Below, one piece after another: positions 1 through 32,000 of a stretch of DNA of 32,000 bases (position 1 is the first letter of the stretch; the number at the start of each line of letters is the position of its first letter). The notes beneath the pieces were generated by a model, which was not told the DNA's origin, searched no databases, and saw nothing but the letters and a program-made list of their open reading frames with translations. The position numbers and the translations under genes were made by a program. This DNA is from Patescibacteria group bacterium (GTDB lineage Bacteria; Patescibacteriota; Minisyncoccia; UBA6257; HR35), in contig JAUQQN010000002.1 of assembly GCA_030549845.1 (NCBI GenBank), positions 90,001 through 122,000 of the forward strand. The letters are read 5' to 3'.

Positions 1-2
1 CA

Positions 3-1607
3 GCACAAGCGCCAAAAGATAATTATAACATGATAAATAACCCGTTAAAAAACGATGAGTGGAATCATATAATAGTTACTTGGAATTTTGAAAATAAAGA
101 GGTCATTTTCTATATCAATGGAGAAAAAAAGAAAAATGACGTTGAGAATGTTCCAAGATATTGGAAAGAAATGGCAAAAATAGGAAATTTGCAAATTGGA
201 GGAACTAATTTAGGAATTGAATCTGCATTTGTAGGGTATATAGATGGAGTGAGAATTTATAATAAAGCTTTAGATAGTAAAGAGGCAAAAATGGCTTATA
301 AATATAACAGAAGAAACATAAGATATCCAACAATTTCTTTTGGGGCAGAAGAGTTGATTTCGGTAGGGAAATTAAAGGATACGGTTTTTGACTCTTCAAT
401 TGTAGAAAATATCCCTATGACTGATAAAATTAAGATTGGTACTTGTTATGCCACACCACTTCACATAGGGTATAGCTATTATCCTAGCGAGGGAAAATAC
501 ATCAATCCTTCAACCAAAGAAGCTTTCTTTTTGATTCATAGATTAAAAGATGAAGATCTTCCTATTTTTGGTGTACCAAGTCACTTTTTCCCATATGAAG
601 GAGCATTTGTTAAATTTGAAGATGCCTTTTTATTATCTTACATAGGATTAGAAATCAATAACCCCAAATTAATTAAAGATTTAAAAATTGAATTTAAGAA
701 AGTAAAGAGTTATGAACCTGGAATAATTGAGCGTTGGGGGGAACTAATTCCTACTGCCTATGCGTGTGGTCCTTACTATAGTTATAAAACAGTTGGAGAT
801 TCGGAATTTTCTTTTATAGGAGAAAAAAATGGAATATATTGGTATAAATTGAAAAATCCAATTTTCGTTGACCAAGAAGTTACAATGATGCAACTTTATT
901 ACAAACCTACTGGCGAAGAAGGAATGCTTTCTATTAGGGTTAACGATATGGTTTTTATTGATAGAAATAAAAAGCTTGTTCGCCCTACTTTTTCTAAAGA
1001 TTCAAAAAAACCAATTGAGACAGAAGGAGCGGATTTTTTCTCAGAAATGTATGTTCTTCCTTACTGCCCTCCTGGTGAGAAATATTTTGAGAAATATTTA
1101 GCATATTTTGCTAAAGAAGAAAAAGGATTTATCATTTTTAAACAAAACCTCGATACACAAAAATTAGAGTTATCTTTTGAAAACCGCGGAAAAGACCAGA
1201 TTATTATTGACCATCAATCTATTTGGAATATTGAAACTCAATTAATAAAATGGAGGGTTAAAGATATCAAAATTCGAGATTTAAATGATAACATTATTTA
1301 TAAGCTCTCAATGGATGAAATCAAAAATCAGATATTTGGTAAGAAAATAGACCCAGGTGGAGCAATAAAAATACCTCTTATTTCTCTTAAAGATTTGCAA
1401 AAAAATACATTTTATCACATTACTATTGGTACGGGTGAAGAATCGAAACTTGAAGAAGTAACAAATCAAAAAAGAATTATCAAGTGGGTTCTCGGTGATT
1501 CACCTTACTATTATCCTCGATATCGTTTTAATAATGATCTTTATTTGTACCGTTTAAATGTGGCTCAAGATGGCTCTATCAGTTTCGAAGAAGTAAGGTC
1601 GAAATAA
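3..1607 (+). CDS. LamG/concanavalin-A-like (Laminin_G_3-type) domain surface protein, 5'-truncated by the window edge
   Basis: The frame is open from nt 3 (AQAPKDNYN precedes the first Met at 30), so the gene starts upstream. The N-terminal part 'DEWNHIIVTWNFENKEVIFYINGEKK...LQIGG...FVGYIDGVRIYNKALDSKEAKMAY' fits the C-terminal half of the LamG jelly-roll signature (W-h-h-V-T, F/Y-x-NG, G-x-IDxVRIYNxAL). The remaining ~430 aa have no motif I can name. Confidence 0.6.
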   Translation, partial: AQAPKDNYNMINNPLKNDEWNHIIVTWNFENKEVIFYINGEKKKNDVENVPRYWKEMAKIGNLQIGGTNLGIESAFVGYIDGVRIYNKALDSKEAKMAYKYNRRNIRYPTISFGAEELISVGKLKDTVFDSSIVENIPMTDKIKIGTCYATPLHIGYSYYPSEGKYINPSTKEAFFLIHRLKDEDLPIFGVPSHFFPYEGAFVKFEDAFLLSYIGLEINNPKLIKDLKIEFKKVKSYEPGIIERWGELIPTAYACGPYYSYKTVGDSEFSFIGEKNGIYWYKLKNPIFVDQEVTMMQLYYKPTGEEGMLSIRVNDMVFIDRNKKLVRPTFSKDSKKPIETEGADFFSEMYVLPYCPPGEKYFEKYLAYFAKEEKGFIIFKQNLDTQKLELSFENRGKDQIIIDHQSIWNIETQLIKWRVKDIKIRDLNDNIIYKLSMDEIKNQIFGKKIDPGGAIKIPLISLKDLQKNTFYHITIGTGEESKLEEVTNQKRIIKWVLGDSPYYYPRYRFNNDLYLYRLNVAQDGSISFEEVRSK

Positions 1608-1626
1608 ATCATAGAATATAGAATTA

Positions 1627-2760
1627 GTGATAATTAGATTAAAGAAAACATTAACCTTATTAATAATTAGTGGAGTTTTCTTTTTAGGTAGTTTATTTAT
1701 TATTGAACTGAAACTTTTAAATCGAGATAAATTCGCACACAACTATTCTTCTTTCATTCAAAACAAAACTATATTACAAGAGAAAAAGAAAATAACTCTT
1801 AGAGAAAAACTTGGACAAAATTTAGTAGTTGGAATTCCAGGCCCTACGCTCGATGAAAGAACAAAAGAAATTTTGCATTACATTAAACCAGCTGGAATTG
1901 TGTTATATCGTCGGAATTATAAATCCTATTCTCAACTTAAAGATTTAATTTCCCAGTTACAAAAAATTTCAAATGAAGATACTGGGCTTTTTTATTTCAT
2001 TATGTTAGATGAAGAACCAGACGGCGCAATGCGTCTCGGTTTACTTAAAAATGTCTTTCCTCTAGAAATACCTGACTGGAAAACTATTGAAAATGATATT
2101 AGAATTTTGGCAGATATAGGAATTAATGTTGAGCTAGCGCCTATCGCAGATTTTCCATTTAATAACGATGCATTTGTTAAAAGACGAGTTCCAGTAAAGA
2201 GTGTCGAAGACTTAATAGCATTTAATAGAACATTTATCAGCTTACTTAAAGAATATAGAATTTCAGCTACTTTAAAACATTTTCCCGGTATGGGAATTTT
2301 TATCGAAGATCCTCACGAAAAGATCCCTCATTCAAATATCCAACAAGAAGTTCTTAATAAATCGTTAAAGATTTTTAAAGATGGGATTGAGAATGGGGCT
2401 GATTTTGTTATGACAGGTCACGCAGTATATGAAAATATAGACCCTAATAACCCGGCAACATTTTCTTCTAAAATAGTAAGAGACCTTTTAATACATCAAC
2501 TCGGTTTTCAAGGAATTATTATTACCGATGATCTTTCAGATATGCCCCTGGCTATAAAAGGAATAAATCTTGCAGAGGCTGGTATTAGAGCGCTTAAGGC
2601 AGGTCATCATTTGATAATGTATTCACACAAATTAGAAAAAACAAAAGATATTTTTGATAAAATATATCGCCGCATAGAAAACGATTTTGAATTGCAATCA
2701 ATTATTGAGAGTAATTATCAGAAAATTATTGAATTTAAAAAATCTATCTTCTCATATTAA
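1627..2760 (+). CDS. Glycoside hydrolase family 3 N-terminal domain protein (beta-N-acetylhexosaminidase, NagZ-like) with an N-terminal membrane anchor or signal
   Basis: GTG start 19 nt after the previous stop. Hydrophobic N-terminus 'LTLLIISGVFFLGSLFII'. GH3 motifs 'KHFPGMG...DPH' and nucleophile region 'GIIITDDLSDM'. Confidence 0.75.
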   Translation: MIIRLKKTLTLLIISGVFFLGSLFIIELKLLNRDKFAHNYSSFIQNKTILQEKKKITLREKLGQNLVVGIPGPTLDERTKEILHYIKPAGIVLYRRNYKSYSQLKDLISQLQKISNEDTGLFYFIMLDEEPDGAMRLGLLKNVFPLEIPDWKTIENDIRILADIGINVELAPIADFPFNNDAFVKRRVPVKSVEDLIAFNRTFISLLKEYRISATLKHFPGMGIFIEDPHEKIPHSNIQQEVLNKSLKIFKDGIENGADFVMTGHAVYENIDPNNPATFSSKIVRDLLIHQLGFQGIIITDDLSDMPLAIKGINLAEAGIRALKAGHHLIMYSHKLEKTKDIFDKIYRRIENDFELQSIIESNYQKIIEFKKSIFSY

Positions 2761-3235
2761 AAGTTAGCGTAATAAAAATAAAAAACTTGTCATTGCAAAA
2801 CAACAAATCTGAAGATAGGTTTTCTCGAAAAAACACCATTTTAAAATGCTAAAGTCAATGACAATTCTTCTAAAACCCCAAGTTTCAGACGTAGGCTTAA
2901 TGCAGAGTCTCTGCCTCCGTTCTTGAAAATAAAATAAGGGCGAGGGAATTAGCTGGCTTTCAATCTTACATTAAGTTCGTTGGAAATTTGATAACAAACC
3001 CATTATTGCATTTTAGGTTAATTAAAGAAATTTGCGAACTCGAAAAAAGTAAGAATTTATCTGAATTTTAAAATTCTATGGTGCCAATAAGAAAGTTGTA
3101 ATTGCCATATCTATCAGTATACATACAATAGATTTACTCCCAGCATTTTTATTCTATTTTTCCATACAACTTCTCTAATAATTCTTTCACTTTTACATTT
3201 CATTACTTTTATCTCTAAATCCTGCCTTTATTCAA

Positions 3236-4009
3236 TTAAATATGAATGCCAAAGTAAATCAAAATATATTTCAATGAGACATAGAAAAACAAAAGACCAA
3301 ACAAGAATTTCAAGATATTTGGTTTGAATTTTGCTACGAGCTTTGCGCCATAAATTGCGCCGATTAAAGCGCCGATACCCAAAGCAATTGCTACTGGAAT
3401 ATCAACAACACCTTGAAAAAGTTTAAAGAAAGCACCCACCAAGGCCATCCAGACAAAAGCAGCCATTGAAGTACCAATTGCCAGCTTTACTGGTGCTTTC
3501 AAAAAATAGATGTAAGAAGGGACTAAAGCATAACCACCTCCAAGACCGATAATGCCAGTTAAAATGCCAATAGCTGAACCTAAAATTGTTTTTACTAGCG
3601 GCTTACCTGGAATTTCCACACCTTGCACAGTTTGGCTTTTAGTAAATAATCCTTCATAAAGCATTCGGACCGAAACGATGATAAAAGCAATACCAATAAT
3701 CAAGTCAATTAAATTACCGTAATGTTTAATATAACCAAAAACAATTGAACCAATAATTACACCCAAAATTCCTGCATAACCAGTTAAAAGTGCTGTTTCT
3801 TTATCAACATTTTTCATTTTAAAATGCTGATAAGCACCCGATGCGGCAGTAAAAACTACTGCCGTTAAAGTTGTACCAATAGCAACTGCTGGATCAAAAT
3901 GAAAAACAAAACGAATAACTGGCATTATTAAAGCACAACCTCCAGTACCTAAAAGCCCGCCGATAACTCCAGCCAAGAAACCGGTGATAAGATAAATTAA
4001 GTAAATCAT
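3236..4009 (-). CDS. TauE/SafE (DUF81) family anion exporter, polytopic membrane protein
   Basis: 257 aa, hydrophobic throughout. Has the duplicated Gly-rich helices typical of the family ('GVIGGLLGTGGCALIMP' and 'GIIGLGGGYALVP'). Confidence 0.8.
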   Translation of the reverse strand: MIYLIYLITGFLAGVIGGLLGTGGCALIMPVIRFVFHFDPAVAIGTTLTAVVFTAASGAYQHFKMKNVDKETALLTGYAGILGVIIGSIVFGYIKHYGNLIDLIIGIAFIIVSVRMLYEGLFTKSQTVQGVEIPGKPLVKTILGSAIGILTGIIGLGGGYALVPSYIYFLKAPVKLAIGTSMAAFVWMALVGAFFKLFQGVVDIPVAIALGIGALIGAIYGAKLVAKFKPNILKFLFGLLFFYVSLKYILIYFGIHI

Positions 4010-4169
4010 AATTTCTCTTTCTAGTTTTTAATTCCAGAAAAACTCGGAAATTATTAAAATAATTAATGATATATCAAAACTTTCAAAAATTACCAAAGAA
4101 TTAAATATAGTTTTAATTACTTTAAACAACTACTGAATTAACAAAATTTCAAACAACGTCACTAAATTA

Positions 4170-4832
4170 TTATAATAAACCTTTTTCTTTTAACCTTTTT
4201 AATAACCTTTCTAACCCCTCAACAATATATTCAACATGAAGAGCGCCGCAAGAAACTAAAATCTTAGCATTAGGATTTTCGCTTAATATGTTATTAATTT
4301 TCTCTACCGTAACTCTACTTCTTTCTGGTATCATAATTGTAGCTATTATTTCTGCTATTTGTTTCTCTCCTAAATTGAATTGCTTTAGATAATTCTTTAA
4401 ATAATCAACCATGTGTTTGTGTTTAAATAATATCCATTCTCGCATCTTTGCTCCACTCATATCACCAGCAATAACCCTTACTTTATTCTTCTTGGCTTCT
4501 TCTACTAACTTTTGATAATCGATAGAAAGTTTTTCAAGTTGAGAAATTTCTACTATTTTGTCCTGTACAAATTCATCAAGGGTTTGTTGCATATCTTCAG
4601 AAAGTTCTAAAATTAAATGAGTATACTGCCCACTTTGCAAAGCAACTATTAATTCAAAAACACGAGGTCGATCGTGAAATTCACCAAAAATATGCACATT
4701 ACCAATTTCAATGAACTCCTTAGAAATTTCTTCTAGGGTTTTTCCTTTTATTTCAATGAGTTTCTTAGAAATTTCTTCTAGAGAAATTCCTGCTAGAGTT
4801 TTTCCTTTTTTGCCTTCTCCAAATTCTTTCAT
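4170..4832 (-). CDS. Hypothetical protein, possibly ChaN/Tiki-superfamily (DUF399-like) fold
   Basis: 'VHIFGEFHDRP...THLILELSED' resembles the N-terminal GExHd / lElxxd motif of ChaN-like proteins. C-terminal 'ILVSCGALHV' resembles the GxxH motif. The N-terminus carries an internal duplication (GKTLAGISLEEISKKLIEI / GKTLEEISKEFIEI). Confidence 0.4.
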   Translation of the reverse strand: MKEFGEGKKGKTLAGISLEEISKKLIEIKGKTLEEISKEFIEIGNVHIFGEFHDRPRVFELIVALQSGQYTHLILELSEDMQQTLDEFVQDKIVEISQLEKLSIDYQKLVEEAKKNKVRVIAGDMSGAKMREWILFKHKHMVDYLKNYLKQFNLGEKQIAEIIATIMIPERSRVTVEKINNILSENPNAKILVSCGALHVEYIVEGLERLLKRLKEKGLL

Positions 4833-4967
4833 ATTTTAATTATTGTTTATTTTAATCATTTTTTGGTTTCGACCTTTATTATCTTTTATTTTTAGCAATT
4901 TTTCGATTTCACTCATAATAATCTAAATTATACCTCAATTTCTTATGCGCGGAGGCTAGGTAAAGAC

Positions 4968-4995
4968 TTGACAAATTTTGAAAATATGGTGTAAT
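4968..4995 (+). promoter_or_regulatory. Sigma70-like promoter for the GC-rich ORF
   Basis: TTGACA (4968-4973), 16-nt spacer, TGTAAT (4990-4995). Lies about 33 nt upstream of ATG 5028. Confidence 0.45.
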
Positions 4996-5027
4996 TTTAA
5001 ATGGTAAACTAAAAGGAGGTGTTTGGA

Positions 5028-5426
5028 ATGAAGATTATCAATTTGACCCCTCATCCCTGTGTCATCCTGCGGGAAGACCCGCAGGGGGACATCGAAGGTG
5101 TCGAAGGTGTAGGGAGTGAAGTTCGCCGCTACAGAAAAATCGCAGAATTGCCACCGTCCGGCAAGGTGGCACGCGCCAGTCAAAAGGAAGAAATTGCTGG
5201 TTTCATTTTGGTTAACGACGTGGAGGTCCCCGTAGTCAGAATGACTTACGGGGAACCCATCAATTTACCAGAGCCAAAAGAAGGAGTAGTTTATTTTGTC
5301 TCCCTCCTCACAGCCCAGGCTGCGGCGGCCACCGGACGCCGGACAGATGACTTAGTGTTTGCTGGGAAAACAGTTAGGAGTAAGGAGGGCTCAATAATCG
5401 GTATAACTTCCTTCGGTAAATTATGA
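5028..5426 (+). CDS. Hypothetical protein (132 aa), compositionally foreign (~53% GC)
   Basis: GGAGGT at 5015-5020 lies 7 nt before ATG 5028, so the track's GTG at 5019 is probably too early. A 132-codon open frame in ~50% GC DNA is unlikely by chance. GC-ending codons are used throughout. A strong terminator follows. I cannot assign a family; the N-terminus is 'MKIINLTPHPCVIL'. Confidence 0.7.
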   Translation: MKIINLTPHPCVILREDPQGDIEGVEGVGSEVRRYRKIAELPPSGKVARASQKEEIAGFILVNDVEVPVVRMTYGEPINLPEPKEGVVYFVSLLTAQAAAATGRRTDDLVFAGKTVRSKEGSIIGITSFGKL

Positions 5427-5449
5427 TGATGAGAAGTTGCAGGTTTCAA

Positions 5450-5478
5450 GGGAGCCTAAGAAAGGGCTCCCATTTTTT
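5450..5478 (+). terminator. Rho-independent terminator
   Basis: GGGAGCC (5450-5456), loop TAAGAAAG, GGCTCCC (5465-5471), then A + TTTTTT (5473-5478). Starts 24 nt after the stop codon. Confidence 0.75.
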
Positions 5479-5738
5479 CAGTCAAAAAAGAGTATTCGGT
5501 TCTCTTTTTCATGTTTTAGGTTGAAAATAGAATAAGAATTTTAGGTTATTAAGTTCAAATAAAAATAGCCAATTGAAAAACTATAATTTGCGATAGATGT
5601 CTTTACCTTTTTGATGTGGAGCCAACAACCTCAAGAATTAGCCTTAAATTGTGATTCTTAAATTAAATTAGATAAATTGTGCTATAACTGATTGATTATC
5701 AATTAATAGAACTGACTTTTAATTTCTCAGCCTCTTTG

Positions 5739-5810
5739 CTCCGGGGGCAGGATTCGAACCTGCGACATCCTGGTTAACAGCCAGGCGTTCTACCGCTGAA
5801 CTACCCCGGA
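5739..5810 (-). tRNA. tRNA-Asn (anticodon GTT), CCA not encoded
   Basis: The reverse complement folds as a cloverleaf: TCCGGGG/CCCCGGA acceptor stem, CCTGG-CTGTTAA-CCAGG anticodon arm, GCAGG-TTCGAAT-CCTGC T arm, discriminator G. Confidence 0.95.
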
Positions 5811-5826
5811 GTAATAATCAAATAAA

Positions 5827-5853
5827 ATTATAATTCAAATTAATACAAATCAA
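5827..5853 (-). promoter_or_regulatory. Candidate promoter for tRNA-Asn
   Basis: On the minus strand: TTGATT (5853-5848), 15-nt spacer, perfect TATAAT (5832-5827). It ends 16 nt upstream of the tRNA 5' end. The spacer is short, and AT-rich DNA produces many -10-like hexamers. Confidence 0.3.
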
Positions 5854-6502
5854 TACTGGCAATTATTTCAAAATTGCCGCATTGAGAACAGCGAGAAGGT
5901 GTCTTTTTATTTCTGCGTTTCTTTGCCATTTCTATTCCTATATTATTCTAAATTTCGACCTTTTAAAGTTTATTTTTATTTATAGTAAAGCATCTAATAA
6001 CATTTTACCAAATTTTTCACCAGATTGTAGACCATTAGTAGTAACTAAATAAATTACCATTACGAATAATATTTTCATCTGCATACTTCTACTTATCCCA
6101 TTTTCTTCTTAAGATACCGACTTTAGCTAAAATTGTTGGTGCTATTTAGATAGCTGCTAATTTTTATTTAACTCAATAATTCCTAAGCAATCTTATAATT
6201 AGTCTCATTATTTAAATTTTCTAAGGCTACTGACAACGATAATTTGGTGATCAGATTTTTTTTTAAAAAATCTCAGCAAGCATAAAAAATCCCTCAGCTC
6301 GAAAACCTTCTTTGGTAATAATAAAAGCAATTTTTTCATTAGCATTTTGTGACTTATAATATTAGGCAGAGAAAAATTAAAAAATTATAAATTTGGCTAT
6401 ATTTTCTTTGAAGATAATTTAAAAGGCATTAGTTGGTGGCGGAAGAATTTAACGTTTTTTTCAATGGTTAAATTTTATTTAGATTAAACTCTAAACGAGA
6501 TT

Positions 6503-7492
6503 TTATATCCGAAAATTTCTTTTAACATATAACCAGAACTTAAATATAACTAAACCAAATACAATAATTAAAATACCAACAATCATAATTTTAATTAAAA
6601 CCTGAACAGAAACGATGATAAAAGGAATTAGTTCGGTAAAATTTAAAATAGCGTGAATAGAATCATTAATAACTAATTTAATTTTCTCGTTAATAGCTTC
6701 CTTATAATCACTGACTACAATTTTAAATGGTTTTGTTTGATTAAGATTAATTGAAAAAACTGAATATTCTCCTTGTTGCATTTTTTCTTCAACAATACCT
6801 TGTAAACTTCTCATTCTTGAAACTAAATTCATTTTTTCGTTATTAATTTTCATCAAAAGATTAATTTTTCGTTCGCTTGTCTCCATATTTAAAGTTTCTT
6901 TTTCAATTTGATTTAAATTATTTAAAGTTTGGCGAATAATATCCAGTTCATTTAACTCTTGTTTAGTTGAAATTTTGTAATTTTTAACATATGAATTGCG
7001 AACATCAAAATTTTTTAAAAGGAAATTAAAGAATTCATCAAATTTATTAGTAGGAACATAGGCGGAAATTTTTACATTTATTTTTTCATAATCTTCAGTT
7101 TTATAATAATCACCAATAAAGCCGTTATAACTTTCTGTTTTTTGTTTTATCGTTTCATAATCCTTATCCACTGATTGAGATTTTATAGAGATATCGCCTT
7201 CTTTAATTTCTATTTTTGTTTGATCTTTTAAGGAAGAAGGTGATAGGAATGGAGCAAAAGAAGATTCTAATTTAGCTGGACTTGGAAGTTCAAAAGATGG
7301 GGTAGATAAGGTTTTAAAAGATGGATAATCAGTTCCTCTATAATAATCTAATCGTCTCGAAGCGTTAAAATTTTGAAAATTTAAATAGGTATAAGTAAAA
7401 AATAATACTAGCAAGATAATTATAATTCCAGTTATAATCTTTATGAAAAGAGGTAATTTTTTAATTTTTTCAAGAATATTTTTCTCTTCCAT
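6503..7492 (-). CDS. DUF4349-like membrane-anchored protein
   Basis: The architecture matches DUF4349 as I remember it: an N-terminal TM helix, a domain '...IEIKEGDISIKSQSVDKDYETIKQKTESYNGFI...VPTNKFDEFFNFL', a coiled-coil segment, and C-terminal TM helices ending in a basic tail. Confidence 0.55.
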   Translation of the reverse strand: MEEKNILEKIKKLPLFIKIITGIIIILLVLFFTYTYLNFQNFNASRRLDYYRGTDYPSFKTLSTPSFELPSPAKLESSFAPFLSPSSLKDQTKIEIKEGDISIKSQSVDKDYETIKQKTESYNGFIGDYYKTEDYEKINVKISAYVPTNKFDEFFNFLLKNFDVRNSYVKNYKISTKQELNELDIIRQTLNNLNQIEKETLNMETSERKINLLMKINNEKMNLVSRMRSLQGIVEEKMQQGEYSVFSINLNQTKPFKIVVSDYKEAINEKIKLVINDSIHAILNFTELIPFIIVSVQVLIKIMIVGILIIVFGLVIFKFWLYVKRNFRI

Positions 7493-7927
7493 TGTTCATT
7501 ATTAAGTTCAATTAATTTTTTGACTCTCTCAAAATTATTTTACTCTAAATTTTATAAATTTAAAAAACAATGGAAAGGAAACTTAAAAATCTCGATTGAA
7601 TTTAGGATAAAATTAAGTGTTAAAAACGTTATCAACTCTTTAACAAACATGTTTGGCCTTTTAAAATAGATACTTGCTGACTTTTGAGGATATATTATTT
7701 TTATCAGACCAATTTTATGGTAGCCTCGATAAACAATTAAGTTTGTTCAAAATTTAAATCAATTATTATAGTGTAAATTTATAATTTATTTAGTTAAATA
7801 ATATTTATTCAGTTTAAATATTAATATTTAAAAAATAAAATAATATAGAAAAAATAGAAAAGTAATAAACTAACATTTATAGTAAAGTTTAAAGACATCT
7901 TGGGGATTTTTAACTATAATATTATTA

Positions 7928-8608
7928 TTAAAAAATCAAAGTTCCTATAAATTGTTTCCCTTCTATGCATTTAATAAAATTTGATAAATTTTTGCCATTA
8001 AGAATATAAACTTTGAATTTAAGTTTTTTAGCAAGCCTTGAAGCAACAGGATCAAAAGGAGAAGACATTCCAGGTTTCCAATCTTTTTCTATCATTTTTA
8101 AATAGTTATCCCAGCTTAATTTTCTAAAGGGTTTTGCATCTTTATATTTTCTAGGATCTTTATCGTATACATAATCAACGTTTGTCAGATTAATTATGGT
8201 ATTTGAACCATATGTTTTTGCAAGTAAAACCGCATCATAATCAGTACTAAATCCTGGTTTCCAACCAGCGGCTATTAAAATTTTTTCTTTAAAATCAAAT
8301 TTTTTTCTGGGGTTTTTAGCAAATCTGAAATGAGCATATTCTCTAAAAATAGTAAGTAAAAGATGTGCATTTAATCTTGTTGAATGTATTCCTAACCAAT
8401 CTAGATCTTCATTAGACGGATTTGATAATTGTTTAGCTGTGGTTTGGTATTTCCTTGCAATTTTACCACCTCCAACAATTATAATAAACCTCTTTCCTTT
8501 CTGGATTTCTTTTGTAATAACTTCTTTAAATTTATTTAAAAAATTAATATCAATTTCATTTGGCACTATTAAACTACCTCCTAATGAAATGACAAATAAT
8601 TTGCCCAT
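7928..8608 (-). CDS. pyrH: UMP kinase, archaeal-type (amino-acid kinase fold)
   Basis: 226 aa. Begins 'KLFVISLGGSLI' rather than the bacterial 'KRVLLKLSGE'. Contains 'IIIVGGGKIAR' and 'GWKPGFSTDYDAVLLA'. Confidence 0.8.
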   Translation of the reverse strand: MGKLFVISLGGSLIVPNEIDINFLNKFKEVITKEIQKGKRFIIIVGGGKIARKYQTTAKQLSNPSNEDLDWLGIHSTRLNAHLLLTIFREYAHFRFAKNPRKKFDFKEKILIAAGWKPGFSTDYDAVLLAKTYGSNTIINLTNVDYVYDKDPRKYKDAKPFRKLSWDNYLKMIEKDWKPGMSSPFDPVASRLAKKLKFKVYILNGKNLSNFIKCIEGKQFIGTLIF

Positions 8609-8618
8609 TTATTTTGAT

Positions 8619-10136
8619 TTATGGTAAATTATAAAGCTTATTATATTTATTCTTGATATAAGATAAAAATGGTTCAGCAGAAAACTCTTTACCGCATATC
8701 TTTGAAATCAAATCCTTTGAAGGATAAGTTTTGCCATATTTGTGGATTTTTTCTTTTAACCAATTTTGAATTCTGAGTATACCATTTTCTTCTTTTAACA
8801 ATTCTTCTATTACCCCTAATTCATTTTGCAAAGCTTCTAACCACATTCCTGATAAAAATGTACCGAGAGAATAAGTTGGAAAATACCCTATTGCCCCCAT
8901 TGACCAATGAATATCTTGTAAAACCCCTTCTTTATCATTATCAACATCCACATCCAAATACTCTTTCATTTTTGCTCGCCAAATTTCTGGTAATTCATTA
9001 ACCTTAATTTTTTCTTCCAATAGCCCTTTTTCTAATTCAAATCTCAAAATAATATGAAAGTGATAAGTAACTTCATCTGCTTCAACTCTTATTTTTTCTG
9101 GTCTTACAATATTGAAATATAAAACAAAATCTTCAAATGAATATTTCTTTAAAAATAATAAAAATTCTTTTGCTTTTTCAAAAATTTTTGCTAAAAATAT
9201 TGGATTTCTTCCAATAATATTTTCCCAAAACCTTGATTGAGATTCATGAAAGGCATAAGATAGACCTCCTTGCAAAGGTGTAAATTTCAGTTCTGGATCA
9301 ACTTGAAGCTCATATAAAGAATGTCCAAATTCATGAATTGTTGCTGTTAAACTTCTACGAAAATCTTTTGGGTGATACCAGGTGGTTATTCGAACATCAT
9401 TTAAGGAAATAGCAGTTTCAAAGGGGTGAGGAGCAATATCCAATCGAGAGCGAGCAGGATTGAAATTTAGTAGACTTAATACATAATAATTCAATTTTTC
9501 CATTTGTTCTTTCTCATATTTCTCCTCTTCTAAAGGATGTTTTTCTTTATAAAATGGTGAGTTTCTTATTTGATTAAATAAATCTTTTAATGGTTTCTTT
9601 ATAACTTCAAAAAAGTTTTCAAAGTCCTTGGTTGTCCAACCTTCTTCAAATAAATCTATTAAAGCATCATATGGGTGTTCTTCATATCCTAAATATTCTG
9701 CTTTTTTCTTTATTAACTCAACAATTTTCTCCAAATGAGGTTTAAATTTTTCGAAATTGTTTTCTTTTTTAGCATTTCGCCAAATAATTTGAGCTTCGTT
9801 TGTTACTTTATTAAATTTTTCAATAAATTCATTTGGTAATTTTTCAATGATATTAATTTCTCTTTCCAAAACCCTTACTACACCTTTTTCATAATCATTT
9901 AACTTTTCTAAATTTTCTTTTGCTTTTTCTAATAACTTTTTCAATTTTTTATCTAAAATCAAGTTTTTAATAAGCAGATTAACCTTACCCAAAACAAACC
10001 CCCTGTCTTCCGCCGAGCTCTCTGGCATATAGGTATTTAAATCCCAATCAGCCAAAGATATCAAGCTTTCTAAAGAGCTTATATAATAATATTTGTTTAA
10101 AATATTTTTAATAATTTTATTTTGGAATTTCATCAA
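8619..10136 (-). CDS. Carboxypeptidase Taq-type metallopeptidase (family M32)
   Basis: 'HEFGHSLY' (HExxH), 'HESQSRFWEN' and 'DIHWSMGAIGYFPTYSLG' are the hallmark M32 motifs. Length is 505 aa. Confidence 0.9.
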   Translation of the reverse strand: MMKFQNKIIKNILNKYYYISSLESLISLADWDLNTYMPESSAEDRGFVLGKVNLLIKNLILDKKLKKLLEKAKENLEKLNDYEKGVVRVLEREINIIEKLPNEFIEKFNKVTNEAQIIWRNAKKENNFEKFKPHLEKIVELIKKKAEYLGYEEHPYDALIDLFEEGWTTKDFENFFEVIKKPLKDLFNQIRNSPFYKEKHPLEEEKYEKEQMEKLNYYVLSLLNFNPARSRLDIAPHPFETAISLNDVRITTWYHPKDFRRSLTATIHEFGHSLYELQVDPELKFTPLQGGLSYAFHESQSRFWENIIGRNPIFLAKIFEKAKEFLLFLKKYSFEDFVLYFNIVRPEKIRVEADEVTYHFHIILRFELEKGLLEEKIKVNELPEIWRAKMKEYLDVDVDNDKEGVLQDIHWSMGAIGYFPTYSLGTFLSGMWLEALQNELGVIEELLKEENGILRIQNWLKEKIHKYGKTYPSKDLISKICGKEFSAEPFLSYIKNKYNKLYNLP

Positions 10137-10154
10137 TTAATATTATATATAAAA

Positions 10155-11024
10155 ATGGAGCTTAAAAGATTTATATTAGAAAGTTTTTCCAATTATAAAT
10201 TTAAATTAGTCAAAATTAATGAACCGAGCAAAAATTTTTTAAATTTTGTAAAAAAACAAAAAATAAAAGAAAGTCTTTTTATTAATAGCTTAAAGGGAAT
10301 AGATGCAAATGAATTAGGGAATTTTATTTTTTTATTAAGAGTTTTAGATTTTATGCTTTGGAAATATCCTGAAAACTGGGAATTTAAAAACAGAAAAGGC
10401 TTTTATGGTTTATTAGAAAGAGTTAAGGTTTTATTTAAAAATGACTATAAAAATATTAAATTTAATGAGTTTAAAAAAATAATTTCTCCTAAAGAAGATT
10501 TAAATTTAGCAAAATTAAGATACAGACTTTTCAAAAAATCTATAAAGTGGTTAAAAGAAAATTTTGAGGGAGATTTTACTAATTATTTTGAAGAATATAA
10601 CAGTCCGTATGATTTTTCATTAAAGATTATCACCCTAGAGAAATTTAGCGATTATAATAAAAATTTTTATTTCTTAAAACCCAACCAGCTTTTATATTAT
10701 GAATTTATTCTAGCAAAATTTAGTTCCAAAAATGAGAAATTGGAAGAGTTAACGGTTTTTGCAGATCATAAGTTGTCACAAATTTTTATAAATTTTAATA
10801 TTTTAAAAATACCCCAAAATTATAATGATAGAATAAAAACTAGAAAGATTTTTAAAAACAAAAGTATATTTGAAAACGAAATACGAATTGCATCAATTAT
10901 TATAGGTGAAATTTTGAGTGAGCGTCTAAAAATCCCTTCTTATATTGTTGATAATTTATTATGGCATATTCCAGAGAAATTTTTAAAATTGCCTCCAATT
11001 AGAGTTAAAACAATATTTTATTGA
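10155..11024 (+). CDS. Queuosine salvage protein (DUF2419 / QNG1-like)
   Basis: 'LTVFADHKLSQIF...ENEIRIASIIIGEIL' resembles the DUF2419 'FADYRVPQ...EExEIRA' region. Length is ~290 aa, and the gene overlaps the tgt start by 1 nt. I prefer the start at ATG 10155 (MELKRF), because the track start at 10122 overlaps the divergent M32 gene. Confidence 0.6.
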   Translation: MELKRFILESFSNYKFKLVKINEPSKNFLNFVKKQKIKESLFINSLKGIDANELGNFIFLLRVLDFMLWKYPENWEFKNRKGFYGLLERVKVLFKNDYKNIKFNEFKKIISPKEDLNLAKLRYRLFKKSIKWLKENFEGDFTNYFEEYNSPYDFSLKIITLEKFSDYNKNFYFLKPNQLLYYEFILAKFSSKNEKLEELTVFADHKLSQIFINFNILKIPQNYNDRIKTRKIFKNKSIFENEIRIASIIIGEILSERLKIPSYIVDNLLWHIPEKFLKLPPIRVKTIFY

Positions 11025-12211
11025 TGTTTAGTTTTAATATTCTTAAAAAAGATAAAGAAACAAAAGCAAGGATTGGAATTTTAAGGACTCCTCATGGAAT
11101 TATTCATACACCAAATATAGCAATTGTTGCAACAAAAGGAAGTATTAGGGGTTTAAGCTTTGATAAAGCAAATAGATTTGGAGCGGAAATTTTTATGATA
11201 AATACATTCCACTTCTTTCATAATAATAGATATGAGATTGTAAAAAAATTTGGTGGATTACATAAATTTTTAAATATAAATTATCCTTTGATGACAGATA
11301 GTGGAGGATTTCAAATTTTTAGTTTGGGCTTTGGGATGGAACATGGAGTAGGTAAGGTAGCGGATATATTTCCAGAAGAGTCAAATATAAAAAATTTACC
11401 TATATCAAAGGGCAGGAATTTAGTAAAAGTTTATGAAGAAGGCGTAGAATTTATTTCACCATATAATGGAAGAAAAATTTTTTTGAGCCCTGAACTTTCT
11501 ATAAAAATTCAAAAGGCATTAAGAGCAGATATTATTTTTGCATTTGATGAATGTACTTCTCCGCTTTCTAGTTATGAGTACACAAAAGAAGCAATGCAAA
11601 GAACTCATAGATGGGCAACAAGATGTTTAGATGAATTTGGCAAACCAGAAAATCAAGTTATGTTTGGGATTGTACAAGGCGGAGAATATGAAGATTTACG
11701 AAAGGAATCCGCAAAATATATTAACTCTTTGAATTTTTTTGGTTATGGAATAGGTGGAAGTCTAGGAAAAAGTAAAAAAGATATAATAAAGGTCTTAAAT
11801 TGGACTATTCCTTTATTAGATGAAAACAAACCAAGGCATTTACTAGGAATTGGAGAGGTTGATGATATATTTAATTCAATTGAACAAGGAATAGATTTAT
11901 TTGACTGCGTAATCCCTACACGTTGGGCAAGACATGGTGCTGCTTTTAGTTATAAGGGGAGACTTAATTTAAAATCTAGTAAATATTTAAATGATAAAAG
12001 ACCGATTGATCCTAAGTGTAAATGTAATATTTGCAAGAAATATTCTAAGGCTTACATTTCACATTTATTAAAAGAAAAAGAGATATTTGGAATAATTTTA
12101 TTAACCGAGCATAATATATTCTGGATTTTAAACCTATTCAAAGAAATAAGACAGGCAATAAAAGAAAATAAGTTTTTAGACCTTAAAAAAAGAATATTAA
12201 AATACTGGTAA
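11024..12211 (+). CDS. tgt: tRNA-guanine transglycosylase (queuine/preQ1 tRNA-ribosyltransferase)
   Basis: 'MTDSGGFQ', 'AFDECTS', 'GIDLFDCVIPTR', and the Zn site 'CKCNICKKYSKAYISHL'. ATG 11024 overlaps the upstream TGA (TGATG). Confidence 0.93.
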   Translation: MFSFNILKKDKETKARIGILRTPHGIIHTPNIAIVATKGSIRGLSFDKANRFGAEIFMINTFHFFHNNRYEIVKKFGGLHKFLNINYPLMTDSGGFQIFSLGFGMEHGVGKVADIFPEESNIKNLPISKGRNLVKVYEEGVEFISPYNGRKIFLSPELSIKIQKALRADIIFAFDECTSPLSSYEYTKEAMQRTHRWATRCLDEFGKPENQVMFGIVQGGEYEDLRKESAKYINSLNFFGYGIGGSLGKSKKDIIKVLNWTIPLLDENKPRHLLGIGEVDDIFNSIEQGIDLFDCVIPTRWARHGAAFSYKGRLNLKSSKYLNDKRPIDPKCKCNICKKYSKAYISHLLKEKEIFGIILLTEHNIFWILNLFKEIRQAIKENKFLDLKKRILKYW

Positions 12212-12216
12212 TTAGC

Positions 12217-13848
12217 CTATTTTACACTCATTTTAATAAATTCTACAAAAAGAGGATGGGGGTGCATAAATCTAGATTTAAATTCCGGATGAAATTGAGT
12301 TCCTAAAAAGAATGGGTGGATTTTTTGAGAAAGTTCTATTATTTCCACCAAAAGGCCATTTTTTGAAATTCCTGAGAAAATTATCCCATTTTTTTGCAAA
12401 ATTTTATAAAACGTTGGGTTCACCTCATAACGATGTCTGTGTCTTTCAAAAACTTTTTCTTTTTTATATGCTTTATAGGCAATTGTTCCTTTTTTAATTT
12501 GGCATTCCCAATTACCAAGCCTCATAGTTCCCCCATATAACTTCTCTTTTAATAATTTTTTCTGTTCTTCTAAAATATCAATTACAGGATATTTTGTTTT
12601 TGGGTTAACTTCTGTTGTATGAGCCCCTTTCAAGCCGCAAACATTTCTTGCAAATTCAACAATCATAAGTTGTAAACCATAGCATAATCCAAAAATTGGT
12701 ATTTTATTTTCCCTACAATATTCTATTGCTAAAATTTTTCCTTCTACTCCACGTGAACCAAAACCCCCTGGTATAATTACTCCATTAAAATTTTTTAATT
12801 CTTCTAATTTATCTTTATTTTTTTCATATTCTTCTGAATTAATCCAATATATCAAAGGTTTAAAACCTAAGCTCCAGCTTGCATGTTTTACTGCTTCAAT
12901 TACAGAAATATAAGCATCCGCTAAGACAAAGTTCCCACTTTTAAAATATTTCCCTACTATTCCAATTTTTACTTCTTTGTTTAGATTTTGTATTTTATTA
13001 ATTTCTTTATTCCAGATTTTTTTCTCTAAATTGTTTTTCTTTTTAGGTTTTAAATTTAATTTTTTTAAAATTTTTAAACCAAGTTTTTCTTTTTCAAAGT
13101 TAAGAGGTATTTTATAAATTAACTTTTCATCAGGAGCAGAAATTATATCTTCTTTATTCATATTACAATTAAATGCTATCTTTTCTCTTCTTGGCTCATC
13201 TAAAGGTTTTATTGCCCTTGCTAAAACAAAATCTGGTTGAAGGCCCGCAGAGTTTAGAGTTCTTATAGCATATTGTGTTGGTTTTGTTTTTAGCTCCATA
13301 TCTTCTCCTTGATAAGGTAAATAACTTACTAATATTAGGAGCACATCTTTTGGTTTTTGAAGCTTTAAAATTCTGACTGCTTCTAAAAATAAAAGGTTTT
13401 GATATTCTCCAACGGTGCCGCCTATTTCAGTAATTACAATATCAGATTTAGTTAATTTTTGTGCTTGGTTTATTTTTTCAATAACTTCTAATGGTACATG
13501 AGGCACAACTTCTACACATTTACCGTCAAAATATAAACTTCTTTCTTTTTGAATTAGAGACAAATAAACACTTCCTGTAGTCATATAATTTGCTTTTGTA
13601 AGTTCTGTATTTAAAAATCTTTCATAATGACCCATATCTTGATCACACTCTGTTCCATCTTTTAAAACAAAAACTTCTCCATGTTCAATAGGGTTCATTG
13701 TTCCAGCATCCACATTAACATAAGGATCAATTTTTATACAGGTAGTTCGATAACCATACCAAGATAAAATTTTAGCAATTGAAGCAGCTGCTACACCTTT
13801 CCCTACTCCTGACATTACTCCGCCGCAAACGAAAATATATTTTGCCAT
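12217..13848 (-). CDS. pyrG: CTP synthase
   Basis: 'KYIFVCGGVMSGVGKG' N-terminus, glutaminase triad region 'GLCYGLQ', 'HRHRYEVN'. Length is 543 aa. Confidence 0.97.
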   Translation of the reverse strand: MAKYIFVCGGVMSGVGKGVAAASIAKILSWYGYRTTCIKIDPYVNVDAGTMNPIEHGEVFVLKDGTECDQDMGHYERFLNTELTKANYMTTGSVYLSLIQKERSLYFDGKCVEVVPHVPLEVIEKINQAQKLTKSDIVITEIGGTVGEYQNLLFLEAVRILKLQKPKDVLLILVSYLPYQGEDMELKTKPTQYAIRTLNSAGLQPDFVLARAIKPLDEPRREKIAFNCNMNKEDIISAPDEKLIYKIPLNFEKEKLGLKILKKLNLKPKKKNNLEKKIWNKEINKIQNLNKEVKIGIVGKYFKSGNFVLADAYISVIEAVKHASWSLGFKPLIYWINSEEYEKNKDKLEELKNFNGVIIPGGFGSRGVEGKILAIEYCRENKIPIFGLCYGLQLMIVEFARNVCGLKGAHTTEVNPKTKYPVIDILEEQKKLLKEKLYGGTMRLGNWECQIKKGTIAYKAYKKEKVFERHRHRYEVNPTFYKILQKNGIIFSGISKNGLLVEIIELSQKIHPFFLGTQFHPEFKSRFMHPHPLFVEFIKMSVK

Positions 13849-13966
13849 TTTACATAAAAATTTATTTTAATTATTTTAAAATTATTAACTTTAAAAATTA
13901 AACCTTTAAATTTTACTTTGTTTTACTTTAATTTTTTTTAATTTACTTTAAAAGATAACTTAAATT

Positions 13967-14887
13967 TTAATTGAAATAATAATCTAATAAATTTTTCCAA
14001 TTTGACCCTATAATTAATTCATAAAACCATCCCATTGGGATGAAACCAACAAGAAATTTAATAAAATGAGCTAAAGGTTCTGTATAAATATCAATTAATT
14101 TCTCGAAAAAGCTTTTAAAAAGATTATCTAATAAAGCAATAACATCTTGATTTGTTAAAATTAAAAACACTAAAATGACAACAAACGCACTATTAACTAA
14201 GAAGAGAATAATAATTTTAATTAAAATTCTAGAAACTGCTTGATTTTCTTTTTTATCTAAAGGTCCTATAAACAAATAAAATAACAGATTAAATAGGTAA
14301 TAAAAAATACCAGAAATTAAAAAAATTATAGGTATATAACTAAAGGTTATGATAGTTATAAATGCTGCAAATTTATAAAGTGGATCTAATATTAATAGAG
14401 ACTTCTGCCAAAGTTTATTTATCTCATCACTAATATAAGTAAAAATATATATACTTAAGCTAATCGACATAACTAAGTATGCAGCGAGAAAAATAAAAGA
14501 AGCTATAAAGCATTTTAATTTAAGCGTCCATTCAATTTTTTTATATTCACGTCTCAAAATTATTTTACAAGTTTGGTTGAAGTTCCATCCAAGAAATTTT
14601 TCAGGAAATAGTTGGGCCATCATGAAATTAAGGAAGAAAATAAATAAAGATAGAATTATAACTTTATATACTACTAAAAAAGGTAAATTATGTATGTGTA
14701 AAAGGAAAATTACAAAAACATAAAATGCAAATAAACTTAAAATACCCAAAATTATTGCATATCTCCAAAAAATTAAAAAACTTAAAATATATTTAAAAAA
14801 ATTTTTAAACCCTATAAGTATTTCTAAATTTTTATTTTTCATCATTAAAATATACTCTTTTTTCAAATAGTATATATATTTTAACAA
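13967..14887 (-). CDS. Hypothetical polytopic membrane protein
   Basis: 306 aa with at least 6 long hydrophobic segments. No recognisable motif. Confidence 0.55.
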   Translation of the reverse strand: MLKYIYYLKKEYILMMKNKNLEILIGFKNFFKYILSFLIFWRYAIILGILSLFAFYVFVIFLLHIHNLPFLVVYKVIILSLFIFFLNFMMAQLFPEKFLGWNFNQTCKIILRREYKKIEWTLKLKCFIASFIFLAAYLVMSISLSIYIFTYISDEINKLWQKSLLILDPLYKFAAFITIITFSYIPIIFLISGIFYYLFNLLFYLFIGPLDKKENQAVSRILIKIIILFLVNSAFVVILVFLILTNQDVIALLDNLFKSFFEKLIDIYTEPLAHFIKFLVGFIPMGWFYELIIGSNWKNLLDYYFN

Positions 14888-15096
14888 ATGAATTAAAAAT
14901 TGAAGGTTTTTATTATTATTATTATTTTAAATAGAAATTTGTAATTAATTGCCAATTAAGCAACCTGCAATTATGAAATTAATTTTTAAAATATATTAAT
15001 AAAAAGTAGGGTTGCTAAATTATTAATTTTATTTTTAAAATATTTTGTATATTTTCTATAAAGTAAATTTATCAACAAAAGTTAAACCTTGAGATT

Positions 15097-17712
15097 TTAC
15101 TTTATTTTTGTCTTTAAATATTTATAAATCTCACTAATTAAAATAACTATTGCGCTTAATAAAAAAAGGACAAGAAATTCAAAAAAGGTAATCTCTGCAA
15201 AACCAAAGATATTTCTCAAAAATTGGTTAAATATTGCTAAATACTGTAAAATCAAAGAAATTAAAATTCCTAATAATATGTAACGGTTTAATTTAAAACT
15301 TAATGTAAATATACTTCTATTTAAAGAACGGAGATTTAAAGCATTATAAATTTGAGTAAAACTCATAACTAAAAATGCGTAAGTTCGTGCTTTTTCTAAA
15401 TTTATTAAATATTCATAACTAAATATTGAAACTGTTAAAATCATCATTACGCTTGCCATTATTATTAAAAAGGGAAGTACATCTAAATTAATTAAGGATT
15501 CCTTTGGATTTCTTGGCTTAGTTTTAAGCTCATAACCATGTTCTTTTTCAAAAACTAAAGAAGTGCCTACTAAAGTGTCTGTTACAAAATTCAAAAACAG
15601 AATGTGGGTCGGTTTTAAAATAAATGGATAGCCTAAAATCAAAGAACTTAAAATAGTTAAATCTTCAGCTACATTAGTTGTTATTAGGAAAAAAACTATT
15701 CTTTTGAGGTTATTAAATATTTTTCTTCCTTCAATAAATCCATAAAGCAAATTTTCAAGATTGTCATCTAATAAAATAATGTCACTTGCTGATTTTGCTA
15801 TATCTGAACCACGCTTCCCCATGCAAATACCAACTTCTGCTTTTTTCAAACCTAAAACATCATTTACGCCATCTCCAATATAAGCAACTGAATATCCTAA
15901 TTTTTGATAAGCTTCTAAAATCTTTAATTTAGTTTCTGGAGTAACCCTGGCAAAAATATAAGTATTTTTTATTTTTTCAAGTAACTCTTTTTCTGTTAAA
16001 TTTCCAATTTCTTGCTGATCTAGTGTGCTTAAGTTTTCAAAACCAACTTCTTTAGCAATATAAATAGCAGTCGCTTTATGATCACCAGTTAAAATTCGTA
16101 TATCAACTCCTGCTTCTTTTAATTTTTTGATAGTTTCCTTAACCAATTTTTTAGGTGGATCGTAAAAAGCAATTAGTCCTACAAAAATTAAATTTTCTTC
16201 TTTTTCTCCTTCATTAAAGGCAACAGCTAGTACTGAAAATCCATTTTCTGCATATTTTAGAGCTTGATTAAAGATATCTTCTTTATTTTCAAATTCTATA
16301 ACCCCATCATGAGTCAAAATAAAATCACAATCTTTAATAATTTTTTCAAAGGCTCCTAGATAATAAGACTCAACTCTTTCATGCTCGACAATTGCTCTTT
16401 TATATTTTTTAACTCTTGAAAATGGTTCTCTTTTTTTAATTTTTTCAACGGCTAAAATATTTTCTCTTTTAATCTTTGCTTTTTCTAACAAAATAAGCAG
16501 AGCAATATCTCTTGGATTTCCTTTAAGCTTAATCTCTTCTCCTTTAATTATTTCACCCTCTATTAAAATTGCTGAAATATTTAAAAGTTTAATTAAAGGA
16601 TAATTTTCTAAAATATTTATTTCTTTGCCATTCTTTAAAAATTTACCATCGAAACTCAAAGCTTCGCCAGTAACTTCAATCTCTTCATTATTAACAAAAA
16701 TTTTCCTTACTGTCATTACACCCTCTGTTAAAGTACCAGTCTTATCAGAAAGTAAAAGATTAATAACCGATAGATTTTCTGTAGCTTTTAAATTTTTTAC
16801 CAAAACATTTTTTTTATGTAAATCATATGCACTAATTACTAAAAGAATACTAATAATCACCGGTAAACCCTCAGGAATTGATGAGACAAAAGATGACAAT
16901 ACGAAAAGTAAAGATTCTGACCATAAATAATTTCTTCGGAAAGAGAAATAAAAAATAAATATTGAAGTCAAAAGAGCAATCAAAAGCATTCTTAAAATCA
17001 AGTCTTTAGAAAGTTTTTCGAAATGAGGGGTAAAGCTTTCAATCTCTTTAAATTTCTTGTAAATTTTTCCTAAATAAGTATTTAACGAAGTTGCTATTAC
17101 AATTCCCCTGCCCTTCCCTTCAACAACATAGCTTCCCATAAAACCAATATTTTTCATTTCTGAAATTTGAACATTTTCTGGTAAAACTTTTGTATCTTTT
17201 TCAATTGGCAATGATTCGCCTGTTAAAATAGACTCATCAATCCTCAAATTTTCAACTTCAAAAAATCTCAAATCAGCAGGTAAAATATCTCCTTCTTCAA
17301 CTAAAATAATATCACCTGGGACAATATTTTCACTCTCAATTTCTTTAATTTCACCATCTCTTAAAACTTTTGCCCGTGGTTTAAATAGTTGTTTTAATTT
17401 TTCTAAGGTTTTTTCTGTTCTCAATTCAAAAACAAAACCAATAAAAGCATTAACTAAAATTATGAAAAGTATAACAGCTGAGTCATAATATTTTTGAAGA
17501 GATATTGTTAATAATAAAGCAAAAAATAATACTATATTAAAAATATTTTTAAATTGTTTCAAAAATAAAAACGTAATAGATTTTCTTTCTTCTGGTAATT
17601 TATTCTTTCCAAATTTTTTTAGTCTTTTATTTGCTTCTTCTTCGGAAAGGCCGTCTAATGAAGTGTTTAATTGTTCAATAACTTTTTCTATATTTAAAGT
17701 ATGGGCATTCAT
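15097..17712 (-). CDS. Cation-transporting P-type ATPase (type II, Ca2+/Mg2+-like)
   Basis: 'TGESLP', phosphorylation site 'DKTGTLT', 'TGDHKATA', 'GDGVNDV'. Length is 871 aa with N- and C-terminal TM bundles. Confidence 0.93.
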   Translation of the reverse strand: MNAHTLNIEKVIEQLNTSLDGLSEEEANKRLKKFGKNKLPEERKSITFLFLKQFKNIFNIVLFFALLLTISLQKYYDSAVILFIILVNAFIGFVFELRTEKTLEKLKQLFKPRAKVLRDGEIKEIESENIVPGDIILVEEGDILPADLRFFEVENLRIDESILTGESLPIEKDTKVLPENVQISEMKNIGFMGSYVVEGKGRGIVIATSLNTYLGKIYKKFKEIESFTPHFEKLSKDLILRMLLIALLTSIFIFYFSFRRNYLWSESLLFVLSSFVSSIPEGLPVIISILLVISAYDLHKKNVLVKNLKATENLSVINLLLSDKTGTLTEGVMTVRKIFVNNEEIEVTGEALSFDGKFLKNGKEINILENYPLIKLLNISAILIEGEIIKGEEIKLKGNPRDIALLILLEKAKIKRENILAVEKIKKREPFSRVKKYKRAIVEHERVESYYLGAFEKIIKDCDFILTHDGVIEFENKEDIFNQALKYAENGFSVLAVAFNEGEKEENLIFVGLIAFYDPPKKLVKETIKKLKEAGVDIRILTGDHKATAIYIAKEVGFENLSTLDQQEIGNLTEKELLEKIKNTYIFARVTPETKLKILEAYQKLGYSVAYIGDGVNDVLGLKKAEVGICMGKRGSDIAKSASDIILLDDNLENLLYGFIEGRKIFNNLKRIVFFLITTNVAEDLTILSSLILGYPFILKPTHILFLNFVTDTLVGTSLVFEKEHGYELKTKPRNPKESLINLDVLPFLIIMASVMMILTVSIFSYEYLINLEKARTYAFLVMSFTQIYNALNLRSLNRSIFTLSFKLNRYILLGILISLILQYLAIFNQFLRNIFGFAEITFFEFLVLFLLSAIVILISEIYKYLKTKIK

Positions 17713-17737
17713 TTTTCAAATTATAATTTATATAAAA

Positions 17738-18334
17738 ATGAAAATCAATAGAAAAATTCTAAAAAAGATAAAAAAAGAAATAAGAAAATTCAAAAAATTA
17801 ACAAAAAAAGAGAATCTATTTAAAGAAATGTCTTTTTGTATTTTAGTAGCAAATAATAACTTAGAAAAAACATATAAAATATGGAAAAGCATAAAAGACA
17901 ATCTTATTTCCTATAATTACAAATCCCTTTCAAGGATATTAAAAAAATCAGGTTATAGATTTTATAATACTAGAGCAAAATATATCATAGAAAATAAAAA
18001 TAAAATTAATGATGTTTTGAGGGTTTTAAATTCACAAAATGAAAATTACGTAAGAAACTGGTTGGTAAAGAACATCAAAGGGTTTGGATATAAAGAAGCT
18101 AGTCATTTTTTAAGAAATATAGGCTATAGAAATTTTGCTATCTTGGATAGACATATTTTAAGGTTTTTATTTGATAAAAAAATAATTAAGGAAATTCCGA
18201 AAAATTTGACTAAAAAGAAATATGTAGAAATAGAAAATAAATTAAAACAAATAGCAAAAAAGAATAATTTAACCTTGGCTGAATTAGATATGTATATATT
18301 TTACTTACAAACAAATAAAATCCCTATTAAATAA
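17738..18334 (+). CDS. ogg: 8-oxoguanine DNA glycosylase/AP lyase, archaeal Ogg2-type (HhH-GPD)
   Basis: 'GFGYKEASHFLRNIGYRNFAILDRHIL' is the Ogg2 HhH/catalytic Lys-Asp region. I prefer the start at ATG 17738 (MKINRK), because the track start at 17663 overlaps the ATPase gene. Confidence 0.85.
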   Translation: MKINRKILKKIKKEIRKFKKLTKKENLFKEMSFCILVANNNLEKTYKIWKSIKDNLISYNYKSLSRILKKSGYRFYNTRAKYIIENKNKINDVLRVLNSQNENYVRNWLVKNIKGFGYKEASHFLRNIGYRNFAILDRHILRFLFDKKIIKEIPKNLTKKKYVEIENKLKQIAKKNNLTLAELDMYIFYLQTNKIPIK

Positions 18335-18440
18335 AAAAAATTAGGTAACAGCTAAAAACTATCTTTTTAACACGTTTTTTGGGATTTTCTATGTATAAAT
18401 TTTTAAAAATAAGGGGAATGATTAAAAAAATTTAAAATAT

Positions 18441-19391
18441 TCACTGTCCAAAGACCATAAAATTAATTCGAACATTTTTTAACTCAGATGAACATCTCCA
18501 AGAAAAGCTTACCTTAAAATGTGAAGGGTAATTATTTAACCTGCTTCCAAAAACCTCTATGTTATCACATGGATTTCTATCAACAAGACCATTCGTAGTA
18601 ATACCTCCTAAAGCGGTGTATACTCCTTTTATTTTATTTATCACCTGATATTCAGAAGATAAATTATAACCTTCAACTAAATTTATTCCATCACTGCAAC
18701 CTAACCGTCCACATATTTTAGCTTCAATAATATCAAATCTAGGTGCAGTTTGTATTTTTACGTCTAAAGCATAACCATAATCATAGTATCTGGGAGGTAA
18801 ATTTTTTAGCAACAGATGCCCTGTTAGTATTTTTGGTATTTTTGATTCTGTATATTCATCTACATACTGTTTAGTATATTCATCTACATACTGTTTAGTA
18901 ACTAATTCGTTAGGCTCAGTAGGAGTTGCAGAAGGATTAATTAATACACGTATAGGAGCAATAGAATTCGATTGAGTTAATGCACCAAAGTAAATTATTC
19001 CATCACAAAGCAGCGGATTTTGCCTACAAAGCGTTGGTGAAATTGTTGGCGATAATTCTTTGGGGGGAATTATTCCTATATATGAAAATTGATTATTTTG
19101 AAGTTTACCAGAATAAATCCATGTACCACTTGTTGCGCTTCTTATAGCTGTTTCAACATAATCATTAATTCTACTTTTTAATACAAAAGCTGGACCGAAA
19201 TCGTCATAAGCAAGGTAACCACGTCCTAAATTAAAGAATAAAAATTTAAAACCAACATTTTCTGTTTTAAAGGTTGTATACTTTTGTTGGGTCTGGCTGC
19301 TTAATATAGGGGCATTTAACATAAAAGCAAAAAATATAGATAAACAAATTCCCCAGGCTATTCCTTTGTAAAAGTATTTATTATTTTTCAT
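18441..19391 (-). CDS. Secreted Cys-containing protein with a tail-fibre-like duplicated motif (putative adhesin)
   Basis: N-terminal signal or anchor 'GIAWGICLSIFFAFMLNAP'. Seven Cys, six of them in close pairs (LCRQNPLLCDG, ICGRLGCSDG, NPCDN...WRCSS), suggest disulfides. Central 'ELVTKQYVDEYTKQYVDEY'. Confidence 0.65.
   Translation of the reverse strand: MKNNKYFYKGIAWGICLSIFFAFMLNAPILSSQTQQKYTTFKTENVGFKFLFFNLGRGYLAYDDFGPAFVLKSRINDYVETAIRSATSGTWIYSGKLQNNQFSYIGIIPPKELSPTISPTLCRQNPLLCDGIIYFGALTQSNSIAPIRVLINPSATPTEPNELVTKQYVDEYTKQYVDEYTESKIPKILTGHLLLKNLPPRYYDYGYALDVKIQTAPRFDIIEAKICGRLGCSDGINLVEGYNLSSEYQVINKIKGVYTALGGITTNGLVDRNPCDNIEVFGSRLNNYPSHFKVSFSWRCSSELKNVRINFMVFGQ
18851..18898. repeat. 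Perfect 2 x 24-bp tandem duplication inside the CDS
   Basis: tatattcatctacatactgtttag occurs at 18851-18874 and again at 18875-18898 with no mismatch. It encodes TKQYVDEY twice. Confidence 0.95.
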
Positions 19392-19418
19392 TTGCTTTAT
19401 TATTTTAATTTTAATTAT

Positions 19419-19446
19419 ACTATATTATATCTTATATCTAAGTCAA
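19419..19446 (-). promoter_or_regulatory. Candidate promoter for the 18441-19391 gene
   Basis: On the minus strand: TTGACT (19446-19441), 16-nt spacer, TATAGT (19424-19419). Lies about 28 nt upstream of the ATG, immediately after the rnj stop. Confidence 0.4.
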
Positions 19447-19464
19447 ACAAATGCTTTGAATAAA

Positions 19465-21249
19465 TCATACCTTTATAACAACTGGAATGATGACAGGTCT
19501 TCTTCCTGTTTTTCTAAATAAGAATTCACTTAATTCTTCTTTTAATGAATATTTTATTTGTTCTTCTTGAATTATCGGCGCTTCATCTCCTAAGAATTGA
19601 GTATTTTTTGCAACTATGTTTTTTATAATACTTCTTGATTCATTAAGTAAATCTTTAGATTCTCTTAAGTAAACAAAACCTCTTGAAATTATATCTGGAC
19701 TTGTTTTTATTTCTCCTGTTTTACTATCTATAGTAACAATAACAACAAAAATACCTTCTTCTGCTAAGGCTTTTCTATCTCTTAAAACAACATCTCCTAC
19801 TGAACCTAATCCTAAGCCATCTACATAAACTAAATTGGAAGGTACCTTTTCATTTGTCAACTTTACAGAATTAGCTTCCATTTTAACTACATCTCCATTA
19901 GCTGCTATAATTATTTTTTCTTTAGGGATTCCTAAATCTAAACCAATTTCTTCAACTGCTTTCATCATAAAATAATGACCATGCACTGGCATTAAATAAT
20001 TTGGCTTTGCTAAGTTTATAAATAACCTTATATCATCAGCAAAAGCATGACCTGAAGCATGAATATCCATCATTTGATAATGATAAATTTTTGCTCCTTG
20101 CTTTGTAAGTGTATCTTTGAGGTTTTGTATTATTCTTTCATTCCCTGGGATTATAGATGAAGAAAAAATTACAGAATCTCCATTAACTATTCTAAAGTAT
20201 TTATGCTCTCTATTTGCTATTCTCATAAGGGCAGAACCTTCTTCTGCTTGAGAGCCAGTGCATATTATTAAAACCTTATGAGGAGGCAATTTAAAGGAAT
20301 CTTCTGGTCTTATAAATATTCCTTTTTCAAACTTAAGATATCCTAATCTTTTTGCTACTTCTACATTAACCCTCATCGTATGGCCATCAATTACTACTTT
20401 TCTTCCATACAAACCTGCAAGGTATATTAATTGTTGGATTCTTTCAAGTAATGATGCAAAGGTTGAAGCTATTATTCTTCCTTTTGCTTTTTTAAATATT
20501 TCTTCTAAATTTTCCATTATTTTCCTTTCTGAAATTATATGCCCAGGTTCTGGTGCGTTTGTAGAATCAACCATCAAAAGGTCTACACCTTTATGAGCTA
20601 ATTTAACTACTCTTGAAAGATCAGCAGGTTTATCAAAAAATGGAGTGAAGTCTATTTTAAAGTCACCTGTATGCATAATATTGCCTACTGGAGTTTGTAT
20701 AAAGTATCCTATAGAATCTGGAATATTATGATTGACATGGAAATAATCAATAATAAAACTTCCTATTTTGAATGTTTTATAAGTATCCTTTTTAATTTCA
20801 TGAATTTCGAGTTTTCCTTGATGAGGAAAATCTTGCTGTCTTTTTATTATTATTCCTTTTGTAAGTGGTGTAGCATATATAGGAGGATTTCCTATTTTGT
20901 CTATGATGTAGGGGATAGCACCAATATGATCATAATGTCCATGAGTTATTAATATTCCTAAAATTTTATCCTTATTTTCAATTAAATATTCTAGATTGGG
21001 AATAGTATAATCAATACCTAAAGTGTTTTCTATATCGGGATAACCTAAGCCCATATCTAAAATTAAAATTTCTTCTTTACCCTTGATTGGGAACCAATGA
21101 AATATTGTCAAATTTCTTCCGACTTCTTCTAGCCCACTAATAGGTATAATCTTCAATACACCTTCTTTTAAAGTTTTTTGTTTGTTGAATTTTCTTTGTG
21201 GCAATTTAGAAAGATCCTCTAATGTTTCTTGAGTTTTTAACGCATCCAT
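19465..21249 (-). CDS. rnj: Ribonuclease J (metallo-beta-lactamase/beta-CASP)
   Basis: 'LKIIPISGLEEVGRNLT', 'ITHGHYDHIGAIPY'. Length is 594 aa with the beta-CASP and C-terminal domain layout. Confidence 0.92.
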   Translation of the reverse strand: MDALKTQETLEDLSKLPQRKFNKQKTLKEGVLKIIPISGLEEVGRNLTIFHWFPIKGKEEILILDMGLGYPDIENTLGIDYTIPNLEYLIENKDKILGILITHGHYDHIGAIPYIIDKIGNPPIYATPLTKGIIIKRQQDFPHQGKLEIHEIKKDTYKTFKIGSFIIDYFHVNHNIPDSIGYFIQTPVGNIMHTGDFKIDFTPFFDKPADLSRVVKLAHKGVDLLMVDSTNAPEPGHIISERKIMENLEEIFKKAKGRIIASTFASLLERIQQLIYLAGLYGRKVVIDGHTMRVNVEVAKRLGYLKFEKGIFIRPEDSFKLPPHKVLIICTGSQAEEGSALMRIANREHKYFRIVNGDSVIFSSSIIPGNERIIQNLKDTLTKQGAKIYHYQMMDIHASGHAFADDIRLFINLAKPNYLMPVHGHYFMMKAVEEIGLDLGIPKEKIIIAANGDVVKMEANSVKLTNEKVPSNLVYVDGLGLGSVGDVVLRDRKALAEEGIFVVIVTIDSKTGEIKTSPDIISRGFVYLRESKDLLNESRSIIKNIVAKNTQFLGDEAPIIQEEQIKYSLKEELSEFLFRKTGRRPVIIPVVIKV

Positions 21250-21312
21250 TTCTCTAAAAGAAAAAATTTAATTTAAACGACCAGGAAATTTAAAAATTAG
21301 AGAATAAATATT

Positions 21313-21396
21313 TGCCGAGGGTGGGATTCGAACCCACACGGCCTAACAGCCACAAGGCTCTGAACCTTGCGCGTCTTCCAATTCCGCCACCTCGGC
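21313..21396 (-). tRNA. tRNA-Leu (anticodon CAG), long variable arm, CCA not encoded
   Basis: Reverse complement GCCGAGG...CAAGG-TTCAGAG-CCTTG, a 15-nt variable arm, GTGGG-TTCGAAT-CCCAC, CCTCGGC-A. Length is 84 nt. Confidence 0.95.
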
Positions 21397-21403
21397 AATT
21401 AAA

Positions 21404-22366
21404 TTAATAACCATAGAAAACCACTTCCGGAATTAAAGCATATGCATTTGTTGTATTAGGTACCACCCTAATCCTAATTTCACCTGTTGTCTTTCCAATA
21501 GGAACGTTAACTATTCCATTTGAAGCCGTGGTTGAAGCTACTTCAATAAATTGAGAAGTAGAACTACTCCAATAAAGTATAGAAATCCTCGTATTACCTA
21601 TCAAATTACCTCCATTTAGATACAATATTCCATAATCAACATATCTAGGAACAGACATAGAAAAAATTATAAAATAATCTTCTAATTTTGAGGTAGTAGA
21701 TGGATGATCACCAATTAAAACTGAGGGAGATAAAAGTCCATCATGTAATAAGGGGGCTTCACAGTTTGCAAGTGATGGAGAAGGTGTAGCTGCTGCATAA
21801 GTAATATTTTTAAAGCTTAATAAATTTAAATTCTCTAGATATGCAAAATTTAAATTTGTAGAATATACAATGGGAACAACGAGACACTCATATAAAGTAT
21901 CGTTCCCATTTGCGATATAATATTTACCTTCTAAGTCTATGATATTAGATAGGTTTATTTGAACTTCTTTTATAACACCTGCTTCTCTTTTCGCTATCCA
22001 TTTAAATATCCATTGTATAGGGAAAATCAGATCTCTAAAACCAAAATAGCCTTCGTAAATTATAGGAAGCACTTGTTCACCATATATTGTTATTGTATAA
22101 GGTGCTTTAAAGAATGGTATCAAATTTTCACCACCAAAATAAGGAACTGAAATTTCTGATTGTGGTGGGATGTTTATCGTATTTAATTTGTAAAGCCCGT
22201 ATTCTAATGAAGAAATAACAGAAGAAAACCAATCGCCTCCTCTTTCAATCAAGCGACTTAAAGAAGTAATTTTTGAAGACATTAAACTTATACCTATTAT
22301 TGTTGAAACTGCTAACACCAACAAAACAAGTAGAGTTATTAAAAGAATTTGGGCCTTTTTATTCAT
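21404..22366 (-). CDS. Large minor-pseudopilin-like protein (GspK/PilX-like position), membrane-anchored
   Basis: N-terminus 'MNKKAQILLITLLVLLVLAVSTIIG' is pilin-like but lacks Glu+5, as in GspK-type proteins. The start overlaps the upstream pilin gene by 8 nt. The C-terminal ~90 aa look beta-rich and end in 'IPEVVFYGY'. Confidence 0.5.
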   Translation of the reverse strand: MNKKAQILLITLLVLLVLAVSTIIGISLMSSKITSLSRLIERGGDWFSSVISSLEYGLYKLNTINIPPQSEISVPYFGGENLIPFFKAPYTITIYGEQVLPIIYEGYFGFRDLIFPIQWIFKWIAKREAGVIKEVQINLSNIIDLEGKYYIANGNDTLYECLVVPIVYSTNLNFAYLENLNLLSFKNITYAAATPSPSLANCEAPLLHDGLLSPSVLIGDHPSTTSKLEDYFIIFSMSVPRYVDYGILYLNGGNLIGNTRISILYWSSSTSQFIEVASTTASNGIVNVPIGKTTGEIRIRVVPNTTNAYALIPEVVFYGY

Positions 22367-22823
22367 TAAAACTTAATTTATAAATTACTGATGTTGCTGA
22401 AAGGTTTTGATCTCCTTTCAAATTAGAAACATTTATAAAAACTTTTACATAAGGGCCTGATGTGCTTACTAGAAAATCCATAAGCTTTATATTAGAGCTT
22501 GTATACCTATCTGTTCCGCTTGCATTTTCTATATACAAACTACTACCTGAAGCAAATAACTTTTCATAAGAATTATTAAACTCAAAACTTACCGAAGAGG
22601 TGGTTGTTTGGATGTTTTTTGCTTCTATACTATTATAATAAATTTTGTGTAAGATTTTAAACATCTCGTTTGATAGGGTTACTTTATCAAAATAAAACGA
22701 AGTATAGTAAATTATACCATATATTATCCCAAGAATCAATATAAAACTAATAGCAGCAATTCCAATATAAACTAAAAGTTCAACCAACGTAAATCCTTTG
22801 TTATGGTAAATAAACTTCTCCAT
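22359..22823 (-). CDS. Type IV prepilin-like protein (minor pseudopilin)
   Basis: Canonical class III signal 'MEKFIYHNKG|FTLVELLVYIGIAAISF' (Gly-1, Phe+1, Glu+5). Confidence 0.85.
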   Translation of the reverse strand: MEKFIYHNKGFTLVELLVYIGIAAISFILILGIIYGIIYYTSFYFDKVTLSNEMFKILHKIYYNSIEAKNIQTTTSSVSFEFNNSYEKLFASGSSLYIENASGTDRYTSSNIKLMDFLVSTSGPYVKVFINVSNLKGDQNLSATSVIYKLSFNE

Positions 22824-23361
22824 TTATATTAACGTTTTCTGTTTTGGTGGAATAATAAATTAGAGATGTTGTTGGAGTAATTACAATTATACTTGAAGTT
22901 GCTTCTTTCCATTCATCTTGAAAAATAGCTCTTTCCTTTAAGTTTGTTAGAACAATTAATGATGATTTTAAGGTGTTTGGAGATTGAACATAAATTCTCA
23001 GTAATTTTTGAGAAGGATCTCCTTCCAAGGTCTTATTTTCTACAGTAAACCAGACATAATAATTTTCTAATTTATACGGATAAAGTTCTCTTCCTTCTAT
23101 TATCTCGTAACCTGTTGAAGTAGGTGATAAAAAATAACTTACATTTTCTTCTAATTTATCTAATTGTGAGAAGTTTTCTCTTGCTATCCCTAATAAGATA
23201 TAAGAATAATTTGAAGAAAGATTATAAACTACTAATGCTTCTTCAGAAAGCTTTAAAGATTTTGAAACTATAGTAAACAGCGCAAAAATCAAAATAGCGA
23301 CCAAAATAAATACAGAAAGTCCTACTATTACTTCTACTAATATTTGGGATTTAAATTTCAT
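22801..23361 (-). CDS. Pseudopilin-like protein with a degenerate prepilin signal
   Basis: 'MKFKS|QILVEVIVGLSVFILVAILIF' keeps Glu+5 and the hydrophobic helix but has Ser, not Gly, at -1. Starts 7 nt after the fusA stop and overlaps the next pilin gene by 23 nt. Confidence 0.55.
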   Translation of the reverse strand: MKFKSQILVEVIVGLSVFILVAILIFALFTIVSKSLKLSEEALVVYNLSSNYSYILLGIARENFSQLDKLEENVSYFLSPTSTGYEIIEGRELYPYKLENYYVWFTVENKTLEGDPSQKLLRIYVQSPNTLKSSLIVLTNLKERAIFQDEWKEATSSIIVITPTTSLIYYSTKTENVNINGEVYLP

Positions 23362-23368
23362 AAAAAAT

Positions 23369-25501
23369 TTATTTATGTTTCAAACTTTGTCTATTGTTTA
23401 TAATAACATCAAAAAGATATTGCGGTACTTCTTGATAATGCGAAAATTCCATATAGCTAAATCCTCTTCCTTGAGTTAAAGATCTTAAAACGGTAACATA
23501 GCCAAACATTTCAGCAAGTGGGACTTTTGCATTTATTTTTTTCATTTCTCCTTGATCCTCCACTAATTCTATTTTAGCCCTTCTTGAAGAAAGATCTCCA
23601 ATTACATCACCTAAAAATTCAGACGGAACTATTACTTCTAATTTCATTATTGGCTCTAAAAATATAGGATTGCCCTTTTTTATGGCATCCTTAAAAGCAA
23701 TTTCTGCTGCTATTTTAAAAGCTAAATCAGATGAGTCAACTTCATGAAAAGAGCCATCAAATAATGTAACCCTTACATCCCTTACCGGATAGCCAGCAAT
23801 TACACCTTTTTCCATGGCTTCTTTTATTCCTTTTTCAACAGCAGGGATAAAGTTGTCAGGTATAACGCCGCCTTTAATAGCATTTACAAATTCAAATCCT
23901 TTACCTCTTTCTAATGGTTCGACTCTTATAACTACATGTCCGTATTGCCCTCTACCTCCGCTTTGCCTAATATATTTTCCTTCAGCTTCAACTGTTTTGG
24001 TTATAGTTTCATGATAAGCAACCTGCGGAACACCAACGTTTGTTTCAACCTTAAATTCTCTTTTTAGTCTATCCACCATAATTTCTAAATGAAGCTCTCC
24101 CATACCTCCTATTAAAGTATCACCTGTTTCTTGGTCTACTTTTATTTTAAAAGTAGGATCTTCATCAGATAAAGCTTTCAAGTATATACCCATTTTTTCT
24201 TGGTCTTGTTTTGTTTTTGGTTCTATTTTCATCCATATCACAGGTTCAGCGAATTGTATTGCTTCTAACCTAATAGGATGCTTCGGATCGCAAATTGTAT
24301 CTCCTGTTTTAAGTTCTTTAACCCCAACTAGTGCACCAATGTCTCCAGCAAATAATTCCTCTATTTCTTCTCTATGATTCGCGTGCATTCTAACTATTCT
24401 TCCAGCTCTAAATGTTTCTCCAGTTCTTGTGTTTAATATAGTGTCACCTCTCTTTAAAACTCCTGAATATACTCTTATATATGTTAGCGAACCAACAAAT
24501 GGGTCGACAGCAAGCTTAAACGCTAAGGCGCAAAATGGTTCGTTATCATCTGATTTTCTGTATATTTCAGCACCAGTATCAGGATGCCAACCTCTTACAG
24601 GTGGCAAATCAACAGGAGAAGGCAAAAAGTCAATTACCCCATCTAAAATTAATTGAACACCTTTATTTTTCAAAGCTGAACCTGCATAAACTGGTATAAA
24701 AGTATAGTTTATACAAGCCCTTCTAATTGCTTCTCTTATTTCATCTTCATTAAATTCTCCCTTAAAGTATTTTTCCATAAATATCTCATCTGATTCTGCT
24801 AATTTTTCTAACATCATATTTCTATATTTTTCAGCATATTCTTTTAGTTCATTTGGTATCTCTTCCACTTTTAAAATTTCTCCTTTGTCTCCTTCAAAGT
24901 AAACGGCTTTCATTCTTATTAGATCTATAACTCCCTTGAAAGCTTCTTCTATTCCTATAGGGATAGTAACAGGTACAGCATTTTTTGTAAGCCTTTGATG
25001 AATAGATTGTAAAGATTTTTCAAAGTTTGCACCTAATCTATCTAATTTATTTATAAAGCATAACCTAGGCACCTTATACTTATCTGCTTGATGCCAAACA
25101 GTTTCGGATTGAGCTTCAACTCCTTGTACCCCATCAAATATAACTATTGCTCCATCTAAAACACGTAAAGAGCGCTCAACTTCAGCAGTGAAATCTACAT
25201 GGCCTGGGGTATCAATTATGTTTATTTTATATTCCCCTTTTATTCTTTCTTCTTTTGTAGTTGCTTGTTTTTTATAACTTTGAGTCCAAAAACATGTAAC
25301 AGCAGCAGCAGTGATAGTTATACCTCTTTCTCTTTCTTGTGGCATCCAATCAGTAACAGTTGTACCTTCATGCACTTCACCAATTTTGTGAGACATTCCA
25401 GTGTAATACAAAATTCTTTCAGTGGTTGTTGTTTTACCAGCATCAATATGAGCTATTATTCCTATATTTCTTGTCTTTTCAATTGAATAAATCCTTGGCA
25501 T
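23369..25501 (-). CDS. fusA: Translation elongation factor G
   Basis: '[15 protein letters not shown]', 'DTPGHVDF', 'NKLDR'. Length is 710 aa. Confidence 0.98.
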
Positions 25502-25528
25502 TTTAATAGATTATAGAATAGAAATTAA

Positions 25529-26020
25529 TTATTTTTTCTTTTTACGCCCCCACCAAGCAAAGTGGGCAAAAGCTCTGTTAATTTCTGCTAGTTTGTGCAT
25601 TTCATTTTTCTTTCTTACTGCTTCTCCTTCATTATTTGCGGCTGCTATTATTTCTTCTGCTAATTTTATATACATGGGTTTCCCCTTTTTGTTTCTCGCA
25701 GCTTCTATTATCCATTTTACAGCTTTGGAAAACCTTCTTTCAGCTCGAACAACTCTTGGAACTAAATAAGTAGCTCCTGCAATTCTACGAGGCCAAACTT
25801 CTAAAAGTGGAGCTACGTTTTTTAATGCTTGCTGAAACATTTTAAATGGATCTTGTCCTGTTTTTTCCTTTATATAATCCATTGCAGAATAGAAAATTTT
25901 TTGAGCCTTAGTTTTTTTACCATCTTTCATAAGATTATTAATAAATCTAGTAACAGCAATTGAATTATAAACAGGATCAGGTAGCCATTTTCTTTCAATT
26001 TGCACTGGTCTTCTTGCCAT
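25529..26020 (-). CDS. rpsG: 30S ribosomal protein S7
   Basis: '[20 protein letters not shown]...' is a typical S7. The start overlaps the rpsL stop (TAATG). Confidence 0.97.
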   Translation of the reverse strand: MARRPVQIERKWLPDPVYNSIAVTRFINNLMKDGKKTKAQKIFYSAMDYIKEKTGQDPFKMFQQALKNVAPLLEVWPRRIAGATYLVPRVVRAERRFSKAVKWIIEAARNKKGKPMYIKLAEEIIAAANNEGEAVRKKNEMHKLAEINRAFAHFAWWGRKKKK

Positions 26021-26430
26021 TATTTTTCTTTCTTAACTCCATATAATGAACGACCTTGCTTTCTTCCTTCAACCGGAGCTGCATCATAGACACCTCTTAC
26101 AATATGATATCTAACGCCTGGTAAGTCTTTAACCCTACCTCCTCTTACTAAAACAATTGAGTGTTCTTGAAGGTTGTGGCCTATTCCTGGAATATAGGCA
26201 GTTACTTCTTTGCCATTGCTTAATCTAACTTTTGCTACTTTTCTTAAAGCAGAATTAGGTTTTTTAGGAGTCATTGTATAAACCCTAACACACACTCCTC
26301 TTTTAAAAGGAGCTGGTAAATAAATTTCTTTCTTCTTCAACGAATTATAATGCCACAAAAGAGCAGTGGCTCTCTTTTTTTCTTTTCTTTTTTCTCTGCC
26401 TTTTCTTATGAGTTGATTTATTGTTGGCAT
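26020..26430 (-). CDS. rpsL: 30S ribosomal protein S12
   Basis: '[12 protein letters not shown]', '[37 protein letters not shown]'. Confidence 0.98.
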
Positions 26431-26460
26431 TTTATTTAAGCTAATAATAAAATAGCTATC

Positions 26461-26532
26461 TGCCTGGGGAGGGAATCGAACCCCCGACGCCGGGCTCTTC
26501 AGGCCCGCGCTCTACCACTGAGCTACCCAGGC
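26461..26532 (-). tRNA. tRNA-Phe (anticodon GAA), CCA not encoded
   Basis: Reverse complement GCCTGGG-TA-GCTC-AGTGGTA-GAGC-G-CGGGC-CTGAAGA-GCCCG-GCGTC-GGGGG-TTCGATT-CCCTC-CCCAGGC-A. Length is 72 nt. Confidence 0.95.
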
Positions 26533-26569
26533 TTTTAGTATCTTTTAAAAGTTTATTAATCTTATTATA

Positions 26570-28027
26570 TCAAATTTCTTTTTCTTTTACAAATGGGAAG
26601 TAAATTACATCTTTTAAGCTTTTAGAATTTGTTAAAATCATAACTAACCTATCTATTCCTATACCTAAACCTGCGGTAGGAGGCATTCCATATTCAAGCG
26701 CTTCTATGAACGTTTCATCATAAGGATGAGCTTCTTCATCTCCTTTTTTAATCTGTTCTGCTTCTTGAAGAAACCTTTCTTTTTGATCAATAGGATCATT
26801 TAATTCTGCAAACGCATTAATTATTTCTAAACCACCAACATAACCCTGGAATCTTAAGGTAAGTTCAGGATTTTTTGGGTTTCTTTTGGCAAGTGGAGAA
26901 ATTTCTAATGGGTGGTCTATTAAAAATGTTGGTTGAATCAAATTAGAACGTATCATCTTTTTAAATATTTCATCAACTATTTTACCTTTTGTTATTACCT
27001 TGGGATTAAATTCGATATTATTTTTTTCAGCAAAATTTATAAAATCTTCTAAGGGATTTTTAAAGTAATCCAAGCCTGTGTATTTTTTTATTATGTCAAC
27101 ATATTTCAGCCTTTTCCATTTATTTTTAAAGTTTATTTTTTTGCCTTGGTACTCAATTGTGTAAATATCTTTCTTCTTAAAATACTTATTAAATTTAACA
27201 ACTAACTCCTTAAGTAAATCCTCAACGAATTTCATTAGCTTTTCCCTATCGCAATAAGCATAATAAAGTTCCATCATGGTAAATTCAGGATTGTGTTCTC
27301 TATCTATTCCTTCATTTCTAAAATTTTTACCAATTTCAAATATTTTCTCAAATCCACCTACGATCATTTTTTTTAGGTATAATTCAGGGGCTATTCTTAA
27401 ATAAAGAGGTATATCCAGAGCCTCTAAATATGTCCTAAAAGGCTTTGCTAAAGCACCACCATAGTGAGTTTGTAAAATAGGAGTTTCTACTTCTACAAAT
27501 CCTTTATCCCATAAAATTTCCCTTAAAAATCTGATTATCAAAAACCGCTTATCGAATGTTTCTTTATATTCTTTATAAAAAACAGTTTTTAAATAAGGAC
27601 ATCTTACCAAGAGTTCTTCGTCTTTAACTTTATAATACTCTTTCGGAAAATTTTTAAGAATTTTAGCAAGTAAAACAAATTTTTTGGTTAAAATGCTTTT
27701 CTCTTTAGTAGCAGGCAAAAAGGCTTCACCAAATATATTTACAAAATCACCTATATTAAAAATTTCTTTAAATAATTTGAAATCTTTTGTAAAGTCACTT
27801 TTTAAAATGCATTGAATTTTATTTGATTCATCCTTTAAATCTATAAATATAATATTGCCATGATCTCTTATTGCCATAATTCTTCCTGCAACCCAAAACC
27901 TTTTTTTGTTTTTCAAAAATTTGTTGAAATTTTTTAAAACCTCATTAATTATAAAATCTCTTTTACAATAAGCTGGATAAGGATCTATTTTTAAAGATTT
28001 TATCTTTTTAATTATTTCTTCATCCAT
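26570..28027 (-). CDS. lysS: Lysyl-tRNA synthetase, class II
   Basis: 'FRNEGIDREHNPEFTMMELY' (motif 2 region) and 'GLGIGIDRLVM' (motif 3). Length is 485 aa. Confidence 0.96.
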   Translation of the reverse strand: MDEEIIKKIKSLKIDPYPAYCKRDFIINEVLKNFNKFLKNKKRFWVAGRIMAIRDHGNIIFIDLKDESNKIQCILKSDFTKDFKLFKEIFNIGDFVNIFGEAFLPATKEKSILTKKFVLLAKILKNFPKEYYKVKDEELLVRCPYLKTVFYKEYKETFDKRFLIIRFLREILWDKGFVEVETPILQTHYGGALAKPFRTYLEALDIPLYLRIAPELYLKKMIVGGFEKIFEIGKNFRNEGIDREHNPEFTMMELYYAYCDREKLMKFVEDLLKELVVKFNKYFKKKDIYTIEYQGKKINFKNKWKRLKYVDIIKKYTGLDYFKNPLEDFINFAEKNNIEFNPKVITKGKIVDEIFKKMIRSNLIQPTFLIDHPLEISPLAKRNPKNPELTLRFQGYVGGLEIINAFAELNDPIDQKERFLQEAEQIKKGDEEAHPYDETFIEALEYGMPPTAGLGIGIDRLVMILTNSKSLKDVIYFPFVKEKEI

Positions 28028-28047
28028 TTTTAAAAATTATATCATTC

Positions 28048-29286
28048 TTAAAATCCTCCTCTTCCTCTTGTACCTTGTTCTAATTGTGTAGATATTTGTT
28101 GATAAACTGGCACTATAATGGACACTGCAACTAAGCCTACAATTATTCCCACGAAAATTATTAATATAGGCTCTAGTAAAGTAAGCAAATTTTTTATTGC
28201 ATACCTAACTTCATCTTCATAAAATTCTTCCATTAATCCTAAAACAGAAGAAAGGTTTCCAGTTTCATAACCAATACTTAAAAGCCCTGCTAAAATTTCT
28301 GGGAAAACCCTTTCTCTTTGAATTAAATCAGAAAAATTACCACCTCCTTGTATTCCTTTGTATATATTTTCAAGAGCAATTTTTAAATTTGGGTGATTTA
28401 AAACAGTACTTGTAAGAAGTAAAGCTTGTGATACATTTATTCCGCTATCGATTAAAGATTTCATCAAAAAACAAAAACTTCTTAAATTCATATTTATTAT
28501 TAGATTTTTTAAAATCGGGAGTTTTAAAGAAATTTTTAATAAGAGAGCCCTTCCATATTTTGTAAGAAAAAAGAAAAGGATTATTAAAATTAGAAATAGC
28601 AATGAACTCATAACAATTTTTAAATGAGCTCCTATCCAAACTCCTGCATTTAGAATAATTTTGGAAAACATCGGAAGTTCTGTTCTCATTTCTTTTACTA
28701 ATTCTGCTATTTTAGGTAATACTACTGTAGTAACTAAAATTACAACACCAAAAGCAGCAACTAAAATTATCATAGGATAAATCAAAGAAGATATTATCTC
28801 GGATCTAATATTTTTTTCTTTTTCTAAATCTTGGGCTAATTTATCAAAAGTTTTAGAAAGAGTACCTGATGTCTCGCCTATTTTTATAAGTTCAACTTCG
28901 ACTGGTGAAAAACTATGCTTAAACAATTCAAATGTACTATAAAATGGAGCCCCTTTTTCAATGTTAAACATGAGTAATAGAAAAAAATCTCTTATTTTTC
29001 TATTTTTTATGGAATTCACTAGAATTCTTAAAGAATCAGTTAAATTAGCACCAGATTTAAGGATTAAAGATATATTTCTTGATATAAAGATTTTGTCTTT
29101 TAAAGAAAATTTTTCTAAAAACTTAAAAAGGTTTGTAAAAAAAGTTTCTGTCGATTTTTTAACATCAACAACTGCAAAACCTATCGAGGTTAGATATTCT
29201 AAAACTTCTTTTTCTGAAGAAGCTATTAATTTTCCTTTAAAAATTTGGTTTTTATTGTTTATAACTTTATATTTGTAAAATTCCAT
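28048..29286 (-). CDS. pilC: Type IV pilus/T2SS platform protein (GspF/PilC family)
   Basis: 412 aa with two T2SSF-like repeats, each followed by TM helices. Starts 1 nt after the ATPase gene. The C-terminus 'LLEPILIIFVGIIVGLVAVSIIVPVYQ' is typical. Confidence 0.9.
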   Translation of the reverse strand: MEFYKYKVINNKNQIFKGKLIASSEKEVLEYLTSIGFAVVDVKKSTETFFTNLFKFLEKFSLKDKIFISRNISLILKSGANLTDSLRILVNSIKNRKIRDFFLLLMFNIEKGAPFYSTFELFKHSFSPVEVELIKIGETSGTLSKTFDKLAQDLEKEKNIRSEIISSLIYPMIILVAAFGVVILVTTVVLPKIAELVKEMRTELPMFSKIILNAGVWIGAHLKIVMSSLLFLILIILFFFLTKYGRALLLKISLKLPILKNLIINMNLRSFCFLMKSLIDSGINVSQALLLTSTVLNHPNLKIALENIYKGIQGGGNFSDLIQRERVFPEILAGLLSIGYETGNLSSVLGLMEEFYEDEVRYAIKNLLTLLEPILIIFVGIIVGLVAVSIIVPVYQQISTQLEQGTRGRGGF

Positions 29287-29287
29287 T

Positions 29288-30994
29288 TTATTCCTTGATA
29301 ACCCTTAAGACCTCTTCTAATGTTGTTATTCCTGCTATAGCTTTATTTAAACCGTCTTGAAACATTGTTTTAAATCCTTTCTTTTTTAAAATATCCTTAA
29401 ACACAACTAAACTAAAATCTTTTCTAGATAAGTAATCAGCTATTTCATCATCTACAAAAAACATCTCAAAAACTCCTGTTCTTCCAGAATAACCACTGTT
29501 TCCGCAAAATTCGCATCCTCTACCTTTGTATAAATATTTTGGCATTTCAAAATTTTTTAATTCTTCTTCTGTTAAACCAGAAGCTTTCAATTGTTCTAAT
29601 ATAAGTTGTTTTTGCGCTTCAGTTATTTCTTCAGTATATATGCAGTTAATACAAATTTTTCTTACCAATCTTTGAGCCATGACTAATGTTAAAGTTGAAG
29701 CAACTAAATAAGGTGGCACCCCTAAATCAATTAAACGGGGAACTGTTGTTGGAGCATCATTTGTATGAAGAGTTGAGAGTATTAGGTGGCCTGTTAAAGC
29801 TGCTTGTACTGCAATATCTGCAGTTTCATAATCTCTAATCTCACCAACCATGATAATATCTGGATCTTGTCTCAAAAAGGCTCTTAACCCTGAAGCAAAT
29901 GTTAAGTTTACGGCAGGATTAATTTGAACTTGATTTATTCTTTCTAATTCGTATTCTATTGGATCTTCTATTGTGCTTATATTTACTTCTGGCTTATTTA
30001 AAAGTTGTAATATTGTATATAAAGTAGTAGTTTTACCTGAACCAGTAGGTCCTGTAGAAAGTATCATTCCATAAGTTTTGGACATTGCTTTTTCCATCAA
30101 TTTCTGAGCTTCTTCATCCATACCAAGTTCTGCTAAAGAAGTTGGCCTAAAATGAGAAGCTAATAATCTTAAAACTGCTTTTTCTCCATACATTGTAGGA
30201 ACAATAGAAACTCTAATATCAAATTCAAAATCTCCTAATTTAGTCTTAAATCTTCCATCTTGAGGCCTGAAATGTTCATCTAATTGAAGTTTGGAAAGTA
30301 CTTTGATTCTAGCAATTATTGATGGATGCATATCCTTTGGAAGCCTCATAATTTCTCTTAATATTCCATCAACCCTGAATCTTATTAAACTATAATCACT
30401 AAAAACCTCTATATGAATATCCGAAGCATTTAAACCCATAGCATAGTTTAGCAAGTTATCTACTAACCGTGTAGCAGACATAATTCTTTCTTCTTCAGAA
30501 GCGAATACCCTTAGAGTTTGAGAGACTTCTTGATTTAAAAGTTCTTGATATTTTTCTCGATAAAGAGCTTGATAGTTTACTAAAGCTTTCTGCACTTCAT
30601 CTTCCATTGCAAACATAGGAATTATTCTTTTATTAGTAATATTAAAAAGCAAAGAGATTGTCTCTTGGTCTCTTGGATTTGCCATAGCTACATATAAATT
30701 ACCCTCTTCTTCTTTTATAGGAATTAGCTTTTTTGTGATAGCAATTTGCTCTGGAACATACTTCAAAATATTTGCAGGAATAGATACTCCTTTTAAATTT
30801 GCTCTTTCTACTCCTAAATATTCACTTATCAATAAAGCTAAATAGTCTTTGTCTATAAACCTTCTATTTATTAAAAGGGTTATCACAGAAATATTCAGTT
30901 TTTTAGCTTCGTTTTCTACTTCTTCCCAGGTAGATTCATCTAATATGTTTTTAGAAAGCAATATGCTTTTTAGTTCTTCGTTTGTAATTATCAT
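29288..30994 (-). CDS. pilB: Type IV pilus/T2SS assembly ATPase (GspE/PilB family)
   Basis: N-terminal T2SSE_N-like domain, Walker A 'GPTGSGKTTT', Asp box 'DPDIIMVGEIRD', His box 'GHLILSTLHTND', tetra-Cys 'CINC...CEFC'. Confidence 0.93.
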   Translation of the reverse strand: MIITNEELKSILLSKNILDESTWEEVENEAKKLNISVITLLINRRFIDKDYLALLISEYLGVERANLKGVSIPANILKYVPEQIAITKKLIPIKEEEGNLYVAMANPRDQETISLLFNITNKRIIPMFAMEDEVQKALVNYQALYREKYQELLNQEVSQTLRVFASEEERIMSATRLVDNLLNYAMGLNASDIHIEVFSDYSLIRFRVDGILREIMRLPKDMHPSIIARIKVLSKLQLDEHFRPQDGRFKTKLGDFEFDIRVSIVPTMYGEKAVLRLLASHFRPTSLAELGMDEEAQKLMEKAMSKTYGMILSTGPTGSGKTTTLYTILQLLNKPEVNISTIEDPIEYELERINQVQINPAVNLTFASGLRAFLRQDPDIIMVGEIRDYETADIAVQAALTGHLILSTLHTNDAPTTVPRLIDLGVPPYLVASTLTLVMAQRLVRKICINCIYTEEITEAQKQLILEQLKASGLTEEELKNFEMPKYLYKGRGCEFCGNSGYSGRTGVFEMFFVDDEIADYLSRKDFSLVVFKDILKKKGFKTMFQDGLNKAIAGITTLEEVLRVIKE

Positions 30995-31596
30995 GGTCTA
31001 ATTACAAGTAAATGTGGATTTATAAAATCTACATACATATTTAAAATTATAAAAAATAAACATAAAAATACCCAATAATCTTTTATAGAAATTTTTTCCA
31101 AAACTTTTTCTCTATTTTTAAAAAGATTTACTAAATGCAAAAGAAAAATTAAGAAAAGTCCCATTACAAAAAATAAAAAATTGAAAGGAAATTTTAAAAA
31201 TACAGCAAGAATTGGAATTTTAATGTATTCTTCTGGATAGTATAAGGTTTTTTTAAATAAATTATTTGTAATAAGAATTACTAAAAAAACAAAAGCTCCG
31301 CCTGCTAAGCTCCATAAAAAGTCTTTGTATATATGATGGTAAGTATAAAGAAAAAAATAAGAAATATTAGTATAAGGAGGAAGCAAATATTTAGAAACTG
31401 GATGGTGTAGCCAAATTTGATATTGTATTTTCATTAAAAGCAAGATGGTGACAATGTTAAAGAAAATAAATAGAAATAACGCTATAAACCAGTTTAAAGG
31501 AGGCTTTTTATTGTTTAAAATTAAATATAAAGTTAATATTAAAGCAAAAAACAGGGAGTAATTTTTAATAAAAAAATTCCAAAATAATTCAACCAT
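30991..31596 (-). CDS. Hypothetical polytopic membrane protein, translationally coupled to pilB
   Basis: Its stop overlaps the pilB start (ATGA). It has multiple TM helices. I prefer the start at Met-31 (31596, MVELFW), because the track start at 31686 would overlap the divergent prepilin gene by 89 nt. No A24 peptidase Asp motifs are visible. Confidence 0.5.
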   Translation of the reverse strand: MVELFWNFFIKNYSLFFALILTLYLILNNKKPPLNWFIALFLFIFFNIVTILLLMKIQYQIWLHHPVSKYLLPPYTNISYFFLYTYHHIYKDFLWSLAGGAFVFLVILITNNLFKKTLYYPEEYIKIPILAVFLKFPFNFLFFVMGLFLIFLLHLVNLFKNREKVLEKISIKDYWVFLCLFFIILNMYVDFINPHLLVIRP

Positions 31597-31597
31597 T

Positions 31598-32000
31598 ATG
31601 AAAATTATATTAAAAAAATGTTTTACAATAATTGAAATCTTGATGGTAATTTTTATTTTACTTGCAATTTCAACAGTAATCTTCAAAAGTTCTTTAGAAT
31701 TTTCAAAAGATTATTTTACCGTAAAAGATGATATAACAAAAATAAAGACTGTTTTAGAGTCTGCAAAAAATAAAGCTTTTCTAGGAGAACTTGATTCAGA
31801 TTGGGGCGTTTACTTCGAGAATTCTACATCTATTTATTACTTATTTGCAGGTTCATCTTTTAATAACTCCCAAAATTTTTCCCAATATTTTTTAGATGAT
31901 AATAATATCTTTACTGATCCTCCTGCAAATTCAATCAAAGAAATAGTTTTTAAAAAATACTCAGGTTATACAGGGACCTCAACTAAAGTTTCAATTTCTT
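31598..32000 (+). CDS. Type IV prepilin-like protein (GspH/FimT-like), 3'-truncated by the window edge; not in the supplied ORF track
   Basis: My own translation: MKIILKKC|FTIIEILMVIFILLAISTVIFKSSLEFSKDYFTVKDDITKIKTVLESAKNKAFLGELDSDWGVYFENSTSIYYLFAGSSFNNSQNF... It is open to the end of the window. An in-frame TAA lies upstream at 31559-31561. Phe+1, Glu+5 and the hydrophobic helix are present, and '...ESAKNKA' resembles GspH/FimT. Confidence 0.7.
   Translation, partial: MKIILKKCFTIIEILMVIFILLAISTVIFKSSLEFSKDYFTVKDDITKIKTVLESAKNKAFLGELDSDWGVYFENSTSIYYLFAGSSFNNSQNFSQYFLDDNNIFTDPPANSIKEIVFKKYSGYTGTSTKVSIS

Follow-up and report, generated by a model that had tools for sequence, protein, structure and literature searches.

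The first description of the Crn4 (formerly Unk01) family of ring nucleases dates from late 2025 and drew on 22 CRISPR-linked genes and a few phage and plasmid copies. Crn4a is the Actinomyces procaprae protein WP_136192672 (PDB 9sma, 9qs9) and Crn4b the Hyphomicrobiales protein MBK8772583 (PDB 9r7b; Chi et al., Nat Commun 2025, PMC12830947). Crn4a cleaves the cyclic oligoadenylates (cOA) cA3, cA4 and cA6 to A(n)>P products in a metal-free reaction, and relieves type III immunity in vivo (PMC12830947). Catalysis involves a histidine (H15 in Crn4a, H17 in Crn4b) and an arginine supplied by the partner subunit (R112 and R103, respectively); H15 and R112 are essential in Crn4a, contacts between Crn4a and cA6 are mostly made by the main chain, and the S91/R92 pair is not among the residues that define the family (PMC12830947). 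Members are associated with type III CRISPR loci or with the cOA-activated effectors Csm6-2, CorA, Can2 and TIR-SAVED; some have no recognisable effector, and others reside on phages and plasmids (PMC12830947).

Here we describe an orphan, previously undescribed member of this family, encoded by a compositionally deviant cassette within a 32,000-nucleotide stretch of a patescibacterial contig (the window). The explanation that best fits all observations, and that we regard as probable, is a horizontally circulating Crn4-family cassette whose GC-richness is tied to a selected, hairpin-dense transcript.

Results

A GC-rich expression unit in an AT-rich genome

The surrounding bacterial genome has a GC content of ~28% and is poor in Shine-Dalgarno (SD) sequences. 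An earlier note had reported an abrupt GC-rich segment of ~0.5 kb in the window, holding a 132-aa ORF with a complete set of expression signals. The segment is borne out by GC content in 200-nt windows (0.485–0.51 within 5000–5499, as against 0.25 at 4800–4999 and 0.255 at 5500–5699) and in 64 windows of 500 nt, where 5001–5500 reaches 0.486 and the remainder lie between 0.188 and 0.374. Codon composition sets the gene apart as well: the CDS has 51% GC, with GC1/2/3 of 0.58/0.43/0.51, compared with means of 0.38/0.29/0.18 for the 24 host ORFs in the same window; GC3 of the latter has a standard deviation of 0.024 and a maximum of 0.26, which places the cassette ~14 standard deviations away. 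The ORF, the promoter, the GGAGGT sequence ahead of the ATG and the hairpin–T6 terminator were all recovered by reading the sequence or by scanning (Table 1).

Table 1. Features of the cassette and its surroundings (window coordinates).
Feature	Position	Strand	Remarks
Cassette, monocistronic expression unit	4968–5478	+	Promoter to terminator
Sigma-70-type promoter	4968–4973 (TTGACA), 4990–4995 (TGTAAT)	+	16-nt spacer; read from sequence
Allelic replacement block	5014–5445	+	78–87% identical to strain L012; both flanks 97–100%
Shine-Dalgarno sequence AGGAGGT	5014–5020	+	7 nt before ATG
CDS, Crn4/Unk01-family ring nuclease homologue	5028–5426 (ATG at 5028, stop ends at 5426)	+	132 aa; putative catalytic T7, H9, R117
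Conserved mRNA hairpin, CCUGCGGG / CCCGCAGG, AAGA loop	5064–5087	+	A6 columns 37–60
Tandem duplication, 9 bp, perfect, TCGAAGGTG x2	5092–5109	+	Protein IEGVEGV; read from sequence
Two adjacent conserved hairpins	5202–5254 (5202–5224, 5227–5254)	+	A6 columns 184–206 and 209–236
Further conserved local helices	5282–5339	+	A6 columns 267–288, 296–307, 310–324
Intrinsic terminator, GGGAGCC(U) / (G)GGCUCCC stem, then T6	5450–5478 (stem GGGAGCC...GGCTCCC, 5450–5471)	+	Terminator scan
tRNA-Asn(GTT)	5738–5810	-	3' end towards cassette, ~260 nt away

The −10 hexamer is preceded by TG and hence of the extended type (TG-n-TGTAAT). The promoter is 98–100% conserved with respect to the near-identical strain L012, whose −10 element reads TATAAT, and locus L003 has a promoter of near-identical consensus. 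Its absence from the list of scanned promoters is due to the scan rule, which requires A at the second position of the −10 element. Of the 25 ORFs in the window, the cassette gene alone has a 6/6 match to AGGAGG at its start, and GGAGG is retained at every homologous locus, even with differing adjacent bases. The terminator is kept in L012 with one change in the loop, and analogous GC hairpins followed by T-runs lie 3' of the gene in L003, L005 and L007. The tandem duplication, also recorded earlier and present in the sequence, sits in a variable β-hairpin loop, is absent from L012 and coincides with the least confident part of the AlphaFold2 (AF2) model (block pLDDT 88). The segment is no assembly chimera, since both junctions are spanned in two short-read assemblies made independently from other runs (L001, L012). 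These results support a stand-alone, monocistronic protein gene with composition and translation signals foreign to its genome.

The product belongs to the Crn4 family

The protein had been considered unassignable to any named family and the gene of unknown function; neither view holds. Although a Pfam search of the ORF returned no match, a profile built from 25 homologues and compared with the PDB retrieves Crn4b (9r7b, E = 1.3e-18), Crn4a (9sma, E = 1.2e-8) and the H15A variant of Crn4 (9qs9, E = 4.2e-7), and even the single sequence matches Crn4 with E = 5e-4. PADLOC reports Unk_01 (PDLC01138, E = 2.8e-15), the earlier name of Crn4, and the matching PHROGs families are phrog_30542 and phrog_21731. 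In the alignment to Crn4b, iiNLTPHp corresponds to LINLTPHD and tVRskeGsIIG to eVRDATGRIIG; the tVRskeG segment also aligns with lIRDadG of Crn4a.

The AF2 monomer model (pLDDT 96.3, pTM 0.85) comprises ten strands, a single helix (residues 93–101) and a long β-hairpin (49–62 / 65–78). A Foldseek search of the PDB with this model gave seven matches at E ≤ 1e-3, all of them Crn4 chains (TM 0.58–0.76), the best being Crn4b (E = 4e-8, TM 0.67/0.76, 30% identity); the first match outside the family has E = 1.8. T7 and H9 of the NLTPH motif and R117 are invariant among the 25 homologues and are equivalent to T13, H15 and R112 of Crn4a. Sequence profile, modelled fold and catalytic residues together show the 132-aa product to be a family member.

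One cOA-contacting feature differs. The Ser–Arg pair of Crn4a (S91/R92), structurally conserved in Crn4b, lacks its arginine here: S92 is kept in at least 90% of sequences, and the next residue, L93, is Leu, Val or Ile in the clade (VSLL, VSVL). Since this pair does not define the family, its loss is a subfamily difference and no ground for exclusion from Crn4. Comparison of the CDS with that of L012 gives a dN/dS of 0.11 at a dS of 0.66, substitution patterns that show the gene to be translated and under purifying selection.

The transcript is exceptionally structured

The strong hairpins noted earlier within the CDS are real and exceed chance expectation by both dinucleotide and synonymous shuffles. 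Folding of 5000–5480 as RNA gives z = −4.21 (100 dinucleotide shuffles), and the CDS gives z = −4.0, with none of 400 synonymous-codon shuffles being equally stable. In a 300-nt scan of the 32 kb, 5101–5400 is the most structured segment (z = −4.29), level with that containing tRNA-Asn. The property extends to all ten copies of the gene, with synonymous-shuffle z-scores of −3.5 to −9.4, compared with −0.14 ± 1.11 for 52 control segments (Mann–Whitney p = 4e-7). The minimum free energy (MFE) lies 19% beyond synonymous shuffles in the window and up to 30–48% beyond them in sister islands, where the neighbouring AAA-Csx3 and MoxR/VWA genes are likewise hyper-structured. In the window copy, the antisense strand folds about as well as the sense strand.

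Part of this structure is conserved in position. The consensus comprises 78 pairs, with 87.6% of cells paired as against 38–48% with slid partners, and 23 pairs are changed on both sides compared with 12.6 ± 2.1 for 500 shuffles, none of which attains 23; this support is inflated because the consensus structure and the covariation count derive from the same alignment. The RNAalifold covariation term is slightly unfavourable (+0.88), and much of the fold stability of each copy lacks positional conservation. Pairing also goes with lower variability at third-codon positions (0.45 in paired columns versus 0.62) and, in nine of the ten sequences, with higher GC content there. In the hairpin at 5064–5087, a perfect 8-bp stem (5066–5073/5078–5085) can be extended to 14-nt arms; four of its eight pairs are changed on both sides, with L008 carrying CCUCCGGG / CCCGGAGG. 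The best-conserved helix (helix 9) is that at 5227–5254, a stem of 12 bp interrupted by a single bulge (11 consensus pairs, 92.7% of cells paired in ten sequences); its neighbour, helix 8, is 84% paired with two pairs changed on both sides. Further downstream, four of eight pairs are changed on both sides in helix 12, and pairing reaches 92% in helices 13 and 14. Pairing of the SD sequence with CUUCCUU at 5407–5414, as in the MFE fold, was dropped, as it is not conserved in L012.

Distant metagenomic Crn4 members lean towards hyper-structure (p = 1e-5), and five copies from cultured phages show no excess over their neighbours (z −0.1 to −2.6). The latter result speaks against hyper-structure as a property of all Crn4 genes; it follows certain GC-rich islands, one of them on a Geobacillus plasmid, rather than the family. 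Only three tRNAs reach the gathering score when the window is compared with Rfam 15, with the best E-values for 4800–5750 (5–9) corresponding to scores far below it; sister islands returned rRNA and tRNA only. We know of no description of mRNA hyper-structure of this kind for defence genes, and literature searches turned up none.

GC excess and mobility

The earlier note took the gene to be a recent acquisition from a higher-GC donor. Foreign composition and mobility on an evolutionary scale stand, whereas a recent import from a high-GC source is not established. Mobility is supported at the sequence level by the gene neighbourhood, which differs at every one of ten loci with no conserved synteny, and by the divergent allele in the neighbouring strain. 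In situ decay was considered as the origin of the ~15–20% divergence from L012 and rejected: an AT bias of 3–6 fold yields only ~2.5 times the flank rate, compared with an observed excess over the flanks of 20–30 times. A search for an empty site yielded no uninterrupted locus, because the ChaN-like left neighbour has no homologue outside L012.

A plain recent transfer from a high-GC organism or element, leaving GC content, codon usage and SD sequence as decaying relics of the donor, is a less probable reading. It would account for the deviating GC3 (0.51 versus 0.18 ± 0.02) and the only SD sequence in the window, for the absence of synteny, for the GC3 of 0.74–0.91 in sister copies, and for the joint travel of the gene with AAA-Csx3 in GC-rich islands of 2–7 kb at L002, L005 and L016. 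It also agrees with derived substitutions in two alleles from AT-rich hosts, which run chiefly from GC to AT (26 versus 6, and 15 versus 2, in the reverse direction), albeit polarised with GC-rich outgroups, which biases the ancestral state towards GC. By contrast, at ten of ten loci, in host backgrounds of 26–55% GC, the gene lies 14–31 GC points above the remainder of the locus, and this similar offset persists despite a divergence between copies that ranges from a dS of 0.5 to synonymous saturation. Furthermore, a scan of 185,579 species genomes located the clade in just two, a Saccharimonas MAG and a MAG of an unclassified bacterium, with no high-GC genome among the carriers; the SD sequence is kept in three of three AT-ameliorated copies; and z-scores of −4 to −9 against codon-usage-preserving shuffles are left unaccounted for, ordinary high-GC genes giving −0.7 ± 1.2. 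Finally, in L012 this locus is likewise occupied by the gene, which has 52.5% GC there and evolves under purifying selection (dN/dS 0.11), the very observation that the earlier note had named as refuting recent transfer.

The best reading of these data is that the GC-richness is more than a simple donor footprint and goes with a hairpin-dense sense transcript conserved throughout the clade. The cassette would belong to a horizontally circulating gene pool, with an old, divergent allele now embedded in near-identical flanks, and its GC content probably reflects selection on RNA structure against AT-biased mutation pressure, by analogy with GC-rich tRNA and rRNA genes of AT-rich genomes; the mainly GC-to-AT derived substitutions fit this reading as well.

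Genomic context and possible function

By homology to Crn4, the protein is predicted to form a homodimer that encloses cA3, cA4 or cA6 and to open the ring, with no metal required, into linear A(n)>P products, with H9 of the N-terminal NLTPH motif as putative general acid and R117 of the other subunit holding the phosphate; we infer both activity and substrate from this homology. No cas gene or cyclase was found in the 32 kb, and neither there nor in a further 3.4 kb outside it was there any Cas10, CARF/SAVED effector, CD-NTase or CRISPR array. In the sister loci, the only CRISPR- or cOA-related association is AAA-Csx3, a type III accessory gene that follows the homologue at L002, L005 and L016. 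Small ORFs upstream of homologues (67 and 84 aa) are mutually unrelated and include no Aca-like partner. As the gene is solitary, with no CRISPR–Cas or cOA gene within 32 kb, its product may act on signals from a system elsewhere in the genome, or may be a constitutive signal-clearing or anti-defence enzyme.

An anti-defence (Acr-like) role seems unlikely overall. On this reading, the cassette would be a phage or plasmid remnant or a weapon of an episymbiotic CPR cell, and its product would remove cA3, cA4 or cA6 produced by type III CRISPR, CBASS or Panoptes-type systems instead of returning the host's own CRISPR response to rest. Crn4b homologues in phages and plasmids have been proposed to be Acrs (PMC12830947), and Crn4 is able to break down cA3 and to set off or disable other systems (PMC13577387). 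Moreover, the window protein has matches in 12 phage and 6 plasmid records and in the two phage families mentioned above; the promoter is constitutive and near-consensus, and no cognate signalling system was found nearby. However, the window contains no phage, plasmid, integrase or transposase genes and the cassette is flanked by housekeeping genes; relatives on viral contigs are only distant (27–35% identity), and the same locus is occupied in the sister strain.

It is less likely again that the Crn4 fold has taken on a changed job here, as a binder or sponge, or as a nuclease for linear oligo(A), poly(A) tails or other cyclic nucleotides. The replacement of the residue equivalent to the adenine-stacking R92 of Crn4a and the remodelled hairpin loop point in this direction, as do the orphan status of the gene without cOA context and the size of the superfamily (9,020 related clusters at 50% identity), most of which surely has no CRISPR link; Crn4a itself cuts poly(A) weakly (PMC12830947). 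Yet none of the 25 sequences departs from the catalytic His and Arg, the recurrent neighbour, AAA-Csx3, is a type III CRISPR accessory protein, and loss of one side chain is weak evidence since the contacts of Crn4a with cA6 are mostly main-chain.

The earlier note also drew attention to tRNA-Asn, and correctly so as regards geometry: its 3' end faces the cassette at ~260 nt and no integrase is present. A genomic islet integrated site-specifically at this 3' end is nevertheless very improbable. The search for att-like repeats gave, at best, a 13-nt direct repeat with one mismatch, whose second copy falls inside the adjacent gene, 500 nt away from the edge of the island; no duplicated tRNA 3' segment was seen. 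In addition, the 260-nt gap is AT-rich, host-like and 97–100% identical to the sister strain, and none of eight other loci has a tRNA within ~3.9 kb of the gene. The adjacency is probably coincidental.

Finally, the earlier alternative of a structured RNA captured something real, in that the CDS is exceptionally and conservedly structured, but a non-coding RNA gene with a fortuitous ORF is refuted as an exclusive reading and scarcely credible: the fold (z = −4.2), the conserved, covarying helices and a GC-richness like that of the tRNA genes of the same genome sit alongside, and not in place of, protein coding, as attested by dN/dS (0.11 at dS 0.66), 28 protein homologues and the 9,020 related clusters, a confident Crn4-fold model (pLDDT 96), a perfect SD sequence and ATG conserved at all loci, and an Rfam comparison without a match at E up to 10.

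Discussion

A distinct clade of Crn4 with intact catalytic residues is now placed as a solitary gene, strongly expressed to judge from its signals, in tiny AT-rich genomes, probably of CPR/Patescibacteria. The available sequence of these genomes contains no CRISPR or cOA machinery, which raises the question of what cOA signalling, or its suppression, does there.

The gene and its island neighbours give one of the strongest RNA-structure signals that we measured in coding sequence, with MFE 19–48% beyond synonymous shuffles, conserved across saturated synonymous divergence and coupled to a local rise in GC of 15–30 points. If this structure is selected, compositional islands in AT-rich genomes are not automatically recent transfers, and mRNA architecture becomes linked, in a testable manner, to survival of collateral-RNase immunity. 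We tentatively suggest, as a conjecture that may well prove wrong, that the GC-rich, hairpin-dense transcripts of genes that switch cOA signalling off (Crn4-like and AAA-Csx3) are an adaptation: largely double-stranded, long-lived and SD-dependent, they could still be made and translated while collateral RNases act. Ordinary AU-rich messages would be destroyed by cOA-activated collateral RNases or by single-strand-specific RNases or toxins, and the protected islands would span 0.5–7 kb, intergenic RNA included, with sense-strand specificity conferred by G.U pairs. If so, GC-rich hyper-structured islands would constitute a new class of RNase-proof immune-regulator transcripts. In a more remote variant, the cassettes would be tuned to ribosomes other than those of the resident; at L002, the 16S rRNA lacks the CCUCC anti-SD and the island genes carry GGAGG.

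Comparison with known systems

In sequence profile and in structure, the closest relative is Crn4b. The two proteins share a small all-β fold with one helix and a long β-hairpin, are of comparable size (~115–128 aa, versus 132 aa here), and have in common the NLTPH and VR..G..IG motifs that bear the catalytic His and Arg; Crn4b, too, has relatives away from CRISPR loci, borne by phages and plasmids. The cassette protein differs by a loop between strands 2 and 3 that is 15–20 aa longer, by an AAATGRRT insertion after the helix, and by Ser–Leu or Ser–Val in place of the Ser–Arg cOA-contact pair. Its gene adjoins neither Can2 nor any CRISPR locus, and forms a GC-rich, hyper-structured cassette in an AT-rich, probably CPR host. 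Crn4a shares the fold and the catalytic T/H/R triad, but is a weaker match (profile E = 1.2e-8, TM ~0.6, 23% identity) and occurs in type III-D loci beside Csm6-2/CorA or fused to effectors, whereas the cassette gene is solitary.

Crn1, Crn2, Crn3/Csx3, Csx15 and viral AcrIII-1, in which an essential His is the general acid, have the proposed job in common with the cassette protein, namely degradation of cOA to stop or evade type III effectors. Their Rossmann-like, CARF or DUF1874 folds are unrelated to the distinct Crn4 fold; in the case of Crn3/Csx3, a Csx3-domain protein (AAA-Csx3) recurs as a neighbour of the cassette clade.

For the transcript, the comparison is by analogy only. RNA viruses have genome-scale ordered RNA structure, and AT-rich genomes have GC-rich tRNA and rRNA genes; both likewise fold far beyond composition-matched shuffles, with GC raised where structure is selected. 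Here, by contrast, it is the mRNA of a bacterial immune-signalling gene that is structured, and its protein product is conserved as well.

A Crn4-family gene in a GC-rich cassette

The GC-rich segment that the earlier note had described next to tRNA-Asn is borne out by the tRNA position and by GC windows, with 49–51% GC at 5000–5499 (200-nt windows) versus 25% directly on both sides; of 64 500-nt windows, only the cassette's exceeds 37.4%. It holds a single ORF, and the promoter, Shine-Dalgarno (SD) sequence, terminator, hairpins and 9-bp tandem duplication of that note are all present (table below). GC at the three codon positions is 0.58/0.43/0.51 in this ORF, versus means of 0.38/0.29/0.18 in the remaining 24 (GC3 s.d. 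0.024, maximum 0.26). Its SD is the sole 6/6 match across 25 ORF starts, the 24 host ORFs (S12, S7 and EF-G included) never exceeding 4/6. An assembly chimera is excluded because both junctions are spanned in two independent assemblies of other sequencing runs (loci L001 and L012, the latter from a near-identical sister strain).

Coordinates of features in the window and in other recovered loci and contigs (L numbers)
Feature	Position	Strand	Basis
Promoter TTGACA, 16 nt, TG-n-TGTAAT	TTGACA 4968–4973; ending 4995	+	read from sequence
SD AGGAGGT, ATG 7 nt downstream	5014–5020	+	read from sequence
ORF, 132 aa	ATG 5028 to stop 5426	+	
Tandem duplication, TCGAAGGTG twice	5092–5109	+	read from sequence
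Hairpins in conserved helices	5066–5085; 5228–5253		
Terminator, GGGAGCC/GGCUCCC hairpin and T6	5450–5478	+	sequence, terminator scan
tRNA-Asn(GTT)	5738–5810	minus	
ChaN-like gene	4170–4832	minus	
Tandem repeats in ChaN-like gene	4705–4806		
M32 carboxypeptidase gene	8619–10136	minus	
16S rRNA gene	L002 658–3260		
LAGLIDADG ORF	L002 1723–2475		
16S terminus, GGAUCAUUUCAUUUU (GGATCATTTCATTTT)	L002 3180–3260		
GC-rich islands	L005 5201–12000; L002 5201–8000; L011 7601–10000		
Inverted repeat/hairpin sites	L005 5849–5945, 7940–7985, 11957–12020; L002 7815–7857		
17-nt inverted repeat	L011 7529–7545, 9946–9962		
TrmB-family regulator genes	L008 4191–5093; L010 2779–3612; L011 6513–7391		
Homologue with altered Arg motif	L018 4995–5420		
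Geobacillus subterraneus plasmid pGspE55-1, 119358–120016	L037 2501–3159		

The protein, left without family or function in the earlier note, belongs to the Crn4 family by profile, fold, PADLOC call and catalytic residues. The ORF has no match in Pfam; among phage protein families it matches phrog_30542 (3e-15) and phrog_21731 (3e-14). A search of 5.8 billion proteins returned 28 homologues, and a 25-homologue profile retrieved Crn4b 9r7b (E 1.3e-18), Crn4a 9sma (1.2e-8) and Crn4 H15A 9qs9 (4e-7), with nothing else of note among solved structures. The AlphaFold model (pLDDT 96.3, pTM 0.85) matched only Crn4 chains in a Foldseek search of the PDB (E 4e-8 to 1e-4, TM 0.58–0.76; next match E 1.8). 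PADLOC assigned the protein to Unk_01 (2.8e-15), the label that the family bore before Chi et al. gave it the name Crn4. In their account, Crn4 forms homodimers with a fold not seen before and turns cA3, cA4 and cA6 into A(n)>P in EDTA (cA3 and cA4 for Crn4b); it depends on H15 and R112, each contributed by a different subunit, and has a conserved T13 (PMC12830947). Their equivalents H9, R117 and T7 line up residue-for-residue with Crn4b and are invariant in 25/25 aligned homologues. It is firmly supported that this is an expressed Crn4-family gene, that it stands alone and that its catalytic residues are intact; its product would, by this likeness, degrade cyclic oligoadenylates. The superfamily comprises 9,020 clusters at 50% identity (exhaustive HMMER search, E ≤ 1e-3). 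A 45%-identical homologue on a 1.18-Mb contig (L018) keeps NLTPH and has VTKDG in place of the catalytic-Arg motif VR..G; it may have lost activity or taken on another role.

Genomic context and mobility

The window is bacterial and housekeeping in content (S12-S7-EF-G operon, Asp/Asn-type tRNA synthetase, RNase J, CTP synthase, TGT, P-type ATPase, PilB/PilC and pilin-like genes). Pfam, PADLOC and repeat scans of it found no cas gene, CARF/SAVED effector, cyclase or CRISPR array, and no integrase, transposase or phage gene, the absence of mobile genes agreeing with the earlier note. Its 28% GC, lack of SD usage, relatives of the cassette in a Saccharimonas MAG and the interrupted 16S rRNA gene of sister locus L002 point to a probable place in Patescibacteria/CPR. 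That 2.6-kb bacterial gene is split by a LAGLIDADG homing-endonuclease ORF, as is typical for CPR lineages. Its terminus lacks a CCUCC/CCTCC anti-SD; the island genes of L002 nevertheless bear canonical GGAGG, and in the window SD usage is confined to the cassette.

The crn4-like gene was found in ten independent loci, one in a ‘Candidatus Saccharimonas’ MAG, with different neighbours every time. The sole pathway link across these neighbourhoods is an AAA-Csx3 protein, which follows the gene in L002, L005 and L016 (copies mutually 85–88% identical; PADLOC C3a67 ‘AAA-Csx3’, 1e-49 to 1e-51). The AAA-Csx3 family is an accessory of type III CRISPR systems. In L008, L010 and L011, the crn4-like gene is preceded by a divergently oriented gene for a TrmB-family regulator (23–52% identity), which may be functionally linked or reflect lineage synteny. 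Homologues 30–35% identical occur in 12 phage and six plasmid records (Bacillus, Paenibacillus and Cylindrospermopsis phages, an archaeal virus, and Geobacillus and Alicyclobacillus plasmids), in agreement with the Crn4b relatives reported from phages and plasmids (PMC12830947). Horizontal circulation of the gene is firmly supported. The tRNA-Asn 3′ end, previously suggested as an integration target, is best seen as a coincidental neighbour, because no att-like repeat was found bracketing the window cassette and none of eight other loci scanned has a tRNA within ~3.9 kb of the gene.

Protein selection and probable allele replacement

Between the window and L012, its closest relative (84% amino acid identity), dS is 0.66, dN 0.074 and dN/dS 0.11; in other pairs, synonymous sites are saturated (dN 0.17–0.6). 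L012, from a different sample, has the identical TauE, ChaN-like and cassette order, and its flanks, promoter and terminator included, are 97–100% identical to the window, whereas 5014–5445 is only 78–87% identical. In-gene dS is 20–30 times the divergence of flanking non-coding DNA. By our own estimate, AT-biased decay of a GC-rich stretch could give perhaps a 2.5-fold speed-up, not a 20-fold one, and so most likely homologous recombination swapped the coding block for that of a divergent allele. The gene pool predates both strains and moves among them. Derived changes run from GC to AT more often than the reverse (26 versus 6 and 15 versus 2 in the two alleles, with polarization biased by GC-rich outgroups). 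The ChaN-like gene just upstream, whose only homologue among 5.8 billion proteins is that of the sister strain, carries at its 5′ end approximately two copies of a 45-nt (15-codon) tandem repeat (83% identical, inner 15-nt period).

Distinct composition, a single gene and horizontal circulation uphold the proposal of a foreign stand-alone gene; L012, which has the gene at the same locus with the same composition and under purifying selection, argues against its recent import. In every clade member, gene GC lies well over that of the rest of the locus, with sharp steps in the profiles (table below), and no clade member was found in a high-GC genome among 185,579 species genomes scanned. Since this offset persists in copies saturated at silent sites, a single recent import is inadequate.

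GC content of crn4-like genes and of the rest of their loci
Locus	Gene (%)	Rest of locus (%)
Window	50.6	28.3
L003	49	26.5
L002	66	37
L005	68	45
L007	66	36
L008	69	54
L016	65	51
L010	71	47
L011	70	49

A hairpin-dense coding sequence

The window transcript folds 4.2 s.d. beyond dinucleotide shuffles and the CDS 4.0 s.d. beyond synonymous shuffles preserving protein and codon usage (0/400 equally stable). Excess structure is present in 10/10 clade members (z −3.5 to −9.4), compared with −0.14 ± 1.11 in 52 control segments (window host genes, mid-GC host genes of sister loci and high-GC genes; Mann–Whitney p 4e-7). In a whole-window scan, 5101–5400 is the most structured 300-nt window, equal to that of tRNA-Asn; the second most structured non-tRNA one, 9601–9900 (z −4.17 at 26% GC), sits within the gene for M32 carboxypeptidase, in its 5′ portion.

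RNAalifold on ten CDSs gave 15 helices and 78 consensus pairs, in which 87.6% of cells are paired versus 38–48% with slid partners; two of the hairpins noted earlier are among them. Two-sided changes affect 23 pairs versus 12.6 ± 2.1 in shuffles (0/500 reaching the observed value), a count from the same alignment as the consensus structure, and in RNAalifold the contribution of covariation is slightly unfavourable. In one helix, CCUGCGGG/CCCGCAGG of the window becomes CCUCCGGG/CCCGGAGG in L008. Third-codon variation is lower in paired columns (0.45 versus 0.62), and third-codon positions there are more GC-rich in 9/10 sequences. Because individual copies hold far more structure than the consensus, and given these covariation caveats, selection seems to act on hairpin density as much as on one particular architecture. 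The structured-RNA and protein readings hold together, the CDS itself being exceptionally and conservedly structured; an RNA gene without protein is excluded by the dN/dS of 0.11.

Structure extends to neighbouring genes. L005, L002 and L011 contain contiguous GC-rich islands ending sharply at the GC step, in which all 300-nt windows, intergenic ones included, have dinucleotide-shuffle z of −2 to −13. They comprise the crn4-like gene, AAA-Csx3, MoxR, VWA and unknown genes. Neighbouring island genes (AAA-Csx3, MoxR and VWA, plus unknown ones from L008, L009 and L011) reach −3.8 to −14.7, versus ~0 for ordinary genes of the same loci; their sense strands are 12–19% more stable than antisense, with 2–4 times more G.U pairs, which points to sense RNA, not DNA. 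Strand asymmetry is small or absent in the 400-nt Crn4-like CDSs. Five cultured-phage homologues are structured no differently from neighbouring genes, so the trait is not family-wide. On pGspE55-1, the Crn4 homologue and a downstream 93-aa gene stand out from their neighbours (GC 0.57/0.52 versus ~0.45; z −5.7/−7.4), which extends this signature beyond CPR to a thermophile.

The islands also carry repeats. A long inverted repeat (37-nt arms), conserved in L002 and L005, lies ~60–150 nt upstream of the crn4-like ATG, and a conserved ~20-bp hairpin (…TTTCTGGGTTGAGAAAGGAG) recurs where gene modules end in the islands of both loci. The 2.4-kb island of L011, the Saccharimonas MAG locus, is flanked by a 17-nt inverted repeat (16/17 complementary) that could form the termini of a mobile unit.

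Interpretation and comparison with Crn4

We favour selection on the transcript itself, for stability or nuclease resistance; GC-richness would then be a means to a structured transcript and not a donor relic. Alternatively, a donor or element having such composition may be the source of the GC-rich, hairpin-dense gene. In literature on CPR and cyclic oligoadenylates, and on structured mRNA and collateral RNases, we found no relevant account of such genes. Compared with Crn4 itself, the window protein has Leu or Val in place of Arg in the Ser-Arg pair that contacts the ligand, a short insertion behind the helix, and a longer hairpin loop that houses the window-specific IEGVEGV duplication.
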